Shown here one piece after another: positions 1 through 64,000 of a stretch of DNA of 64,000 nt. The stretch spans positions 33,677 through 97,676 of the forward strand of contig MGHM01000020.1 in NCBI GenBank assembly GCA_001793235.1, in the 5' to 3' direction. Both the position numbers and the translations under genes were made by a program. Within the stretch, counting starts at the first letter, position 1. Every line of letters begins with the position of its first letter. Origin of the DNA: Candidatus Woesebacteria bacterium RIFCSPLOWO2_01_FULL_44_24b (GTDB lineage Bacteria > Patescibacteriota > Microgenomatia > UBA8517). The notes below the pieces were generated by a model that worked only from the letters and a program-made list of their open reading frames with translations, searched no databases and had not been told where the DNA came from.

Positions 1-470
1 ACTACTTTTTCGCTCACTCTATATAAATACACCTCACCATCAAAGTTCACAAATATTCTGTCTCCCTCGCTCAAAAGTCTTAGTTGATAAAAAACTGCAT
101 TGTATTCCGAAAAATTTACCGGAGAGTTTGTTGAATGGGCAAAGAGGTATACCCGTCTGCCCTCACCCGGGTGGCCAGTATTTACAGCGTGCGCGATGCC
201 TTGTTTTAATGCCGCTTTATACACATCTTCATCAAACGGATTCACATCTTTTATCACTTTCGCGGTGGCACCGATTGTCGGGATAGATACCACAAATTCA
301 TCTACAGCGGGTGGCTTTGAGAGAGGCGTCTGAATTGTTTCCTGGGAAGTTCCCCCACTGACCTCAGCCAACCCAGCTTGATAATCCATATCAAGCTCCA
401 AACTGGGCCCATAAAAAAAGACCATAAATGCCAGGGCGAGGCTTGAAACATTCGCGCCAAGGAGGCGCAT
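1..470 (-). CDS. Sortase-family transpeptidase; the start codon is at 470 and the 3' end runs off the window start, so the catalytic Cys region is not visible
   Basis: Not in the ORF track; hand translation of the minus strand from ATG at 468-470 gives 'MRLLGANVSSLALAFMVFFYG...' with an N-terminal hydrophobic anchor, then 'VVSIPTIGATAKVIKDVNPF...LKQGIAHAVNTGHPGEGRRVYLFAHS...GDRIFVNFDGEVYLYRV'. This matches the sortase beta-barrel motifs (IPxIG...G.GH...PG; His in 'LFAHS'). It lies directly downstream of an LPXTG substrate gene. Confidence 0.55.
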   Translation of the reverse strand, partial: MRLLGANVSSLALAFMVFFYGPSLELDMDYQAGLAEVSGGTSQETIQTPLSKPPAVDEFVVSIPTIGATAKVIKDVNPFDEDVYKAALKQGIAHAVNTGHPGEGRRVYLFAHSTNSPVNFSEYNAVFYQLRLLSEGDRIFVNFDGEVYLYRVSEKV

Positions 471-567
471 AAACCTGAATCTTTTTTTCTCTTTTTGGGT
501 TAAAGCAAGCCGAAGCTCGCCTTGCTTACCGGCCGAAGACTGGTAGATAATTCCTCGTGGGAACATA

Positions 568-1140
568 TTAAACTGTCTTGTGTTTCTCGTACCAAAATAC
601 TCCAGTCGCGCCAAGTAACAAAACCAACAGTCCAAGGCCAAGGTGCTCAGGTCCGGTCTTCGGGAGCTCACTGTCTCCGCCACCACCGCGCCCTGTTACC
701 GGACTTGGTGTGGGCGAAGCTGCAGGGGTTGCACTTGGCTTTGGGGATGCAGTTGGTGTTGCTGAAGGCCTTGGAGTAAAAGATGGATTGGCTACAGCAT
801 AAAGATCACAATTTAGCCCAGACTCTTCAACTCTCTCGATACACGCTGAGCTTGAGCTACCTGGAAAGTAACGTACTTGCCCGCAGCCTGAGATCGGGTT
901 GGCACAAAAAGAGTCATTTCGAGCGTCCGTAAGCTTTGCATCGGTGTCCGTCAGGCTGCATCGCCCGTCATTATTAGTATCCCCTTTAGGGCAATCATAA
1001 GTCTCACAGCGGACAATTACACGGCCATCAGTGCACTGGGACCAGCTAGTATTTACGCCTTGAGCACGCACAGCGCCGGGTAAAGCCAGAACCAAGAGCA
1101 CGAACCCAACCATCGCTTGTACTTTATGCATAACGGTCAT
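568..1140 (-). CDS. LPXTG cell-wall-anchored surface protein (sortase substrate)
   Basis: Signal peptide 'MTVMHKVQAMVGFVLLVLALPGAVRAQG', a Cys-rich domain, a Pro/Thr/Ser-rich linker, then the C-terminal sorting signal 'LPKTG' followed by a hydrophobic stretch and a 'KHK' tail. Confidence 0.7.
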   Translation of the reverse strand: MTVMHKVQAMVGFVLLVLALPGAVRAQGVNTSWSQCTDGRVIVRCETYDCPKGDTNNDGRCSLTDTDAKLTDARNDSFCANPISGCGQVRYFPGSSSSACIERVEESGLNCDLYAVANPSFTPRPSATPTASPKPSATPAASPTPSPVTGRGGGGDSELPKTGPEHLGLGLLVLLLGATGVFWYEKHKTV

Positions 1141-1606
1141 ATTGGAAACCTAACTTTCTTTTGAAGAATTGGATATTTTATCATCTTGACAAAATTTGTA
1201 AAGATGCAAAAAAATTTCTGCCTTAAAGGAGCGGGTAGTACGCCTGCCCTACATACCACCCGTCCCCTCAAGGCAGAACAGCTATTGACAAGATATGCTA
1301 CATATGTCTAGTCTTAAGTACTGAATTATCTCACTTGCCTGTCTTTGAGATAATTCGTGTATTTCTTGAAAAGAGCATTGCTATTCGTGGAGTCCCGGTG
1401 TTACACCGAGAACAATCGATAGTGATGCTCTTTTCTATTCCGTTAGGAAAACCATTTACTCTAGGAAAATTATATAATCGAAAATAGCCCCTGTCAAATC
1501 CTATAGCTCCGATAGATTATTTTGTCTCACCCTATAGTAAACTTAGTCCCAAGTAAGTTCCGGTTTGACGACCTTATTTAATTGTAGACTGAAATTGTGG
1601 ATAACT

Positions 1607-2908
1607 CTACTTTAGAGTTTTTAGTACTTCGGAGACAAGTTTATAGCCGCTTGAGTCGACAATATTCTTAAAACCCTGCCGTCTCCCCTGCTCCCGCCGC
1701 TTTTCTTCAAACTGGCTTTTCCTGATCTCCCCCAAAAGACCAACTTCACCGACAACCAAAGTATCTGTTTTAACGGAAATGTTTTTAAGTGAAGTGGCAA
1801 TGGCCATCGCTACCGCCAAGTCCACCCCCGGATCTTTTACTTTTATTCCTCCGACGACATTAACAAAGACATCCTGTTCCGAAAGTCTGAGCCCGCAGTG
1901 GCGGGTCAGGACCGCAATCATGAGCTCTACCCGTTTTGGGTACAAGCCGTGTACAACTCTACGCGGAAAAGCCAATTTAGTGGGAGCAACCAGTGCCTGA
2001 ACCTCAACCAAAATAGGCCGTGTACCCTCCATTACACAGCTAACTACGGCGCCAGGCACTCTCACCCTTTCTTTCTCCAGAAACAAAGTATCGGCCTTGT
2101 CCGCACTCTCCATGCCCTTACCGCTCATCTGAAATATCCCCACCTCGGAAGTATCTGCAAACCTGTTTTTTACCGACCGAAGAATTCTTAGAGGGCTTAC
2201 CTTATCTCCTTCAAACCAAAGAACCGTATCTACCATATGAGCCAACGTGGCTGGGCCAGCCACGGTGCCATCTTTAGTAACGTGCCCTACCAAGACCACA
2301 GGTACGTTATTTGCCTTCGCAAAGCGAATTAATTGTAAAGTCGCGCCTTTAACTTGGCTAATTGTCCCGGGTGAGCCGGTAAGACCATCTGAATACATTG
2401 TTTGGACGGAATCAATAATTACGACCTTAAAGCCTGACTTTTTATATTCTAATTCGAGTGTTGCAAGTACAACATCCACATCGGTTTCCTCTAAAAACGC
2501 AATCTTCGCGGCCTCTATACCCAGCCTGGTAACCCGGGTGTTTACTTGGCTAATAGACTCCTCACCTAATACATAAAAGACACTCCCCACTCCACTTGCA
2601 ATCTGAAGTAACAAGGTCGACTTCCCTATTCCCGGCTCCCCGGCAAGCAGAATTACTTGCCCCGGGACCATCCCCCCGCCTAAAACGCGGTCGACTTCAG
2701 GTTCTTTGGTGGATATTCTTATTAACTCGCGGCGGCCGACGTCTTTTAAGTATTGGGCTTTCCTCGCTTCCTTTTTTGAAGAACCTTTTACCTTCGCTTC
2801 CCGAAACTCAACGAAACTAGCCCAGCTCTGGCAATTCGGGCATTTACCCAGCCATTTCGGGGACTCAAACCCGCAACTTTGGCATACAAACGATGTACCT
2901 TTGGCCAC
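1607..2908 (-). CDS. radA: DNA repair protein RadA/Sms
   Basis: N-terminal C4 zinc finger (CQSCG...CPNC), Walker A 'GEPGIGKST', KNRFG-like motif 'KNRFADTSEVGIF' and a Lon-like C-terminal domain. The ORF track extends to 3004, but the likely start is GTG at 2908 ('VAKGTSFVCQSCG'). Confidence 0.9.
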   Translation of the reverse strand: MAKGTSFVCQSCGFESPKWLGKCPNCQSWASFVEFREAKVKGSSKKEARKAQYLKDVGRRELIRISTKEPEVDRVLGGGMVPGQVILLAGEPGIGKSTLLLQIASGVGSVFYVLGEESISQVNTRVTRLGIEAAKIAFLEETDVDVVLATLELEYKKSGFKVVIIDSVQTMYSDGLTGSPGTISQVKGATLQLIRFAKANNVPVVLVGHVTKDGTVAGPATLAHMVDTVLWFEGDKVSPLRILRSVKNRFADTSEVGIFQMSGKGMESADKADTLFLEKERVRVPGAVVSCVMEGTRPILVEVQALVAPTKLAFPRRVVHGLYPKRVELMIAVLTRHCGLRLSEQDVFVNVVGGIKVKDPGVDLAVAMAIATSLKNISVKTDTLVVGEVGLLGEIRKSQFEEKRREQGRRQGFKNIVDSSGYKLVSEVLKTLK

Positions 2909-2939
2909 AATGAAGCTATTATAACCCGGAGAAGAGATT

Positions 2940-3191
2940 CTAGTAAGTATTAGGCTCGGGATATTTACCAGAATCTCCAGGTCTTGGGGTGGACAAATAA
3001 TCAAACGGCTTATTTAATGTGCTTTCCACCTCTTTGCCAGGGGCTGTATACCTCTCCTCAGCCATTTGGAGTTCTGACACAGTTAGTGGAGCTTCAACAC
3101 CCGAGTCTGTCATAATCTTATTACTACTATTGAAAAAAGAAAATGCTACCACTATCCCTATTATTATAATTACGAGCAGTATTTTAATCAT
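2940..3191 (-). CDS. Small membrane-anchored hypothetical protein
   Basis: 83-aa ORF with N-terminal transmembrane segment 'MIKILLVIIIIGIVVAFSFF'; sits between radA and a large secreted-protein gene on the same strand. Confidence 0.3.
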   Translation of the reverse strand: MIKILLVIIIIGIVVAFSFFNSSNKIMTDSGVEAPLTVSELQMAEERYTAPGKEVESTLNKPFDYLSTPRPGDSGKYPEPNTY

Positions 3192-3193
3192 AT

Positions 3194-4864
3194 TTAATTA
3201 GGCACCATAACTCCGGTCCCACTAAACGTCTTTTGCACCGCATTGCCAGGAAACTCAACAGATGTCATAGTCGAGGCAATATACTGCTCCAAACAAACAT
3301 TGTTATATGTCACGCCATCAAGACCAACTGAAGTCCCAGTACAGATAGGGTCATTAGGGCCAGATACAATACGCCCAAATTGAGTTGTCCAAAACGCTCT
3401 GTCTTTTGGAGGGTTACCTCGGTTTGGTGAATATTGGCTATTTGGCCCATACCATGCCGCCTCAAGTCTTCGGGTAAGACCCAAGTCACCGGTTAATCTC
3501 CAAATGGATTGATTAAATGCATCAGCAGCAGTCTGCTCTAAGTTTCGTTGATAAACTGTTGTCGATCCGCAAATAGTAATTCCAAAGTCCCAAGACCAGC
3601 TTGCAGTGGAAGCATACCATTGCTCACATCCAATTCCCTGGTCCAAAGAAGTCTGATCTGTCACTAAAATGATCGGTCGCACTCCAGGGTCGCCATTTTC
3701 ACTTCTTCTTGCAAATCTCTCCAAATTACTGGTTGGCCTTCCTGAATAATTCCAACCTTGCCAATGAGAAACACTGCCTGATGCATCTCTTGTCCATACT
3801 TCATAAGAATGGTAAGCCCCAAACCTCTCCTGGGGGTTACTGGCAAAGTGAGTCCTAAAGTAGATATCAACACCATCCATTCTTGTACTAAATCCTTTCA
3901 TTGAGGTATGCTTGATCGAATTTTCAGCGGCCGAGGTGTTAAAATGGCCATGAAACATGGGATTATATCCTGCTGCTAGTATCCAGGATGAAGGCGGGTC
4001 ACCATGCTCATGCCCTGTTTCACATCCGTTATAAACCGGAGCATGCCACCTATCCATTGGTTCTCCGCACTTGCCCATACCAGACATTGTTGTTGCAGTG
4101 GGAGTAGGGGATGGTGATGTTGATGTGGTTGGGCGTGGAGTTACAGTTGGTCTAATGGTAGGAGATGCAGTCACTATAGGAGACGGACTATTAGTCGGGG
4201 TCGGCACACTAGTAGCCTCGCCTGAACCAGGTGTGTAAGTTATAACCAGTCTTGGATCGTTATTTATAAACTTCCTCCCCCAACTACCACCCGTACCCCT
4301 GAGAATAAAAGAAATAACACTACGCTCGCCACTCCCCACCAGCTCACCAACCACTCCTGTCACGTCTACTTCATAACCTTTCCCCACCTTCCACTGAGTA
4401 TCTTCATTTATAGAAGTTTTTATTGAAGTAAGCCCTCGAGATGAGGGTTTACTTGATTCGCTAAAGGGAGCGGACGAGACTGAGTTATCCCCATAAATAT
4501 CATATTCTACTCCTATCCACTGATCCCTAGGCACACTAAACTCGATTTTAGCTGATTGAACTTGTGCTCCCTTGGAGATTGTAGCGCCGGTAAACCTTAT
4601 ACCGAGATAAGAAGCTGATGGGGTCTCCCCTGTCCCTATCCACTTTTCGCCCGGGGGGTAATCATATTTGGATCCGTCCTCATTGATGATATCGCCTGCC
4701 TGCTGGACGGATAAAGTTACAGTTTCAGAAGCCATAACTTGAGCTTTACTTCTCACATCTCCGTTAAAACCTGGAAAAGTTATGACCCCAACAAACAAGG
4801 CAACAACTATTATACTAAGCCCAAGCACCCCAAGACCTATAAATCCTTGTGATTTGCCTCTCAC
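3194..4864 (-). CDS. Large membrane-anchored or secreted hypothetical protein with a Pro/Thr-rich linker
   Basis: 556-aa ORF with an N-terminal transmembrane segment, a central 'PTPTNSPSPIVTASPTIRPTVTPRPTTSTSPSPTPTATT' linker and a W/H/C-rich C-terminal domain of unknown function. Confidence 0.55.
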   Translation of the reverse strand: MRGKSQGFIGLGVLGLSIIVVALFVGVITFPGFNGDVRSKAQVMASETVTLSVQQAGDIINEDGSKYDYPPGEKWIGTGETPSASYLGIRFTGATISKGAQVQSAKIEFSVPRDQWIGVEYDIYGDNSVSSAPFSESSKPSSRGLTSIKTSINEDTQWKVGKGYEVDVTGVVGELVGSGERSVISFILRGTGGSWGRKFINNDPRLVITYTPGSGEATSVPTPTNSPSPIVTASPTIRPTVTPRPTTSTSPSPTPTATTMSGMGKCGEPMDRWHAPVYNGCETGHEHGDPPSSWILAAGYNPMFHGHFNTSAAENSIKHTSMKGFSTRMDGVDIYFRTHFASNPQERFGAYHSYEVWTRDASGSVSHWQGWNYSGRPTSNLERFARRSENGDPGVRPIILVTDQTSLDQGIGCEQWYASTASWSWDFGITICGSTTVYQRNLEQTAADAFNQSIWRLTGDLGLTRRLEAAWYGPNSQYSPNRGNPPKDRAFWTTQFGRIVSGPNDPICTGTSVGLDGVTYNNVCLEQYIASTMTSVEFPGNAVQKTFSGTGVMVPN

Positions 4865-4906
4865 GAAGCAATTATATTTGTAACCAACATCACAATCAAG
4901 AGGAAG

Positions 4907-5353
4907 TTAGGGATTGGTCGTAATGTAATTACATGCTATCCCACAGGAAGCACAATTCGAGGTATCCATGGCACTGGACACATTATCCAAAGAAGCGCAG
5001 AGGGCATAACTTGCACTCGACAAGAGATTGTATGAATATATTCTTGACGGGCTTTCGGGGTCCCCGGGCTTGTTATCCATATAAACACTGGCCGAGGTGC
5101 ACGCGGGGGTGGAGCCGTTCCCTACTAGGTTTGCTCCGGTTGTAACTGCGTTGTAGTAGGCCGCAGTTGGGTAAACTCCACAGTCGGCTCGATATTTTTC
5201 AAGCCCGGAGGCAATTAATGCCAAGTCGGCCTTTCTTCTCTCATCGCGGGCTTGCTGCCGCGAGCCACCCAAAGCAAAGGCCATTGCCGAGAAAACAATT
5301 ATTATTATGACGATAACTACCAATACCTCAAGAAGAGTAAAGCCTTTGCGCAT
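4907..5353 (-). CDS. Type IV pilin / pseudopilin (prepilin-type N-terminal cleavage and methylation domain)
   Basis: N-terminus 'MRKGFTLLEVLVVIVIIIIV' shows the G|FTLLE prepilin peptidase site followed by a hydrophobic helix; C-terminal Cys pairs. Confidence 0.8.
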   Translation of the reverse strand: MRKGFTLLEVLVVIVIIIIVFSAMAFALGGSRQQARDERRKADLALIASGLEKYRADCGVYPTAAYYNAVTTGANLVGNGSTPACTSASVYMDNKPGDPESPSRIYSYNLLSSASYALCASLDNVSSAMDTSNCASCGIACNYITTNP

Positions 5354-5374
5354 ATATCCATTCTATATCAACTG

Positions 5375-6475
5375 TTACTTGTAGCCAACAGGTTTTGCTG
5401 AAGTCACGAGAAGCCCCAATGAAAGTCTTTTTTCTTTCTTGTCTACTTCTTCAATGTAGCAATTAACCTTTTGCCCTTCCTTGAGTGCCGTTGCCGGCGG
5501 GATTTTTGTAATGTGAATAAGGCCTTCCACTCCTGGAGCAACCTCAACGAACGCGCCAAAATCACTGACCCGGACAATTGTCCCTGTTATTTTGTCATCC
5601 GGGTGATATTTTTCTGTGGCCGTCTCCCACGGGTCAGCACCGGCCTGCTTCATTGAAAATGAAAGCTTATTGTGCTCAACCCCGATAACTTTCACGTCAA
5701 CCTTGTCACCAACTGCAATAACATCCTCGGCTCGGGCCGTCTTAGCCCATGAAAGCTCGGACACATGCACAAGTCCCTCCACTTCAACTTTTTTGTCATC
5801 CATGGGAACTGTGATTTGTACAAACGCCCCAAAATTGGTAACCGTGGTAACCACGCCTTTAAACTTGTCCCCAACTGATATACTTTTGAGAGCCTTATCC
5901 ACATCCTTCAGGCTGTCGGCTTCCGACACTGCTTTCTCAGAAAGCACTATCCTTAAATTCCCCTCATCCAGATCAATAATTTTTGTCTTTACATGCTTGC
6001 CCACTGCCCCTTCGCCCATTTTCGTTAGCACCGCACCAAGCTGTGAATTGGGGATAAACGCCGTTTCATTCTCAAGAGCGGCCACCAGGCCATGGGGGTT
6101 CACCGACTTAACTATCACTTCGATAACTTTTCCTTCTTCCTGAGCTTTTTTGATTTTTTTCCAGAAGTCATCTTGTGCCGCTCCGCGCAAGGATAAAAGT
6201 GTCGCGCCATCACGACTTTCCGGCTCCATCACCATTGCAGCTATTTCATCCCCCGCCTTCAAATTTTCAATGAGATTTTTAGCCTCCAGAAAATTTCCTT
6301 CACGCACGAGTCCTTCGCTCTTGCCGCCAATATCAAAAACTGCGGTACGAGCGCTCATTCTTAGAAACTTTGCGTTTATTTTTTGTCCTTTGGTAAAGCT
6401 TTTTATTTTGTAACCCGTGGAGGCAAGAAGGTCCTCCATGCTTACCGATTTGGAGTCATTTTGTGTTTTTGTCAA
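5375..6475 (-). CDS. rpsA: 30S ribosomal protein S1 (four S1 domains)
   Basis: Repeated S1 RNA-binding domains ('GxV..vt.fGaFV.i..gveGLvHiSe' pattern recurs four times); 366 aa. Confidence 0.85.
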   Translation of the reverse strand: MTKTQNDSKSVSMEDLLASTGYKIKSFTKGQKINAKFLRMSARTAVFDIGGKSEGLVREGNFLEAKNLIENLKAGDEIAAMVMEPESRDGATLLSLRGAAQDDFWKKIKKAQEEGKVIEVIVKSVNPHGLVAALENETAFIPNSQLGAVLTKMGEGAVGKHVKTKIIDLDEGNLRIVLSEKAVSEADSLKDVDKALKSISVGDKFKGVVTTVTNFGAFVQITVPMDDKKVEVEGLVHVSELSWAKTARAEDVIAVGDKVDVKVIGVEHNKLSFSMKQAGADPWETATEKYHPDDKITGTIVRVSDFGAFVEVAPGVEGLIHITKIPPATALKEGQKVNCYIEEVDKKEKRLSLGLLVTSAKPVGYK

Positions 6476-6521
6476 TTGTCATGCCACCTTTCATTTGGTT
6501 TATTCCTGGACCTCAAAATTG

Positions 6522-6641
6522 GCATGGCAATGACCTATTTTCACGACCCGTTGCCGGGTAGCTATCGTCGGCGCTGCTGCGTTTCACTTCTAAGTTCGGA
6601 ATGGAATTAGGTGGTACCACAGCGCTCAAATCACCAAGCCA
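6522..6641 (-). rRNA. rrf: 5S ribosomal RNA
   Basis: The reverse complement contains the conserved 5S motif 'CCGAACTTAGAAGTGAAAC' (plus-strand positions 6581-6599). The gene lies ~75 nt downstream of the 23S 3' end on the minus strand. Ends are approximate. Confidence 0.8.
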
Positions 6642-6826
6642 ATTTTAAGGTCCAAGCTTTGTATTTTACACTTTGAATAACTGGAAGAAAAGATTTTGTC
6701 ATTATACGAAATCAAACGTCATTGGACCAATTCGCACCAGTAAGCTTAACGACTTGCGTCGCTTCCACTGCTGGCCGATTAAACCGATGTTCTCTCGGAG
6801 GTCTCATAACGAACCCTCATCTTAGG

Positions 6827-6863
<37 letters not shown>

Positions 6864-7096
6864 ATGGGAATGTAGCTACCCGGCGCTGCCACTGATGTGA
6901 CAACCGGCACACTAGGGATTCCCCCATCCCGGTCCTCTCGTACTGGGGACAGCTCCCTTCAAGGTTCAACGCACACACCGGATAGAGTCCGAGCTGTCTT
7001 GCGACGCTCTGAACCCAGCTCACGTAGCACTTTAACGGGCGAACAGACCGACCCTTGGGAGGTACTTCCCCCCCAGGATGTGCTGAGCCGACATCG

Positions 7097-7938
7097 CTTT
7101 AAACCCATCTACTTACGTAGTGGCCTGACTATACCTTCGTCCTCTACAACATGAAGTAGGACGCCGACGTGTTATATGAATTAAAAAATTCATATCTACT
7201 CCCTTACGAGCTAGTCGATACGGGGTTATATCGGAATTTTGTACCGCATACTTTTAATTATGTGCGGGTAGATTGTTTCCCTGAGTGTTGGAGTACTTGA
7301 GTATAAGGTTCGTATTCTAAAGTACGTTTTATCCTTATTTAATCGTGACTCTATTCCAAGTTCTCCCAAACTTTTTATTAAATTACCTTGACTCTTTAAA
7401 TCAAATTGTTGGCAATTAAAATAACTGCTTCTATATGTTTTTGAACCATCGTCCATATACCAGACAGCTAAAGATAGTGGGGATAACTTTAAATTATCCG
7501 GAATTATCTTTTTGCCATTCAGGTAAAATCTGCCATAGAAAACAGTAAGTTCGGGAATGCTTTTGATAAAGAATCTGTAACCAACACGGCCTGCATTGCC
7601 TCGATAAGCTTTGGGAGGAGTGATGACAATATCTTTTAAAATTTGATATTTCCAATCAACGTACTCTTTTTGCTTTATAAGCGAAGCTTGTGAACTTCGT
7701 TCATCGAATGCGTAATTTGCAAATGCGCATTAGTTTTCTTTCTCAAATATCCATCACCAAGGATGCAACCCAAAATTATTTGTTGTTGAATATCCGATAA
7801 ACTTCCCACGGTGTTGTCCCCTGAATTCAGCTTAACCCAAAGTTAAACCGAATTTCAAGTTGGAGTTCACCGTTATGAGTCGGTATTTTTAAAACAGCAT
7901 TCCGGTATTTCTACCGGAAGACCCCGATGTCATTGTTG
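7097..7938 (-). mobile_element. Group I intron in 23S rRNA at an E. coli ~L2500-equivalent site
   Basis: The exon junction is reconstructed as '...GTTCGCTACCT | intron | CGATGTCGGCTCAGCACATCCTGGGG...'. The 5' exon ends in U and the intron ends in G, as expected for group I; the ~842-nt insert carries a LAGLIDADG ORF. Confidence 0.7.
7226..7830 (-). pseudogene. Intron-encoded LAGLIDADG homing endonuclease, disrupted by a frameshift
   Basis: Frame A from GTG gives 'VGSLSDIQQQIILGCILGDGYLRKKTNAHLQITHSMNEVHKLRL*', which is the first LAGLIDADG motif. A +1 frame then continues '...KQKEYVDWKYQILKD...LAVWYMDDGSKTYRSS...KIPI*', carrying the second motif. The ORF track lists only the 76-aa 3' fragment (7226-7456). 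Confidence 0.6.
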
Positions 7939-9294
7939 AGGTAGCGAACCGCATCGTCGATATGGACTCTCGGATGCGACTACTCTGTTATCCCCGGCGT
8001 AGCTTTTATCTATTAAGCTCCGTCCGCACCCATTGCGAAACGGAGGATCACTAAGACCTACTTTCGTACCTGCTTGGCCCATCGGCCTCGCAGTCAAGCT
8101 GGCTTATACCTTTGCGCTTACCCCACGATTTCCATCCGTGGTTAGCCAACCTTTGCGTCCCTGCGTTACCTTTTTGCAGGGTACCGCCCCAGTAAAACTG
8201 CCCATCTGACACTTTTCCCGGACGCGTTTCAAGCGTCCCTGAGTAAGATCTGCCACATTTTAAAGAGAGGTGTTACATTGGCGTCCCGCAAAGCGGGACT
8301 CCCTCTTACGCTAGACAATTAAAATGCACAGCTCAATGCCAGAATACAGTAAAGCTGCACGGGGTCTTTTTGTCCTGGTGTGTGTAGGCCGCGTCTTCAC
8401 AGCCATCGCAATTTCGCCGAGTGATAGTTTAAGACAGTTGTCAGCTCGTTACGCCTTTCGTGCGGGTCTGAACTTACCAGACAAGGAACTTCGCTACCGT
8501 AGAACAGTTATAGTTACTGCTGCCGTTTACTGGAGCTTCATTTCAGAGCATCCCGCCAAAGGCGGGGCACCCATCCACTTAACTTACCAGCACTGGGCAG
8601 GCGTCAGCCCGTATACTTAAGCTTTCGCTTTTGCACGGACCTGTGTTTTTGGTAAACAGTCGACTGACAATCGTTAGCTGCGATCCCTACACCATAAATG
8701 GTGAGGGACAGGACATCTTGCGAACTTACGTCCAGCTAATTTGCCGAGTTCCTTAAACTACCTTCTCTCGCTCGCCTTGGTCTACTCGACCAACCCACCT
8801 GTGTCGGTTTGCGGTACGGCTCGCTTTGATACTCACTGCGAATTTTTTCTTGTAAACTGAAACGGTCAGAATTGGCGAACTCTCGCTCACCTCTGCATCG
8901 CCGCTTAATTAATCATCTTGATGGGTTTTCCAATCAAGACTATCTCACGGCTTACACTCCAATCAATAAGAAGCTCTGACGCTCCAATTCAGTCAATCCC
9001 CAGTTGCATGCAGTCCCTTGCGGGTGCAAACGCATCAAAACAAGTACGGGAATATTAACCCGTTATCCATCGACTACGCCCTTAGGCCTCGCCTTAGGTG
9101 CCGACTTACTCCCGGAGGACGAACCTCGCCGGGAAAACCTTGGGTTTTCGGCGTCCCGAATTCTCATCGGGATTTCACGCTACTCATACCGGCATTCTCA
9201 CTTCCAAGCGCTCCACCATGGTTTCCACCACAGCTTCACTGCACTTGGAACGCTCCCCTACCACCTCGCTCGCAGAGCGAGAAATTCTAAATTT

Positions 9295-9425
9295 AAAATT
9301 TGAAATTTTTAATCAAATAAAAATACTAAAATCTAAACTTCAAAAATTAGAAATTAGATATTAAAAATTGATTTAAAATTAAAAACTAAAAACTAAAAAT
9401 TCTCGTTCTACGAACGAGATCCGTA
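9295..9425 (-). other. AT-rich expansion of ~130 nt inside 23S rRNA at the helix-45 position
   Basis: Between the conserved flanks 'GGGCTAAAGTATACTACCGAAGCTACGG' and 'GGTAGGGGAGCGTTCC' (reverse-complement sense), the normal ~25-nt helix is replaced by '...aaaatactaaaatctaaacttcaaaaattagaaattagatattaaaaattgatttaaaattaaaaactaaaaactaaaaat...'. Bases 9382-9410 of the tail are a noisy ~7-nt period rather than a clean tandem repeat. Confidence 0.5.
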
Positions 9426-9502
9426 GCTTCGGTAGTATACTTTAGCCCCGCGAAATCTTAGGCGCGGAATCCCTTGACCAGTGAGCTGTTACGCTATCTT
9501 TA

Positions 9503-9537
<35 letters not shown>

Positions 9538-10923
9538 TTTTGGAATTCCACTTCCTTAAACACTGAGTATACATTTTGGGACCTTAACTGACGGTCTGGG
9601 TTGTTTCCCTTTCGTCTCTAGAGCTTAGCCCCTAGAGACTGTCTAGTCCGTTAATGTGATTGTAATTCGGAGTTTGATTAAATCGCCTTGGTTTCCCTTG
9701 GCGACCCATTCAGTAGCTCTACCTCCAATCCACCTAGCGGACCACGGTGCCCATACACCTTTCGGGGAGAACCAGCTATCTCCAGGCTCGTTTGGCATTT
9801 TACCCCTAGCCACAAGTCATCCGAGCATATTGCAACATACAACGGTTCGGCCCTCCTTCCCGCTTTCGCGGGAATTCAGCCTGCTCATGGCTAGATCGCC
9901 TGGTTTCGGGTCTATCATGCACTACTAATTGCACTATTAGTACTCGCTTTCGCTGCGCTTTTGAGCCATAAGCCCTTAAGCTTGCAGTACACGATAACTC
10001 GCCGGTTCATTCTTCAATAGGCACGAGATCACTCGCGCTCTGCGCGAAAGTTACGAAGTGATTAAGTTAATAAGTTATTAAGTTTTGTTTTACTTAATCT
10101 CTTAATCGCTTAATGTCTTCATATCTTTTGTGCAAAGCACAAGCTCTCTCGGTTTGTCTGCAAACAGTTTCATGTTCTATTTCACTGTGCGTTCCGCACT
10201 TCTTTTCACCTTTCCCTCTCGGTACTTGTTCACTATCGGTCCTTTGTTATATTTAGCCTTGGAGGATGGTCCCCCCAGATTCCCACAGATTGTGACCGTG
10301 GTACTCAGGTGCCCACTAGGCTGATAATTAGTTTTGCTTACGCGAGTTTCACGCTCTTTGCTCATCCATTCCAGAATGTTCTGCTACCAATTATCAATGC
10401 CATATCGTGAGTCCTACAACCGATCACCCCATTAGATAAAAATATCTAACGGGGCAAAATTTGGGCTGTTGCCGTTTCGCTCGCCGCTACTTAGGCAATC
10501 TCGTTGATTTCTCTTCCTCACCCTACTTAGATGTTTCAGTTCGGATGGTTCCCTCGCCTGCAGCTATATTCCGGTAAACCGGAAATTTTACCACAGTGTG
10601 GCCCAGGATGAACTGGGCCAGGTTTCCCCATTCGGACACCGCCGGATCAAAGCTTCGTGGCAGCTCCCCGACGACTTTCGCGGCCATGTACGTCCTTCAT
10701 AGGTAACAAAGGCCAAGGTATCCACTGTTTGCATTTTTTAGACGCTTGATTCCGTACAATCCCGCTGAGCGGGACGGACACAACTCCCTCGAGTTGTATA
10801 CGGAATCGCCTTTTCTTCCAGTTGTCAAAGTACAAAATATTAGAGTTAAAGAGTAAAAGAGTAAAAGGTAAAAGTTTGGTCTTTCACTCTCTTGCTCTCT
10901 CGCTCTTTCACTCTAAGTGGGTG

Positions 10924-10997
10924 GACCTGGGCGGACTCGAACCGCCTACCTCCTCATTGCAAATGAGGTGTTCAAACCTGCTAAACTTCAGGCCCAA
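10924..10997 (-). tRNA. tRNA-Ala (anticodon UGC)
   Basis: Reverse complement 'GGGCCTGAAGTTTAGCAGGTTTGAACACCTCATTTGCAATGAGGAGGTAGGCGGTTCGAGTCCGCCCAGGTCCA' folds as a cloverleaf with a G3:U70 pair and anticodon loop 'TTTGCAA'; it sits immediately upstream of the 23S gene. Confidence 0.85.
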
Positions 10998-11040
10998 GTC
11001 TTACAGATTTTAAAAATAAATGTGCATGGTTTTTTCTTCG
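10998..11040 (-). promoter_or_regulatory. Candidate promoter region for the tRNA-Ala/23S/5S unit
   Basis: AT-rich segment 'catgcacatttatttttaaaatctgtaagactt' with a -10-like 'TAAAAT' ~12 nt upstream of the tRNA-Ala 5' end, lying downstream of the upstream gene's terminator. Confidence 0.3.
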
Positions 11041-11075
11041 AAACAAAAAACCGAGCTTCTAAGCTCGGCAATCCA
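11041..11075 (-). terminator. Rho-independent terminator for the 11186-12436 gene
   Basis: Minus-strand sense 'CCGAGCTTAGAAGCTCGG' is an 8-bp GC-rich stem, followed by 'TTTTTTGTTTCG'. Confidence 0.6.
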
Positions 11076-11185
11076 TGAGTCCTATCCTTTTTCAGGCACG
11101 CACTAGGTGCGGCTTTGTTGTAATAGCAGATTAAAAGAAATTCTCATTAAGTTTCCGAACTTAGGTAAAAAGTATTATATAGTAC

Positions 11186-12436
11186 TTACAGAGCCCCGTC
11201 AACCAAGCTCCAAATGTCCCTGACTCCATCGCTTTTTGGCTTTCTTGGGGAGCTCATCATCTTTTCAAAGACTCCCGCCTTCAAGCACCATTGTATAAAT
11301 TCTGCAGATTTTTTGGGGTTTGCCATCAGTGGTATGCCTCGCCATTTTTTCGCTTTAGCTATCACACTCTTGTCTCTCGCCCAGAGCCGTTCTTGCTCTT
11401 CTTTTGATGGAATTAAATTGTTCCTAGCCAGAAACCAGAGATTATCATACTCCTGCCTCCCAACGGGTTGAGTAAAAAGAAGGATTACGCCACCTGTTTG
11501 CCTTGGAGTATAAAGGGCCTTAAAGGCCTGCTCGCTTGGCTTGGTCACCTCAAGTGCAAGTGTATTTTTTTGCATTACCTTCTCATAGCCCACTACCACC
11601 AGTCTGTCGTAGGAATGGCTATAAACTTCGGTGTATGCAAGCTTACCCATCTCAGCCAAAAACTGCTTAGTATAGGCCGAGTCCCTCGAGGTCACATAAA
11701 ACCTGAAACGGCTCTCAAGCTCATTTAGCCTCATGGCAAGTTCGCGGTAGAAATCAAGCCCAACGGCCGCACCTGAAACCGGCAAGCTCACTTTTATTTT
11801 GACCTTACTTTGAGCTTGAGCCTGCTTAAACTTGTACTCAAACTTGGACTCTTTGAGCTCATGCCCGAGTTTCAGGCTCAAGGGATAATGAACTACCTCA
11901 GTGTGAGGAGCGCCAAGCCTGAGCCCAGTGAGCCTACTCGGAACTATGGTGAGGTCAGCCCCGGGTACGCTCCAGGCTTGTTGGGGGCTATCATCGGTAA
12001 CGACCACAACGAGCTTGACCTCAAATCCTTCAGCCTCAAGGTCAGGTTTGATGGCACTAATCTGGTGGGCTAGCCCAAAGTGCGTAGACACAAATACCAC
12101 TCGTTTGGGGCTGGGCTTAAGGCCTGTGAGCATAGCCTCAACCTGAGGCTGAAGTGCCTTCGCCCTTAGCCTCAAGATGTGTGTATAAATGCTCGTGAAA
12201 ACACGCTCAGCAACCCCGTACTGCAGGGCTTCGGCAAGCTCACGGAAAACCGGATTATTTGAGCTCAGGCGGTGCATAAAAGTGGTGGTCGAGTCCAACG
12301 AGCTAAATAAGCTCACCCTAGCACCCTTGGGCAAGCCCTCCATCAAGGCATAAGCTACTCGAAGGTGCCCAAGGCCAGCCTTGGCAAAAGTAAGCACAAT
12401 GAGCGTGTCGGGTGAGGTAAGATTTTCGAGAGCCAT
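11186..12436 (-). CDS. Hypothetical protein, possibly a GT-B fold glycosyltransferase (MurG/MGDG-synthase-like)
   Basis: 416-aa ORF with the N-terminus 'LIVLTFAKAGLGHLRVAYALMEGL', a Rossmann-like start with a conserved His. GC content is visibly higher than in surrounding genes. The assignment is weak. Confidence 0.45.
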   Translation of the reverse strand: MALENLTSPDTLIVLTFAKAGLGHLRVAYALMEGLPKGARVSLFSSLDSTTTFMHRLSSNNPVFRELAEALQYGVAERVFTSIYTHILRLRAKALQPQVEAMLTGLKPSPKRVVFVSTHFGLAHQISAIKPDLEAEGFEVKLVVVVTDDSPQQAWSVPGADLTIVPSRLTGLRLGAPHTEVVHYPLSLKLGHELKESKFEYKFKQAQAQSKVKIKVSLPVSGAAVGLDFYRELAMRLNELESRFRFYVTSRDSAYTKQFLAEMGKLAYTEVYSHSYDRLVVVGYEKVMQKNTLALEVTKPSEQAFKALYTPRQTGGVILLFTQPVGRQEYDNLWFLARNNLIPSKEEQERLWARDKSVIAKAKKWRGIPLMANPKKSAEFIQWCLKAGVFEKMMSSPRKPKSDGVRDIWSLVDGAL

Positions 12437-12487
12437 AATTCAGTTTACATTATTGACAAACATACATACATATGTAATTATGTATGT

Positions 12488-12748
12488 ATGCCAAACCTAG
12501 TCAGAACGACCATCTTACTTCCCGAAGATTTAGCTCAAGCAGCCAAGATGAAGGCATTACAAGAGAAAAAATCCCTCAGCGAGCTGATTCGCGAGACACT
12601 TGAGCCCAGAGTTTCCGGAGCCAAACCTGCTAAACCAGCTGGCGACCCAATGGCCAGCTTGGGAGTGTTTAAGATTGGAATCGATAAAATATACAACAGA
12701 CGATCTGAGCTATATGAAGAGCACCTCCAAAACAAACTCAGTGGCTAA
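12488..12748 (+). CDS. Ribbon-helix-helix antitoxin (VapB/CopG-like)
   Basis: 86-aa protein 'MPNLVRTTILLPEDLAQAAKMKALQEKKSLSELIRETL' with an RHH signature; its stop codon overlaps the downstream PIN-domain gene start. Confidence 0.55.
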   Translation: MPNLVRTTILLPEDLAQAAKMKALQEKKSLSELIRETLEPRVSGAKPAKPAGDPMASLGVFKIGIDKIYNRRSELYEEHLQNKLSG

Positions 12749-13178
12749 ACAAGTACTTTTCGACACAAATGTGCTTATATATTCGCTCGACTCAGCATCG
12801 CCTCAATTTGAGGCTGTGCGCAAATTGTTTGCCAGAGTAAAAAATGGTGAGATTGAGGCTGTTGCCGCTCATCAAAACATCGTTGAGACAGAAAATGTAC
12901 TCGTCAATATCTATAAGAAGAGCTTAGATGAGGCAAGAGACGCAATTGACAATGTCTTGTTTAGCTTCAATTTCAGCTTAATCTGTCCGCTTCCGAGCAC
13001 AATTTCGTTATATCACAGACTAATCCAAAGGTACTCAAGCAAGACTAAAATTGATATCTATGATATTTATTTAGCCTCGACTACGCTCGTTAACGGAGTA
13101 GACTCGATAGCAACATACAATACCAAGCATTTCGAAGGCCTTGGGATTACTGTTATTTCTCCTGGAATTGGTACTTGA
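12742..13178 (+). CDS. PIN-domain ribonuclease toxin (VapC family)
   Basis: 'VAKQVLFDTNVLIYSLD...' is a PIN N-terminal motif with conserved acidic residues. GTG at 12742 overlaps the antitoxin stop codon ('GTGGCTAA'); an alternative in-frame ATG lies at 12714. Confidence 0.65.
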
Positions 13179-13335
13179 CACCTATCACTCTCTGTTGTAT
13201 ATTGCTAACTATCAATTAGTACTTCTTTAATCTTCTATATAACGATTAGCTTAATCTACTAAATAAATATTAGATTTTAAACATCCATTTGATTTTCCCG
13301 GAGCGGGGTTTTTGTTTCAATAGACTTGTTTTAGA

Positions 13336-13376
13336 GGAGGGGCATCCTGTTCCTTTTGGGAACAGGGCTCCCCTTC
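13336..13376. terminator. Long imperfect hairpin between convergent genes (candidate bidirectional terminator)
   Basis: 'ggaggggcatcctgttcc ttttg ggaacagggctcccc' has an 8-bp perfect inner stem plus a GC-rich extension, followed by a second hairpin 'tctgagacacagtctcaga'. Confidence 0.3.
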
Positions 13377-13514
13377 TGAGACACAGTCTCAGAACTTTTC
13401 CATCGGAAACGAACAATAGAAAGGTAAACAATTGCTGTTTACTCATTACTATTTATTAGTGACCGGTGAAGTACCTTAACATTGCAAGCGATTCTGTGAA
13501 GCTCATCAAAGAGC

Positions 13515-14084
13515 CTAACTCTTTTTGCTAAATGGCAGTAAATCTTTTTTGGTAAGAAGTACGGAGCGAAGGCAAGTTTTCAAAAGTGCATAGCTGGGCT
13601 TAGCCTGAAAGCCAATGTAACAAATAGTTTTCCCGGCCGCCTGGCATTCAGAAACTGCTGGAATTAAATCCGAGTCGGAGCTAATTAAATATGCGGTGTC
13701 GTATTTATCACGAAAGGCACCAACCAAAAGTCGGGTTGCGATATTTACATCAACGCCCTTTTTGTGGTAAGCCTTAGCAACCTTAAGCATATAACCAAGC
13801 TATACCTCAATGCCTTGACCAATAAGATTGCCAACAAGAATATTCTGAGAGCGAAATAGTTCGTAACTTTTAGGATTATTTCTCTCAGTTCTGATAGCGC
13901 CGACAAAATAAACCGAACGTATCAGTTTTTCGGTCTTAACCAGAGACTTAAAAAAGCCCATATATGAAAACTTAAGGCTACCTCTGATACCAAGATCTTT
14001 AAGGCGGTGGTAAAAATTACTGCCGTCCACAAAGACAACTGCACGAGGTTTGGAGGATTTCTTGCTCATTATTAAATGTAGCAC
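13515..14084 (-). pseudogene. NYN/LabA-like (PIN-related) domain gene interrupted by a single in-frame TAG
   Basis: ORFs 13800-14084 ('AVVFVDGSNFYH...YFVGA...') and 13515-13790 ('KKGVDVNIATRLL...AYLISSDSDLIPAV...GKTICYIGF') are in the same frame and together form one LabA/NYN domain. They are separated only by TAG (13800-13802) plus three codons ('IEV*LGYMLKV'). TAG is used as a normal stop elsewhere, for example in radA. Confidence 0.6.
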
Positions 14085-14299
14085 AAAAATACCCCGTGAC
14101 TAAAAAATCACGGGGGGAGTTAGTAAAAGTATAGTAGCAAAAAGAAGTTGATATTTCAAGTATTAAAAAGGCTTATACAGGCTTTTTGACGAGCTTCACA
14201 GTAAGAAAGCCCCACGTCGCTCCATTCGGAGCTATGTTAGGGGTGAAAAAAGAAAGAAGTGCTCGCCATGTGGCGAAGCTTTACGTGGACTTCTTGTGG

Positions 14300-14420
14300 G
14301 TCACACAGAGGTTAGGAATGAAGTAGCAAGTAGAATGTAGAAAGTAGTATGGGAATTTTGTATCTCCCTTGCTACATGCTTCATGCTACATACTACATGT
14401 TTCCTAGCTTCTCTGTGACT
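14300..14420. repeat. ORF-less inverted-repeat copy of the heptamer-repeat IVS-cassette ends, with an extra outer inverted repeat
   Basis: Left arm 14321-14357 'aagtagcaagtagaatgtagaaagtagtatgggaatt' and right arm 14371-14400 'gctacatgcttcatgctacatactacatg' are inverted copies of the inverted repeats flanking 57583-57951. An outer imperfect inverted repeat flanks them ('tcacacagag', 14301-14310; 'ctctgtgact', 14411-14420). Confidence 0.5.
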
Positions 14421-14460
14421 CAATAAGGAGTTCACTAATCATGTCCAAGGAGGACAAGAA

Positions 14461-15777
14461 ATGCGTACATGGATTATCGGATTAATTGTGGTAGTCGCCA
14501 CACTTTCTGTCGGCCTACTGCCAGCAATGGCGTGGGATGGGCATGTCGATGTATCTTATTCGTGCGACGGCGGGCTCACGTATTACGAGGCTTCTGCTTC
14601 GTCGTCGTGGCCTGGTTTTCAGGTTGATTGGGGGGGAGATTCCCATCGAGGGAGTCTCTCTGAAGGAGAATCTGCATCAGGCACAGCCGTGTTTTTCTGG
14701 CCGGAAGTAGGTCATCACTTTACGGCTTCATGGTCGGCAGAATTTCAGGTAGAATGCCAATCTGAAGAACCAAACCATCCGCCACGGCGCACCGTTGTGC
14801 ACCACAACAACCGACCTCGCCCATTCAACACAATGTGCGTTTTGAACAACCCAGATGGGCTGTTCTCAAGCGGTGGCGTTGAGGGGCTCAACGGCGCGTT
14901 CTGGACCTACCAGAATGATGGCGGCTATGAGGGGAACCTTGTGGTTGCAAACATCAACTGGCGAACGTCTGACGGCACAAGTTTCGTGCTAGCGGGAGAC
15001 CCTTCTGGGAATTCCACACAGGCTAGGGTTGTCGACTTAGACAACGCCAATCCCTGGTCACGCTGTGAGTTGGTTCAGCCCGAGTCGCAAGGCCAAGGTG
15101 GTGGTCCAGCAAATCTTCCTGAAATTCAGGATTGGTGGTGGGACGTAGTCTACACCAAGGAAGAGGCTGAACTTATCTACTTGCGAGTGTCGAACATTTT
15201 TGAGGATGAACGTGATCCTGCATTCTGCTGGGAACACGCTCCTGAAAAACCACCCGCGTGGGTACGTGTCCGTATCATGAATGGTGAGGAGCTCATCATG
15301 AGTTTCGAGCCGACTTTCATTGAGACGGAGCGCCGGCCCAACAATATTAGTTGCTGGGAATGGGAGTACAACCTTCTACCTGATTGGCATGTGCTTTATG
15401 ACGCCCAGTTCGTAGGGGTTCCGCTTATCACTGAGCGAGTCGACATCTCATATCGTGGGATGGAAAAACCGGCAGCTGGATGGTGGAATGTTCACGAAGA
15501 AGGTCTGGCTCTCTACCCCGGTGACGATGAGTCCCTGCTGTCAGCAGAGATGAACTTCGCACTCAATATTGAGAGCGAAGAAGTTGCTAAAGTAGAAGCC
15601 GAAGAAACGGTAGAATACACCGTTGTCCCAACAGACACGCTGAGCGGCATTTGTGCGCAATTCGGCGCAAACCAGATTTATGGCCAGTCAGGCTGTATCG
15701 AGCAGGTCAAACTGCTTAATGGCCTTGAAGGGTCAATGATCACGGTTGGCCAGGTGCTGATCGTCCCGCAAAGCTAG
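14461..15777 (+). CDS. Secreted protein with a C-terminal LysM peptidoglycan-binding domain
   Basis: Signal peptide 'MRTWIIGLIVVVATLSVGLLPAMA'; a Shine-Dalgarno sequence 'aaggagga' upstream; the C-terminus 'YTVVPTDTLSGICAQFGANQ...VKLLNGLEGSMITVGQVLIVP' is a LysM domain. GC content and codon usage are atypically high for this window. Confidence 0.7.
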   Translation: MRTWIIGLIVVVATLSVGLLPAMAWDGHVDVSYSCDGGLTYYEASASSSWPGFQVDWGGDSHRGSLSEGESASGTAVFFWPEVGHHFTASWSAEFQVECQSEEPNHPPRRTVVHHNNRPRPFNTMCVLNNPDGLFSSGGVEGLNGAFWTYQNDGGYEGNLVVANINWRTSDGTSFVLAGDPSGNSTQARVVDLDNANPWSRCELVQPESQGQGGGPANLPEIQDWWWDVVYTKEEAELIYLRVSNIFEDERDPAFCWEHAPEKPPAWVRVRIMNGEELIMSFEPTFIETERRPNNISCWEWEYNLLPDWHVLYDAQFVGVPLITERVDISYRGMEKPAAGWWNVHEEGLALYPGDDESLLSAEMNFALNIESEEVAKVEAEETVEYTVVPTDTLSGICAQFGANQIYGQSGCIEQVKLLNGLEGSMITVGQVLIVPQS

Positions 15778-16308
15778 TCTCACTAAAAAGTGAAACGAAC
15801 ACCTCCCTTTCCATTTGCAATAGAACGCAAATCCGAATACTACGCTTGAAAGACAACGTGGCTAGCCTTTACGGCAAGTAGGATTATGCAGTCTATAGCA
15901 TACAACGATAGCCGCTAACACAGGGCGAATCAGGGACTTGTTAGTAGTTTTACTTCTCTTTCTTTCCTAGCTTCGGCTAGTTAAATCGCATTGCAACTCG
16001 CTCAGCTTAAGCTGACGCACGAAATTTCCGTTCGCGGAAACTGGTGCTCGGTCTAAGATCCGTAGCGAGTTTGACTTTATTTCAGGTGGAGATAGCTCTG
16101 CTTGAGGAAGATTGGAAATTTGGGAAATCCGTGCGGATTTCATTTTAGGAATTTATTCCTAATCTCTAAACCATTTTCTCCTTTCATCTTTTCCTCTCGC
16201 CTCTCTATCTCCCCCTGTACCATTTACCGGTGTATGCCGGTACTGAAGAGCTCAAAAGAGCGAAATGGTAGTACTTTAAAATCTAAAACGAAGTTGGTAT
16301 ATTGGAGT

Positions 16309-16623
16309 ATGGCAAAGAGGAGAACGCTGACTCAGGCCGATGTTGATGTTTTGAAAAAAGAAGTCTCATCTGCGGTATTGAAAGCAGTAGTACCTCAGAT
16401 AAAGACAGCCGTGTCTTTGGTAATAACAACGGAGTTATCCGAACAGGAAGAAAAATACGAGAAGAAGCTCGAGGAGTTCAAAAGCGAGTTCTTTGACAGG
16501 GTTGATCCTATTCTCAAGGAAGTTCCTGCAAGCCGTGAAGAACGGACAGTTCAGGCACATCAAATCGCCAATCTTTCAGACAGAGTTGAGAAGGTTGAAA
16601 AACACCTCGGACTGGCAGCTTAA
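16309..16623 (+). CDS. Hypothetical coiled-coil protein
   Basis: 'MAKRRTLTQADVDVLKKEV...EEKYEKKLEEFKSEFFDRV...' is charged and helical. The ORF-track entry (16102-16623) probably overextends the 5' end, and the start codon is uncertain. Confidence 0.35.
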   Translation: MAKRRTLTQADVDVLKKEVSSAVLKAVVPQIKTAVSLVITTELSEQEEKYEKKLEEFKSEFFDRVDPILKEVPASREERTVQAHQIANLSDRVEKVEKHLGLAA

Positions 16624-16740
16624 CCCAACTTCATAATAGTGAGTAGTGCAAAATGGTTAGCCATTTCTAGTTGACCATTTTTCATTACTCACTACCCAGT
16701 TATAACAAATACTAGATAGTAGAATTACTAGATAACAAAA

Positions 16741-16770
16741 ATCCCCCATCGAAAGGTGGGGGATTTTTTG
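16741..16770 (+). terminator. Rho-independent terminator
   Basis: 'ATCCCCCATC gaaa GGTGGGGGAT' is a 10-bp stem, followed by 'TTTTTTG'. Upstream at 16634-16700 lies a separate 20-nt inverted repeat ('tagtgagtagtgcaaaatgg' / 'ccatttttcattactcacta'). Confidence 0.55.
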
Positions 16771-16821
16771 TGGCTTAAATTTACTTATCAGCCTCGGTAT
16801 GGTACTATTTTCGTACTTCTG

Positions 16822-16893
16822 GGGTGCGTGGCTCAGTGGTAGAGCGTCGTCCTGATAAGACGAAGGTCGATGGTTCGATCCCATCCGCACCCA
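16822..16893 (+). tRNA. tRNA-Ile (anticodon GAU)
   Basis: 'GGGTGCGTGGCTCAGTGGTAGAGCGTCGTCCTGATAAGACGAAGGTCGATGGTTCGATCCCATCCGCACCCA' has anticodon loop 'CTGATAA'. This is the tRNA normally found in the 16S-23S spacer; here it is on the strand opposite to the rRNA genes. Confidence 0.85.
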
Positions 16894-16921
16894 CCCAACC
16901 TACTTCTGATACAATTAAATC

Positions 16922-19054
16922 ATGGCTGAGCTAACTACTCTTTTTCTCAAAGTCCCCCGCGGCAATGAATATACTCCTGAGGCGGCGCAGACTTTTTTAT
17001 CCGCCTTAACCCAGCTTAATTTTCTTTCCCGCTGGGAAAGACTCACCGGCAGGCACCCTCAGCCTTTGGCCCTTGAGATTGTCCTTCATAACCAACAAAT
17101 CCGCTTTATGATTGCCGCAGACGCGGAGCTTGCGCCATTTGTGGAGGCGCAGCTCCAAAGTAACTACCCCCTCGTTATAGTCGAAAAAACTAAAGACCCA
17201 TTGTCTCAAGCAGGAATTTTAAACACGCAAACATTAAAACTTGCCCACGGCAATTACTATCCACTTATGACTTACCCCAGTTTTACCGATGTGGACCCGT
17301 TAAGCTCGGTGCTTACAGTTTTGTCCAAAGCCCCGGCGGAGGAGCTAATAATAATTCAAATTGCGCTCGAGGCAATAAGCGGCTCGTGGCAGCAGGCTAC
17401 TCAAAAAACTCTTGAGCGTGGCATTCGTGACCGCGAAGGCAACACCACTCCCCTTCCGGACGCCGCGATTATAAATGAGAAAATAAGTTTTCCCGGCTTT
17501 GGAGTGACTTTGCGAATTGCAGCCAAGCAAAAACATACACTAAATACTTTAGTCAGTGCCTTTGGGGTATTTACAAAAACGGGCGGCAATTCCATTTCTG
17601 TTAAAAAGAAGGGCTTGCTTTCCAAAGACCGGACGCTTGATTACCTTGTTTCAAGGCGCGTTAGCGGAAGCGATGTTTTAAATATTGCCGAGCTCGCGAC
17701 TCTTTGGCACTTGCCAAGCGAGAAAGTCAAAATCAGCTCGATTGTCTGGGGCAATGCAGTCCTTTCAGAGGCTCCGGACAACTTGCCATCGGCCCTTGGA
17801 ATGAGCGAGGATGAGCGCAAGGAAGTCAACTTTTTTGCCAAAACTCAGTTTAAAAATACCGAGGCGATATTCGGGCTAAAGGATGTGGACCGCAGGCGCC
17901 ACGTCTGGGTTGTCGGCAAAACCGGAACCGGTAAGTCAACTCTCATTGCCAACATGGTTATTGATGACCTGAAAAAAGGCCGGGGTGTGGCAGTCATTGA
18001 CCCACATGGCGACCTTTGCGAGACGGTCCTCAACTACATTCCAAAAAACAGGATTAACGAAACTATATACTTTAACCCGGCGGACAGAGATTATCCAATT
18101 GTCATTAATCCCCTGGAAGTAAACACCAAAGAGGAAGCGGAGCTTGTAGTTTCCGGGCTTATGTCAATTTTTACCAAAGTCTGGGCCAACGTCTGGTCTG
18201 CCCGCATGGAGTATATACTTAGAAACTCGCTTCTGAGTTTAGCCGAAATCCCGGGTTCAACGTTGATTGATGTCTTGAGGCTTCTGTCCGAAGAAGATTA
18301 TAGAAACAAAATGGTTCAGAAAATGCATGACGAGACCTTGAAAAGCTTCTGGGTCAATGAATTTAATAAAATGCCAGACAAACTCCGCGCCGAGGCAGTC
18401 TCGCCGATTCAAAACAAAGTCGGCCAATTTGTGACTTCCCCCATGGTAAGGAGTATCTTAAGCCAGTCAAAAAGCACAATATCTCTGGGACAGGTTATGG
18501 ACCGCGGCATGATATTTTTGGCCAACCTTTCCCAGGGGCGCTTGGGCGAGGACAATGCGGCCTTACTCGGGGCAACTCTCATCACTAAGTTTCAACTGGC
18601 CGCAATGCACAGGGTTGATGTCCCCGAGAGTGAGCGCCATGATTTCCACTTGTTTGTGGATGAGTTCCAAAATTTTGCAACTGACAGCTTCATCAAAATT
18701 CTCTCAGAAGCCCGGAAATACAGGCTTAACTTGATGCTTGCCAACCAATACATGGGGCAAATTCCAGAGGGTGTCCAGAAGGCAATTTTAGGAAATGCCG
18801 GTTCACTCGTGAGCTTTTCGGTTGGTGCTGACGACGCGGCCATTATTCACAAAGAATATGCCGAGGTTTTCTCACAAAATGATTTGGTGAATTTGGCGAA
18901 CTTCCAGATTGCGGTGAAGCTTATGATTGATGGCCACAGCACCCGACCGTTTCTGGCCCACACTCTCCCGCTCCCTGCATCAAGTAACCTGAATAAACAA
19001 AAAGTATTGGAGGTTTCAAGACAGAGATGGAGTAAGAAGATTAAAGAGGGTTAG
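16922..19054 (+). CDS. FtsK/TraD/HerA-superfamily P-loop ATPase (TrwB/TraD-type coupling-protein-like ATP-binding domain; no N-terminal transmembrane segment)
   Basis: Walker A 'VVGKTGTGKSTLIAN' followed by 'VAVIDPHGDL', and Walker B 'HLFVDEFQNFAT'; 710 aa. The architecture matches conjugative coupling-protein or DUF87-type ATPases. Confidence 0.6.
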   Translation: MAELTTLFLKVPRGNEYTPEAAQTFLSALTQLNFLSRWERLTGRHPQPLALEIVLHNQQIRFMIAADAELAPFVEAQLQSNYPLVIVEKTKDPLSQAGILNTQTLKLAHGNYYPLMTYPSFTDVDPLSSVLTVLSKAPAEELIIIQIALEAISGSWQQATQKTLERGIRDREGNTTPLPDAAIINEKISFPGFGVTLRIAAKQKHTLNTLVSAFGVFTKTGGNSISVKKKGLLSKDRTLDYLVSRRVSGSDVLNIAELATLWHLPSEKVKISSIVWGNAVLSEAPDNLPSALGMSEDERKEVNFFAKTQFKNTEAIFGLKDVDRRRHVWVVGKTGTGKSTLIANMVIDDLKKGRGVAVIDPHGDLCETVLNYIPKNRINETIYFNPADRDYPIVINPLEVNTKEEAELVVSGLMSIFTKVWANVWSARMEYILRNSLLSLAEIPGSTLIDVLRLLSEEDYRNKMVQKMHDETLKSFWVNEFNKMPDKLRAEAVSPIQNKVGQFVTSPMVRSILSQSKSTISLGQVMDRGMIFLANLSQGRLGEDNAALLGATLITKFQLAAMHRVDVPESERHDFHLFVDEFQNFATDSFIKILSEARKYRLNLMLANQYMGQIPEGVQKAILGNAGSLVSFSVGADDAAIIHKEYAEVFSQNDLVNLANFQIAVKLMIDGHSTRPFLAHTLPLPASSNLNKQKVLEVSRQRWSKKIKEG

Positions 19055-19768
19055 TTATCTGTTGTTCCACCAGTCTCGAAGTTCATCAATCACTTCTCCC
19101 GTTTCTTCCCTTAACTCACCAAGTATTTCTTCGGCCTGCTCGGCTGTGTCATTTAAGAATTCCCGTGCCTCATCTGTAAAATCAGGGCACTGTATCGTTT
19201 CGCCTGTGTGATTGATAATTTCGTCCAAGGCATAATAGGGTGCCGTAACTTCCCCACCAGGTAATGGTAAGGCCTCATCGTCAAGCACTCGTCCCGAGGT
19301 TGCATTAATCCTGAGGCCGTATGGCAATGCTTCACTCTCGGTAACTGGCCAGTAATATACATTAAACTCGTCGTCTGTTCTTGCAAGAGGCTCTCTTTTG
19401 CCCAAATGTGGTTCTGCCATTTCTAAAGTGCAATTCACATTATCCATAAAACCGTATACTTGGCCTTGCCCGTCTGCCAAGACTGCTACAACTCTGTTTC
19501 TATCGGGACCGAATATATCTTGTCTATACTCCAGATAGCCTATAATTCTGGGCGACTCTAGGGCGACTTGACCTTCTCTTCTATCTATCGCAGTTAATGC
19601 TCGAATATTTGCTGCATCTGTTGCCGCATACGGATCAGTCTCTGGAGTTGCTTCTTGTGTTGGATTTTGCTCTAGAGTTTGCAAGAAGACAGGAGCGAAG
19701 AAGCTTACTCCTCCTGCGGCCGCTAACTCAATAAACTCTCTTCTTGTTAAACCCTTTCTTTCTTCCAC
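19055..19768 (-). CDS. Hypothetical exported protein (twin-arginine-like signal)
   Basis: N-terminus 'MEERKGLTRREFIELAAAGGVSFFAPVF' resembles a Tat signal (T-R-R-x-F-I); acidic C-terminal region. Confidence 0.5.
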   Translation of the reverse strand: MEERKGLTRREFIELAAAGGVSFFAPVFLQTLEQNPTQEATPETDPYAATDAANIRALTAIDRREGQVALESPRIIGYLEYRQDIFGPDRNRVVAVLADGQGQVYGFMDNVNCTLEMAEPHLGKREPLARTDDEFNVYYWPVTESEALPYGLRINATSGRVLDDEALPLPGGEVTAPYYALDEIINHTGETIQCPDFTDEAREFLNDTAEQAEEILGELREETGEVIDELRDWWNNR

Positions 19769-19788
19769 AACTTATTATACTTGAGGTG

Positions 19789-20964
19789 TCAATTCGTAAA
19801 TTCAAAACTGGCCAGCATATTGTCAAAGACTTGTTGTTCCCCTTTATCAACATTATCATCCCAGGTCATCTGAATAACCGTATTTTTATACCAGATAACC
19901 ACATATGCCCGCCACTTGCCGGTCAGCTCTCCTTGAATAACCTGTGCATCCCCACCGCCTAGTTTTTTAAGTTCAATCTTTGGCGGGTTACTCCAGCCGG
20001 ACAAGGTTCTCGTTGATGAGATAATCTCGCTTGCGGTAAGAGCGGCATTAGTAAGGTTACTTGAAGTCTGAATAACTAAGTTGTTTACTGTCTTATTACT
20101 CGCGTCGCGGCTTATTTCTGACTTATTGGCATAGATCCCCTCTTTTTCGTCTTTCTCGGCGGTCAGCGTCCATTCTGACGGATACTTGATGGTGTAATTA
20201 AAAGTAGTATTTTCAAAAGTCTGCCAGCCTGAGGTGTCGACCAAAAAAATAATACTATCTATGATTTTTTGGAATTCTTCTTCTTTTTCTGGAGAATCAA
20301 CAAAAAAATTTATTATTAATTCATTGACAACAATCTGCCACTGATCATCGAATGAAGCTTTTACAGCATCTTTACCTCCTACTCTTATCTCTTCAACTTC
20401 CGCTTCTGTAAAATCCGTAAACCCTGGTTTTTCTGGATAAATAGTCAGTAATTCTGTATTGTCTTCCCCAATACTCACAGAATTTTCCTTTTCATCAAGC
20501 ACTTCATAATCCTCAGGGATAGTCATCTGAACTAATAAATCTATATTTTTATACAGCTTTGTGGGCACAGGTGTGGGCGTGGGAGCCGCAACCACCAGAG
20601 CTTCGGTTACTAAAGGGGTGATAGTTGGGGCCGGCGCGCGCATGGTGTAATTATTTCCCGTAACGCGGGCTACAAAATAAATAGTGGCAACCAGAAGTAC
20701 CGCCGGGATGAGAAACAAAAGCTTTCGCAAGGGATGATGCTTGACCATAACATTGGGGCTTGACGATGATGGTGGCGGTGGCACAATTTCCACAACCGGC
20801 GCCTCCGCCACTGGTTGGGGAACTACTTCAACAGTCGGTGTAATCTCTTGGGCTGGCACCTCCTCAACACTTAAATTTGGACGATGACTTGTATCAAAGC
20901 CCTCCGGCGAGCCCCGGGCAGAATCACTTGCCCCGAGCGTAGTCTCTGACGAAGTGGGGTCCAT
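19789..20964 (-). CDS. Single-pass membrane hypothetical protein with a Pro-rich N-terminal region
   Basis: 391-aa ORF; Pro/Val/Glu-rich N-terminus, a transmembrane segment 'LLFLIPAVLLVATIYFVA', then a large extracytoplasmic domain. Confidence 0.5.
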   Translation of the reverse strand: MDPTSSETTLGASDSARGSPEGFDTSHRPNLSVEEVPAQEITPTVEVVPQPVAEAPVVEIVPPPPSSSSPNVMVKHHPLRKLLFLIPAVLLVATIYFVARVTGNNYTMRAPAPTITPLVTEALVVAAPTPTPVPTKLYKNIDLLVQMTIPEDYEVLDEKENSVSIGEDNTELLTIYPEKPGFTDFTEAEVEEIRVGGKDAVKASFDDQWQIVVNELIINFFVDSPEKEEEFQKIIDSIIFLVDTSGWQTFENTTFNYTIKYPSEWTLTAEKDEKEGIYANKSEISRDASNKTVNNLVIQTSSNLTNAALTASEIISSTRTLSGWSNPPKIELKKLGGGDAQVIQGELTGKWRAYVVIWYKNTVIQMTWDDNVDKGEQQVFDNMLASFEFTN

Positions 20965-22060
20965 GGTTATTCATTGTATACCAATTAATTCCACCTTGTC
21001 ATTCCCGCGAAAGCGGGAATCCACACTAATAATCTGGTCTGGTTACAATAGATTCCGGATCAAGTCCGGAATGACAATGAAGTTTCTCTTGGCAGCCTGA
21101 CAGCGATTGAAATATGGAACCCTACGACCCCATCACCATTTCAAGTGACTAAATTAGTTTTCACTTCAAATTAAAGTCTTGCTAATTTAATAACCAGAAA
21201 TGGTGAGGGGAAGAGTTCGGTTTATTTTCCCCAAAACCGTGACTTTAAAGGGGGGTGTTAATCCCGTGAGATAGTCTTGCGACATCTAACAGGACGTGTG
21301 TTTATTCACACTCCTTAGAAAGGAGGTGATCCATCCGCTCCTTCCAGAACGGATACCTTGTTACGACTTAAGCCTTATCGCTAGTTTCACCTTCTTCCGA
21401 TCACTCGGAATTCGGGTGCCCCTAACTTTACTGCCTTGACGGGCGGTGTGTACAAGACCTGAGAACGTATTCACCGGGATTTAGCTGACTCCCGATTACT
21501 ACCAATTCCGCGTTCATGAGGGCGAATTGCAGCCCTCAATCCCCACTGAGACATCGTTTATGGGATTAGCTCCGCCTTACGGCTTGGCAACCCATTGTCG
21601 ATGCCATTGTATTATGTGTGTAGCCCTGGACATAAGGGCCATGCTGACCTGACGTCGTCCCCACTTCCTTCTGATACAAAGATCAAAAAGTCTCCTATGA
21701 TTATTCAACATAGGACAGGGGTTGCGCTCGTTACCCCACTTAAGGGAACACCCCACGGCACGAGCTGACGACGGCCATGCAACACCTGTGCTATCATCCC
21801 AAATAAATTTAGGATCATCCCAATTTTCATCAGAACTAAAACGATAGCATGTCAAGTCCAGGTAAGGTTCTTCGGTTTGTCTCGAATTAAACCACATAAT
21901 CCACTGGTTGTGCAGGTCCCCGTCAATTCCTTTGAGTTTTAAACTTGCGTTCGTACTCCCCAGGCGGTCCGCTTCACGCGTTAGCTTACGCCCCTCTCCC
22001 GCTAAGCGGGAGAAAAAAGCTAGCGGACATAGTTTACGGCTAGGACTACAGGGGTCTCTA

Positions 22061-22928
22061 CTATATTGTTACATTCTCTAATTAATAGAGAAGATCTTGT
22101 CATTTCTGCAAGATTCTACATATTACTATGCAGCTCGGACTATATCATAACCCGTCCCGTTAGATAATTTATCTAATGGGATTGGGTCCCGACATGTAGT
22201 CTCTACGGGGTCTGTATTCTCGCTGAATAAGGAAGAAATTTATATTTAAATTCCGGTAAAATGAATTTGAAAACTTGTTTTCGAAGTTTACTCAAACTTT
22301 GTTTAGGAAAATAAATTATATCTCTACCCTTATTTTTGTGAGTTAAAGTTTCAATCTCAAAATTAGTGAGTATTGCTTCTTGCAACCTTTGTACATCTTT
22401 CGCAGTAAATGAATGAGTTTGGATGGACAGTCCAGCGTATTCTGCCGAACCATCATCCATAATCCATACTGCAAAAGAAAGTGGATTGCTTAGCAATACA
22501 TTTATGTTTGCAGGCACAATCTTTTTAAAAGACGGGTAAAATAAGTCATAATATGCAGTAAATTCTGGATGGGTATGAGTGACGAATTCGGCAAATTTAT
22601 AATCTTTTTTACCAACTCGCTGCTCAAAAACATTAACATCCATTGAAATAAAATTTGCAAATACAAAATATTTATATAAAACTAATGGAAGTTGATTTCT
22701 CGAGTGCTTAATATGCAATCGAGCATTCTTTCCATGAAGTTTTATTGCTCCATCTCCTAAAAGTGTCCCTACCAACACAGCCTTTTGAGTTTCACTTAAA
22801 CAGACTTCCCTCGGTATTGTCCTCATAATTTCAGTATACTAAAGATATACCGAAATAGTAGGATATTCACCGATACAGTCAGTTTTTCTCACTGCTAATT
22901 ACTTAGCAGGGGGACTAGAGTTTTACTC
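22061..22928 (-). mobile_element. Group I intron in 16S rRNA at the E. coli position ~788 site
   Basis: Exon 1 ends '...GGGAGCGAAAGGGAT' (E. coli '...GGGGAGCAAACAGGAT'), and exon 2 resumes 'TAGAGACCCCTGTAGTCC' (E. coli 'TAGATACCCTGGTAGTCC'). The 5' exon ends in U and the intron ends in G; the ~868-nt insert contains an intact LAGLIDADG ORF. Confidence 0.7.
22203..22826 (-). CDS. LAGLIDADG homing endonuclease (intron-encoded, intact)
   Basis: 207-aa protein with both LAGLIDADG motifs ('AVLVGTLLGDGAI' and 'SFAVWIMDDGSA'), lying entirely within the 16S intron. Confidence 0.8.
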   Translation of the reverse strand: MRTIPREVCLSETQKAVLVGTLLGDGAIKLHGKNARLHIKHSRNQLPLVLYKYFVFANFISMDVNVFEQRVGKKDYKFAEFVTHTHPEFTAYYDLFYPSFKKIVPANINVLLSNPLSFAVWIMDDGSAEYAGLSIQTHSFTAKDVQRLQEAILTNFEIETLTHKNKGRDIIYFPKQSLSKLRKQVFKFILPEFKYKFLPYSARIQTP

Positions 22929-23842
22929 CATCCCTTTCGCTCCCCTAGCTGTCGTTCCTCAGCGTCAAGATTTGCTTAGTCACCCGCCTTCGCCTTCGGA
23001 GTTCCTGTCGATATCAACGGATTTCACCCCTACACCGACAGTTCCAGTGACCCCAACATTCTTCAAGCACGTAAGTATCGCGTCCCTTTCCCCAGTTAAG
23101 CTGGGGTCTTTGAAACGCGACTTTACGTGCCGCCTACGAAACACTTTACGCCCAATAAATCCGGGCAACGCTTACACCCTTCGTATTACCGCTGCTGCTG
23201 GCACGAAGTTAGCCGGTGCTTATTCTACCCCGCCTTTCAGAGGGGTCAAAAGAAGTTTACAACCCGAAGGCCTTCATCCTTCACGCGGCGTCACGGCATC
23301 AGACTTGCGTCCATTGTGCACGATTCCCTGTTGCTGCCACCCGTAGGTGTATAGGCCGTGTCTCAGTCCTATTCTGGGGGTACGCGCTCTCACGCCCCCT
23401 AACCGTCGTAGTCTTGGTAAGCCATTACCTCACCAACAAACTGATGGTGCGCAGGTTCCTCCATCGGCGGGCAGTTAAGCCCTTTGCCCTTGCGGGATTA
23501 TGCGGTATTACCCCACCTTTCGGTGGACTATTCCACACCAATGGGTAGATCCCTACGTGTTACTCAGCCGTTCGCAACTGTTCCGGCAAGCCGGAACCGT
23601 TCTACTTGCATGCATAAAGTACGCCGCCAGCGTTTACCCTGGGCCAGGATCAAACCCTCAATTAAGTGGATTTATATTAAAATCCTGGGACCAATTCCAA
23701 TCGCTGTCAGACTGTCAAAGAGCTTTAGCTCGAAGACCCCTTCGTAGTTCCGGTAAAACCGGAACGAAGTGGGGTCAAAGTTCTAAAGTAATCTTGAAGT
23801 TATTAACCCCGCCTTGTTCGGCTGGCAAGTTAACTTGATTAG

Positions 23843-23880
23843 TGGGAGTAGTATAACAAGCGAGGTGAAGTTAGTCAATC
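23843..23880 (-). promoter_or_regulatory. 16S rRNA promoter (sigma70-like)
   Basis: Minus-strand sense 'gaTTGACTaacttcacctcgcttgtTATACTact' has a -35 TTGACT (plus 23873-23878), a 17-bp spacer and a -10 TATACT (plus 23850-23855), ~175 nt upstream of the mature 16S 5' end. A near-identical promoter is reused at 25040-25076. Confidence 0.55.
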
Positions 23881-23882
23881 AC

Positions 23883-24449
23883 TTACGAACGATTCTCCTC
23901 TTCATCTTTATACTCGTACATAAAGGTAAGGAGAATCTCAACAAACTTTATAATTTCTTCAGCAGTAATCTTATCGCCTAACTTCAGTTCATGGTTTTTT
24001 TGGTTTCCTAAATCTTTAAGTTTTTCCACCCATTTATTTGCATTAGGAGGAATGTAACCTGATTTTTTAAGTTCCACCACATATTCAATAAACTTTTTCT
24101 TTTCCTTTGAGCCAGCGACATTTACCGCAAGGTGCATTATCAATTTCCTTCCAAGAAGCTGAGTTGCGGTATAATCTCCGTTTTTGAGAGTACTGCGCAA
24201 TTCCTTATACACAGTCTCCAAGTCTTCATCCAATCCTTCTATCTCCTTTCCTAATAGTGGACCGGGAATAACCTCACTACCTCTCAAATAAGTAGGCTTA
24301 CCACAATTAGGACAAATATATATCCATGCAAACTCGCTATGAAAATAGCCTGAGTCACTAGCCACTTGATGTCCACAAAACCCACAAACGTATTCTTGTG
24401 GTTTAAGTTTATTCAAATTCGACCATTTACTAGACGATATTTTCGACAT
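23883..24449 (-). CDS. Zinc-ribbon plus DUF4145-domain protein (DUF4145 is typically linked to restriction or abortive-infection contexts)
   Basis: '...YVCGFCGHQV...YICPNCGKP...' is a CxxC...CxxC zinc ribbon; the C-terminus 'NANKWVEKLKDLGNQKNHELKLGDKITAEEIIKFVEILLTFMYE' matches the DUF4145 signature (R.xGN.aaH). The ORF track offers a longer start at 24569; the start chosen is the ATG at 24449 ('MSKISSSK'). Confidence 0.55.
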   Translation of the reverse strand: MSKISSSKWSNLNKLKPQEYVCGFCGHQVASDSGYFHSEFAWIYICPNCGKPTYLRGSEVIPGPLLGKEIEGLDEDLETVYKELRSTLKNGDYTATQLLGRKLIMHLAVNVAGSKEKKKFIEYVVELKKSGYIPPNANKWVEKLKDLGNQKNHELKLGDKITAEEIIKFVEILLTFMYEYKDEEENRS

Positions 24450-24714
24450 TGAGCTATTATATTCCAACTTTCTATTGAGGTCAATTGAGGCCGACTTGTG
24501 TCCCACTTGCTCCGCTAGCCTGCGTAGCTGTCCCAACCCCAAGAACAGTGTTGAGTTGAACGTATTCAACCGGAATCTTTACAGGTTCATCGTCATGGCG
24601 TTCCCTAGAAATAGCGGGACTGTTCATAGCTGAAGCAACTACTCCTACTCCGAAAACAAATTTTCCTAAATTATTGGGCATATTTCATTATATCACCCCC
24701 ACCACTTTTTGAAG

Positions 24715-24972
24715 TTATTTCTTCCTATTATTAACCCACCATCTTTTAAAATACTGAAGCGTCAAGGTTGATAATAAAAAGCCTATTGAGGGAATAACTG
24801 CATTAAGCCATGGGCTTGCTACTCCTATCGCCCACATATAAGCTCCAATGCTTATGTAAGTAAACAAAATCAAAAGCCCGCGGCGGGTAAAGCTTGTCTC
24901 CCACCCTTTGTCTTCCTCAACTTTTTTATTTCTTTTTTCAATTTCGGCAACTCTTTTTTCTAAGTCTTTCAT
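24715..24972 (-). CDS. Small two-transmembrane-segment hypothetical protein
   Basis: 85 aa with a charged N-terminal helix and then two hydrophobic segments; driven by a consensus promoter at 25040-25076. Confidence 0.4.
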   Translation of the reverse strand: MKDLEKRVAEIEKRNKKVEEDKGWETSFTRRGLLILFTYISIGAYMWAIGVASPWLNAVIPSIGFLLSTLTLQYFKRWWVNNRKK

Positions 24973-25039
24973 AGTGGAATTATATCAGGCCAAAGAAAAA
25001 CCTGTTCGTGTTCACAAGAAAGTCACGGAACTTTCTATA

Positions 25040-25076
25040 TGCTCGTATTATAACAATTGAGGTGAATTAGTCAATC
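25040..25076 (-). promoter_or_regulatory. Sigma70-like promoter, a near-duplicate of the 16S promoter
   Basis: Minus-strand sense 'gaTTGACTaattcacctcaattgtTATAATacgagc' has a -35 TTGACT, a 16-bp spacer and a -10 TATAAT; it shares ~25 of 28 nt with 23852-23880. Confidence 0.5.
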
Positions 25077-25101
25077 TAATCTGCTCCCCACTTTTTGAAG
25101 A

Positions 25102-25413
25102 TTATTCTTGTGGAGCAAGCTGAAGCATTCGTTCCAAGGTTGCTTGAGGCATGTTCATGCAGAATTTATAAAACTCTAAGTTCTCCATTTTCGCCTGGCT
25201 AATCACTCCCGACTCGTACAAATCTTCCATCATGGGTATCATGGTTTCCAATGCTAAAGATTTAGTCTCGGGAGAGGTTTCGCTCGCACTTCTTACGGTA
25301 TCCCACCTATACTGAGGCCAGTCATCGGTCTCTAACTTCAAATCTCTTAAAGGCATTTCCTGAAAAATCCTGATTTCATCTACCAATATTCCGTTTAATG
25401 TTTCCCCAGCCAT
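25102..25413 (-). CDS. Small acidic hypothetical protein (leaderless start)
   Basis: 103 aa. The ATG is immediately preceded by 'TGGTATATTTCTGGC', an extended -10 that places the transcription start site at or next to the start codon. Confidence 0.4.
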   Translation of the reverse strand: MAGETLNGILVDEIRIFQEMPLRDLKLETDDWPQYRWDTVRSASETSPETKSLALETMIPMMEDLYESGVISQAKMENLEFYKFCMNMPQATLERMLQLAPQE

Positions 25414-25466
25414 GCCAGAAATATACCATTAACAATACGAAGATTCAATGAGGACTCTATCCAAGA

Positions 25467-25832
25467 TTATTTCGGTCTCCTCAGTGGGCTCCCCAGAGGA
25501 CCTTCTTCACTCAACAACTTTTTCGCGGCAGCCACACCATCTTCAGGCAAAGTCCAAACATTAATAAGAAGTTTACTGAAGTTCTTTCTGTACTTCACCA
25601 TCTCTATATCAACTTCGTCAGTCCTTTTGGGCTCAAAGTAATCCTCATAAACCCGGACCAGCTCTTGATGTTTTTCAACCAATTGTCCTCTCTCCTCCAA
25701 GTTCAAACGCAAACCAATCAGTACAGAGCGCTTTTCACTTTCATTAAGGCTCGTGATTGCTTCTTGAAGATCGTAAGACAAAGAAGACTCTGGCCCTTTA
25801 CCATTCAAATATATTTCTGGCATTCTAACCAT
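25467..25832 (-). CDS. Small hypothetical protein (leaderless start)
   Basis: Begins at the ATG at 25832 ('MVRMPEIYLNG'); the ORF-track start at 25850 is a TTG inside the promoter. It has the same 'TGGTATATTTCTGGCATGG' leader as the adjacent gene, plus a 13-bp palindrome spanning the start. Confidence 0.4.
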   Translation of the reverse strand: MVRMPEIYLNGKGPESSLSYDLQEAITSLNESEKRSVLIGLRLNLEERGQLVEKHQELVRVYEDYFEPKRTDEVDIEMVKYRKNFSKLLINVWTLPEDGVAAAKKLLSEEGPLGSPLRRPK

Positions 25833-25897
25833 GCCAGAAATATACCACAAAACAAAAAACTGAGCAAATGGGCAGGTCCCGCTAAGCGGGATATAGC

Positions 25898-26155
25898 TTA
25901 CCTCTCCTTCGGAGGTCTAGCTACGTTTACCACAATCTTTCTTCCATCAACTTCTTTCTCGTTCAATGCAAGTGCTTTTTGAGCATCTTCTCCTTTTGCA
26001 AATTCCACAAATCCAAAGCCCTTTGAGCGCTTGGTAAACTTGTCAGTTATAACAACCGCATCCACAATATCGCCGTAGCTTGCAAAAAGCTCGAGAAGTC
26101 CGTCTTTATCAATGCTGTAAGGAAGATTCCCTACGTAAAGTTTTTTATCGTTCAA
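25898..26155 (-). CDS. RRM-type RNA-binding protein
   Basis: RNP2 'LYVGNLP' and RNP1 'KGFGFVEF' motifs; 85 aa. Confidence 0.8.
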   Translation of the reverse strand: MNDKKLYVGNLPYSIDKDGLLELFASYGDIVDAVVITDKFTKRSKGFGFVEFAKGEDAQKALALNEKEVDGRKIVVNVARPPKER

Positions 26156-26224
26156 TTAACTCACCCCCATACTGCTCTTCAGGAGGTGAAATTTGAGTGT
26201 CTCATATTCCCTACCCTCGAAACA

Positions 26225-26410
26225 TTAGTATTGTACCACAAACAGCACGCTAACTAAACCAATGAGTACAAATACGGCCGAAAGCAAGGTCGCTAGGCTC
26301 AAAAACACCATTAACTTGGGAGCTTTTAACTCTTCCCGCTTCATTACAACAAAAAAAGCCAACGGGGTGGCGGTCAAAAACATTATGGCAAAACCCTCAA
26401 AGAAAAACAT
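26225..26410 (-). CDS. Small membrane protein (hypothetical)
   Basis: 61-aa ORF, almost entirely hydrophobic with two transmembrane segments; located between GT2 and RRM genes on the same strand. Confidence 0.3.
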   Translation of the reverse strand: MFFFEGFAIMFLTATPLAFFVVMKREELKAPKLMVFLSLATLLSAVFVLIGLVSVLFVVQY

Positions 26411-26413
26411 AAC

Positions 26414-27142
26414 TTATTGTACATTATTCTTGCCGTTATGGTTGCCCCAGCCGCCGTAAATAAGCTCGGCAAAGCGGCCGGTGGTGTTTCGGCCCACAAG
26501 CTGCTCCACGCCGCCAATTAAGCTGCCTAAAATAACTCGCGCAATACTTACGTTTTCATACCTTCTCGGGGAAGGCCTAAACCTGCTTTCTAGCATCCTA
26601 AATTTATAGCCCTTTGCCACAGCTCTATGGATTAGCTCAACGTCTTCGCTAATTCTCAAGTTCCCGTCAAACCCCCCAAGGCGCTTAAATACGCTTTTTT
26701 TGATCCAGAGACACTGGCCTTCGCCATCCGGAAGCATAGTGCTCTGCCTGATGTATTTACCACGATTCCATGTCTCATAAACCATTCTTATTTCAAAAGC
26801 AAAGCCATTTGTGTCAAAATAACAGCAGGCCAAGTCAGCCTTCTTGTTTTTAAATTCCAAATAACTTTTTGCCAAGAAGTCCTTCGCAAAGGTAATGTCC
26901 GCGTCCAAAAACAAAAGTGTATCTCCTTTGGCATACTTCACACCGTTATTACGGCCCACGGCTTGGCTGCCGCCTTTAACTACCCTTGCCCCGAAAGACT
27001 TGGCAACCTTCATTGTCCGGTCACTCGAATTGGCATCGGCAACAATCACGTCAAAGTCCTGAAAGTTTTGCGTCTTCAGGCACGCCAGGAGATTGCCGAT
27101 ATACTCCTCCTCGTTGTAAGCTGGTATTACTACTGAAACCAC
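26414..27142 (-). CDS. Family 2 glycosyltransferase
   Basis: 'VVSVVIPAYNEEEYIGNLLACL...FDVIVADANSSDRT...LFLDADI' is a GT-A fold with a DxD motif. The likely start is GTG at 27142; the ORF-track ATG at 27214 would overlap the divergent dedA start. Confidence 0.7.
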   Translation of the reverse strand: MVSVVIPAYNEEEYIGNLLACLKTQNFQDFDVIVADANSSDRTMKVAKSFGARVVKGGSQAVGRNNGVKYAKGDTLLFLDADITFAKDFLAKSYLEFKNKKADLACCYFDTNGFAFEIRMVYETWNRGKYIRQSTMLPDGEGQCLWIKKSVFKRLGGFDGNLRISEDVELIHRAVAKGYKFRMLESRFRPSPRRYENVSIARVILGSLIGGVEQLVGRNTTGRFAELIYGGWGNHNGKNNVQ

Positions 27143-27170
27143 TATCTGTATTGTATAATGGAAAACGCCA

Positions 27171-27842
27171 ATGGAAGTACTGCACTTTGACCTGACTGAA
27201 ATAATAAGAACCATTGGTTATGCCGGGCTTTTTGCCATGGTCTTTGCCGAGTCTGGCCTCTTCTTCGGCTTCTTTCTTCCGGGCGACAGCTTACTGTTTA
27301 CAGCGGGTTTTTTGGCCTCACAGGGCTTTTTTGACGAGCGGGTCCTAATCCCCCTATTTGCAATAGCGGCCATTCTTGGGGATTCCGCGGGCTATTGGAT
27401 TGGTGCCAAAGCTGGTAAGTGGCTCATGCGCCAGAAAGAGAGCTTCTTTTTCAAGAAAAGCTATATCGAGCGCGCCAGGAAATTCTATGACAAGCACGGC
27501 GGCAAAACCCTAATCCTTGCACGTTTCGTGCCTGCCGTGAGAACATTTGTGCCGATTGTCGCCGGAATGACGGGCATGAATTACTCTAAGTTTTTAACTT
27601 ACAATGTGGTCGGTGGAATTCTCTGGGGCTCGGGAGTCTCAGCCGCAGGGTATTTCTTGGGCAGCCGCATTCCCCATGTTGATAGATATTTACTGCCGAT
27701 AATTTTGGTGATTATCTTTGTCTCAGTCCTTCCCGGCCTTATTCATATGAGGAAAGACATTTTGAGACTTATTAAGAAAAATCCCCTCTTAAGAAAGCTC
27801 CTGAGGCTTGAAGAAGAGTATATTGGCGAGACCCCTGTATAA
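27171..27842 (+). CDS. DedA / SNARE-associated (TVP38/TMEM64) family membrane protein
   Basis: 'GYAGLFAMVFAESGLFFGFFLPGDSLLFTAGFLA' is the canonical DedA motif (F/Y-x-E-S-G-L-x-x-P-G-D); multiple transmembrane segments. Confidence 0.8.
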   Translation: MEVLHFDLTEIIRTIGYAGLFAMVFAESGLFFGFFLPGDSLLFTAGFLASQGFFDERVLIPLFAIAAILGDSAGYWIGAKAGKWLMRQKESFFFKKSYIERARKFYDKHGGKTLILARFVPAVRTFVPIVAGMTGMNYSKFLTYNVVGGILWGSGVSAAGYFLGSRIPHVDRYLLPIILVIIFVSVLPGLIHMRKDILRLIKKNPLLRKLLRLEEEYIGETPV

Positions 27843-27882
27843 ATTTATTGCATATTCCCGGTATTTTTTAGTATAATTTACT

Positions 27883-28416
27883 ATGTCAGAAAGGCTGTTC
27901 CGCCTTCCCGGGGACGAGGGGATTTATGATTTCTCTCGACTTGACTACGGTGAAGGATTTCAAAAAACACTGTTGCCTTGCGAAGTAATCAGGGACGAAG
28001 AATTATGCCTTGGGATTATAGGCAATTCTTGCTTGAGGCCGGACAAGCTTCATCTCAATGAAAGAGATAAAAACCCTGTTGTCGTAAGTATCCAAAGCAC
28101 AGGAGAAATAAAAAGGCTGGACTTACCTGGAAAATCAGCAGAAATCATATTTGATCCTGATAGTTGCGGAAAGCACACCGCTCGCGAAATAGTGAGTACT
28201 ACTATGGGTGGAAGGCCAGATAGACGTGATAATCTCTACACGGCAACAGTCGGACAAATTAACAGTGCAGGTTGGGTTGCTTTTTGGGCTCCAATCCAAC
28301 TTGAATACAAAACTCGCCATGCTCGAATTGTCGCCAACACAACAATAAATTACAATATTGACCCAACCGAATCTGACTTAGCAAACTTAGCCAGTGTTCT
28401 CACAAAAAGGCAATAG
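27883..28416 (+). CDS. Hypothetical protein
   Basis: 177-aa ORF with no recognisable motifs; intergenic spacing is consistent with an independent gene. Confidence 0.45.
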   Translation: MSERLFRLPGDEGIYDFSRLDYGEGFQKTLLPCEVIRDEELCLGIIGNSCLRPDKLHLNERDKNPVVVSIQSTGEIKRLDLPGKSAEIIFDPDSCGKHTAREIVSTTMGGRPDRRDNLYTATVGQINSAGWVAFWAPIQLEYKTRHARIVANTTINYNIDPTESDLANLASVLTKRQ

Positions 28417-28451
28417 TAAGAAATAATCAATAATCTGGTTTATAATGACTT

Positions 28452-28973
28452 ATGGCGAAGCCAAATGCTATGCCCGAGGTTGACTCCGTCAAAAAAGAAA
28501 CAGTCCGCTTGGGGAAATACCTCAACGAAGTAACAACCATAACCGACTCCACAGGCAAAGTGCTCCATAAGTTAGTTAAACCAGTGATGACCGAGTTTTA
28601 CCTCCGTGACGTTATCCAGGTGATAGTCGGGGCCACAATTCTGTCCATCCCGATAGCCTTTACCGAAGAGGTCTGGAAGCTTGGCGAGAAGTTGCCGTGG
28701 GCAAACATCGCGACCCTCGTCGGTGTTTCGCTTTTCTTTATTGCAATTTTTGTCTATTACAACTACTACATGGGGAGTCTCTCTAAAAACTGGTTCAACT
28801 TCATCAAGCGAGTGGCCTCAACTTATCTTATTTCGCTTTTGGTTGTTTCTTTTTTGATGACTATTATTGACCAAGCAAGTTGGCAGGCTTTGTGGGAGCT
28901 ATCCCTCAAGCGAGTCTTTATCGTCGCCTTCCCCGCCTCAATGAGCGCTGTGGTGAGTGATTCTATAAAATAG
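28452..28973 (+). CDS. Hypothetical integral membrane protein
   Basis: 173 aa with four predicted transmembrane segments. Confidence 0.5.
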   Translation: MAKPNAMPEVDSVKKETVRLGKYLNEVTTITDSTGKVLHKLVKPVMTEFYLRDVIQVIVGATILSIPIAFTEEVWKLGEKLPWANIATLVGVSLFFIAIFVYYNYYMGSLSKNWFNFIKRVASTYLISLLVVSFLMTIIDQASWQALWELSLKRVFIVAFPASMSAVVSDSIK

Positions 28974-29322
28974 AGTTGTAATTCTTAAGTTCTACTACTT
29001 TTACTTCCTTCACTTTTCCTTGATGCTTAATATTATCAGTCACCAGAATTGCACCAAATTGGCTAGCTAAAGAAATAAAACTGGCATCGTAATATGTTAG
29101 ACCGAACTTGGACGCAAACTCATAGGTGCTCTGGGCTAGTTTCTGAGATTCGTTTACATATAAAATTGGTAAGTTGTAAAACTTCTCTAATACAGTTTTT
29201 GCTTTGTTCACAGCTAGCTGTTTACTCTTAAGAAGCGCATCCGCTTTATCTAAGTTATCCTCGCTGTCTGAATTCAGCCATTTGATTATAACCGAAGAGT
29301 CTACTGCGATATATTTCGGCAT
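28963..29322 (-). CDS. PIN-domain toxin (VapC family)
   Basis: 'MPKYIAVDSSVIIKWL...YYDASFISLA...LVTDN' is the PIN acidic-residue pattern; its start overlaps the upstream antitoxin stop codon. Confidence 0.65.
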   Translation of the reverse strand: MPKYIAVDSSVIIKWLNSDSEDNLDKADALLKSKQLAVNKAKTVLEKFYNLPILYVNESQKLAQSTYEFASKFGLTYYDASFISLASQFGAILVTDNIKHQGKVKEVKVVELKNYNSIL

Positions 29323-29585
29323 TAGTGGGATTGCCTGTCTTTTTCTAAAAACTCGGCAGCACTCATTGCCCCCCGGCCTTTAACAGCCCGTGATTTCCTG
29401 ATTCCCTTCCAAATCTTTTCCCAATCATATTTAGGCTTATGAGGCTTTAAGATAACTTCATCCTGTTTCACCATGGAAACTGAGACAACAGAATCGGTCG
29501 ATAACCATTTAGCAGCCTTCCTAATCTGGTCAGGTATTGTCAGCTGGCCTCGGCTTCGTACCATACTTACTTTTTGCAAATTCAT
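29322..29585 (-). CDS. AbrB/MazE (SpoVT-AbrB) type antitoxin
   Basis: 'VRSRGQLTIPDQIRKAAKWLSTDSVVSV' is a swapped-hairpin beta-barrel motif; it lies upstream of and overlaps the PIN gene. Confidence 0.6.
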   Translation of the reverse strand: MNLQKVSMVRSRGQLTIPDQIRKAAKWLSTDSVVSVSMVKQDEVILKPHKPKYDWEKIWKGIRKSRAVKGRGAMSAAEFLEKDRQSH

Positions 29586-29615
29586 ATTTTCAGAATATCA
29601 GATTATCTGAATATG

Positions 29616-30806
29616 TCAATTTGTGGGTTCAAATCTGTAGATCTTATCATCCCCCTCACGCACGTTTCCCCGGCCGTCGCGGTTACTGGTACTAAAATAA
29701 ATCAAGCCGTCCGGACCTTCGATTACATCGCGAATACGGCCGAAGCTGATGTCCATCTTCTCATAACTCACAATTTCTTCAGGATTACTGTCGTTTACTA
29801 CCACCCTAAAAAGTCCTGCTCCACGGAGTGCCGTAAAGAAGAAGTTATTTTTAAACTGCGGAAAAACTCTGCCGGAATAAAAGCTTGCTCCAGATGGCGC
29901 TTCAGCAGGAGTAAAAACCAGCTTCGGGCTCTCCATCCCCTGAAGCGACCGCTCATGGCTCACGACCGGCCAGCCATAGTTTAAGCCCTTCTTTATCACA
30001 TTTACTTCATCCCCTCCCCCGGGCCCGTCATTGCCACTGGGCCCATGCTCAGTTTCAAACATTACCCCACTTGTGTGCCAAGCTATGCCTTGGGGGTTCC
30101 TGTGGCCATAGCTCCAAATCAATGATGAGAAAGGATTGTCAGTGGGAACCGTGCCGTCGTCGTTCATGCGAAGTATCTTGCCGTTTAATACATTCAAGTT
30201 TTGAGCCTGCTCCTTGGTGGTTGCATCCCCGGTAGTCACATACAATTTATCATCTGGACCAAATTGTATTCTGCAGCCAGCATGAAAGCGCGCGGCAGGA
30301 AAGCTATCCAAAATCACGCGGTCCCGCACCAAGCTGTCGCCTTTGTCAACAAATCTCTCAACCTTATCTGCCATCCCGGAGCCGTTCTGATACGTCAAGC
30401 ATGCATAAACATATTTATTGGAATTATAATTTGGGTGAATAGTAATGCCCATCAAGCCGCTCTCGGCCACTTCCACCACTTCAGTCAACTGAATTAAAGG
30501 GTTTGAATTCAAAGTCCCATTTACTACTTCACGAATAGTGCCACCTCGCTCACTCACAAGCATCCGCGCGGGAGAGGTAAAAACCATGCTCCAGGGAGTA
30601 TCTAGCCCGCGGGTGTATTCAACTATTTCGTAATCAACAGGTTCCAGATTTTCTTGTGAATTTTGCGGTGTGGGAATAAGATTTATTACTTTACCAGGCC
30701 GAACCCCATTTTGGGGCAAGTTATAAGCATAAGCCAAATAAGCCAAGATAGCTAGAACAATAAGTGCAAAAAAAATTACTAATCTTCTGGACTTAAGAAG
30801 TTGCAC
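29616..30806 (-). CDS. PQQ-dependent soluble sugar (glucose/sorbosone) dehydrogenase, membrane-anchored
   Basis: N-terminal transmembrane anchor; beta-propeller motifs 'GLMGITIHP', 'SYGHRNPQGIAW' and 'GPDGLIYFSTSNRDGRG', typical of the YliI/Asd family. Confidence 0.8.
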   Translation of the reverse strand: MQLLKSRRLVIFFALIVLAILAYLAYAYNLPQNGVRPGKVINLIPTPQNSQENLEPVDYEIVEYTRGLDTPWSMVFTSPARMLVSERGGTIREVVNGTLNSNPLIQLTEVVEVAESGLMGITIHPNYNSNKYVYACLTYQNGSGMADKVERFVDKGDSLVRDRVILDSFPAARFHAGCRIQFGPDDKLYVTTGDATTKEQAQNLNVLNGKILRMNDDGTVPTDNPFSSLIWSYGHRNPQGIAWHTSGVMFETEHGPSGNDGPGGGDEVNVIKKGLNYGWPVVSHERSLQGMESPKLVFTPAEAPSGASFYSGRVFPQFKNNFFFTALRGAGLFRVVVNDSNPEEIVSYEKMDISFGRIRDVIEGPDGLIYFSTSNRDGRGNVREGDDKIYRFEPTN

Positions 30807-30846
30807 TGGAGTTATTATACCAAAAACTTGCTTACCACGTTCTACG

Positions 30847-30921
30847 TGGTGAGCCCGGGAGGGCTCGAACCTCCAACCATCACCTTAAAAGGGTGTTGCT
30901 CTACCATTGAGCTACGGGCCC
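30847..30921 (-). tRNA. tRNA-Lys (anticodon UUU)
   Basis: Reverse complement 'GGGCCCGTAGCTCAATGGTAGAGCAACACCCTTTTAAGGTGATGGTTGGAGGTTCGAGCCCTCCCGGGCTCACCA' has anticodon loop 'CTTTTAA' and an encoded CCA. Confidence 0.85.
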
Positions 30922-31011
30922 AGGAAACTCCAATATTATACCTTTTGGCTAAGGAAACTTCAAAATAAATATATCCTTGCCTTTTCGGACCAAGAATATA
31001 TACTAAAAGTA

Positions 31012-31710
31012 ATGATTAATAAAAGTTCAGTAAGAGATCGGAACAAAGAATTTTTCAAAGCTTGTATCGAGCTGAGGAAACAAGGTCTCAGTTACAGCGA
31101 GATTCGTGCTCAAGTGCCAGTCGCAAAGTCAACTCTCCAAAATTGGCTGACTTTAGCAGGCCTGACTCTTACAAAAGAACATCTCGAAATACAGTTACGA
31201 AAAAGGGTAGAAAGCAGAAGTGCAGCAACTGAAGCCTCGAGGCTTACAAGAGCTCAAAATACAGAAGATGAAATTAACAAAATGATTCAAGAGACTCGGA
31301 AATTCTTTGGTGATCCCCTCTTTATCACAGGAACTATCTTATATGAGGCAGAGGGTAGCAAGTCAGGTCAGTGCAAATTTTCCAATTCAGACTCTAGATT
31401 AATAAAAACCTTCCTCTTGTTTCTTGAGAAATTTTTCAAGGTAGATAAAACAAAAAACATAGGATTTTCTCTTTTTGTTCATATCACCAGGAAATATGAT
31501 CTAAATAGGATCAAGTCTTTCTGGGCTCAAGAATTACTTGTCCCAGTGGAAAATGTAAAAGTTTATTGGAAGAAAAATGAAGTTGTTAATAGAAGGAAAA
31601 ATCTTGATTATGTGGGACAAATGCTTGTTAGTGTAAGGGGAATACGCACTTTTAGTAGAAAACTACTGGCGATTTCGGATATAATACTCAGGCCATATTA
31701 TAGAAGTTAA
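31012..31710 (+). CDS. Helix-turn-helix protein with a possible degenerate LAGLIDADG-like C-terminal domain (free-standing endonuclease-like), located in a tRNA cluster
   Basis: N-terminal helix-turn-helix 'LRKQGLSYSEIRAQVPVAKSTLQNWL'; the central 'LFITGTILYEAEGSKSGQCKFSNSDSRLIKTFLLFLEKF' resembles a single LAGLIDADG motif. The ORF-track 5' end (30907) overlaps tRNA-Lys, so the ATG at 31012 is preferred. The assignment is weak. Confidence 0.4.
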   Translation: MINKSSVRDRNKEFFKACIELRKQGLSYSEIRAQVPVAKSTLQNWLTLAGLTLTKEHLEIQLRKRVESRSAATEASRLTRAQNTEDEINKMIQETRKFFGDPLFITGTILYEAEGSKSGQCKFSNSDSRLIKTFLLFLEKFFKVDKTKNIGFSLFVHITRKYDLNRIKSFWAQELLVPVENVKVYWKKNEVVNRRKNLDYVGQMLVSVRGIRTFSRKLLAISDIILRPYYRS

Positions 31711-31717
31711 ATATTTT

Positions 31718-31786
31718 GCCCGGTGGTGTAGTGGTAGCACGCCAGGTTTTGGCCCTGGAAACTGGGGTTCAAGTCCCTGCCGGGCA
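31718..31786 (+). tRNA. tRNA-Gln (anticodon UUG), with an atypically short 69-nt body
   Basis: 'GCCCGGTGGTGTAGTGGTAGCACGCCAGGTTTTGGCCCTGGAAACTGGGGTTCAAGTCCCTGCCGGGCA' has anticodon stem 'CCAGG/CCTGG' and loop 'TTTTGGC'; the D-arm and T-arm look short or atypical. Confidence 0.6.
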
Positions 31787-31810
31787 GCAAGCAGGCATAA
31801 ATTCCTGATG

Positions 31811-31885
31811 TGACCCCATTGGGATTTGAACCCAAGTTACAAGAATGAAAGTCTCGTGTCCTAGACCAGGCTAGACGATGGGGCC
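31811..31885 (-). tRNA. tRNA-Glu (anticodon UUC)
   Basis: Reverse complement 'GGCCCCATCGTCTAGCCTGGTCTAGGACACGAGACTTTCATTCTTGTAACTTGGGTTCAAATCCCAATGGGGTCA' closely parallels E. coli tRNA-Glu; anticodon loop 'CTTTCAT'. Confidence 0.85.
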
Positions 31886-31922
31886 CCTAGTTTGAGTATT
31901 TTAGCACAAAACTTGCTAAAAT

Positions 31923-32459
31923 ATGTATATGGTCAAACATGGGTCAAAGCACTTGAGGCATAACACCCCTACCCAGGAAGAGCTAAAGGAGATCAAAAGA
32001 AACCCGATTTATCTGGTTTTAGATAATGTACTTGATACATATAATATCGGTTCGCTTTTCAGGCTCGCGGACGCCATAGCGGCCGAAAAGTTATATATTT
32101 GCGGAGACTCCGAATATCCGCCATCGTCAAGAATCCACAAATCTGCCGTCGGCACCGAAGAATGGGTGCCTTGGGCGAAAGCAGACAAAGCAATTGAGGT
32201 TATTAAGAGATTAAGAGATAAAGGAGTACGGATAATCTCGGTTGAACAAAATCCCCAAGCTACCAGCTACAAACTACTAACTCCCAATTTTCCTTGTGCC
32301 ATTGTTGTGGGCCACGAAACCAAAGGTGTTTCAAAAGAGGTTTTAAAGCTCTCCGACATTATTGTTGAGCTCCCAATGTACGGCGTCAATAAATCATTTA
32401 ATGTATGGGGATCAGCAGCTGTGATTGCCTACAAAATACTCGAAACTTTAGGAAGATAG
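31923..32459 (+). CDS. SpoU/TrmH-family RNA 2'-O-methyltransferase
   Basis: 'IYLVLDNVLDTYNIGSLFRLADAIAAEKLYI' and the C-terminal knot motifs 'VELPMYGVNKSFNVWGSAAVIAY' of SPOUT methyltransferases. Confidence 0.8.
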   Translation: MYMVKHGSKHLRHNTPTQEELKEIKRNPIYLVLDNVLDTYNIGSLFRLADAIAAEKLYICGDSEYPPSSRIHKSAVGTEEWVPWAKADKAIEVIKRLRDKGVRIISVEQNPQATSYKLLTPNFPCAIVVGHETKGVSKEVLKLSDIIVELPMYGVNKSFNVWGSAAVIAYKILETLGR

Positions 32460-33197
32460 AGCTTCTTCTATAGTTTGCTTTAAACTCTCATATGGAACCG
32501 CTCCTGGCACAAGCCAAACCTCGCCTTTTTTGTTTACTATAAAGTTACCAGGCGTTCCGGTCACTCCTGCTGTTATTCCTCCCTGATAATCATCTTCAAC
32601 TACGCCTTCGTGCCGAGATTCACTAAAGCACTTGTCAAAAGCTGCTTTATTTATCCCCAGCTTGACTGCCGTAGCCGAGTGGTCCGCCAAAGCCACAGCC
32701 TGATTGCCAAAAACTTCGTCGGCATATTTCCAGAAAGCATCCTTCCCACCAAGCTCAGCCACACACTCAGAAGCATTGGCCGCCGGTCTTGCTTTCGGAT
32801 GAATCGAGTCAAGCGGAAAATGCCTGTAAACCCAAGACATTCTTTCTCCATACTCATCTTTCAGCTGTTGAGCTGTCGGGTGGAAACTCCCACAGAAGGG
32901 GCACTCGAAATCCGAATATTCTATTAGGGTTACATCGGCCGATGCCGAACCGCGAATATGATCATCCACGGTTACTTTAGGCAATTCTGCGGCATCCGCG
33001 GCTTCAAGTCTCCCGGAAGTAGGCCCAGATGGCGCTACGGGGGCGTTATTATTTACGGTTGGTGTAGTAGGAGTGCCACCTTTGCCCAGATCGCTTACCT
33101 TTTGCCAGAGCACCCCCACTGCAAACGCAAGGGCTATAACAACTACCAAAAGAATTGGAGCTACTCTATCGTAAAAACTTGCTGTACGTTTTACCAT
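32448..33197 (-). CDS. DsbA-family thiol:disulfide oxidoreductase (membrane-anchored)
   Basis: N-terminal transmembrane segment and a thioredoxin fold with active site 'CPFC' ('YSDFECPFCGSFHP'). Confidence 0.75.
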   Translation of the reverse strand: MVKRTASFYDRVAPILLVVVIALAFAVGVLWQKVSDLGKGGTPTTPTVNNNAPVAPSGPTSGRLEAADAAELPKVTVDDHIRGSASADVTLIEYSDFECPFCGSFHPTAQQLKDEYGERMSWVYRHFPLDSIHPKARPAANASECVAELGGKDAFWKYADEVFGNQAVALADHSATAVKLGINKAAFDKCFSESRHEGVVEDDYQGGITAGVTGTPGNFIVNKKGEVWLVPGAVPYESLKQTIEEALSS

Positions 33198-33224
33198 AAT
33201 GCGACTGACGTCGTGAAACTCATT

Positions 33225-34199
33225 CTAATAGTTCGGAGGCTCTTTGTCTAGATGCTTTAAAGCCTCCATTCCCGCCATACATCCAAAACCGGCAGCAGTC
33301 ACTGCCTGGCGGTAATGAAAATCATGCACATCCCCCGCAACAAATACGCCCTCCTTACTTGTTGCCATCTTATACCCGTCTTTCTCATACCTTTTAACAT
33401 ATCCCTTCTCGTCCAGCTCAACTTGGCCTTTAAAAATTTCAGTCGCGGGAACGTGGCCGATTGCCACAAAAGCGCCCTCAGCCGGAAGCTCGGCGGCTTT
33501 CCCATCTTTATCTTTCACAATAACCTTCTCAAGCTTGTCGCCGCCCACAAATTCAGTAACTTCAGAATTCCAAATTACATTAATCTTTTTATTGGCAAGT
33601 ACCTTCTGCTGCATAGCCTGGGAGGCCCGAAACGCGTCTCTTCTGTGAATGATTGTTACTGAAGTTGCATATTTGGTAAGTACCAGTGCCTCCTCCATTG
33701 CCGAGTCTCCGCCGCCAACCACCACCACCCGTTTCTCCTTAAAAAATGGCGCATCACACGGGGCACAAGAACTTACCCCCCGCCCGCGGAGCTTTTCTTC
33801 ACCGGGAACTCCGAGCCAGTGAGTGCCGGCGCCGGTTCCGATAATCACAGCATTGGCGGAGTACTCCCCGGCATCAGTCTTTAATTTAAAAGGGTTTGAG
33901 GAAAAATCCACACTAACCACATCTTCTGCCTTAAATTCAGCATCAAAGCGCTCGGCTTGAGCGCGCATTTTAGCCACCAACTCCGGCCCCTGAATGCCTT
34001 CTGGAAAACCCGGGTAATTATCTACGTCGGTCGTAAGCATCAGCTGCCCCCCCCAGTTAGCGCCCCCAAGAATCAAGGTAGAAGCTGCGCCACGCGTTGA
34101 GTAAACCGCAGCACTAAAAGCAGAAGGGCCAGACCCTATGATTGCAACATCCCAAGGCTGACCCTCCTGCGGTTTTTCAAAGAATTTAGTATTCTCCAT
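33225..34199 (-). CDS. trxB: Thioredoxin-disulfide reductase
   Basis: FAD motif 'DVAIIGSGPSAFSAAVY', redox-active 'CAPCD' and NADPH motif 'VVVVGGGDSAMEEA'. Confidence 0.9.
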   Translation of the reverse strand: MENTKFFEKPQEGQPWDVAIIGSGPSAFSAAVYSTRGAASTLILGGANWGGQLMLTTDVDNYPGFPEGIQGPELVAKMRAQAERFDAEFKAEDVVSVDFSSNPFKLKTDAGEYSANAVIIGTGAGTHWLGVPGEEKLRGRGVSSCAPCDAPFFKEKRVVVVGGGDSAMEEALVLTKYATSVTIIHRRDAFRASQAMQQKVLANKKINVIWNSEVTEFVGGDKLEKVIVKDKDGKAAELPAEGAFVAIGHVPATEIFKGQVELDEKGYVKRYEKDGYKMATSKEGVFVAGDVHDFHYRQAVTAAGFGCMAGMEALKHLDKEPPNY

Positions 34200-34207
34200 C
34201 AGGAATC

Positions 34208-34468
34208 TTAAACAGTGTCTCCACCCGTTCCGTCAGCTGGTGGCATTCCTCCAACCACTGGGCCTCCCATTACTGACGGCTCAGAAGCTGCTGGCACTGG
34301 AGGTACTACTGACTCTGGCTCCACTGGCTCAATAACCGGTGGATTCACAGATGCACTACCCAATCCAGACCCCATTGATCCAACCGGCTCAACAGGCGCT
34401 GCCGGTGCTGTTCCTGCCATACCTCCTCCAACAACCGGCACGGCTGGCTTCATTTTATTATCATCCAA
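34208..34468 (-). CDS. Pro/Gly/Val-rich low-complexity small protein (doubtful)
   Basis: 86-aa ORF between trxB and trxA on the same strand; it is entirely low complexity and an antisense ORF of similar length exists. Confidence 0.25.
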   Translation of the reverse strand: MDDNKMKPAVPVVGGGMAGTAPAAPVEPVGSMGSGLGSASVNPPVIEPVEPESVVPPVPAASEPSVMGGPVVGGMPPADGTGGDTV

Positions 34469-34483
34469 AATACATCACCTCCT

Positions 34484-34807
34484 TCAATTAACTACTTTCT
34501 TGATTAAATCTTCAAATCCCTTTTTCCCGGCAAACCCAACTTGTCTTCCCTCTTCCCTGCCACCTTTAAAAAGGATAGTGGTAGGGATAGACATTACGCC
34601 ATATTTCCCCGGATTATCCTGATTTTCATCAACATTTATTTTGGCGATAACTACTTTATCTTTATATGCTTCGGAGAGCTCCTCCAAAACCGGTTCCGCG
34701 AGCCTGCAAGGCCCACACCAAGGCGCCCAGAAGTCTACAAGTACAGGGGTTTTACTTTGAAGAACCCTTGCGTCGAAGTCGCCATCTGTAATGTTCACCG
34801 TTGCCAT
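34484..34807 (-). CDS. trxA: Thioredoxin
   Basis: Active site 'WAPWCGPC' and 'GVMSIPTTILFKGG'; 107 aa. Confidence 0.9.
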   Translation of the reverse strand: MATVNITDGDFDARVLQSKTPVLVDFWAPWCGPCRLAEPVLEELSEAYKDKVVIAKINVDENQDNPGKYGVMSIPTTILFKGGREEGRQVGFAGKKGFEDLIKKVVN

Positions 34808-34854
34808 ACGTAAATCACTATACTAACCTAAGCTCAGCGAGTCAAGAATTAATT

Positions 34855-36363
34855 TCACAAACTATACATTTCACTATACTTCTTTTTCAAGTAATCCAAA
34901 AAATAATCAGGCGATAAGGGCTTGCCGGTCACCCTTTTAACAAGCTCCTTCGGCCAATATAAACTGCCGTATTGGTGGATATTTTTCCGCTGCCAGGAAA
35001 GAATGGTCCCAAAATCACCTTCGCGGATTAGTTTCGCCAAAGCCAACTCCCTCTTCATAAAAAACGTAAATTGCGCAGCATACAAGTTGCCTAAAGTGTA
35101 CGTTGGAAAATAGCCAAACGAGCCGTGGCTCCAATGTACATCCTGTAAAACCCCTTCCGAGTCGCTCTTGGGTTCCACCCCCAAATACTTTTTCATCTTG
35201 GTTCTCCAAACTTCGGGCAAGTCCTCGACTTTAATTTTACCATTAATTATGGCCTCTTCAAGCTCAAACCGAAGAGCAATGTGGAGGTTATAAGTCACTT
35301 CGTCAGCTTCTACTCTAATAAGACTCGGGCGGACCATGTTAAATGCTTTACTAAGACTCTCTGCTGTTTCAGCATTTAATTCCTTTTGATAAAAGGCCTT
35401 GAGAACCGGCTCCAAAAACTCCACAAACTCACGGCTTCTGCCAACCTGATTTTCCCAAAAGCGCGATTGAGATTCATGAATACCCAAGCTCACCCCGCCG
35501 GCAAGTGGAGTGCCATCAAATTCCCGCACGATCCCCTGTTCATAAAGCGCGTGTCCGCCTTCGTGCATGGCAACCATCACGGACTCAATAAAATTGTGAG
35601 GAGAATATCTGTTGGTGATTCGCACATCCCCCGCCCCTAGCTCAATAGTAAAAGGGTGGGCTGCCACGTCCATTCTTCCAGCGCTAAAATCATAGCCTAT
35701 CTTATTTAAGACAAAATCGGCAATTTGTTTTTGATAAGTCGGGGAGTACTCAGTAGTCAACAACTTATTTTCATCAATTAAATACGCTTGGGACTTTTTA
35801 ATTTTTGTGAGTAGCGCGCCAAGTTCTTTGACCAAACTGCCAAAGATTACTTTTCCTTCTTTGGTCGTAAAGCCGGGCTCATACATATCAAGTAATGCAT
35901 CATACGGTTTATCGCTATAACCAATGTGCTCAGCGATGATTTTACTTAAGGCAATCACTTTTTTAAGGTGGGGCTCAAATAATTTATATTTATTTTTTTC
36001 TCGAGCTTCACGCCAGGCAAAAAATGCTTTTGAAGTGGTTTCGCTTAAGTTCACAATTGTCTCCTGAGGAACTCTGTGATAAAACTTTGCGCCTTGAACA
36101 AGATTCCTAACTATTGCCTTCTCATGTGCATTCAGGTTCCTAGCTTCTTGGGCCTTCTCTAATGTCTTTTTAAAATCCGTGTCCAGCCATTTGTCGGAAG
36201 TGAGCTTTGTGAGGTAGGCGCTCTGGGCAGACCTTGCTTCCATCGCCCGGCTCGGTAAATTAACCTCCAAATCCCAACTAAGAAGTGCGCTTACGTTATT
36301 AAGAAGAGAAATCTCGCGGTACTGGCTGACCAATTTTTTAACATAAATGTTTTCAATTTTCAT
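34855..36363 (-). CDS. Carboxypeptidase Taq (M32 metallopeptidase)
   Basis: Zinc motif 'HEGGHALYEQG', 'HPF' and 'DxRxT'-like ('DVRITNRY') motifs. The start is taken at 36363 ('MKIENIY'); the ORF-track 5' extension covers a TATAAT box. Confidence 0.85.
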   Translation of the reverse strand: MKIENIYVKKLVSQYREISLLNNVSALLSWDLEVNLPSRAMEARSAQSAYLTKLTSDKWLDTDFKKTLEKAQEARNLNAHEKAIVRNLVQGAKFYHRVPQETIVNLSETTSKAFFAWREAREKNKYKLFEPHLKKVIALSKIIAEHIGYSDKPYDALLDMYEPGFTTKEGKVIFGSLVKELGALLTKIKKSQAYLIDENKLLTTEYSPTYQKQIADFVLNKIGYDFSAGRMDVAAHPFTIELGAGDVRITNRYSPHNFIESVMVAMHEGGHALYEQGIVREFDGTPLAGGVSLGIHESQSRFWENQVGRSREFVEFLEPVLKAFYQKELNAETAESLSKAFNMVRPSLIRVEADEVTYNLHIALRFELEEAIINGKIKVEDLPEVWRTKMKKYLGVEPKSDSEGVLQDVHWSHGSFGYFPTYTLGNLYAAQFTFFMKRELALAKLIREGDFGTILSWQRKNIHQYGSLYWPKELVKRVTGKPLSPDYFLDYLKKKYSEMYSL

Positions 36364-36398
36364 GCGATGAGTGTATCTTACAGAGTATAATATAGTCA

Positions 36399-37667
36399 AT
36401 GAACTTTAAGAACTTGCGCCAAAGGCACCCGAAGTTTGTGTATGAAGAATTTGATTATCGTGTTCACAAAAATTTTCTTCAGATAAAGTTTCATTTTTGG
36501 CTGGCACCGGATACTCACTTCTCCCCCACTTTGGAAATTCCGGTGCCCGATGAAACTTCAGATAACTTAGACAATCTTGTCTTTCACTTGGGTTTGATAG
36601 AAATGATTAGTTATTGGAAAGCAACGTGCTCACCAAACATCGTTATTAAAGCCGGGAAATTGACTGGGGAACAAATTGCCTGGTGGAGGCACTTATTCAT
36701 AAACGGTCTTGGTGAATTTTTCTATCAAAATGAGATAGACTTTAATCAAGAAAACTTTCTGACTATTAATTCCGAAGGAAGCGAATTTGATATTTCCGAA
36801 ACTAAGAAATCCGAAGGCAATTTAATTTTAATAGGCGGCGGCAAAGACTCAGCTGTCACCGCAGAACTTCTTGAAGGTACCGCGCTTCTTCTTAACCCCA
36901 CGGGTGCAGCTCTCAAAGTTACAGAGATCTCGGAGCTTAATTCAATAATTATTAAACGAACCATCGACCCAACACTTCTTCAATTAAATGTTCAGGGCTA
37001 TCTAAACGGCCATACTCCATTTTCTGCTTACCTTTCTTTTCTTTCTCTGCTTGTTGCAAGGCTTTATGGTTTTAAAAATATCGTTGTTTCAAATGAGGCA
37101 AGTGCGGGAGAGGCAAACTTGGAATACTTGGGTTTAAAAGTAAATCACCAATACTCCAAATCATTTGAATATGAAAAATTGTTTAGAGAATACACAAAAA
37201 AATATCTATCAAAAAAGATAAATTATTTCAGTTTCCTGCGTCCCTTAAACGAGCTGCAGATCGCAGCACTCTTTGTGCAAACCGAAAAGTATGACAAAGC
37301 ATTTAATAGCTGCAACATAGGAAGAAACGAGTATTGGTGTGGGGAATGTCCCAAGTGCGCGTTTAGCTTTCTTATCTTATCTTCTTTAATAGACAAAACA
37401 CGTCTCGAGAAAATATTTGGCGAAAGCGATTTCTTTAAAAATGAAAAAATAAAAAGGCATATCAAAGACTTAACCGGCGAGGGCAAACATAAACCCTTGG
37501 ACTGTGTGGGGACTGAAGAAGAAAGTAAAATGGCTCTCAAATTAATTGGCAGTCCCAATGACCAAGGAGTTATTTATAGAATAAAAAATGATTGGTCGGA
37601 TGAGCATTTTTTACCGGAAGAATATAGTAAACTCCTAAAGGACAAAATGGCATCCCTCAAATTATGA
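36399..37667 (+). CDS. PP-loop-like (QueC-superfamily-like) ATP-binding protein with a C-terminal Cys cluster, translationally coupled to murD
   Basis: 'NLILIGGGKDSAVTAELL' is an SGGxDS-like PP-loop, followed later by 'NIGRNEYWCGECPKCAFSF', a zinc-ribbon-like motif. Its stop codon overlaps the murD start ('ATGA' at 37664-37667), and a TATAAT box lies 13 nt upstream of the ATG. Confidence 0.5.
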   Translation: MNFKNLRQRHPKFVYEEFDYRVHKNFLQIKFHFWLAPDTHFSPTLEIPVPDETSDNLDNLVFHLGLIEMISYWKATCSPNIVIKAGKLTGEQIAWWRHLFINGLGEFFYQNEIDFNQENFLTINSEGSEFDISETKKSEGNLILIGGGKDSAVTAELLEGTALLLNPTGAALKVTEISELNSIIIKRTIDPTLLQLNVQGYLNGHTPFSAYLSFLSLLVARLYGFKNIVVSNEASAGEANLEYLGLKVNHQYSKSFEYEKLFREYTKKYLSKKINYFSFLRPLNELQIAALFVQTEKYDKAFNSCNIGRNEYWCGECPKCAFSFLILSSLIDKTRLEKIFGESDFFKNEKIKRHIKDLTGEGKHKPLDCVGTEEESKMALKLIGSPNDQGVIYRIKNDWSDEHFLPEEYSKLLKDKMASLKL

Positions 37668-38944
37668 GTGAAATTCAAGGCGACACAATATTAATTGCCG
37701 GTTTTGGCCGGGAAGGCCAGAGTACACTTGCCTACTTGCGCGAACATTATCCAAGAGTTCAAGTCGCAGTAGCTGACAGAAACGCCGACGCAATAAAGTA
37801 TGTGCACCACCGGACTTTTTCCGGCGAGGGTTACCTTGACGAGATCGAAGAATTCGACACAGTCATCAAGTCACCCGGCATTCCCCCGGAGGAAATTTTC
37901 AAAAAAGCAAAGCATTTAACAACTCATACTAATATCTTTTTTGAAGCATGCCCGGGTAGAATCATCGGTGTTTCCGGAACCAAGGGTAAAAGCACTACAT
38001 CAACCCTAATCGCCCACGTTCTGACAGAAGGAATGAAGAAAAAAATAAGATGGAAAACTATCATGCCAGATATAAGGCTGATCGGAAACGTTGGAAAACC
38101 TGCTTTGGATTATCTCGAAAGCTCAAATGAAGACACAATTTTTGTAATGGAGCTTTCCAGCTATCAATTGATGGATGTTCGCTATTCCCCATATATTGCA
38201 GTTTTACTTCCAATATATGAAGAGCATCTTAATTACCACGGCAGCATGGAAAATTATGTTGCCGCTAAAGCAAACATAACAAAATACCAATCGAGCGATG
38301 ATTACTTTTTTTATTACGAAGGGAATGATTACTGTAAGTCTATTGCATCAAAAAGTCCGACTACGCAAGTTTCCTTCAGAAAATTTATCGGCGACACCCC
38401 ACTCCTGGGAGAAGCAAATCAAATTAATGCCGGTGCGGCAGTTGCCGTTGCCACTCATTTCGCGATTCCCGGCAAGAAGATACTGACTGCACTTGGCACT
38501 TTTAAATCCCTCCCCCACCGACTAGAAAACATTGGAACTTACAAAGATATAGAATTTATAAACGATTCTTTGGCTACTATCCCCGAAGCCACAATGCACG
38601 CCTTAGAAGCTCTTGGAGATAAGGTAGAAACACTTATAGCGGGAGGCTTTGACCGCGGAATAAACTTTTCAAAGCTTGGACCCGAAATTGCCACATCCGG
38701 TGTAAAAACATTGATATTATTCCCGGACACCGGTAAAAAAATTGCAGAAGCGCTGCCGAAAAAAAATACCATAAAAATATTTCACACGGACTCAATGAAA
38801 GAAGCAGTCAAGCTCGCATACAAGAATACTTCAGAAGGAAAAATTTGTCTTCTTTCACCCGCATCCACAAGTTTTAACCTATTCAAGGATTATGAAGAGC
38901 GCGGAAATGCTTTCCGTGCCTCGGTACAAGAACTAGGAAAGTGA
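37664..38944 (+). CDS. murD: UDP-N-acetylmuramoyl-L-alanine--D-glutamate ligase (MurD or a MurD2-type)
   Basis: Mur ligase motifs 'IGVSGTKGKSTTSTLIAHVL' and 'MELSSYQL', and the overall three-domain layout. Confidence 0.85.
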   Translation: MSEIQGDTILIAGFGREGQSTLAYLREHYPRVQVAVADRNADAIKYVHHRTFSGEGYLDEIEEFDTVIKSPGIPPEEIFKKAKHLTTHTNIFFEACPGRIIGVSGTKGKSTTSTLIAHVLTEGMKKKIRWKTIMPDIRLIGNVGKPALDYLESSNEDTIFVMELSSYQLMDVRYSPYIAVLLPIYEEHLNYHGSMENYVAAKANITKYQSSDDYFFYYEGNDYCKSIASKSPTTQVSFRKFIGDTPLLGEANQINAGAAVAVATHFAIPGKKILTALGTFKSLPHRLENIGTYKDIEFINDSLATIPEATMHALEALGDKVETLIAGGFDRGINFSKLGPEIATSGVKTLILFPDTGKKIAEALPKKNTIKIFHTDSMKEAVKLAYKNTSEGKICLLSPASTSFNLFKDYEERGNAFRASVQELGK

Positions 38945-39757
38945 TTTTGCCCAGTGAAGAGCGCCCCAAAGGCCACCGAAGTCGGCAATTTCAGCCATTC
39001 TAACTTGAGGCAACTCGTGGAAAATCGTGAGCATATTTTGCAAGTTCACTATCACACTTTGAAGGGGGATTTTTTTTGAAACCGCGCCACCCAAAACAAC
39101 CACTTCCGGCGACCAAAATAAAATTAAGTTGTTAAGACCATAGGCCACGAGGCGCGCTTCCTCTTCCCAAACGGCCGCATCATCAATTTCATGAGCAGCT
39201 TTGCCATGCCTTCGCATAAATTGTGAGCCAGCAACTAAATCCTCAAATACGCGTGCTTCGCCATCAAAAGTGTTGTCAAAGTCGATAATTTGTTTACCAA
39301 TTTCAAAGCCCAAAGCATTCGTATCAATTTTCTGGCTTACCACACGCACCCCGTTGACCCCAGTACTCACGGTCATATAGGCCACAATGTTAAAACCCCT
39401 TCCAGCCCCCTTTACAGCCTCCCCAAGACCAACCAAAGCCGTGTCGTTTTCTAAAAACACCTTGGCTCCGGTCAACTTTACAAGTTCCTCCCCCAAAGGC
39501 TTGTTGTTCCAATTGGGCAAATTGGGCGCCCTCGTAATCATGGTTTTTCCCTGATTTAAGGGCCCCGCAATACCACCTATTAGGGCACTCATCCCACTGA
39601 CCAAGCTTTTTGCTTTCTGAGTAAGAATGTTAACTCCCTCCCCGAAATCTTGAGGGGTCGGATAAATTTCAGTGTTTGCGATAGTCTCGCCATCAATGCT
39701 AACACCAATCCGCGTATGACTCGCCCCGATATCAAACAAAAAATATGGAGGTTTCAT
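38933..39757 (-). CDS. ROK-family sugar kinase (glucokinase-like)
   Basis: 'LFDIGASHTRIGV' (ATPase N-terminus), 'ENDTALVGLGE' and a conserved C-terminal 'GGAVS' region. Confidence 0.75.
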   Translation of the reverse strand: MKPPYFLFDIGASHTRIGVSIDGETIANTEIYPTPQDFGEGVNILTQKAKSLVSGMSALIGGIAGPLNQGKTMITRAPNLPNWNNKPLGEELVKLTGAKVFLENDTALVGLGEAVKGAGRGFNIVAYMTVSTGVNGVRVVSQKIDTNALGFEIGKQIIDFDNTFDGEARVFEDLVAGSQFMRRHGKAAHEIDDAAVWEEEARLVAYGLNNLILFWSPEVVVLGGAVSKKIPLQSVIVNLQNMLTIFHELPQVRMAEIADFGGLWGALHWAKSLS

Positions 39758-41709
39758 TTAAACTCCTTTAGCTTATCCAAATACATCTTAACAGTTGTTA
39801 CGTACTCCGCATGACTCCAGGTAAGGGGCGTGGCAGACAGCCCCAAGCCGGTATTTGGGTCCACTTGTTCAGGCAAAACCCCGGAAGTCCAAGCACGGGC
39901 GACAACCCACTCCAGAATTTCTTTAGCAGGTGCCAGATGCGCTTTTTCTCGGGCAGAGACAATATAATACTGGGCAAGCCAAAGCGACGTCACAATCCAC
40001 GGGTTACCTGGTGTTGATTTATCTGCTTGGCAATAAGTGTCCCCTTCAAACCTGGCAACTCCGCCGACACCACCTTTGCAAATAAGTTTAGCTCTAAATG
40101 TCTCAAGGGAACTTTTCATCATAGGATCATCCAGGGCAAGTACTCCAAACTTAAACATCGCATAAAAACTGCTGGCATCGACCGTTTCGTCATGGAGCTC
40201 ATGGCCCTCCTCAAAATCAACATATTTATAAAAATAATTACCCTGCTTGTTGTAAAGGTGTTTAATTATTGCGGCTTTGAGCTCCTCAGCGCCGCGCGCG
40301 TACCTTTCCTGATCTTTTTCCTTACCCAAGAGACCGGCAAACTTCGCCGCCGAGCTCAAGGCATCATAGACTGCGCCGGCCGTAAAGGTGTGAACTCCCC
40401 AAACACGCTCCCAGATATCATAAGTTGCACTTGGGAGCCCATTGGCGTTTCTGAAGCCAACCATAAACTCCGAGGCTTTCTTTATTAGGTTATTGTAAAT
40501 GTTTTCAATAAACTCAAGGTCGGAAGTGCCTTCATAATGCTTCCAAAGAGCGGAAATCACAAGCGCTGTTTCGTCCTCCTGAATCGGCAGCCTATGGTGC
40601 CCATCTGGAGTAATCCACCCATGCCACGAGCTCCCAAGAGATTTGTCCGGTCTATACTTGTGGAAAAAATAGCCATACTCAGTAATTGTAGCGTTACTAA
40701 ATTCAAAGAATTTTCTGGCGACTTCATGATACCCGGCCGCGTCCAGCGCAATTGCAGTTAAAGCCCCGTCACGATGCCAAATATAAGCATAGTTATCCTT
40801 GCCGTACTGAAGCATGTTGGAGTCTCCGGAGGCCAGTATCCCCCCGGTGTTATCTACATGGGTACGGATTATCAAAAGGGACTTTTGGAAAAGCTCGCGG
40901 ACTCCTTGTTCCAAGTCTCCAAAATCTTTCTCAGTTTTTCCAAGCCATGCGCGCCAAAAATCAATTGTCGACTCAGTAATATGCTCCGGGGACTTTTTAT
41001 CTACATAAAAATGAAGGTCCTTCACATCCGACAAGGTCTTGCCCATACATATCCAATAACTGACGGTGAACGTTTGCCCCGCATCGGCAGACTTTTCAAA
41101 CGCAACGGTCGAGTCACAGGTGCCGTGCTCGATGGCGTTCTTACTCAATATCCCGTCTTCCGCATCCTTCCAAGTCCCCTCGCGGCCTTCAATTCCAGAC
41201 AAGCCAACTGTATAGTCACTCATATAATTCCCGTCCACTCTCCCCCCGATGAGAGCCAGCCTGCGGCCTTTATAGTGCACAACTGTGTGGTCTTTGGGGT
41301 CATAATAAACAGTATCTTTGCCGTGCGTGCCGTACATTCTAAACTGGTGATTCAAAAAAAGCCTGATGTTTCGTTTGCTTTTAGCAAGATTTTTAATAGT
41401 AATGTTTCTTACCAAAATATTCTTCTCGTTATAAACAACGTCAAGGAAGGTTAATTTAAGGTTTAAATTTTGATTTATTGCCTCGATTTTACTGGCCAGG
41501 CTTTCGGGTTGATAGTCAATGGTAAGTTGCCACATAGGGTCATCGAGCCAAGAAAACATCCCCTCCACCCATATGCCAATTTTGCACTCAGCCTCTTCAG
41601 TCAGGTGATTCTCAAGCCCAACGTAGTCAAAATACAAATCTTTAATTTGGGCATGATTATCAAACCCAACAAGCATACTGCCATTGCCCAAGACTAGTGA
41701 TTTAGCCAT
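39754..41709 (-). CDS. Glycoside hydrolase family 15 (glucoamylase/glucodextranase-like)
   Basis: 651 aa; an (alpha/alpha)6 catalytic domain with GH15-like 'WxRDGA' ('IWHRDGALTA') and 'LWLAQYY' motifs, plus an N-terminal beta-sandwich domain. Confidence 0.8.
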   Translation of the reverse strand: MAKSLVLGNGSMLVGFDNHAQIKDLYFDYVGLENHLTEEAECKIGIWVEGMFSWLDDPMWQLTIDYQPESLASKIEAINQNLNLKLTFLDVVYNEKNILVRNITIKNLAKSKRNIRLFLNHQFRMYGTHGKDTVYYDPKDHTVVHYKGRRLALIGGRVDGNYMSDYTVGLSGIEGREGTWKDAEDGILSKNAIEHGTCDSTVAFEKSADAGQTFTVSYWICMGKTLSDVKDLHFYVDKKSPEHITESTIDFWRAWLGKTEKDFGDLEQGVRELFQKSLLIIRTHVDNTGGILASGDSNMLQYGKDNYAYIWHRDGALTAIALDAAGYHEVARKFFEFSNATITEYGYFFHKYRPDKSLGSSWHGWITPDGHHRLPIQEDETALVISALWKHYEGTSDLEFIENIYNNLIKKASEFMVGFRNANGLPSATYDIWERVWGVHTFTAGAVYDALSSAAKFAGLLGKEKDQERYARGAEELKAAIIKHLYNKQGNYFYKYVDFEEGHELHDETVDASSFYAMFKFGVLALDDPMMKSSLETFRAKLICKGGVGGVARFEGDTYCQADKSTPGNPWIVTSLWLAQYYIVSAREKAHLAPAKEILEWVVARAWTSGVLPEQVDPNTGLGLSATPLTWSHAEYVTTVKMYLDKLKEFK

Positions 41710-42904
41710 TTTTAGTCAGTCTAATTTCCATGTCCGCCAAGACGTTCATGTAGTAGCGGAATGCATCGTACGGTGAATCGTAGGGGTTAAAGTAAGCATG
41801 CACATCTCCATCGTTAAACCACTTAACACACATGTAGTAGAAGTGGTCCGATGTAGTGAGCCTCCGCCAATCTTCTTTTATTTTTCTGTTTTTGCTTTTT
41901 TGGACCCTGTCTTCAAGGGCATACAACTTTTTCATTGCGTCCTCCTGCATGGAGTTACTAAGCCATGCAGACAAATCCCGCTCCACGTCCGCCCAGGAAA
42001 CGTAATTTGGCGCATCAATTGCTCCCACCGGTTTATAGCGCTTCACCGCCTCGCTTGGAGTCACAAAATCATTGTCCGGGTGTTTCAAGAGCTCCCCTGG
42101 AAGGGCTCTGAGGAAATTAAATATCCCCGTGTCCTCCCACTGGTGCTCACCGAAAGTTTCATAATCCATAAAAAGGTTTATAACCTCGCCGTTACCGTTT
42201 ATAGCATTTGCCCAAGAAGCGAACTTTTCGGAAGTCAAAGGATATTCTTTCCAGGTTTTTTCCGAGAATCTGAAGGCGATATCATCACTTAACTTATAAT
42301 TTTTAAGCAAGATTTTAATTTTTTTTACTCCTACCGGTGAGTAAACAAAATTCGGGCTGCGCCAGCCCAGGATATGGTCTGCCCCCTCTGCGAGTATCCC
42401 TTTGTAGCCCATCTTCTCAACCTCTACAGCTAAATCATTATTGTAAATTAGCTCGGTGTTTCTAAATACTTCAGGTTTATTCACTCCGAATACTGCCTTA
42501 AGTTTTTTGGCATGAAGTTCAATCTGGCTTTTAAACTCATCTTTTGAATGAAGAAAAGAAAGCGAGTGATAATAAGTTTCGCTTAAAACCTCAACCCGGC
42601 CGGTGTCCACAAGGCGCTGAAAAGACTCCAGGGTTTCCGGAGAAAACCTTTCAAATTGCTCAATGGCAAGGCCCGAAAGCGAAAAGCTAACCTTAAATTC
42701 GGGATGCAATTTTATAAGCTCCAGTAGAAGTTTATTTGTGGGCAAATAACTTTTGCCGGCAACTTTATGAATAATTCTTTTGTTGTTTAAATTGCTCTCA
42801 CTGTCATCGTCAAAATACGCCGACTTTGTACCTATATCAAAATAGCGATATTTTTTAATTCTCAAGGGCTGATGAACCTGGAAGTAGAAACATATTGAAC
42901 TCAT
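41702..42904 (-). CDS. Glycoside hydrolase family 57 (alpha-amylase / 4-alpha-glucanotransferase family)
   Basis: N-terminal 'FYFQVHQPLR' and 'MDYETFGEHQWE' GH57 signature regions. Confidence 0.8.
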   Translation of the reverse strand: MSSICFYFQVHQPLRIKKYRYFDIGTKSAYFDDDSESNLNNKRIIHKVAGKSYLPTNKLLLELIKLHPEFKVSFSLSGLAIEQFERFSPETLESFQRLVDTGRVEVLSETYYHSLSFLHSKDEFKSQIELHAKKLKAVFGVNKPEVFRNTELIYNNDLAVEVEKMGYKGILAEGADHILGWRSPNFVYSPVGVKKIKILLKNYKLSDDIAFRFSEKTWKEYPLTSEKFASWANAINGNGEVINLFMDYETFGEHQWEDTGIFNFLRALPGELLKHPDNDFVTPSEAVKRYKPVGAIDAPNYVSWADVERDLSAWLSNSMQEDAMKKLYALEDRVQKSKNRKIKEDWRRLTTSDHFYYMCVKWFNDGDVHAYFNPYDSPYDAFRYYMNVLADMEIRLTKNG

Positions 42905-44097
42905 AGTAATGAATTATAAATTCCAATACACTTGTTGGCTGCTGCCTCCCAATTACAAACCGAGGCATCACGCGCGCCGTTTACTGCCAACTCATCGTGC
43001 AAGCTTTTATATTTAATAACCGAGAGAATTTTATCTGCCATATCCTCAACATCCCAGAAGTCCGTTTTTAAGGCGTTTTTCAAGACCTCCGAAACACCGG
43101 AGGTCTTTGAAATTAAAACCGGCGTGCCATGAAGTAAGGATTCCAATGGCACCATACCAAAGGGTTCCGCAACCGAGGGCATTACAAAAAGATCGGCAGA
43201 AGCATATGCGGCCGAGAGCTCACTTCCGCGCAAAAACCCAGGGAAAAGCACTTTGTTGGAAATCCCCAGCTCTGCCGCTTGCCTCATGATTTGCCCTTCC
43301 ATGTCGCCCGCGCCCGCTATTACAAATATAACTTTGGGGTCGTAGGTCAGAACTTTCTTGGCAGCGTAAAGTAGGTAATCTGCACCTTTCATAATCGTGA
43401 TTCGCCCTACAAACAGAACAATTTTATAACCCAGCTTCTTAAGCTCCTCGATGCCGCTCACTCCTCCGCTATACTTATTCACACTAATGCCATTGTGCAC
43501 TACTTCGATTTTACCCGGATCAATGCCGTACTCATTCACCAGAACCTGTTTTGTAAAGCCGCTTACCGAAACTACCTTGTCGGCCGCAAGCACCCCTTCC
43601 CGCTCGCGCTCAAAAATATAGCGATTTGGCTTTCCGGCTGTTCTATCCACCTCGGTAGCATGGACATGAGCAACAAAGGGTGTGTGTTTTGCGGCACTTG
43701 CTGCAATGCCCGCGCCAAAGCTCAGCCAATCATGGGCGTGCACCACATCAAAACTCTCACTTTCGGCTATGCGCTTGGCAAGGAGGGCGTAGCGCTTTAC
43801 TTCTTCAAAAAGGGTCGAGCAGTATTGACCGCCGGGCTCAACACCATTTGCGAGTAGCTTGTATTTTTCGGACGTAATATAGGGAACCAATAATGAGTTA
43901 ATTTCGGTGATACTCAGGTTCCCGATATTGGCAAAGCGAAACCGAAAAGGCTCGGCAAAATCCCCAAGACGCTTGGGAAGAACAAAGACAAGCTCGATAT
44001 TTTGAGCCACAAGAGCCTTGGCCAACCCTTGGCAGGCCACTCCTAAACCACCACTATTATAGGGAGGGTACTCCCATCCAAACATCAAGACTTTCAT
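42901..44097 (-). CDS. GT4/GT5 glycosyltransferase (glycogen / alpha-glucan synthase-like)
   Basis: 'MKVLMFGWEYPPYNSGGLGVACQGL' (GlgA-like N-terminus) and 'EPFGMVPLESLLHGTPVL' (E-x7-E region); clustered with GH57 and GH15. Confidence 0.75.
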   Translation of the reverse strand: MKVLMFGWEYPPYNSGGLGVACQGLAKALVAQNIELVFVLPKRLGDFAEPFRFRFANIGNLSITEINSLLVPYITSEKYKLLANGVEPGGQYCSTLFEEVKRYALLAKRIAESESFDVVHAHDWLSFGAGIAASAAKHTPFVAHVHATEVDRTAGKPNRYIFEREREGVLAADKVVSVSGFTKQVLVNEYGIDPGKIEVVHNGISVNKYSGGVSGIEELKKLGYKIVLFVGRITIMKGADYLLYAAKKVLTYDPKVIFVIAGAGDMEGQIMRQAAELGISNKVLFPGFLRGSELSAAYASADLFVMPSVAEPFGMVPLESLLHGTPVLISKTSGVSEVLKNALKTDFWDVEDMADKILSVIKYKSLHDELAVNGARDASVCNWEAAANKCIGIYNSLL

Positions 44098-44119
44098 ATA
44101 TTGTATTCACATCAAAAAA

Positions 44120-44653
44120 CTAGAGTAGAAATCCATAAAGAATTAATACTAGCCCCGCGGCAGCCCAATAAAAAACAGTTTTATCGCGAGTGAGTGTCAC
44201 ACTCACATTTCTCAACCAATGGGTAATGTTGCCCAAATCGCGAAAATCAAGATATTGGTCTATAAGTAAATGCAGTAAGAAGGCAAGCACAAGTCCCCTG
44301 CCAAATAAATTACTCGATGAGCTCAAAACAAAAAATGCAAAGACATAAAAAACAAGCTGAAACATTGCGGTGTGGAAGATAAGGCTGGTCCGCTCTGAGC
44401 GGGTGTTTGCTAGTAAGCTCATAGTCTCGAGAACCTTGCCCTGTGACAGCATCCGCGATGCCCGCTGGGAAGTTAATTCATGGGGGCGAAGAAAATAAAC
44501 ATAAATCAGGTGATCAACATCCGGCAAGATTGCGCCAATTGCTCCCCCTACCCAGAAGGCCAGGAAGTCAATTGCGAACCATCTTCGTGCAAGTGAAATC
44601 AGAAGGAAAAACAGTAAGAAGGAAACATAATAAATGAGCAGTTGTTTTTTCAT
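44120..44653 (-). CDS. Hypothetical integral membrane protein
   Basis: Four or five transmembrane segments; the start is taken at 'MKKQLLIYY'. Confidence 0.5.
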   Translation of the reverse strand: MKKQLLIYYVSFLLFFLLISLARRWFAIDFLAFWVGGAIGAILPDVDHLIYVYFLRPHELTSQRASRMLSQGKVLETMSLLANTRSERTSLIFHTAMFQLVFYVFAFFVLSSSSNLFGRGLVLAFLLHLLIDQYLDFRDLGNITHWLRNVSVTLTRDKTVFYWAAAGLVLILYGFLL

Positions 44654-44752
44654 GCTTGTACACACCCAGCCATTAACCCATATTAGCGCAAATAATTGGC
44701 AGTGACAATTATGAAGATTGAGTAATTTGCTTTGACGTTATAAAATGACCGC

Positions 44753-45049
44753 ATGCTAGAGCATGAAGGCGGGCCGCCGGAACATCAAAAGTTATTACCA
44801 TTGCGAGGCGCAATGCATCTGGTAGCGTCCACGGCATATGATACTTGGGTATGTGCTCAGGCAGTTTTCGCTCCAAAAGGAAAGTTGTTAAGGCCTGATG
44901 GATTTAATTATTATGAGGCCGAAATATTAGCTGAGGGTAAAGTTGTCAGGTATGGAGGGACGTTGGGCATTTTAGACAAAGGCAATCTTTTTCATATTGG
45001 CAATCACTTAACAGGAGACTTTGTCTTACCGGACAGGAAACCAAAATAG
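44753..45049 (+). CDS. Hypothetical small protein
   Basis: 98-aa ORF in an otherwise empty 400-nt gap; no motifs recognised. Confidence 0.3.
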   Translation: MLEHEGGPPEHQKLLPLRGAMHLVASTAYDTWVCAQAVFAPKGKLLRPDGFNYYEAEILAEGKVVRYGGTLGILDKGNLFHIGNHLTGDFVLPDRKPK

Positions 45050-45115
45050 GAATCGTTTTGCTCATTTCTTAGATTCATTCTTCAGTTGTTTCAATTTCCA
45101 CATAAGAGTTCTCGG

Positions 45116-45421
45116 CTATCGCCTGCGCTCCTCTTGTGTGTCCGCTTTCTGGGCTTTCAGCTGAGAAAGCTTCCACATAAATAGTTTTCCTTTGGAGCGG
45201 ACACCCGGGGCATCACTTACAAAACTGCGAGCAGCCTCTAGGAACCCTCTTGGAGTAGTCTTGGCAAGCTTTATATAAAGCGACTTGTTTTTTTCATCTC
45301 CAAGCTCAACCGCTAAGTCATAGCCATACTTTTGAAATTCACGGCTAATAAATTTATCTTTATCAAAATTTTTTAGCCCGGAGGGCCAAGCTTTGCTTAT
45401 AATGTCGCCAATTTTTTGCAT
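45116..45421 (-). CDS. Hypothetical basic protein
   Basis: 101-aa ORF whose 5' end overlaps the pth 3' end. Confidence 0.35.
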   Translation of the reverse strand: MQKIGDIISKAWPSGLKNFDKDKFISREFQKYGYDLAVELGDEKNKSLYIKLAKTTPRGFLEAARSFVSDAPGVRSKGKLFMWKLSQLKAQKADTQEERRR

Positions 45422-45912
45422 GTTTCATCCAAAACTTTATCTAATATCTCCTTTTCCTCAGATGTAAAATCTTGTAGCACATACTGCTCTCCTGGAGTTC
45501 GATTGTTTGAATCACGATTATCAACTCCAACCCGCACCCGCCAGAAGTCATCGGTTCCAAGAGCCTTCTCGATAGAATTTATACCCTTGTGAACCTTGGG
45601 GCCCTTGCCTTTTTGAATTTTATACTCGCCAAGTTTGATGTCTAAGTCATCGTGAACGATATATAAATCAGTAGAAAGTAGCATGTAGTATGTAGCAAGG
45701 GATTTCACAGACCCCCCGGAATTGTTCATCATAGTTAAAGGCTTTGAAAGAATTAGCTTATCTTTCTGTGCAATTTCCGAGTGGAGCTTTTTGGAAATTG
45801 AAAATTGTAAATTGTAAATTGCTGCCAGCTTGTCTAGCAAAATAAAGCCCACGTTATGCCTTGTGTTTTTATATTTATCACCAACATTACCAAGCCCGAC
45901 TACTACCTTCAT
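45397..45912 (-). CDS. pth: Peptidyl-tRNA hydrolase
   Basis: 'VVGLGNVGDKYKNTRHNVGF...MNNSGGSV...IVHDDLDIKLGEYKIQKGKGPKVHKGINSI' are Pth motifs. It contains an in-frame copy of the heptamer repeat at 45670-45705. Confidence 0.85.
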   Translation of the reverse strand: MKVVVGLGNVGDKYKNTRHNVGFILLDKLAAIYNLQFSISKKLHSEIAQKDKLILSKPLTMMNNSGGSVKSLATYYMLLSTDLYIVHDDLDIKLGEYKIQKGKGPKVHKGINSIEKALGTDDFWRVRVGVDNRDSNNRTPGEQYVLQDFTSEEKEILDKVLDETCKKLATL

Positions 45913-45930
45913 CAGCCAATTGTAGCATGA

Positions 45931-46290
45931 TTACTTCAGAAGCTTGTCGGTGTATTTACTAACGTAAGGCACTTTCCAGCGCTCTCCCTGCAAAGCTTTA
46001 TATATCAAAACAAGCCAGAGAATAAACCCAACCAAAGTAGTCAATGGTATAAACACGGCAAAGACCGCGGTTACCCCAAGTAGCCACTGAATTAATGCCA
46101 AGCCACCAAGAACTACTATTGACTGCATTGCATGGAAGCGAACATAGTCATTTTTTTCCAACAAAAGCATAACAATGCCCGTGATTGGCCCCACAACATA
46201 TGAAAGCGCAGCTGCCGTTTCTTTTTTAAGCCCTGTTCCAGTTTCTGCCATCAAAATCACCCCCTTATTAAGGATTCTACCATTATTCAT
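45931..46290 (-). CDS. Small membrane protein (DUF4870-like)
   Basis: Three transmembrane segments and 'RFHAMQSIVV'-type motif. Confidence 0.5.
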   Translation of the reverse strand: MNNGRILNKGVILMAETGTGLKKETAAALSYVVGPITGIVMLLLEKNDYVRFHAMQSIVVLGGLALIQWLLGVTAVFAVFIPLTTLVGFILWLVLIYKALQGERWKVPYVSKYTDKLLK

Positions 46291-48748
46291 GTATCCTTCT
46301 AAATATCAATTTTGAGATCTCCACCAATATAAACATTACGGCACTCGCAAGGAAAACTTCAGCCCAAAGGTCCAAGCCTATCGGAACAATCTCAAAAAAC
46401 GCTCCAAGCTGGGGAATAACAAACGGAGCGAGTTGCAGTACCCCTCCTCCGAAAACCGCTACTAAGAGCCACTTGTTATCGAAAAACCCTTCCTTCCAAA
46501 ACGGGAGCGTCAATGTCCGCACAGAAAAAACGTAGATGAGCGAGTTCACTCCGAGGGTTGCAAACGCAACCGACCGTGCCAATTCTATATCCCCAAATCG
46601 CAAATAATTACTTACAAATATTACAAGTGCCATTATCCCGCCGGCAAGCGAAATCATAAAAATGAGCCATTTCATCCATCTGTTTACCAATTTCTCACCA
46701 GGCGAGCGGGGGGGCTCATTCATAATCCCACTCCTCTTGGGGTCAACAGTGAGGGCGAGATTGGGAAAGCCGTCTGATATGAGATTAATCCAGAGAACCT
46801 GCGCCGCAGTTACCGGCAGAGGAAGACCGGGAATCAATATTATGCCCAAGATAATGGCGCCGATGACGGTAAATATCTCCTCAAAGGCATCACTCATAAG
46901 GTATAAAATTACTTTCCTGATGTTTTCAAATATGCCCCTTCCCTCCTCGATTGATGCGACGATTGTTGCAAAACTTGAGTCCAAAAGTACCAAGTCGGAA
47001 GATTCTTTTGATACATCACTTGCGCCCGCAACCACTATTCCTATGTCTGCTCTGGACAAGGCTGGCGCATCATTCACGCCGTCTCCTGTCATTGCCACAA
47101 CCTCCCCGTTAAGCTTTAGCGCTTCAACTATTTTTAACTTCTGCTCAGGAGTGGTGCGTGCAAACAATATAGCTGTTTTTGAGCTTAGAAGTTTGGATAA
47201 CTCGTCCGGACTCATCCTTAATAATTGCTTACCCAAAATCACGGAATCTTGATTAACCTCTACATTTAGCTGCTTTAAAACTGAAAGCGCCGTATCTGGG
47301 TAATCTCCGGTTATGACTATCAGGCGTATGCCGGCGGCACGAGTTTGCGAAAGCGCCTCGGCGACACCCTCGCGCACTGGATCATTAAAAGCCAGAAGCC
47401 CAACCCACTCAAGCTTGCCGTTCACTACATCTTCTTGCGAAAGCTTAGTAACTTCGCCCTGCACTCGTCTGCGCGCATAACCCACCAGTCTCATCCCGTC
47501 TTTGGTAAGTAGCTCAATCTCCTTATTTATTTCGCTCTTTTTCTCACTTGAGAGTGTGCTCCACTCCACCAAAAACTCTGGAGCGCCGTTAACATAAATA
47601 ATGTTTTCCCGCCCCTCTTTATGGAGTGTTGCCAAAAAGCGGTCTTTCGAGGAAAACGGTAAGTCATCAATCCGTGGAGCCTCGGCAAGAATAGCCTTTT
47701 CATCCGCGGTTGCCAAAATCTTTTTGGACCATTCATACGCGGCAATTACGATGGGGTCGTCCTGATCGTTTGTCAAATAAACCTGCCGAGCCAAAACAGG
47801 GTCTTCGCCATAGCTTTTAACAACGCGCATGACTCCCTCGGTCAAAGTCCCGGTTTTATCTGCACATATCGTAGTTACCCCACCCAACGTCTCCGCAGAT
47901 ATTAAATTACGAACCAAACCTTTTCTTTTTAAGATCCTCTGCATGCCTATTGCCAAAACCACGGTCAGGGCTACTAATAATCCTTCCGGAATGGCCGAAA
48001 CTGCAAGTGCCACGGAAGTCAGAAACACCTCAACCAGTTCTTTGCCGGCCAGAAGGCCAATTACAAAAACAGTAACAATGAGAAATATCGTCAAATACGT
48101 CAACTGCTGGCCAAAGTGGGCAAGCTGACGCCTCAGGGGCGTGTCCACCGAGACCCCTTGTACTCCTAATGCAATTTTGCCCATCTCCGTGTTGGCACCA
48201 GTAAGCACAACCTTCATATAAGCGCGGCCCGCTGTGACCACTGTGCCCATAAATACGGGGTCTTTACTTTTTTTCTCAACTGCTACCGACTCGCCGGTCA
48301 ATACTGCCTCGGATACGTAAAAGTGGCTAGCGTCAAGTATTTCACCATCGCCGGGAATTTTATCTCCACTGTTTACAACCACGGTGTCGCCCGGCACGAC
48401 TTCTTCGATGTTTACCTGAATTCTCTTGCCGTCCCTGATTACATTTGCATGGGGGTGAATCATGCTTTTTAAAGCCTGAAGAGCTCGGCTTGCCCGCTCC
48501 TCCTGAATGTAGCCCAGAATAGTATTCAAAATTACGGCAAAGCCAATGACAATTGTGTCCGGAATTTCGCCCAAAAGAAGAGTGACTATGCCAGCTGCCA
48601 ACAGAATATAAACAAGCGGGCTTTTAAACTGGGACAAAAATATCTCAAGCCTTGTTGGAGGAGGAGTTTCCGGGAGTTCATTGCGGCCGTTTTTTGCAAG
48701 AAGCTCACGAGCCTCTGTTGAAGTCAAACCACTGAAATTCTTACCCAT
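46283..48748 (-). CDS. P-type ATPase, cation-transporting (type IIA, Ca2+/Mg2+-like)
   Basis: Phosphorylation site 'ICADKTGTLTEG', 'TGES', 'MTGDGVNDAPAL' and 10 transmembrane segments; 821 aa. Confidence 0.9.
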   Translation of the reverse strand: MGKNFSGLTSTEARELLAKNGRNELPETPPPTRLEIFLSQFKSPLVYILLAAGIVTLLLGEIPDTIVIGFAVILNTILGYIQEERASRALQALKSMIHPHANVIRDGKRIQVNIEEVVPGDTVVVNSGDKIPGDGEILDASHFYVSEAVLTGESVAVEKKSKDPVFMGTVVTAGRAYMKVVLTGANTEMGKIALGVQGVSVDTPLRRQLAHFGQQLTYLTIFLIVTVFVIGLLAGKELVEVFLTSVALAVSAIPEGLLVALTVVLAIGMQRILKRKGLVRNLISAETLGGVTTICADKTGTLTEGVMRVVKSYGEDPVLARQVYLTNDQDDPIVIAAYEWSKKILATADEKAILAEAPRIDDLPFSSKDRFLATLHKEGRENIIYVNGAPEFLVEWSTLSSEKKSEINKEIELLTKDGMRLVGYARRRVQGEVTKLSQEDVVNGKLEWVGLLAFNDPVREGVAEALSQTRAAGIRLIVITGDYPDTALSVLKQLNVEVNQDSVILGKQLLRMSPDELSKLLSSKTAILFARTTPEQKLKIVEALKLNGEVVAMTGDGVNDAPALSRADIGIVVAGASDVSKESSDLVLLDSSFATIVASIEEGRGIFENIRKVILYLMSDAFEEIFTVIGAIILGIILIPGLPLPVTAAQVLWINLISDGFPNLALTVDPKRSGIMNEPPRSPGEKLVNRWMKWLIFMISLAGGIMALVIFVSNYLRFGDIELARSVAFATLGVNSLIYVFSVRTLTLPFWKEGFFDNKWLLVAVFGGGVLQLAPFVIPQLGAFFEIVPIGLDLWAEVFLASAVMFILVEISKLIFRRIHE

Positions 48749-48766
48749 GCTTCATGCTAACACAAT

Positions 48767-49159
48767 TTATCTCCCTTGAAGCTGGTATAACTTCAATCCT
48801 TTTACTTTTCTAAAATGCTTTTCGTTCTGAGTTGCTACTTCTGCACCAAGCTCTAATGCAGATGCGGCAACAATTGCGTCAAATCCACGTATTTGCTTTT
48901 GCCTAATTATCTCACCTGTTTTTTTTGCAATCTTTTCATCCAACTCAACTCTTTTTATTTTACTAAGCATCCTTACAGTTTCGTCAACAATCGTTTTTTT
49001 ACTCATACTACTTCCTGCCCACAATTCAAAAATCACTACTGTTGGGACATACAATTCACAAATTCCGTCTCTGAATAACTCAAAAAGTTGAGGGTACAGG
49101 CCTGTCTTTGCCCGAGCGAAATCTATAAAGACCGAAGTATCTATAACTATCTTTCTCAT
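48767..49159 (-). CDS. PIN-domain toxin (VapC family)
   Basis: 'MRKIVIDTSVFIDFA...YVPTVVIFEL...FDAIVAASALELGAEVATQNEKHF' is the PIN pattern. Confidence 0.7.
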   Translation of the reverse strand: MRKIVIDTSVFIDFARAKTGLYPQLFELFRDGICELYVPTVVIFELWAGSSMSKKTIVDETVRMLSKIKRVELDEKIAKKTGEIIRQKQIRGFDAIVAASALELGAEVATQNEKHFRKVKGLKLYQLQGR

Positions 49160-49428
49160 CTTTTAGAAGCTTGTTCCAATCTTTTGTTTATGTCTTCTCT
49201 AAACCTTTTCATATCCTTCAAGTCTTTATCTGTCAAGAAAGGTTTCATATTTTTAATCCACTTCATATGCTTATCCCAATCAAATTCAGGTTCATCTTTG
49301 TGAACCAAATTGACAAGAACTATCCCTTTTCTACCGTCTGTCACAGAAATGGCAACTTTTTTCTTAAGAAGATCAAGATAATAAGAGAGGTTATCCCTGA
49401 ATTCAGAAACCGTCACTGTTCTTGTCAT
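49156..49428 (-). CDS. Phd/YefM-family antitoxin
   Basis: 'RTVTVSEFRDNLSYYLDLLKKKVAISVTDGRKGIVLV' matches the Phd/YefM N-terminal domain; its stop codon overlaps the PIN start. Confidence 0.6.
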   Translation of the reverse strand: MTRTVTVSEFRDNLSYYLDLLKKKVAISVTDGRKGIVLVNLVHKDEPEFDWDKHMKWIKNMKPFLTDKDLKDMKRFREDINKRLEQASKR

Positions 49429-49459
49429 ACCTCCATATTAGTACGTGACGTACAGGATG

Positions 49460-51163
49460 TCAACCTCTCTGCAACTTATACAATTTTTTTATCTCTACCA
49501 AAGTTGTGGCTTGGTTTACCGACTTATCGTCACGGAACTTGACCAGTCTTGGGAACCTAAGTGCCAAGCCTGCCGTATGTTTTGGAGATTTTGTGAGCTC
49601 ATCAGCTGCCAACTCCACCACAACCTCAGGCTTTACCCAAAAGTCGGGGGTCAAGTCTTTATGAACTTCATATTCTTTGGGTTTTTCATGAGTTACCAAA
49701 TTTTTTAGCCTATTATTTAACTCTTTAAATTGCTCATCGGTAAGCCCTGTTCCAACTTTTGTAATAGTTAGTATTTTGTCATTACTCCTGACTCCAGCCA
49801 AAAACTGGCCAATGCCAAAGCTGGCCCTCTTTCCACGTCCTTGAGTGTAGCCCATAATAACCGCATCCACCGTATCCGCAAGCTTACCACTGGCCTCTTC
49901 AACCTCTTTGATTTTTACCCAGCGCCAGCCGGTTCTGCCCGGAATATAGCCGCTTTCTGCTTTTTTGACCATGGCTCCCTCAAGTCCGCTTTTTAAAAGT
50001 TCCGAATGTCTGGCACGAATTTTTTCCGCTTCTGTTGTAAGTAAAAAATCGTCTACAACAAAGACTTTATTTGGCTTTAAAATATCCTTGAGGGTTTCTC
50101 GTCTAGTCTCATAGTTCTCGCCCATCACATTTCTTCCACCCACGAGCATCACATCAAAAATTTGAAAAGTGAGTGGAGTTTTCTTTGCGTTTTCAGCTAT
50201 ATCGTGTTTCCTGCGCCTATTCATTGTTACCTGAAAGTCCGCCATCTTCATTGTTTCAGCGTCCAGCCCCACAGCTTCGGAGTCCAGGATCGCGCTCTCG
50301 ACTTTCAAATACTTACCAACATCATTAAGCTCCGGAAACATTTCAGAGATATCATTTAAATTTCTGGTATAAGCACGAACTGGCTTACCTTTTTGATAGT
50401 GAATTTGGACTCTGAGCCCATCAAACTTGGGCTCCACCGCAACCTTGCCCATTTTTTTGACCATCTCATCGGCACTTTTGAGCCGCTGTGGCAGTGCCGG
50501 CATTATAGGCACCCCAACCACCGGTTTAACATTTTTGCTTGCCTTATCAACCCCGCCTTTTTTTACTTCCTGAGCCAGTTTGCCAACATCGGGCAATACT
50601 TGATAGGCTGACTCAAGCATTTTAGACTTGGATTTATCCCCTGTCTCCATCCAGGACAGGGCATCAAGAATAGTCTTGTCCGAAAACCCAAGGCGTAAAT
50701 TTCCCACCGGAATCCTGGCCACGAACTTGGCACTCAGGGGGTCGAGTTTCTTAAGCAAAGCCGCGGTCGCGCCCATTTTTCTCTCCTGGCTTCCCTCTCC
50801 TTCATCTTGCGCAATTTTGACAAGCTCGGCATAAACTTCATTTACAGTAAGATTACACTTCCTGTCTGGAGCCAGTTTATATGCCACAGCCCCAAGATCT
50901 CCTGCAGCTTTATACTGTTTTAGTATTTCCTCCTGGGCTACGCCATAAGCTCTCGAGATAATCTTGATCATCATTCGCTCAGCCAGATTGAAAACTATGC
51001 CTTTATAACTTGGGGCGAGTGTTCCGAGCGAAAGATAAACGGCTTTGTCAATTTCATCAGCCGAAATCTCATTAAAAAGCTCGGCTAGAATTTTGGTTAT
51101 TTCAATTCTCGATGAAGTACGCTCTAGCCTTTCAAAATATTCTGAAAGTTGACTCACTTTCAT
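49460..51163 (-). CDS. lig: ATP-dependent DNA ligase
   Basis: Adenylation motif I 'KFDGLRVQIH' (KxDG), an N-terminal DNA-binding domain 'MKVSQLSEYFERLERTSSRIEITKIL' and an OB-fold C-terminus. Confidence 0.85.
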   Translation of the reverse strand: MKVSQLSEYFERLERTSSRIEITKILAELFNEISADEIDKAVYLSLGTLAPSYKGIVFNLAERMMIKIISRAYGVAQEEILKQYKAAGDLGAVAYKLAPDRKCNLTVNEVYAELVKIAQDEGEGSQERKMGATAALLKKLDPLSAKFVARIPVGNLRLGFSDKTILDALSWMETGDKSKSKMLESAYQVLPDVGKLAQEVKKGGVDKASKNVKPVVGVPIMPALPQRLKSADEMVKKMGKVAVEPKFDGLRVQIHYQKGKPVRAYTRNLNDISEMFPELNDVGKYLKVESAILDSEAVGLDAETMKMADFQVTMNRRRKHDIAENAKKTPLTFQIFDVMLVGGRNVMGENYETRRETLKDILKPNKVFVVDDFLLTTEAEKIRARHSELLKSGLEGAMVKKAESGYIPGRTGWRWVKIKEVEEASGKLADTVDAVIMGYTQGRGKRASFGIGQFLAGVRSNDKILTITKVGTGLTDEQFKELNNRLKNLVTHEKPKEYEVHKDLTPDFWVKPEVVVELAADELTKSPKHTAGLALRFPRLVKFRDDKSVNQATTLVEIKKLYKLQRG

Positions 51164-51363
51164 ACGTTTTCCCTAATATACGTGGAGAAAAATACAAATG
51201 CAAATACTACCACTCCAATGAAAGCAACGCCAAAAAGAAGACTAATAAGGCCGTGCCACTCGTGGTGCACTACTTTGTTCAAGCCCTCTCCCACCAAAGT
51301 CAACCCAAAAAGTGTGGGCAGAACCAAAATCATATATAAAAATTGTGGGTCAGTTGGAATCAT
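51160..51363 (-). CDS. Small two-transmembrane-segment membrane protein
   Basis: 67 aa; 4-nt overlap with the downstream ligase start; His-rich loop 'HHEWHG'. Confidence 0.35.
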   Translation of the reverse strand: MIPTDPQFLYMILVLPTLFGLTLVGEGLNKVVHHEWHGLISLLFGVAFIGVVVFAFVFFSTYIRENV

Positions 51364-52425
51364 TTAATGCTTCAGCACATACCTCGCAGCCTTCGTGCTC
51401 CCCTCTTTACCTATTATATTCTTGTTTAGTAGGTCTTTTAAATCCCTCAATATTGTATCCTCCGAAATCATGGGCATAATATCCTTCAAATCCTTCATAA
51501 TCGCCTTCCCGTGGTCCGACAAATACTCAATGAGCTTCATCTGCCGTGCGGAAAGAGCAACCTGTTCACCTATTTTGACCCTCATCCTGGAGTCTACAGA
51601 CAATTGTCTCACCTTGTCTTTGATTTTGGTAAGCTCAATTGCGACAAGACCTATAAAATACTCGAGCCAGGCAGTCAGGTCGCGGGTAGAAATTTCGCCC
51701 CCTTGCGAGTCAACCTTAAAGAATGCCGTGTAATAGGCTGCCAAGTCGCGGTCCAAGTGCTCCTCCAAGGCAAAGAAGCGTTTAATATCGTAGCCTTCTT
51801 TGAGCATCACAAGAGTACTGAAAGCACGCACGGTCCGGCCATTCCCCTCTATAAAGGGGTGAATGGTGACCATCACATAATGAGTTATGCCAGCTTTAAT
51901 AACAGGGTGGACGTCAATAGCCTCCTGCGAGTTGAGCCAATTCATAAAGTCGGCAATCAAATAAGGCACTTCTACCGCAGGCGGGGGCGTAAATATCACC
52001 TTACCCGTTCCCTGTTCCTTAATTACCACCTGAGTGGTCCTAAAAACTCCGGCGCGCGCGGGCTCTACAATTTTGTCAACTGTGTTTTTGTGAATATCAA
52101 GCAAAGACTCGACGTCATACCCGCCTCGCTTGGCGGCAAGCTCGTCCAAGAGTGTTACCACGTTTCTATAATTAATAACCTCCTGAATATCACGATCGCG
52201 AGCCACCACCGCCTCACCTTCCAAAACCTGTTTAGTCTGAAGAAGGGTCAAGTCGTTGCCCTCTATCTGGGTTCCATGGTAAACAGTCCGGACAATCGCA
52301 TCGGACTTGAAGTCTTTTACATAGTCCGGCACTAAGGGCGCATTTTCGATTACATCCTTTGCTGCCTCAACTTGGCCTATACTTTTCAGAATACTGTTTG
52401 TGATAATAAACTTTGGTGAATACAC
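51364..52425 (-). CDS. Fic-family protein (AMPylator-type) with a C-terminal winged helix
   Basis: Canonical Fic motif 'HPFIEGNGRTVR' (HPFx[DE]GNGR). Confidence 0.8.
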   Translation of the reverse strand: MYSPKFIITNSILKSIGQVEAAKDVIENAPLVPDYVKDFKSDAIVRTVYHGTQIEGNDLTLLQTKQVLEGEAVVARDRDIQEVINYRNVVTLLDELAAKRGGYDVESLLDIHKNTVDKIVEPARAGVFRTTQVVIKEQGTGKVIFTPPPAVEVPYLIADFMNWLNSQEAIDVHPVIKAGITHYVMVTIHPFIEGNGRTVRAFSTLVMLKEGYDIKRFFALEEHLDRDLAAYYTAFFKVDSQGGEISTRDLTAWLEYFIGLVAIELTKIKDKVRQLSVDSRMRVKIGEQVALSARQMKLIEYLSDHGKAIMKDLKDIMPMISEDTILRDLKDLLNKNIIGKEGSTKAARYVLKH

Positions 52426-52466
52426 CGTAGCTAATTATCGCAAATTCTGCGGAGAAAACAAGTCGC

Positions 52467-52958
52467 TTATTCTACAGGAGTTAAAAGGAATTTGTGAAGA
52501 AAGACTATTTCCTCATTATAAAGTATTTGTTCTCGACCAATCATCAGGTTAAATTCCTGTTCATCGCTTTCAATATCGTAGCCATACAGCCATTTTCTAT
52601 CTTCTGACTCGTAATTAAATACTGTTTCTAGACGTGTCTGATCCAGTCCTTTTTCTATTGCTTCTGTTCTGAATTCACTTATTTGTTTTCTGGTAATTCC
52701 TAGTTGCAGCAGTGTTTCGTCATCCAAAGTACCCCCGGCATAAAGTCGTGTATATCTTTTGTCGCCGGCTTGCACTATCTCTTGGCCACCACCTGACCTT
52801 TTACCAATCCACTCGTCGTGGTAGTTTCCTTCTGGGCCTCGATAATCACTTGAACTAAAAAGAAATGCTCCTCTTTCAGTCGTCAGAACATTAGTATCGT
52901 TGATATAACCACTTAGAAGTCCCTTGGTTAAAATATCTTTTATCTCCGGTGAAATCAT
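52467..52958 (-). CDS. Hypothetical protein
   Basis: 163 aa; conserved-looking 'KRYTRLYAGG' block; no family assignable from sequence alone. Confidence 0.45.
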   Translation of the reverse strand: MISPEIKDILTKGLLSGYINDTNVLTTERGAFLFSSSDYRGPEGNYHDEWIGKRSGGGQEIVQAGDKRYTRLYAGGTLDDETLLQLGITRKQISEFRTEAIEKGLDQTRLETVFNYESEDRKWLYGYDIESDEQEFNLMIGREQILYNEEIVFLHKFLLTPVE

Positions 52959-52972
52959 TAAACGATTATAAT

Positions 52973-53815
52973 CTAGGCCGTCAATTTATACAATGTTTCT
53001 GGAATTATATTGGCCAAGTCATCGGCGTTGTAATAAACCCCCTGCTTTTTATAAAGCGCGTCCCCTGCGGCTTTTGTAACATACGCCGCCGAAGTGGCCG
53101 CAAGCATTGGCTCATTTTTGGCCAAAAGCCCAACAGTCAGCCCGGCCATCGCATCCCCAGTTCCCCCCTTGGTCATGCCCGGATTTCCACCATGAACCTC
53201 AAAGCGCTCATTAGACGAATACACATAAGTAACCGGACCCTTCAAAACTATAATACAGTCATATTTTTTAGAAGCTTCATCGGGGTTCAAATCTCCAAAA
53301 AGTATTTTGTATTCTTTTTTATTCGGAGTAACAATTGCGCCTTTTGGAATCCACTCTGGCTCCATAACTTGCAGGCTCCCGCCGTCTACTACCCACTTTT
53401 TGTTCGGAAACTTATCCAAAAGCTCCTGAGTTATCTTTCTTGAAACATTATATGCCTTATCTGAGGCATTACTTGGCCCCGTATTCGCCTTTTCGTTATG
53501 TGCCCTCATGAAGCCGGGACCAATCAACACAGCATCGGATTTCTTAATATAGTCTTCAACTTCGCCAAATGGGACCCAAATAAAGTTAAAAAGTCTAGAC
53601 TTTAAGTTTGCCGCCACGTCTCGAAGGGACTTCTCGGGGGAACTGAAAAAAACCATATCCACGACACGAGATGCGGACTGGACCGCAAAAAATGGTGCGC
53701 CATGAAAGAGGCTAGAACCGCCAATTATAACTACCTGGCCATTATCCTCTCCAGAAGAATTTTTATCCGGCCTGTATAATCCCCTAAGCTCACTCGCGGC
53801 AAACTTTCTCATCAA
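52973..53815 (-). CDS. nnrD: ADP-dependent NAD(P)H-hydrate dehydratase (YjeF C-terminal / Nnr2)
   Basis: 'VVIIGGSSLFHGAPFFA' and 'GNPGMTKGGTGDAMAGL' carbohydrate-kinase-like motifs. Confidence 0.75.
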   Translation of the reverse strand: MMRKFAASELRGLYRPDKNSSGEDNGQVVIIGGSSLFHGAPFFAVQSASRVVDMVFFSSPEKSLRDVAANLKSRLFNFIWVPFGEVEDYIKKSDAVLIGPGFMRAHNEKANTGPSNASDKAYNVSRKITQELLDKFPNKKWVVDGGSLQVMEPEWIPKGAIVTPNKKEYKILFGDLNPDEASKKYDCIIVLKGPVTYVYSSNERFEVHGGNPGMTKGGTGDAMAGLTVGLLAKNEPMLAATSAAYVTKAAGDALYKKQGVYYNADDLANIIPETLYKLTA

Positions 53816-53841
53816 TATACTTTAACTCACGCGGCTAGACT

Positions 53842-54042
53842 TTAATAGTCAACTCCGTACCTTTTAACACCAATGGGCTCCTCCAGAAGTTTCCTGGCTT
53901 CAGGACTATAGTGTCCATAATTTCTCTTCTGAGGCGGAAGAAATTTCTCATTCACTACTAACTCTCCTGATTCTTCGTCTTCAACAAACATCTCGTCTAT
54001 AAAGGTTGGTAATTCTAGTTTTTGCTCACCTTCCGGACCCAT
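53842..54042 (-). CDS. Small acidic hypothetical protein
   Basis: 66-aa ORF; no motifs. Confidence 0.3.
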   Translation of the reverse strand: MGPEGEQKLELPTFIDEMFVEDEESGELVVNEKFLPPQKRNYGHYSPEARKLLEEPIGVKRYGVDY

Positions 54043-54089
54043 ACCTATAGTTTACTATTTCAGGTTAATTTTGACAATGTGGCTATAAT

Positions 54090-54572
54090 TTGCCTATGTC
54101 GAAAGTTGAATCTATTTCTCAAACTCCTGATTTTGAACTAAATGCTCAGGGTTTCGTACACGAAATAAGTAAATTCACAATCATACAACCTTGGTGGGAA
54201 CATGTAGTACCCATCGGAGAACCAGTCGTTGTATGGGCGGAATATAAGGATGATATAAAAATAAGAGAACTTCAATACATTGAAAACTTCCTAAGAAACA
54301 TAGACGAACCGAAAGCTGCAGACCATGTAAGCGAAATAATGTCTGAACTAGAAGAATTTTCGGAAAAATGTCGCCTTATCTCTGTACATATAAGCGGACC
54401 TGAGATCACAAGACTCAATAAAGCCATTCAAAAAGTAGATGATTTAGCAGAAAGATATGGTGGTAAAAAAGACCTAGAATTGTCTAGAATCAACACAGAC
54501 ACGGGCATCAAGGGGCTCTGGCGTGTTTCTAATATCTATATCTTTGGAGAGACGGAATATCCACGTAGTTAA
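54090..54572 (+). CDS. Hypothetical protein
   Basis: 160 aa; its end overlaps the recF stop codon; no motifs. Confidence 0.4.
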   Translation: MPMSKVESISQTPDFELNAQGFVHEISKFTIIQPWWEHVVPIGEPVVVWAEYKDDIKIRELQYIENFLRNIDEPKAADHVSEIMSELEEFSEKCRLISVHISGPEITRLNKAIQKVDDLAERYGGKKDLELSRINTDTGIKGLWRVSNIYIFGETEYPRS

Positions 54573-55609
54573 AGAGTTATTTTATTAACTCCCTTAAAAT
54601 CTTCAACAAAATGAGGGTCTGCTGAAGTAATAACAGTCTGTTGATTCCGGGAAATTTCGGAGACTATTTTTCTGTGCTCATGGTCAAGCTCCGAAAAAAT
54701 ATCATCCAGCAAAAGTGTTGGTTTTTCATGAGTTTTTGCCTCAACAAATGCTAGCTCGGCAATTTTGAGCCACAAAACCCCCATTCGCTGCTCGCCCCGG
54801 GAGCCATATTTTGCCAAGTCTTTTCTATTTTTAAAAAAAATAATATCGTCCCGATGTGGCCCAACCAATGTTGTCGCCGCCGCAACTTCTTCAATTTTAT
54901 ACTCCAAGAGTCTCGACTCGGAAATGATGCTTTTGTCATAATTAACTTCATATTTTCCGTCATTTAAGTTCTCGGTGGAATTAATAAAACTTACAAGCTC
55001 CTCACGCTTTTGGGTTATATACTCGCCGTTTTTAATTAAGAGCTTATCCCAAAAATAAAGGTGTGAGCGCGAAATCCCCTCTTCTCGGATTCTCAATAGT
55101 AACCTGTTTCGACGTCTTAACCCCTTCTCATACGAAAGCGCGGCACGTCGGTATTCCCGGTCTACCTGCGAGAGCACGGAGTCCAAAAATTTTCTACGAA
55201 GCGATGGCGATTCGGTAACTAAGTCCAAGTCTTTGGGCATAAAAAGCACGGTCTTGAGTCTCCCGGCAAAGTCAATATGCCGTTTGCCAACACCATTTAC
55301 AAGAACTTTTTTCCTGGCGATACGCTCGCTCAAGTTTCCTCTTGTGATAACCCCACGAGTAAGAACCGCTTCAAGATTTGTTTTATCACTCAAAAGTCCT
55401 TTTGCCCTCGCAAGTTCTTTATCATAATTAATCATCTCTTCATCTATTCTGGCTTTGAAGCTTTTGCCGGTGGAGAGCAAATTTATGGCCTCCAAAATAT
55501 TGGTCTTTCCCGAAGCATTGGGGCCAATGATTACAGTGACGTCCTCAGAAAACTCCAACAGTTTGTCGTCAAAATTGCGAAAATCTTGTAATCTTACTTT
55601 CCGAAGCAT
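54569..55609 (-). CDS. recF: DNA replication and repair protein RecF
   Basis: 'MLRKVRLQDFRNF', Walker A 'GPNASGKTNILEA' and the signature / Walker B region 'LLLDDIFSELD'. Confidence 0.85.
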   Translation of the reverse strand: MLRKVRLQDFRNFDDKLLEFSEDVTVIIGPNASGKTNILEAINLLSTGKSFKARIDEEMINYDKELARAKGLLSDKTNLEAVLTRGVITRGNLSERIARKKVLVNGVGKRHIDFAGRLKTVLFMPKDLDLVTESPSLRRKFLDSVLSQVDREYRRAALSYEKGLRRRNRLLLRIREEGISRSHLYFWDKLLIKNGEYITQKREELVSFINSTENLNDGKYEVNYDKSIISESRLLEYKIEEVAAATTLVGPHRDDIIFFKNRKDLAKYGSRGEQRMGVLWLKIAELAFVEAKTHEKPTLLLDDIFSELDHEHRKIVSEISRNQQTVITSADPHFVEDFKGVNKITL

Positions 55610-56461
55610 TTAAATTTTTTGGCAATGCGGGCAGTAGTAAGTCCCTCGGCCACCTAAGGCGATCTTTTTGAATCTATCTTTTTTGCATCTTGTACACAAA
55701 GCACCTTGCTTGCCATAGGCCAGAAAGTACTTTTGATAACTCCCTTCGCCACCGTCCGGAGTAACAAACGCAAGCTCGCTTGCTCCCCCGGCCTCTATTC
55801 CCTTTTTCAAAACTTTTTCTATAGATTTAAAAAGCTGAGTTTGTTCACTTAAACTTAAGCTGTTCGCGGCTCTTCCGGGGTGGACTTTAGCATCCCACAA
55901 GGCATCATTGGCATAAATATTTCCAACTCCCCCCATTTTGCTCTGGTCCATTAAAACCACTTTCACCTGCCTTTTTGTTTTCCCCAAAATTTCTTTGAAA
56001 GTTTTCAAGTCCAGCTTGCCAAAAGGTTCCGGGCCCAATTTTTTAATAAAGCCAAACTCTTCTACATCTTTGGTTTTGGTTAGCTTTATCCAGCCAAAAC
56101 GGCGGATGTCGTTGTAATACAAAAAACCTTTATTGTCTAATTTAAAAATTACATGAGTGTGCCCGCCTGGAACTCCACCGGAAACTTTCTTGGACAAAGC
56201 CGGGTGTTTTACAAGTTTTGGCCCTCTGTAAATAAACTGGCCGGTTAGCTTTATATGAGTTACCGTGGAGTATCCATTATCAAAATCAAAAACCAAAACC
56301 TTGCCGAACCTTCTAATGCTTTTGAATTTTGCGCCAACTATTGGCGTAAAGTCATCAGGTGCAACTTTTTTGTTTTTGACTTCAACATCCATTACTTCAT
56401 GGCCAACGACAAATTTTTCAAGTTGATTTCTAATTGCTTGGACTTCAGGAAGTTCCGGCAT
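55610..56461 (-). CDS. mutM: Formamidopyrimidine-DNA glycosylase (Fpg/MutM)
   Basis: N-terminal 'MPELPEV', a helix-two-turn-helix region and a C-terminal zinc finger 'CTRCKKD...CPHC'. Confidence 0.85.
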   Translation of the reverse strand: MPELPEVQAIRNQLEKFVVGHEVMDVEVKNKKVAPDDFTPIVGAKFKSIRRFGKVLVFDFDNGYSTVTHIKLTGQFIYRGPKLVKHPALSKKVSGGVPGGHTHVIFKLDNKGFLYYNDIRRFGWIKLTKTKDVEEFGFIKKLGPEPFGKLDLKTFKEILGKTKRQVKVVLMDQSKMGGVGNIYANDALWDAKVHPGRAANSLSLSEQTQLFKSIEKVLKKGIEAGGASELAFVTPDGGEGSYQKYFLAYGKQGALCTRCKKDRFKKIALGGRGTYYCPHCQKI

Positions 56462-57545
56462 ATTTTTGTATTATACTCCTAACTTCATTCTCAAATCTCT
56501 CTTTGCTAAATTTCTTTGCGTGATTCCTGATAACATCTTTATTCCACTTTATCTTTTCTGACTTCTTAATGGCCTTAGCAATTGCCTCAGTGGTTAATTC
56601 ATTGAAGAATAAACCAGTCTTTCCTTCCACCACGCTTTCCAAATAGCCTTCTGCACGAAACGCAATAGTTGGCGTTCCGTAACTTGCGGCTTCCAAGGGA
56701 GTCATGCCAAAGTCCTCATCTTTCTGGGCAACTATGAAAGCATTTGCATTTGTGTACAAATTGGCTAACTCATCATCTGAAACTCGCCCAAGGAACTCAA
56801 CTTTATTACTCGCAATTTTTCTTAAGTTTTTTTCTTCAACCCCTGAGCCAAAAATCTTCAATTTAACATCAGCTTTTTTACAAGCTTTGATAATTAAATC
56901 AAAATTTTTAGTCCTCACCATTCTGCCGCCGGTTAAATAATGTGTAGAATGTAGCATGTAGGATGTAGCATGGGGAGATTCAATAGGCGGATACACAACA
57001 GCGTAATCCTTGCGCCTGTAAAACTTCTCAATTCGCCTGCCAACATTTTTAGAGTTTGCAATAAAATATGTCACTTTTTGAGCCTGAGTAAAGTCATACA
57101 TTCTCATAAAGTGATTGACGACCAAAGCGTAAATTTTGACAGCACCGGCAAACCACAAACTTTGCCAGTCGCGTGAAGTGTCATATCCCCACAAATATCT
57201 TGGCGGCGTATGAAGGTAACAAATCTCTTTTTTAGCGCCCTTCATGCCCTTGGTTACAGCCCAAGAGGCGCTTGTTATCACTAAATCATATTTTGAAAAG
57301 TTGAAACTATTCCAAACCAAGGGAACCAAAAACCGCAAAGGAGAAATAAGTTTATCTGCAAAAGGCAAATACGAAAACCAAGACTGAATTATTTTTTTAT
57401 CTTTAAATTCTTTCCCACATGGAGAGTCTTTTTTAAAATAAATTGTATAAATTGGAGCCTTGGGATAAATCTCAGAAAGCGCCAAAAGCACTCTCTCCGC
57501 TCCCCCAAATTCGTTTAGATAATCGTGTACCAGTGCAATTCGCAT
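56445..57545 (-). CDS. Family 4 glycosyltransferase
   Basis: 'MRIALVHDYLNEFGGAERVL' (GT4 N-terminus) and 'EDFGMTPLEAASYGTPTIA' (E-x7-E). The start is taken at 57545; the ORF-track start at 57563 reads into the heptamer repeat. An in-frame heptamer repeat copy lies at 56941-56976. Confidence 0.8.
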   Translation of the reverse strand: MRIALVHDYLNEFGGAERVLLALSEIYPKAPIYTIYFKKDSPCGKEFKDKKIIQSWFSYLPFADKLISPLRFLVPLVWNSFNFSKYDLVITSASWAVTKGMKGAKKEICYLHTPPRYLWGYDTSRDWQSLWFAGAVKIYALVVNHFMRMYDFTQAQKVTYFIANSKNVGRRIEKFYRRKDYAVVYPPIESPHATSYMLHSTHYLTGGRMVRTKNFDLIIKACKKADVKLKIFGSGVEEKNLRKIASNKVEFLGRVSDDELANLYTNANAFIVAQKDEDFGMTPLEAASYGTPTIAFRAEGYLESVVEGKTGLFFNELTTEAIAKAIKKSEKIKWNKDVIRNHAKKFSKERFENEVRSIIQKYAGTS

Positions 57546-57584
57546 ACATGTAGAATGTAGCATGTAGAACGTAGAATGGGAATT
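57546..57584. repeat. Left terminal inverted repeat of the IVS-like cassette (heptamer 'NATGTAG' units ending 'ATGGGAATT')
   Basis: 'acatgtagaatgtagcatgtagaacgtagaatgggaatt' abuts the stop codon of the four-helix-bundle ORF at one end and the GT4 start codon at the other. Confidence 0.6.
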
Positions 57585-57951
57585 ATTCCTTGTTCCGAAT
57601 GCTTTTAATCAAACCCGTTAATAACTTGTGAACTGTTACTGTTAATTCTGCGGTCTCTTCAAACTTATCTTTCTTCAAATAACCCAAATCTTTAGAAATA
57701 AGAAGCTGGTTTTGAAGCTCGGACAATGAACCTTGAGCCATGTAATAAAATTGCATCTTTTCCTGTTTGCCTCTTCTTCCAAAGCCTTCTGCAATATTGC
57801 TTGTTATCGAAACAGCAGCTCGTTGCATTTGATTCGTTAAAGAAAACCTCTCTTTTTCGGGAAACTGATTGGTAATTTTGTATATTATCAGGACCAGCTT
57901 ATGTCCTTCCCTCCACGCATTTAGCTCTGTAAATTTGGTGATTGTCCCCAT
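57583..57951 (-). CDS. Four-helix-bundle protein of the '23S rRNA intervening-sequence protein' / DGR Avd family
   Basis: 'TELNAWREGHKLVLIIYKITNQFPEKERFSLTNQMQRAAVSITSNIAEGFGR...FYYMAQGSLSELQNQLLISKDLGYL' matches the conserved pattern of the IVS-protein family (TIGR02436 / PF05635-like). Confidence 0.75.
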   Translation of the reverse strand: MGTITKFTELNAWREGHKLVLIIYKITNQFPEKERFSLTNQMQRAAVSITSNIAEGFGRRGKQEKMQFYYMAQGSLSELQNQLLISKDLGYLKKDKFEETAELTVTVHKLLTGLIKSIRNKE

Positions 57952-57990
57952 GCTACATACTACTTTCTACTTGCTACATCAGAGCAGACT
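57952..57990. repeat. Right terminal inverted repeat of the IVS-like cassette
   Basis: 'gctacatactactttctacttgctacatcagagcagac' is the reverse complement of the left arm pattern ('gatgtagcaagtagaaagtagtatgtagcATGGGGAca'). It starts 1 nt after the ORF start codon and overlaps the last codons of the exonuclease gene. Confidence 0.6.
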
Positions 57991-58884
57991 CATCTGTTTT
58001 TCCTCTTCTACTTTCTTCCCCACTTCTTTCACTCTTCGGCTTAATGTTCGAAAACCGTATTGTTCGAAAAGCTGTGTTACTTTATCCGAATCAAGCTGCC
58101 AAGACTTGGCTTTCCCCAAGTCAAAGTTAATATCAACATCCGTTACAATTTTTGCTAAGGTTTGTGATTGATAAGCCGAGTCTTTAAAAGTAGTTAGTTT
58201 TTCTTTAAGCTTTTCGGGCAGCTCGTCCAAATACTTATAAATATTATCTAAAGTTTTGTATTTTGCCAGAAGTGTGACCGCGGTTTTGGGACCAATACCG
58301 GGCACTCCTTTATAGTTGTCTGAAGGGTCCCCAACCAGTGCTTTAAAATCCACTATCTGCCCGGGCCCCACTCCCATTCGCTCAACGGTTTCTTTGACTC
58401 CAAACTCCTTGGCGTCCGTAAGACCCTTGAGAGGCATATACAAAAACGTCTCCCCTTTTTCATCAACAAGCTGGAGCATATCGCGGTCCCCGGTAATTAT
58501 TAAGGTTTTTATTTTGGCTTTTTTCACTTTCTCGGCAATGCTTCCGATAACATCATCCGCCTCAAAGCCTGCTTTATCATAAATCGGAATTCCCAGGGCA
58601 CGAATTACATTTTGAGCTTTTTCAAACTGAGTCGAAAGCGCCTCCTCCATTTCCGGTCTCTGTGCCTGATAACTTTCAAGAATCTTTTTTCTAAAAGTGG
58701 GTTCCGGGCGGTCAAAAGCAAAGATAATGTGCGTGGGGGCCACATCCTGAATAACTTTCAAAAGCATGGAAATAAGCCCATAAACGGCATTAATGGGCTC
58801 GCCGTTTCGAGCAGTTAACGGAGGCAGGGCATGATAAGCCCTGTGCATTATGGCGTTGCCGTCAAATAATACAAGTTTGTTCAT
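57979..58884 (-). CDS. 5'-3' exonuclease (standalone Pol I N-terminal / FEN-like domain)
   Basis: 'LVLFDGNAIMHRAYHA', acidic metal-binding residues 'GFEADDVIGS...ITGDRDMLQL' and a helix-hairpin-helix 'GVPGIGPKTAVTLL'. Confidence 0.85.
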   Translation of the reverse strand: MNKLVLFDGNAIMHRAYHALPPLTARNGEPINAVYGLISMLLKVIQDVAPTHIIFAFDRPEPTFRKKILESYQAQRPEMEEALSTQFEKAQNVIRALGIPIYDKAGFEADDVIGSIAEKVKKAKIKTLIITGDRDMLQLVDEKGETFLYMPLKGLTDAKEFGVKETVERMGVGPGQIVDFKALVGDPSDNYKGVPGIGPKTAVTLLAKYKTLDNIYKYLDELPEKLKEKLTTFKDSAYQSQTLAKIVTDVDINFDLGKAKSWQLDSDKVTQLFEQYGFRTLSRRVKEVGKKVEEEKQMSLL

Positions 58885-59114
58885 TTTTCAGAACTTAATA
58901 ACTTAAAGTATTCTTCTCTTGAGATTTTAGCAGTTCTTAGATTATTTTGAACTATAAACGTGGGGACTTGTTTATACATTGGAATTAAAATGGGACGAAC
59001 AAAGCCTTTCTTTATATAAACTAGGTGATCTCCTTTTGTTCTTATGTATTTCCACCCTGATTTTTCAAACACTCCTGCAAGTTTTTTCCAATGAACTGGC
59101 GCAACATGAGGCAT
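58881..59114 (-). CDS. HicA-family toxin (mRNA interferase)
   Basis: 'HWKKLAGVFEKSGWKYIRTKGDHLVYIK...ILIPMYKQVPTFIVQNNLRTAKISREEYFKLL' is a YcfA/HicA fold. Confidence 0.65.
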   Translation of the reverse strand: MPHVAPVHWKKLAGVFEKSGWKYIRTKGDHLVYIKKGFVRPILIPMYKQVPTFIVQNNLRTAKISREEYFKLLSSEK

Positions 59115-59117
59115 TGA

Positions 59118-59399
59118 TTAATTGACAGCAGGAAATCTAAATGGTTCAAAAATAATTCGCGGAGACTTCCAATTTTTCTTCTCTTTCTCAAAACCTGCTT
59201 CTTCCAAAAGCTGATTTAATTTGCCTTTCTTTTCAGCTTCCTCAAGAACTATTTCAACTGCTTCGTGAAGGTTTTTCCGAGCTTTTTCTTCAGTCTTGCC
59301 ACATGAGCTTACATCGAGCTCGGGATTATATGCTACATACGGCGCTTCTTTTGAGCGCCCGTCATACATCATCTTTATTGTCATTGGTAGGTTTTGCAT
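59118..59399 (-). CDS. HicB-family antitoxin
   Basis: 'YVAYNPELDVSSCGKTEEKARKNLHEAVEIVLEEA' is an RNase H-like HicB N-terminal domain; it is adjacent to HicA. Confidence 0.6.
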   Translation of the reverse strand: MQNLPMTIKMMYDGRSKEAPYVAYNPELDVSSCGKTEEKARKNLHEAVEIVLEEAEKKGKLNQLLEEAGFEKEKKNWKSPRIIFEPFRFPAVN

Positions 59400-59462
59400 A
59401 AGTGGATTATACCATAAAAATCTACTTATTGACTTCGTTATTTATTTGGATTTTAATGCATT

Positions 59463-60044
59463 ATGGCCCAAAACAACATTGAGGTTGAAATAAAAATTCA
59501 ACTTTCCAAGGCCGAGTTTGATGACATTAAAAAGAAAATAAAAAAGACTTCAAAGTTCGTTAAATCATCTCACCACGTTGATAGTTATTATAATTCTGGC
59601 CATAAAAATTTTCTCAAGCCAAAATATCCATACGAGTGGCTGAGTATCAGGGCCAGGGACGGCAAAATACTTTTAAACTATAAGCATTGGTACCCTGAAG
59701 GCGTGAAGCACACCACTCATTGCAATGAATATGAAACGGAAGTCTCCGACAAAGTGCAGCTCAAAAAGATACTGCACGCACTTGAAATCAAAGAAATTAT
59801 TACGGTGGATAAAAAAAGAGAAACATACATTTATAAAAAGACAATCGAAATTGCTTTCGATGAAGTTGTGGGCTTGGGCTATTTTCTTGAGGCAGAATCT
59901 CTCAAAAATTCGGGCGGGGTAGAAAAAACTTACAAAAAACTTGAGAGGTTTGTAAAGTCCCTTGGAGTAAATGAAATAAAAACAATTCCCGGAGGCTATG
60001 CCGCTGCCATGATGAGAAAAAAGGGATTAATGAAAGCTAGCTAA
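59463..60044 (+). CDS. CYTH-domain protein (triphosphate tunnel metalloenzyme / class IV adenylate cyclase-like)
   Basis: N-terminal 'IEVEIKIQL' (the ExExK motif) and a beta-barrel pattern. Confidence 0.7.
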   Translation: MAQNNIEVEIKIQLSKAEFDDIKKKIKKTSKFVKSSHHVDSYYNSGHKNFLKPKYPYEWLSIRARDGKILLNYKHWYPEGVKHTTHCNEYETEVSDKVQLKKILHALEIKEIITVDKKRETYIYKKTIEIAFDEVVGLGYFLEAESLKNSGGVEKTYKKLERFVKSLGVNEIKTIPGGYAAAMMRKKGLMKAS

Positions 60045-61884
60045 GGCCTTCGCCGTTTTCTTTCTTCCCCACAATCTTTTCAAAATCATCTTGGTCGAGA
60101 GTTTCTTTTTCAAGAAGTCCTGCGGCCACTTTGTCTAAAAGTTTCCTGTTTTTTTTGACGAGTTCAATGGCTTTTTTATGAGCCACTTCCATAAACTCAC
60201 TGACTTCAAGGTCAACGCGCTCCTTCATAGCCTCTGAAACATCCCCGGACTCCCATGGAAGAGTATTAGCCGCGTCTTCCCCTTGATACCCGAGGTTCAC
60301 GGGTCCGAGTTTACTCATACCAAAGTCTGTAACCATTGCACGCGCCAGAGCAGTTGCATGCTCAATGTCATTTGAAGCTCCTGCCGTCATCTCATCAAAC
60401 ACAACTTCCTCAGCGGCGCGGCCCCCAAGCATGGCGGCAATCTGGTCCAGAAGACGACTCCTGGTCTCGTGAGTTCTATCATGCGCCGGTGGAATTAAAG
60501 TGTGTCCCAAGCTCATGCCGCGGGCAACGATTGATATTCTCTGAACAGGATCGGTCTTAACCAGAAAGTGAGTAACGATTGCGTGCCCCGCTTCATGATA
60601 CGCAGTCAGTCTTTTATCCTCCTCAGACTGAAGCCGTTTCTTGGCCGGGCCAAGCTTGACCTTTGTCGCTGCTTCTTCAATGTCGCTCATCTCCACTGCC
60701 TCTTTATCCTCTCGGGCCGCGGCAATTGCTGCCTCATTGAGCATATTTTCTAGGTCAGCCCCGGAAAAGCCAACGGTGCGGTCAGCAATTCTCCCCCAAT
60801 TAATATCCTTGCCAAATTTTTTATTTTTGGCATGAATGTGAAGAATCGCCAGCCTTCCTTCTTTGTCGGGCATATCCAAAACCACCCGGCGGTCAAAGCG
60901 CCCGGGGCGGAGTAAGGCCGGGTCCAGCAAATCCCCACGGTTTGTTGCCGCAATTACGGCAACATTGTCATTTGGCGTAAAGCCGTCCATCTCAACCAGA
61001 ATCTGATTCAAGGTCTGCTCGCGCTCATCATGCCCGCCCATGACTCCGCGGCCGCGCTGCCTGCCAATCGCGTCAATCTCATCAATGAATATAATGGACG
61101 GCGCTTGGGCTTTGGCTTGTGCAAAAAGATCACGCACGCGGGAAGCTCCAACACCAACGAGCATCTCCATGAACTCCGAGCCCGCCATTGAAAAAAATGG
61201 CACTCCCGTTTCTCCAGCTACCGCGCGTGCCAGAAGGGTTTTACCTACACCTGCCGGTCCAAACAGGAGCACGCCTTTTGGAGTCCGCGCACCTATTTTA
61301 GTGTACTTAGTTGGGTTTTTCAAAAAATCAACCACTTCCTCGAGTTCCTTTTTTGCATCATCCACACCGGCTACATCCTTAAAAGTCACCGACTGCTTGC
61401 CTTTGGCAAAAAGCTTAGCTTTACTTCGGCCAAAGCTAAATATCTCCTGTGCGCCTCGTGATTGCATTCTAAAAATTACCATAAATATTACAGCAACCAC
61501 AATGAGCGGCAAAACTATGCCGACAACTTCGGCAATTGCCCGCGAAATGGTTTGGTCAGAGACAGTATAGTCAACACCCGCCGGGTCAATGCCCGAGCGC
61601 TCCAAAAGCTCGGGGAAGCTGACACTGGCCTCCTTGGTAGAAACTTTTTCCGACCCATCTTTGTAAGTTAATGCTAGGCGCTCCGTCTCCACTTCGACCA
61701 TTTCCACTTGGCCGTCTTTAATGTCCTCCAATGCTTGTGAAAGCTCAAGTTTGCTCTCGTCAATTCTGGTCTGAAACAAAACTCGAAAAAATGGGGCCAT
61801 AAAAAGTACAAGAAGCCCAAGAATTGCAATCCTCCAGAGATTTATTTTAAATTTAAGCTCAATTCTTTTCTTTTTAGTTGCCAT
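60037..61884 (-). CDS. ftsH: ATP-dependent zinc metalloprotease FtsH
   Basis: Two N-terminal transmembrane segments, AAA '[20 protein letters not shown]', second region of homology (SRH) and 'HEAGHA' zinc site. Confidence 0.9.
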
Positions 61885-61903
61885 CAGTTACAGATTATAT
61901 CAC

Positions 61904-62257
61904 TCATCTCACCTTAGTGCCATTGGGGACGACCTCGGGTAAATTAAAAAGTATCGGTTTAGTTTCTTCATCGTCCTTGGGAACAGCCATAAGCATCATG
62001 CCTTCGCTAAAGTCCCCTTCCGACCCGATTTTTTTAGGTTTTAAGTTAACAATAAACGGAAATTGTTTACCAGTTAAATCCTCCGGCGCATAAAACTTCA
62101 TAATGCCGGAAAATATTGTGCGCTCGCCAATTTCCTCCCCCAAGTCGACTGTTAATTTAATCACCCAATGGCTCCACTCGGGAACTTCTGCTTTGGTTAC
62201 AGTCCCAACCCGAATATTCAACTTTTGAAAGTCGTCTATTGATACCTCATCACTCAT
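61904..62257 (-). CDS. tRNA-binding protein (CsaA/Trbp111, EMAP-II-like OB fold)
   Basis: 'FQKLNIRVGTVTKAEVPEWSHWVIKLTVDLGEE' is the Myf-domain pattern. Confidence 0.7.
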   Translation of the reverse strand: MSDEVSIDDFQKLNIRVGTVTKAEVPEWSHWVIKLTVDLGEEIGERTIFSGIMKFYAPEDLTGKQFPFIVNLKPKKIGSEGDFSEGMMLMAVPKDDEETKPILFNLPEVVPNGTKVR

Positions 62258-62299
62258 TTTATGAAACCCACTTTCTCATAAGCAAAGCTTGTGTCAAAA

Positions 62300-63283
62300 T
62301 TAGCTAACGAAGCCAATTTTGTCATAAACTTCAGTAAGTTTCTTGTGAGAAATTTCCTGCGCCTTTTTTGCCCCACCCCGCAACGTCTCCAATAATTTAT
62401 TGTCATCACCGCGAATTTGAGCATATTTTTCTTGAATTGGTTTAAGTTTTTCAACAACTATATCGGCAACTTTTGACTTAAAGTCACCGTAAGACAAGCC
62501 TTGCATCTGGCGCTCGGAGTCTTCCATACTAGTTTCGGCAAACTCAGAATGTATACTTAATAAATTAGTAATTCCGGGCTTTTCCGGGGAAGCTTTAACT
62601 TCGGCACCACTATCAGTTACGGCAGACATTATTTTTTTTCTAACTACATCCGGCTCGTCAAATAGAAAAACCGAAGCACTTGTGTTGGGGTCACTTTTGC
62701 TCATTTTTTTTTCTGGATCGACAAGGCTCATAATCCGAGCACCCGTTTCACCGACAACAGGCTCCGGAAGCAAAAATGTTTCCCCATAGCGAGAGTTAAA
62801 GCGCTCAGCAACATCTCGAGCGAGCTCTACGTGCTGTTTTTGGTCGTCCCCGATGGGTACATGCGTGGTGCTATAAAGGATAATATCGGCAGCCATAAGG
62901 GCGGGATAATCAAAAAGGCCAACATTTACAAACTGCTTTCCTTCGGACTTATCCTTAAACTGAGTCATTCTACTCATCTGGCCCATCGAGATATTACAGT
63001 TTGCAATCCAGCCTCCGTTTGCATGGTCAGCATTCATAGACTGAACAAAAAGTATTGATTTTTCCTGATCAATTCCGGCAGCCAGAAGAAACGCCGCAGT
63101 GCTAAGAGTGTTTTCTCGCAATACTTTAGGGTCCTGCTCCACGGTTATTGCGTGCATATCAACAACACAAAAGATATTAAGGCCATCATCCTGCCCCTTT
63201 GCCCAGTGCCGCACAGCTCCCAAGTAATTACCAATATGAAGATTCCCCGAGGGCTGTATGCCAGAAAAAACAACCTTTGCCAT
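62300..63283 (-). CDS. trpS: Tryptophan--tRNA ligase
   Basis: HIGH-class 'SGIQPSGNLHIGNYLGA' and 'KMSKS'. Confidence 0.9.
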   Translation of the reverse strand: MAKVVFSGIQPSGNLHIGNYLGAVRHWAKGQDDGLNIFCVVDMHAITVEQDPKVLRENTLSTAAFLLAAGIDQEKSILFVQSMNADHANGGWIANCNISMGQMSRMTQFKDKSEGKQFVNVGLFDYPALMAADIILYSTTHVPIGDDQKQHVELARDVAERFNSRYGETFLLPEPVVGETGARIMSLVDPEKKMSKSDPNTSASVFLFDEPDVVRKKIMSAVTDSGAEVKASPEKPGITNLLSIHSEFAETSMEDSERQMQGLSYGDFKSKVADIVVEKLKPIQEKYAQIRGDDNKLLETLRGGAKKAQEISHKKLTEVYDKIGFVS

Positions 63284-63498
63284 TAGGCTATGTTAGCTTA
63301 AATTGAAGTAAATTGGAAGTTAAAATTTGTTGCCTCACGCTGCCTGAGTGCCCGACTCGAACGGGACGCCAAGTCGTAAGTGTTTAGGGTAGCTAATCCG
63401 ATATTCCTCTCACGACGTATCGGGTAATACTCGATTGCTAACCGTACCCACAAAGGGACCGACCCTTTGCCAATCCTCAGGCAGAGAAAGGCAACAAG

Positions 63499-63571
63499 TA
63501 CCAGCGACAGGGATCGAACCTGTGACCCGCGGTTTATGATTCCGCTGCTCTACCAACTGAGCTACGCTGGC
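63499..63571 (-). tRNA. tRNA with CAU anticodon (elongator Met, or Ile2 if lysidinylated)
   Basis: Reverse complement 'GCCAGCGTAGCTCAGTTGGTAGAGCAGCGGAATCATAAACCGCGGGTCACAGGTTCGATCCCTGTCGCTGGTA' resembles E. coli tRNA-Met(m); anticodon loop 'ATCATAA'. Confidence 0.75.
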
Positions 63572-63639
63572 GCATCAACATATTTTATCAAACTTGCCTC
63601 AAGTTGACCACTCTGGTATCATATTCAAGCAAATAGCTA

Positions 63640-64000
63640 ATGTCTAACAGCTATTTTTACATGCGGGGTAGTGTACGGCTGCACGGAAGGCTCAAAATGG
63701 GCCCGTCTAGTAGCAATATTAGAATGAGAACTTGGCTATATCGGCGAAACCTAAATTATTAAACATGGCAACGCCGAGGAAAGGCCCCACTTAGCGGGGA
63801 ATCCGTAGAGACTATACGCCGAGCCCCATTAGATGAGAAATCTATCTAACGGGGATGACATAGTCCGACACTCACCGAAAGATGAGGTAACAGAAAAGCA
63901 TAATCTTCCAGACCGGGTCCGACTCCCGGCCCCGCAACAAGGCACAATTCTGCGCCTTGCTTCGGAGGGTACAGTACTGTACCCTCCTTCGCCAGGAGCT
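63640..64000. ncRNA. Candidate structured non-coding RNA (identity unresolved; RNase P RNA or similar possible), truncated by the window end
   Basis: 360 nt with no ORF of 60 aa or more on any frame; dense hairpins ('ccccacttagcgggg', 'ccccattagatgagaaatctatctaacgggg', 'ccgggtccgactcccgg') and a perfect 24-nt palindrome 'ggagggtacagtactgtaccctcc'; contains 'GAGGAAAGGCCCC' and 'GGTAACAGAAAAGC', which loosely resemble RNase P conserved regions I and V. Confidence 0.3.

Follow-up and report, generated by a model that had tools for sequence, protein, structure and literature searches.

A four-heptamer repeat module in a Candidatus Woesebacteria genome, shared between the arms of IVS-type hairpins and in-frame sites in pth, GT4 and SpoU genes

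The DNA analyzed here (the window) is a stretch of 64,000 nucleotides from Candidatus Woesebacteria bacterium RIFCSPLOWO2_01_FULL_44_24b. Its minus strand encodes a peptidyl-tRNA hydrolase (pth), inside which lies a solitary array of four heptamers headed by GTAG; the letters at 45670-45705 are cAGTAGAAAGTAGCATGTAGTATGTAGCAAGGGATT, and the Pth peptide read from them is SLATYYMLLSTD. Arrays of the same kind are found in two other protein genes, in an intergenic hairpin, and at both ends of an IVS-like cassette. The relevant features are the following.

14323-14396, no strand assigned: ORF-less intergenic hairpin, with inverted arms at 14323-14356 (plus strand) and 14363-14396 (minus strand) around a short centre, GGGAATTTTGTATCTCCC
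31923-32459, plus strand: SpoU/TrmH-family methyltransferase gene, host of the third in-gene arm
32251-32284, minus strand: third in-gene arm, more degenerate, with units GGAGTTA, GTAGTTT, GTAGCTG and GTAGCTT followed by GGGGAT; peptide NPQATSYKLLTPN
45397-45912, minus strand: pth, peptidyl-tRNA hydrolase, 171 amino acids (PF01195, 8.5e-51), host of the first in-gene arm
45671-45704, plus strand: solitary four-heptamer arm in pth, with units GTAGAAA, GTAGCAT, GTAGTAT and GTAGCAA followed by GGGATT; antisense to pth codons 71-82, SLATYYMLLSTD
45791-45821, plus strand: second, unrelated heptamer array in pth, 4.4 units of TTGTAAA (AATTTAC on the coding strand; peptide IYNLQFSIS), in an indel-prone region
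56445-57545, minus strand: GT4 glycosyltransferase gene (PF00534), ATG at 57545 being the likely true start, host of the second in-gene arm
56944-56977, plus strand: solitary four-heptamer arm in the GT4 inter-domain linker, with units GTAGAAT, GTAGCAT, GTAGGAT and GTAGCAT followed by GGGGAG; peptide SPHATSYMLHST; carries the IVP start-codon junction ATGGGGA
57550-57977, minus strand: IVS-like cassette, with a 5' arm at 57944-57977 (minus strand), a 122-amino-acid IVP gene at 57583-57951 (minus strand) and an inverted 3' arm at 57550-57583 (plus strand)

A scan for GTAG at a period of 7 nt detected seven arms in the 64-kb window, each with 15 or 16 of the 16 GTAG positions (pth and GT4, 16/16; SpoU, 15/16); at the lower cut-off of 13 of 16, shuffles of the window (n = 20) gave 0 to 2 hits each. 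All seven have four units and a W-GGG-R junction, the family pattern being (GTAGNNN)x4 followed by WGGGR. Three of them lie in genes (pth, GT4 and SpoU) and four form two inverted pairs, namely, the ORF-less hairpin and the stem around the IVP gene. When GTAGCATGTAGNATGTAGCA was used as the query with up to three mismatches, 13 overlapping matches were obtained at six of the seven arm sites, compared to 0.00 expected from 100 shuffles. The in-gene copies are as close to the element arms (26 to 29 of 34 positions identical) as the element arms are to one another (24 to 29 of 34), and the differences between arms fall at unit positions 5 to 7 and involve any base. The kinship extends to the inner junctions (AAGGGA in pth, ATGGGGA in GT4, TTGGGGA in SpoU): the pth junction, GTAGCAAGGGA, is an exact match to the hairpin arm at 14363-14396 (A2), and the GT4 junction, GTAGCATGGGGA, is an exact match to the junction of the IVP gene with its ATG-GGG start. 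The same sequences are present on independent contigs from another sample (P0022/L004 and P0129), which excludes an assembly artefact. The array at 45671-45704 is one copy of a dispersed module of about 28 to 31 nt, (GTAGNNN)x4 plus a short G-rich junction; inverted pairs of this module form the 28-bp stem of IVS-type hairpins that are either empty or occupied by one S23p/IVP gene.

The original prediction, made from the letters of this DNA, was that a cassette-arm repeat is embedded in frame in pth and again in GT4. Both copies proved to be real, full members of the seven-copy family, inner junction included, and the reading frame runs intact through the repeat in both genes, so that a repeat-derived peptide is read in each (for GT4, the letters at 56941-56976 are atgtGTAGAATGTAGCATGTAGGATGTAGCATGGGG and the peptide is SPHATSYMLHSTH). 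The similarity between the two is likewise real, although its earlier count of 22/27 becomes 28/32 when bases are counted from the first GTAG. The SpoU copy is an addition to that prediction. Each of the pth, GT4 and SpoU sites has one arm, with no paired terminal inverted repeats: an inverted partner near the pth or SpoU copy was absent from the window, and for the GT4 copy the closest arm in inverted orientation, the 5' arm of the cassette, is 972 nt away. By eye, no degenerate partner arm was discernible beside the pth copy, the flanking codons there encoding the conserved P.TxMNxSG motif.

A tolerated in-frame insertion had been put forward to explain the pth and GT4 copies, with selection for a common site within coding DNA as the alternative; the latter may hold, whereas the former found no support. 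The arm site is gap-free in 35 aligned Pth homologs, in 120 listed homologs and in two solved structures (3nea and 2z2i); the suggested comparison with orthologs thus does not identify the 9- to 12-residue stretch of Pth as an insertion relative to the 35 aligned homologs. The SpoU site is also gap-free against its homologs, the closest of which reads SANSVSYSNLKPN, and the gap-free alignments rule out the insertion hypothesis for both genes. The GT4 inter-domain linker is hypervariable, about 12 to 31 residues among homologs, and the window GT4 is at the minimum. No residues having been added at any of the three sites, "in-frame insertion" is the wrong description. A variant of the same idea is that the copies are the footprint of a recent in-frame insertion or excision, in which a hairpin or cassette entered the gene and one arm stayed behind. 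Some relatives do have length-adding, in-frame, hairpin-like inserts, specifically at pth site 1 (P0004, P0006, P0039 and L211), in the GT4 linker (L008/P0124 and P0133) and upstream of the SpoU site (P0242, P0243 and P0350), and CarB and UvrA of GC-rich metagenome contigs have long inserts that contain arrays. However, the three window sites have no extra residues, and a segment of 28 to 34 nt, not being a multiple of 3, would need an exactly matching deletion each time. Moreover, the pth array is old, because it is common to six other lineages (see below). A footprint origin is very unlikely on these grounds and, for pth and SpoU, is largely refuted by the gap-free alignments.

In Pth, the module encodes the last part of helix alpha3 together with the loop after it. 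The window peptide there matches, residue for residue, the universal L-A-x-F/Y-Y-x-(I/L/V)-x-x-x-D/E; its first part, L-A-x-F/Y-Y-x-(I/L/V), is universal in Pth, including the solved Francisella and Mycobacterium structures, and the version LAT(F/Y)YKL is present in many Microgenomates Pth proteins. Judging from these alignments, L-A-x-F/Y-Y-x-L is ancestral in Pth and the window residues are partly so. In GT4, the module is the coding sequence of the inter-domain linker, a segment that is poorly constrained or compatible. Such conservation is what would be expected if the likeness were a coincidence or a protein-level convergence, with an ancestral peptide and arm-like DNA as a by-product of codon choice. 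Nevertheless, given the peptides and the codon usage of the window, the full CCC plus 4xCTAC pattern has a probability of 1.1e-5 in pth and 5.8e-5 in GT4; three in-gene copies in 64 kb compare with about 0.002 expected at a score of at least 15/16, by a back-of-envelope estimate; and the in-gene copies have the same junctions as the element arms. Pure coincidence is ruled out by the codon-usage probabilities together with the shared junctions, and convergence, refuted at those probabilities, is hardly credible. The leucine codon CTA, with a usage of 5.8%, occurs in the arrays of six of the seven CTAC-carrying pth orthologs. The original prediction had held that ancestral residues with divergent DNA would reduce the similarity to a codon-level coincidence; the residues are indeed partly ancestral, but the DNA is not divergent, a CTAC codon pattern being common to the seven orthologs. 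On the evidence of the aligned sequences, codon usage and protein conservation do not account for the retention of the module at the DNA level.

The shared orientation and frame of the pth and GT4 copies, on which some weight had been placed, were both observed and are of limited information. Three units of the GTAG strand suffice to place a TAG in all frames, so that the CTAC orientation is normally the only readable one and a common orientation is forced by stop codons. The common frame is weakly informative because 7 and 3 are coprime: each frame yields one 7-residue cycle, T-x-Y-x-L-x-x in every case. What the three in-gene copies have in common is only their phase relative to the GGG end, with a chance of about 1/9. 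As to whether other genomes always use this frame within genes, phase 1 is predominant in the listed examples (ValRS, CarB, UvrA and MurG, judged by eye to be real genes).

The CTAC array recurs at the same pth codons in six more Microgenomates lineages (L210, L211, L212, L213, L214 and L150; 53 to 66% amino acid identity), the common codon pattern being xCT ACx xxC TAC xxx CTA Cxx xCT ACx, with only three of the four units in L213. Summed over the four orthologs with the L-A-T version (L210 to L213), 23 of 30 identical residues inside the array are encoded by identical codons, versus a proportion of about 0.37 outside it. Heptamer arrays are present at this pth site in 11 of 22 orthologs and are made of at least six different units. 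Those at the same codons include ATCACCG x4.7 (L001), ATTGAAA x4 (L005), AATGCCA x4.7 (L180), CTATTCG (L170) and GTACTAA/GTACTCT (L188), and the length at the site is unchanged in all the orthologs with different arrays. The GT4 linker has heptamer arrays in 8 of 30 genomes, based on AAATACT, AATTCAA, AAATTTT, AAATATC or CAGCTAC; that of L005 is in the same register as the window GT4 array, with TAC common to both. The exonuclease, Fpg and the 5' junction of GT4 likewise have recurrent array sites, at approximate positions taken from ORF offsets.

Units at these sites change in a concerted manner. In L150 the pth array has been homogenised to (ACTACCG)x3, with a conserved aromatic residue changed to Asp. 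Both the paralogous units of a single array and the orthologous units of different genomes resemble each other more closely than do the units in the cross-comparison control; at the variable positions, same-position units across genomes are alike at 1.31 of 3 compared to 1.19 within one array, a slight excess which indicates that homogenisation is not overwhelming. In-frame stops have been repaired in two arrays, TGA being replaced by TGG in L005 and, in a sense-oriented array of L188, GTAG by GAAG.

To place these sites in context, the clade survey comprised 1.32 Mb from 80 Microgenomates genomes. Four-unit arrays with a period of 7 numbered 50, compared to 5 with a period of 6, 5 with a period of 8 and 0 in shuffles, and the copy number in the same 1.32 Mb had its mode at 3.5 to 4.5 units and a dip at 3.0. 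Arrays were located inside ORFs of at least 100 amino acids in 69 of 101 cases and had an inverted partner within 1.5 kb in 13 of 101. Units matched at 6 or more of 7 positions in 19.8% of the array pairs within one genome versus 6.4% of those between genomes. A single genome, or even a single gene, can have many different units (L180 and L005), and the in-gene arrays of L143, L155, L165 and L188 differ from the arms of the local IVP cassettes. The notion of one repeat family per genome was ruled out by the unlike IVP arms and in-gene arrays of these four genomes and by L005, where the pth and GT4 arrays differ and the notion is therefore not general. Period-7 arrays of about four units, mostly in genes and recurring at the same sites, are a general feature of the clade.

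A metagenome scan for (GTAGNNN)x4 GGG returned at least 120 loci with very different GC contents. Among the matches listed, paired arms enclose either 0 to 130 nt or about 366 to 430 nt with one IVP gene, the latter being the sole cargo that recurs there. In-frame copies were found in ValRS, UvrA, UvrB, CarB and MurG, genes judged to be real by eye from their translations; of the 28 "long antisense ORFs" around the metagenomic arms, many are probably artefacts of GC-rich DNA rather than real ORFs. A recognition machinery or a structural length requirement fits the strict size of about four units and the GTAG core across phyla more naturally than neutral repeat dynamics.

One form of recognition would be protein binding. 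Omega-type repressors bind 7-bp heptads that follow one another without a gap in direct or inverted orientation, and four contiguous heptads within and between genes might be an operator-like site for an omega-type ribbon-helix-helix protein or for the pentameric IVP protein. Besides the resemblance to the omega-type binding mode, the strict four-unit preference speaks for this reading, as does the proposal that the four-unit heptamer elements of Geobacter are global regulatory sites (PMC2700814). We nonetheless consider it quite unlikely, since the many units per genome, and even per gene (L180 and L005), would require many cognate proteins, and most arrays are deep in coding regions rather than at promoters.

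The paired copies of the module in the window are predicted to be structured. The ORF-less hairpin is predicted to fold as RNA with -30 to -31 kcal/mol (z = -3.0 and -4.8), and the arms of the cassette pair in its minimum-free-energy fold, while paired arms are only partly complementary at their N positions. The cassette ORF belongs to the 23S_rRNA_IVP (S23p) four-helix-bundle family (PF05635, 8.6e-37; TIGR02436, 2.5e-35). Its 5' arm ends in ATG-GGG, the IVP start codon plus a Gly codon, and its 3' arm abuts the GT4 start codon. The organization typical of IVS/S23p elements, i.e., a PF05635 ORF enclosed by terminal inverted repeats that pair over about 28 bp, was found in the cassette at 57550-57977 and not in the solitary in-gene arms. 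The cassette is located between the 5'-3' exonuclease and GT4 genes, outside 23S rRNA; the same junction is empty of a cassette in the syntenic relatives L005 and L007 and, in four other relatives, is occupied by IVP cassettes with four-heptamer arms of different units. The 5' arm of the cassette is on the same transcript strand as GT4.

If the arms are transcribed, the in-gene copies could be functional nucleic-acid elements, the CUAC arrays of the pth, GT4 and SpoU mRNAs being targets of complementary GUAG arm RNAs from the hairpin and the IVP cassette. The roughly 28-bp duplex so formed would either serve as a substrate for RNase III or block translation, thereby coupling the genes to the cassette, and partner and target units would coevolve. 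Several of the above observations would follow, i.e., the synonymous-site conservation in the pth array across lineages, the sharing of units within genomes and the concerted unit switches at the expense of a conserved residue (L150). A module of about four units is as long as the 28-bp stem cut by RNase III in the Coxiella IVS (PMC4990558). In addition, the in-gene arrays are predicted to be unpaired in local mRNA folds, and hence accessible, whereas the hairpin and cassette arms are predicted to pair strongly. On the other side, a complementary partner lies within 1.5 kb for just those 13 of 101 Microgenomates arrays, in-gene arrays are unlike the local IVP arms, stop codons already account for the orientation bias, and the partial complementarity of paired arms at the N positions is unfavorable. 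This possibility is doubtful, though it is the main rival of the account that we favor.

The account that we favor, tentatively and with a probability of roughly 0.45, is that the module is copied and homogenised at the DNA level and is then subject to selection for stop-free, structurally tolerated sites. Same-site arrays, unit sharing, stop repair and the homogenisation in L150 indicate that a DNA-level process imposes the arrays and that protein selection acts afterwards. The process may be repeat-driven, short-patch gene conversion or slipped-register repair, by which heptamer arrays would be copied between sites and homogenised within arrays; conversion or repair would replace sequence without change of length. 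Selection on the host protein would act as a filter, leaving arrays in the stop-free CTAC orientation or with their in-frame stops removed by mutation, and the module would be kept only where the site tolerates the 7-residue cycle x-T-x-Y-x-L-x. A position that is synonymous in one unit would be nonsynonymous in the next, so that homogenisation and protein selection together could freeze synonymous sites; we propose that, because 7 is coprime to 3, this freezing can arise without any nucleic-acid function. It would explain the conservation of the pth CTAC array across diverged lineages as well as the concerted unit switches elsewhere. We infer that the arrays are maintained by conversion and homogenisation rather than by direct nucleic-acid selection, although the closest relatives, at 66 to 81% amino acid identity, are too distant to provide the before-and-after state of a conversion. 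The account is further weakened by the strict size and the GTAG core, which as noted above fit recognition or a length requirement more naturally, by the mismatch between in-gene arrays and local IVP arms in L143, L155, L165 and L188, and by the unlike pth and GT4 arrays of L005.

Overwriting from a template is known from diversity-generating retroelements (DGRs), in which a TR replaces a VR with the aid of the Avd accessory protein (PMC10053308). The likeness lies in the equal-length overwriting of a short target-gene segment from a template and in the cassette protein, a relative of Avd with hits to the bAvd-like (1.1e-9) and DivGenRetAVD (2e-8) profiles that are both below the family cut-offs; the DGR segment, however, is 100 nt or more and the window module about 30 nt. 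DGR-like overwriting was rejected for the window, since no reverse transcriptase (RVT family) was detected among the 46 window ORFs scanned and the differences between arms are not adenine specific. A transposase family was likewise absent among the same 46 ORFs. The REPs of the REP/RAYT system, palindromes with a cognate Y1 transposase, have a single GTAG head, whereas the window arms consist of four tandem GTAG units.

The closest parallel to the cassette is the 23S rRNA IVS of Coxiella burnetii, whose terminal inverted repeats form a stem of about 28 bp that is excised by RNase III; the loop contains a PF05635 four-helix-bundle ORF, whose start codon is directly preceded by three GACAGAT units and one degenerate unit, and the number of heptamers differs between strains (PMC4990558). 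IVSs with an S23p ORF also occur in Leptospira and others (PMC4990558). The window cassette has the same build, with the stem, the tandem heptamers and the S23p start. It differs in lying between protein genes (5'-3' exonuclease and GT4), while IVSs reside in rRNA helix 45 or 25, and RNase III excision is reported for Coxiella, the window cassette being known from its sequence. The pth, GT4 and SpoU copies, as single arms in coding sequence, have no described counterpart among IVS elements.

Tandem heptamers are reported to be in excess in bacteria and to favor four units, without an explanation so far (PMC4692102; see also PMC2700814). Four-unit heptameric repeats have been described in other bacteria, with GGGAATC in Xanthomonas and GGGGA(C/T)T in Nostoc, where the four-unit preference is unexplained (PMC4692102), and as the "H4" elements of Geobacter metallireducens, GGACCGG x4, within and between genes (PMC2700814); these repeats number tens to hundreds of dispersed copies (PMC4692102, PMC2700814). 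The window arms share with them the 7-nt unit, the four-copy mode and the dispersal. However, the Xanthomonas, Nostoc and Geobacter units are G-rich and have been proposed to form G-quadruplexes, which CTAC/GTAG units, without G-tracts, cannot form. Furthermore, the former type is mainly intergenic, whereas here three of the seven window copies and 69 of the 101 Microgenomates arrays are in ORFs, at recurrent orthologous sites with synonymous conservation.

Small, non-autonomous repeats are also tolerated in frame in protein genes in the case of the Rickettsia palindromic elements. Coxiella MITEs are likewise reported as small repeats inside protein-coding genes (PMC5896051). The window copies resemble both in being small repeats that occupy permissive surface segments of conserved genes with the frame kept; Rickettsia elements and MITEs are, in contrast, 100 to 150 bp long, palindromic and residue-adding, while the window copies are 28 to 34 nt, half a palindrome, and add no residues.

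The literature searched contained nothing direct on heptamer repeats in connection with four-helix-bundle proteins or the Candidate Phyla Radiation. Nor did it contain orthologous hot spots that keep an array while the unit changes from genome to genome, DNA-level array conservation across lineages beyond protein needs, an in-gene size mode near 28 nt, or solitary modules translated in frame at conserved sites in essential genes. To our knowledge, S23p/IVS elements have been without a known function for decades. The present data link them to the bacterial excess of heptamers, as one four-heptamer module forms IVS-type stems and sits in frame in essential genes.

A bolder reading, which we hold to be improbable, is that the in-gene modules are functional addresses, either because small GUAG-arm RNAs, released from the hairpins and IVP cassettes, pair with the CUAC arrays or because genomes receive their modules of about 28 nt from a dedicated, templated writing system. 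If true, the RNA version would amount to a lineage-specific, coevolving posttranscriptional network over the pth, SpoU methylase and GT4 mRNAs and, elsewhere, over those of ValRS, UvrA/B and MurG. Either version would explain the four-unit rule, the synonymous conservation, the concerted switching and the excess of heptameric repeats in bacteria. The pth helix alpha3 and the GT4 linker are testable loci at which to ask whether such repeats are selfish, mutational or regulatory. For annotators, the implication is that repeat-derived peptides in proteins of the candidate phyla radiation (CPR) may be under constraint at the nucleic-acid level.

At window positions 57545-57563, the GT4 ORF with its mechanical start (MLHSTCM...) overlaps the 3′ arm of the adjoining IVP cassette. 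Alignment with homologs indicates that the true start is probably the ATG at 57545 (MRIALVHDY), so that the 3′ arm of the cassette directly abuts the start codon. Across many Microgenomates, either an IVP cassette or a bare heptamer array recurs at the junction upstream of GT4. Among the loci from related lineages, the junction between the 5′-3′ exonuclease gene and GT4 is occupied by four IVP cassettes (L143, L155, L165, and L188), and the site immediately upstream of GT4 is occupied in L173, L177, L179, L181, and L193. The arm units at this location vary from genome to genome (GATTTAA, ANGNATT, AGTATCN, and GCTNTAT). The 5′ arm terminates in ...TATGG at the start of the IVP gene in the cassettes of L143, L155, and L188, and in ...TTTATGAA in the fourth, that of L165.

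Two of the genes carrying a solitary arm, pth and the SpoU gene, contain a second tandem repeat:

45791-45821, within pth (minus strand), further heptamer array, AATTTAC x4.4 on the coding strand, encoding the peptide IYNLQFSIS.
32202-32223, within the SpoU gene (plus strand), 8-nt tandem array, ATTAAGAG x2.8, about 30 nt upstream of the CTAC array.

The pth array is kept in the related locus L001; in other relatives, the same site carries longer hairpin-like in-frame inserts, or the entire segment is missing. SpoU homologs have palindrome-like inserts of 10 to 80 residues at the site of the 8-nt array.

In other lineages, some of them GC-rich (metagenomic contigs), (GTAGNNN)x4 GGG modules lie in frame within conserved enzymes, i.e., CarB (L053), UvrA (L055), ValRS (L040), UvrB (L097 and L099), and MurG (L092). 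Some of these metagenomic modules form part of long inserts composed of several differing heptamer arrays.

A 267-aa ORF adjoining tRNA-Lys (30907-31710) resembles, by eye, a LAGLIDADG-type homing endonuclease, and a profile scan gave zero Pfam matches for it at E <= 1e-5.

The 16S gene (21319-23665) spans 2347 nt versus 1533 nt for the model and thus has insertions. About 10 kb of protein-coding genes separate it from the 23S gene (6711-10748), so that the rRNA operon is unlinked. Outside all rRNA genes, a predicted group I intron (63683-63887, plus strand; Rfam match of 67 bits, exceeding the gathering threshold) adjoins tRNA-Met (63498-63571, minus strand). The 23S gene is itself about 1.1 kb in excess of the Rfam model, and inverted tandem arrays of 7- to 8-nt units build hairpins within it, with a similar hairpin in the adjacent spacer:

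Especially 9289-9401 and 10048-10127, 23S hairpins, units AAATTTA/AAAAATT and AAGTTATT/CTTAATCT.
10842-10914, spacer hairpin between tRNA-Ala and the 23S 5′ end, units AGAGTAAA/CTCTCTCG.

These 23S and spacer hairpins are IVS-like stems without an ORF, and their architecture is that of the GTAG arms.

Follow-up and report, generated by a model that had tools for sequence, protein, structure and literature searches.

A PF05635 gene enclosed codon to codon by inverted heptamer arrays between two protein-coding genes

In the intervening sequence (IVS) at helix 45 of Coxiella, tandem heptamers precede an ORF of family PF05635 and lie within a terminal stem that is cut by RNase III; in Coxiella burnetii, the heptamer, GACAGAT, occurs three to four times and runs up to the start codon of S23p (PMC4990558). 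Avd forms a pentamer, in which all five protomers grip one RNA stem-loop via flipped-out bases (10.1101/2023.10.23.563531). Bacterial genomes contain an excess of heptameric simple repeats, which one proposal attributes to slippage; GGGAATC in Xanthomonas and GGGGAYT in Nostoc are tandem heptamers, often present as convergent inverted pairs between genes, and the positions of heptamer repeats are conserved between related genomes (PMC4692102). REPs carry a GTAG tag and are cut by RAYT transposases, a single unpaired GTAG being located beside a stem of 5-13 bp (PMC3733652). We found no publication linking PF05635 proteins with heptamer repeats in the literature searched, which is no proof that the link is unpublished.

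The locus described here and its relatives physically couple two puzzles: the role of the IVS protein, open since the 1990s, and the excess of heptamer repeats in bacteria. In the window, by which we mean the whole 64-kb stretch of DNA that was analysed, a PF05635 gene (the IVP gene; Table 1) has an array of about five heptamers directly at its start codon and another at its stop codon. The two arrays, or arms, are inverted with respect to each other, and their unit class co-varies between the arms and with the encoded protein. On the minus strand, the 5′ arm reads GATGTAG CAAGTAG AAAGTAG TATGTAG CATGGGG; on the plus strand, the 3′ arm reads CATGTAG AATGTAG CATGTAG AACGTAG AATGGGA. Both are inverted arrays of 35 nt, each built as (NNNGTAG)x4 + NNNGGGR. 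An earlier note, made from the sequence alone, had described arms of about 38 nt that are inverted copies of each other: the inverted heptamer arrays are real, but their limits are slightly tighter, positions 57981-57990 being exonuclease coding sequence, and each arm repeats a single unit and is not an exact copy of the other. In an inverted-repeat search of the window, the arms match over 33 nt at 79% complementarity. The codon-precise placement that it proposed is as described. Of the units of the 5′ arm, the first overlaps and supplies the stop codon of the exonuclease gene (TGA, 57979-57981), and the last contains the start codon of the IVP gene (57949-57951); the IVP stop codon (TAA, 57583-57585) is followed by one base and then by the 3′ arm, which is itself separated by one base from the ATG of the GT4 gene (57543-57545).

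Table 1. Features of the cassette, its neighbours and the dispersed arms in the window.
Feature	Position	Strand	Description and evidence
IVP gene (P0001)	57583..57951	-	122 aa; ORF listing, PF05635/TIGR02436 profile match
IVP-gene 5′ arm	57946..57980	-	five heptamer units; repeat search
IVP-gene 3′ arm	57547..57581	-	five heptamer units; CUAC-type complement in mRNA
5′-3′ exonuclease gene, upstream neighbour	57979..58884	-	ORF and profile search
GT4 glycosyltransferase gene, downstream neighbour	56445..57545	-	ORF and profile search
Lone arm C	56941..56975	-	5-unit design; in frame in GT4 interdomain linker, codes SPHATSYMLHST
Lone arm B	45668..45702	-	in frame in peptidyl-tRNA hydrolase (Pth) gene, codes SLATYYMLLSTD
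Lone arm E	32253..32284	+	CCCCAAG CTACCAG CTACAAA CTACTAA CTCC; in frame in SpoU-family methyltransferase gene, codes PQATSYKLLTP
ORF-less hairpin A	14320..14399	.	two facing arms, 10-nt loop; intergenic

The window contains 14 occurrences of the heptamer pattern, where 0.09 would be expected. The region of the cassette is identical across 2.4 kb in three independent assemblies, and the cassette is therefore not an assembly artefact. No promoter or terminator consensus sites were found within the arms, where their counts are at or below shuffle expectation, and on this ground we have rejected a role of the arms as promoter or terminator. The cassette is located between the exonuclease and GT4 genes, both of them housekeeping genes, and not in helix 9, 25 or 45 of the 23S rRNA. 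The 23S rRNA gene of the window is found at 6711-10748, 47 kb from the cassette; the 23S rRNA of this genome has two ORF-less hairpin insertions, made of short tandem repeats.

P0001, the product of the IVP gene, is a PF05635/TIGR02436 four-helix-bundle protein, and the assignment of the ORF to the IVS/Avd family in the earlier note is thereby upheld: the HMM search matched PF05635 with an E value of 8.6e-37 (126 bits, cut-off 33.8) and TIGR02436 with an E value of 2.5e-35 (121 bits, cut-off 24). Its AF2 model consists of four helices (11-27, 32-58, 62-88 and 94-119; pLDDT 96), for which Foldseek returned 2gsc (TM 0.90, 40% identity) and 2rld (TM 0.78) and, next after these two, Avd (4dwl; TM about 0.79). 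The PF05635 family is large, with thousands of homologues, and each solved crystal entry has five chains (A-E in both 2gsc and 2rld). From these five chains and from the Avd pentamer, P0001 is probably an Avd-like homopentamer. A known anti-phage defence system was rejected, the PADLOC defence-system protein models giving no match with P0001.

The resemblance to Avd raises the question of whether the cassette is what is left of a DGR, namely an Avd gene after the loss of the reverse transcriptase (RT) and the template repeat. P0001 matches the bAvd Pfam profile weakly (39.2 bits, cut-off 40) and the PHROG "Avd protein of DGR" at 1.6e-16, which, like the structural similarity to Avd, would suit such an origin; its identity to Avd is 13-16%. 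Against this, the Avd equivalog NF033474 scores 34.5 bits, under its cut-off of 80, PF05635 and TIGR02436 fit far better, and the same RT-less layout recurs at 73 loci. At motif level, the window contains no RT-like YxDD ORF of at least 150 aa, and the 64 kb hold no direct repeat of at least 40 nt that could represent a TR/VR pair. We have accordingly rejected a DGR, as the earlier note had done upon seeing no RT nearby, and we deem a DGR remnant exceedingly improbable. The only ORF of at least 150 aa with a YxDD motif in the window is a LAGLIDADG endonuclease inside the 23S gene.

Comparison of orthologous loci, a check proposed in the earlier note, showed that the 445-bp cassette is absent from the three closest relatives, where the exonuclease and GT4 genes abut. 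At the empty junctions (L201-L204), the exonuclease is 75-89% identical to that of the window. The junction is filled in three deeper relatives (L205, L121 and L174), with an exonuclease identity of 52-60%. The occurrence of the cassette in deep relatives and its absence from the three closest imply precise loss, or regain at the same junction, more than once. The divergence of the IVP between syntenic cassettes is similar to that of the flanking genes, and the sequence comparisons suggest that the cassette is probably old at the exonuclease/GT4 junction rather than a recent insertion.

A search for heptamer copies, which the earlier note had suggested, uncovered a dispersed family: the window holds seven arm copies of a fixed 35-nt design, two at the cassette and five others (see Table 1). 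At arm C, the GT4 protein shows no net length gain with respect to its orthologs; in each of those examined, the linker likewise consists of a heptamer tract, of varying unit. The protein stretch encoded by arm B matches solved Pth structures in a gap-free alignment, and two distant Pth orthologs retain its CTAC periodicity in their DNA while neighbouring synonymous sites differ. We have therefore rejected the Pth and GT4 arms as simple insertions, since neither protein is longer than its orthologs there. Arm E has the phase of arms B and C and of the 3′ arm of the cassette. Moreover, a YggX gene was found bracketed by the same arms, and this gene, together with the conserved lone arms in genes, shows that the arms can exist apart from the ORF. 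Hairpin A folds with z values of -2.4 and -3.6 and is similar, at its inner end, ATGGGAATT, to the opening codons of IVP genes; beyond the window, hairpins built from these arms but lacking an ORF are present at 25 or more loci from many phyla. The idea of one arm class per genome is contradicted by L121, which has GTAG arms around the IVP gene but ACCACCG units in the GT4 linker, and by the Pth gene of the window, which also includes a CAATTTA tract.

Presence/absence polymorphism at one exact junction would be expected if the arms were DNA-level terminal inverted repeats, and the cassette and hairpins MITE/REP-like mobile DNA, moved in trans by a distantly encoded enzyme or through excision and insertion via hairpin or cruciform intermediates. 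Such mobility would also account for the hundreds of family members in unrelated contexts and for the ORF-less hairpins; the lack of G:U bias between the arms (see below) is compatible with symmetry of the DNA, and GTAG is also the tag of the RAYT-cut REPs (PMC3733652). Nevertheless, ORF and profile searches of the cassette and its surroundings revealed neither a transposase nor a recombinase, comparison of filled with empty junctions showed no target-site duplication, and the 64-kb window has no second IVP gene. Synteny across deep divergence, with an IVP that diverges about as much as the flanking genes, speaks against mobility as well, and the strong co-orientation with neighbours points to function or selection at the transcript level. 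With their single unpaired GTAG and 5-13 bp stem, REPs are also unlike the arrays, and a REP/RAYT element was rejected on its differing architecture (PMC3733652). In view of this, we hold mobile DNA to be an unlikely explanation.

The layout is family-wide, being shared by hundreds of related genes from many bacterial phyla. It was surveyed in 80 CPR loci (L121-L200), 73 of which are non-redundant and were used for the counts. Period-7 autocorrelation reaches 0.60 and 0.56 at the two ends of the ORF, against about 0.25 at other lags. Period-7 tracts are present at 35 of the 73 5′ ends and at 52 of the 73 3′ ends, where 1.2 would be expected from the density of such tracts elsewhere in the same loci. 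The modal length is five units per arm, and the two arrays are, as a rule, inverted with respect to each other. Unit classes are GTAG, GTAT and GAAT, concordant between both arms of one locus, and the nearest IVP neighbour is of the same arm class in 38 of 46 cases (17.6 expected). The neighbouring genes are co-oriented with the IVP gene in 65 of 68 cases upstream and 53 of 61 downstream; since the median gaps to them are only 33 nt and 35 nt, the arms fill these spacers. None of the 80 loci has its cassette within rRNA. Heptamer arrays also occur at family members in Chloroflexota, Bacteroidota, Verrucomicrobiota and Nostocales, including cultured organisms; they flank the sampled PF05635 genes of plasmids from Nostoc and Calothrix, and those of the copy in Pseudanabaena (cultured) are direct, not inverted. 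Three-frame stop codons are found in 27 of the 73 5′ arms (18.9 expected), too weak an excess for period 7 to be a universal stop/start signal, which was rejected.

Heptamer tracts could also be the product of neutral polymerase slippage, collecting without function in the sole non-coding bases around a small gene. Heptameric repeats are over-represented in bacteria, with slippage as the proposed cause (PMC4692102), period-7 tracts are frequent elsewhere in the CPR loci (0.32 per kb), and in the window 7 nt is the sole tandem period among those of 5 to 10 nt. Slippage alone would hardly yield an enrichment of about 30-45-fold at the ends of the IVP gene, nor inverted orientation with a concordant unit class between the arms and a defined length of five units. 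The sequence is moreover invariant across the three assemblies, and the 3′ arms of the window and of L205 are identical at 33 of 35 positions despite an exonuclease identity of only 60%. Lastly, the GTAG+GGG arm is present at 120 loci at least, in many phyla, where we estimate that about one would be expected. Neutral slippage is, in our judgement, very improbable.

That the arms fold as RNA, as the earlier note had anticipated, is borne out by calculation: their duplex in the window has an energy of -26.8 kcal/mol, and the long-range stem is present in both the MFE and the centroid fold of the 456-nt sense RNA. Alone, the arms fold at -27 to -32 kcal/mol (z -5 to -6.4); the fold of the entire transcript is no stabler than those of shuffles (z -0.76). 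In the CPR loci, arms of the same locus form duplexes of -19.6 kcal/mol, as compared to -11.3 for arms of different loci and -9.7 for shuffled sequences (p about 1e-12). Watson-Crick pairing varies along the seven positions of the heptamer unit in these loci (.98,.87,.97,.86,.63,.81 and.60), and mismatches between the arms are therefore periodic. Among the mismatches, G:U is not preferred (G:U 53, A:C 55); an RNA-specific wobble signature was thus rejected, and selection for pairing specific to the sense RNA is not demonstrated, as G:U is not favoured over A:C. Arm identity is 0.66 at the best register and 0.47-0.55 at registers shifted by 7 or 14 nt, only a modest difference, upon which position-specific complementarity of the arms was rejected. 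The behaviour of the arms is that of repeated copies of a single unit, and is as compatible with a protein-binding array as with a stem.

TRAP wraps GAG repeats. In such a manner, the arms could form no stem but be two arrays of sites, in single-stranded RNA or in DNA, at which each protomer of the encoded pentamer binds one heptamer; the protein would autoregulate its own translation, since the start codon lies in the last unit of the arm, and act in trans on the genes with lone arms (Pth, GT4 and SpoU). The modal five units per arm would match the five chains of the homologous structures, and the fixed 35-nt design of the seven copies in the window, the similarity at the level of the unit rather than the position, the absence of a G:U bias, the DNA-level conservation of arm B among distant orthologs of Pth and the direct arrays of Pseudanabaena are all in keeping with binding sites. 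The co-segregation of IVP sequence and arm class would be too, but it is also predicted by common descent. On the other hand, inverted orientation is the rule and would not be required by pure single-strand binding, arms of the same locus pair much better than arms of different loci, and the Avd precedent is a stem-loop, not single-stranded repeats. We consider arrays that bind protein but form no stem rather unlikely.

The explanation that we favour, with moderate confidence, is a free-standing IVS-type cassette, co-transcribed with its operon, in which the arms pair as an imperfect, periodic stem and leave the ORF in the loop. The cassette would be a free-standing member of the class of elements termed ORF-bearing intervening sequences when inside 23S rRNA. 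It is presumably transcribed within the exonuclease-GT4 operon, because there is no room for a promoter or terminator of its own. In the transcript, the paired arrays would make up an imperfect stem of roughly 25-30 bp with a mismatch every 7 nt, at the base of which the stop codon of the upstream gene and the start codon of the downstream gene would meet; by looping out the ORF, the stem may keep the insertion harmless to its neighbours, as the stem of an IVS keeps the rRNA functional. By analogy with these systems, the arms are probably bound or processed: the periodic stem is a likely recognition site for RNase III, to judge from the Coxiella IVS, with a putative RNase III step at the cassette arms, and may also be a target of the encoded pentamer, as the Avd precedent suggests. 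The layout of the cassette would explain how the gene sits harmlessly in an operon or in rRNA, and also the detection of IVP genes within cas operons by association screens.

It is a tentative and, to our mind, quite unlikely extension that PF05635 pentamers and inverted heptamer arrays constitute one widespread two-part system, of which the dispersed arrays are the targets, in a genome-wide network of RNA or DNA tagging or regulation. The protein would then recognise five-unit arrays of its own class, its targets being the intergenic hairpins and the in-frame lone arms that essential genes such as Pth preserve in their DNA sequence. If true, such a system would explain both the over-representation of heptamer repeats and what the rRNA IVS proteins are for.

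Among known systems, Avd shares with P0001 the four-helix-bundle fold and pentameric homologous structures, and its stem-loop adjoins its own gene; unlike the Avd of DGRs, the window cassette has neither reverse transcriptase nor template or variable repeats, and its product scores under the equivalog cut-off. REPs and REPINs are likewise short, dispersed, palindromic GTAG elements, which occur singly, in inverted pairs, flanking genes and occasionally within them. In the cassette, by contrast, each arm has four paired copies of GTAG at intervals of 7 nt, sister loci have GTAT or GAAT as the core, and the gene between the arms belongs to PF05635 and does not encode a Y1 tyrosine transposase. 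With the heptamers of Xanthomonas and Nostoc and the cyanobacterial STRR, the arms have in common tandem 7-nt units, often in inverted pairs; unlike the repeats described in PMC4692102, the arrays here are of about five units and abut start and stop codons, and the link to PF05635 is absent there. The architecture resembling that of 23S rRNA IVSs, which the earlier note had proposed, is backed by the Coxiella helix-45 IVS (PMC4990558): like the ORF-bearing IVSs of Coxiella and Leptospira, the cassette combines a PF05635 ORF with terminal inverted repeats of the long-stem kind, and is presumably embedded in a host transcript with no promoter of its own; unlike them, it is located between protein-coding genes, and its arms are also found alone within coding sequences.

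The protein encoded between the exonuclease and glycosyltransferase (GT4) genes (P0001, here IVP) is a member of the 23S rRNA intervening-sequence (IVS) family PF05635/TIGR02436, as had been proposed from the sequence (8.6e-37 and 2.5e-35, respectively), and its AlphaFold model, built with 36 homologues, consists of four long helices (pLDDT 96). Among solved structures, the closest are 2gsc (Xcc0516; TM 0.90, 40% identity) and 2rld (BT_0352), each with chains A–E in its deposited entry; next comes Avd, the accessory protein of diversity-generating retroelements (DGRs), with a TM of about 0.79 and 13–16% identity. In the profile search, IVP scored slightly below the bAvd cut-off and far below the Avd equivalog cut-off. 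IVP (122 aa) and a hypothetical protein of Candidatus Woesebacteria bacterium RIFCSPHIGHO2_01_FULL_44_21 share 100% identity, and 2.4 kb including the cassette are without any difference across three independent assemblies. The window has a CPR-like appearance, with a G+C content of 44% and unlinked 16S, 23S and 5S genes. Gene order at the locus is FtsH, CYTH protein, HicB-like ORF, HicA, 5′-3′ exonuclease, IVP, GT4, Fpg and RecF, all on the minus strand except the CYTH protein gene, which is on the plus strand.

The two arms that bracket the IVP gene are placed with the codon precision claimed for them: the 5′ arm provides the exonuclease stop codon in its first unit and the IVP start codon in its last, while the 3′ arm begins one base after the IVP stop and is followed, one base further, by the GT4 start. 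(An in-frame ATG within the 3′ arm would add six residues, MLHSTC, to GT4; the GT4 start called in the public assemblies is the ATG at 57545.) Neither promoter nor terminator consensus sites were found in the arms. When the 456-nt sense RNA is folded, a long-range arm:arm stem appears in the MFE structure and again in the centroid; the whole fold is not more stable than its shuffles (z −0.76), as expected because the interior is coding. Joined by a tetraloop, the arms reach −27 to −32 kcal/mol (z −5 to −6.4), and their intermolecular duplex energy is −26.8 kcal/mol.

Coordinates and settings of the features in the window
Feature	Coordinates	Strand	Setting or design
LAGLIDADG_2 homing endonuclease ORF	7229-7729	-	PF03161, 2.6e-26; in a further 23S insertion
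23S hairpin insertion	9265-9420	-	between CUACCGAAGCUACGG and GGUGGUAGGGGAGCG
23S hairpin insertion	10030-10130	-	Rfam LSU model position 583/584 (helix 25 region)
ORF-less hairpin	14320-14399		intergenic; two arms, 10-nt loop
16S gene	21319-23665		about 0.8 kb of insertions
Lone arm in SpoU methylase gene	32253-32284		in frame
Lone arm in Pth gene	45668-45702		in frame
Second Pth heptamer tract	45790-45823	-	CAATTTA x4 on the sense strand
Lone arm in GT4 interdomain linker	56941-56975		in frame
Possible GT4 extension in 3′ arm	57546-57563	-	in-frame ATG at 57561-57563
3′ arm	57547-57581		five heptamers, (NNNGTAG)x4 then NNNGGGR
IVP gene	57583-57951	-	PF05635, TIGR02436
5′ arm	57946-57980		five heptamers, (NNNGTAG)x4 then NNNGGGR
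HicA toxin (PF07927) and HicB-like small ORF	58881-59399	-	directly upstream of exonuclease gene
Group I intron match	63683-63887	+	Rfam, 67 bits; adjoins tRNA-Met (63498-63571) on the opposite strand

The cassette is real and was correctly read in the earlier note; its main worth is that the layout generalises beyond the window. JGI metagenomes scanned with two conserved peptide patterns yielded 593 relatives, the best 80 of which were examined. The inverted heptamer-array layout is a family rule: in nearly every one of these 80 loci, tandem heptamers run up to the ATG and complementary heptamers start from the stop codon, and none of the 80 is located in rRNA. In a set of 73 non-redundant loci, the autocorrelation at period 7 reaches 0.60 at one ORF end and 0.56 at the other, versus about 0.25 at other lags, and stringent period-7 tracts occur at 35 of the 5′ ends and 52 of the 3′ ends, where the tract density in the rest of these loci predicts 1.2. 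GTAT forms the unit core in 26 loci, GAAT in 24 and GTAG in 10; the two arms of a locus are of the same class (diagonal counts 7, 20 and 19), most commonly five units long, and pair at −19.6 kcal/mol, compared with −11.3 across loci and −9.7 after shuffling (p about 1e-12). The genes on either side run in the same direction as the cassette (65/68 upstream, 53/61 downstream), at median gaps of 33 and 35 nt, so that the arms make up the whole spacer. Given this strong bias in gene direction and the lack of space for signals, the cassette is probably co-transcribed with the exonuclease–GT4 operon.

Three tests bear on whether the arms act as a stem or as an array of binding sites. Arm pairing is strongly periodic. 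The Watson–Crick share is 97–98% at unit positions 1 and 3, 81–87% at positions 2, 4 and 6, and 60–63% at positions 5 and 7; arm identity at the best register, 0.66, exceeds only slightly the 0.47–0.55 reached when shifted by one or two units. In the best Watson–Crick alignment, mismatches show no G:U excess (53 G:U versus 55 A:C) and hence no sign of selection for pairing in the sense RNA specifically. The nearest IVP neighbour carries the same arm class in 38 of 46 cases versus 17.6 expected, which fits co-evolution or, equally, common descent. In vivo, the arm stem would form in the transcript and bring the upstream stop next to the downstream start; by analogy with IVSs it could be cleaved by RNase III, and by analogy with Avd a pentamer of the encoded protein might bind the arms.

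An exact-pattern scan for GTAG arms in one genome per species returned at least 120 loci, where by our own estimate about one is expected. The matches listed include Patescibacteria, Acidobacteriota, Chloroflexota, Verrucomicrobiota, Firmicutes, Proteobacteria, Cyanobacteria, Bacteroidota and Actinobacteria; of their arrays, 25 are hairpins, nine are matched by another array at cassette distance and 76 stand alone. Six of the listed loci contain a PF05635 ORF, bracketed in all six by inverted heptamer arrays, and in two of them the units bear no relation to GTAG (a Flavobacterium has AAGATTG, a verrucomicrobial MAG GAGGTCA). At one retrieved locus (L098, 1517-1974), GTAG-type inverted arrays 400 nt apart enclose a YggX/Iron_traffic gene (PF04362), not a PF05635 gene. 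On plasmids of cultured bacteria, the family occurs mostly in Nostocales and Riemerella. Four plasmid loci were sampled. The arrays are inverted in Nostoc punctiforme (unit AGTCAGG), Calothrix (GGGTGTA) and Riemerella (GGTTCAA); in Pseudanabaena galeata plasmid pPg_01 (NZ_CP112875.1 46268-46627), the arrays are direct, not inverted (AAAGCTA x12 upstream, AAAAGCC x9 downstream), and the PF05635 gene lies between cas6 and cas4. This placement may be the reason why “23S rRNA IVP” is listed among CRISPR-associated proteins (PMC10910872). In the Coxiella helix-45 IVS, three or four GACAGAT units precede the PF05635 ORF, within a 28-bp terminal stem cut by RNase III (PMC4990558).

Cassette presence at orthologous loci, a comparison that the earlier note had proposed, is variable. 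In the three closest GT4 orthologs (75–78% identity), whose exonucleases are 75–89% identical to that of the window, the two genes abut (TAATG or TAAAAAATG) and the cassette is absent. The same exact junction is filled by a PF05635 cassette in three more distant genomes: L205 (exonuclease 60%, IVP 77% identical), L121 (exonuclease 58%, IVP 69%, GT4 about 65%) and L174 (exonuclease 52%, IVP 57%; arms of GAAT/GTAT type). The closest IVP homologue in a collection of 5.8 billion proteins is that of L205, and its 3′ arm is identical to ours at 33 of 35 positions, despite the flanking exonuclease being only 60% identical. As the window genome is nested within a group of empty-site relatives and the deeper ones are filled, the cassette must have been precisely lost at least twice or gained repeatedly at one junction. 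Filled and empty junctions compared show no visible target-site duplication. The arms may act at the DNA level in cassette gain and loss, which could coexist with a role in RNA. Upstream of the exonuclease, the closest relatives L201 and L203 carry different small ORFs in place of the HicA and HicB-like genes.

Further arm copies in the window all share the five-unit design. The intergenic hairpin has an inner end, ATGGGAATT, similar to the first codons of IVP genes. The three lone arms within genes are read on the CTAC strand in one shared phase, as is the 3′ arm running into GT4; read on the GTAG strand, an arm would put a TAG into each of the frames. No protein is made longer by its lone arm: the peptidyl-tRNA hydrolase (Pth) segment can be aligned gap-free with solved Pth structures, and the GT4 linker is not longer than in 120 orthologs. 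In two Pth orthologs of only 52–57% identity, the codons at this place likewise read (T/G)CCCTTG and then CTAC four times, 7 nt apart, while nearby synonymous sites differ. Each of the five GT4 orthologs read has a heptamer tract as its linker, but the units differ (CTACATN, AAATACT, AGTATCA and ACCACCG). The predicted pairing of the cassette 5′ arm with the GT4 and Pth lone arms (−29.0 and −32.6 kcal/mol) is at least as good as with its own partner. As the in-gene arms demonstrate, the arm sequence has a value of its own, independent of the ORF. In the GT4 linker, which lies between YPPI and YYLTGGR and is hypervariable across the 120 orthologs, the unit and even its orientation vary by ortholog (L201, L203, L204 and L121 included), and the heptamers encode 7-aa-periodic peptides. 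About 100 nt from its lone arm, the Pth gene has a second tract, encoding AIYNLQFSIS; at the corresponding place the L210 ortholog has a longer in-frame insertion of repeat and palindrome.

The cassette can be set against several known systems. It is not a DGR, as the earlier note had stated: the window has no reverse transcriptase motif and no TR/VR-like repeat, and the Avd equivalog score is below cut-off. A REP/RAYT element was rejected, its hallmarks being absent, and the gene matched none of the PADLOC defence models. In Xanthomonas and Nostoc, heptameric repeats and their inverted pairs are documented as abundant, without an explanation (PMC4692102); in the literature library searched, we found no paper linking heptameric repeats to the PF05635 family. 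A likeness to the DGR ribonucleoprotein lies in a stem of about five units with a mismatch or flipped base every 7 nt, beside a gene with pentameric relatives; all five Avd protomers touch one stem-loop via flipped-out bases in inter-protomer crevices (10.1101/2023.10.23.563531).

The rRNA genes of this genome are themselves enlarged (23S, 4.0 kb versus 2.9 kb in the model; 16S, 2.3 kb versus 1.5 kb). The 23S gene has two ORF-less hairpin insertions of short tandem repeats, which appear to occupy the helix 25 and helix 45 sites, classic for IVSs. One has UUUUUAG x3 as its 5′ arm (dG −53.4, z −7.6) and lies in what we take, from the E. coli sequence, to be the helix 45 region; the other has 8-nt-period arms, (GAUUAAGN)x3 and (CUUAAUNA)x3 (dG −40.6, z −7.0). 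The cassette is not a strict-sense IVS because it lies outside rRNA, but all other architectural features of ORF-bearing IVSs are present.
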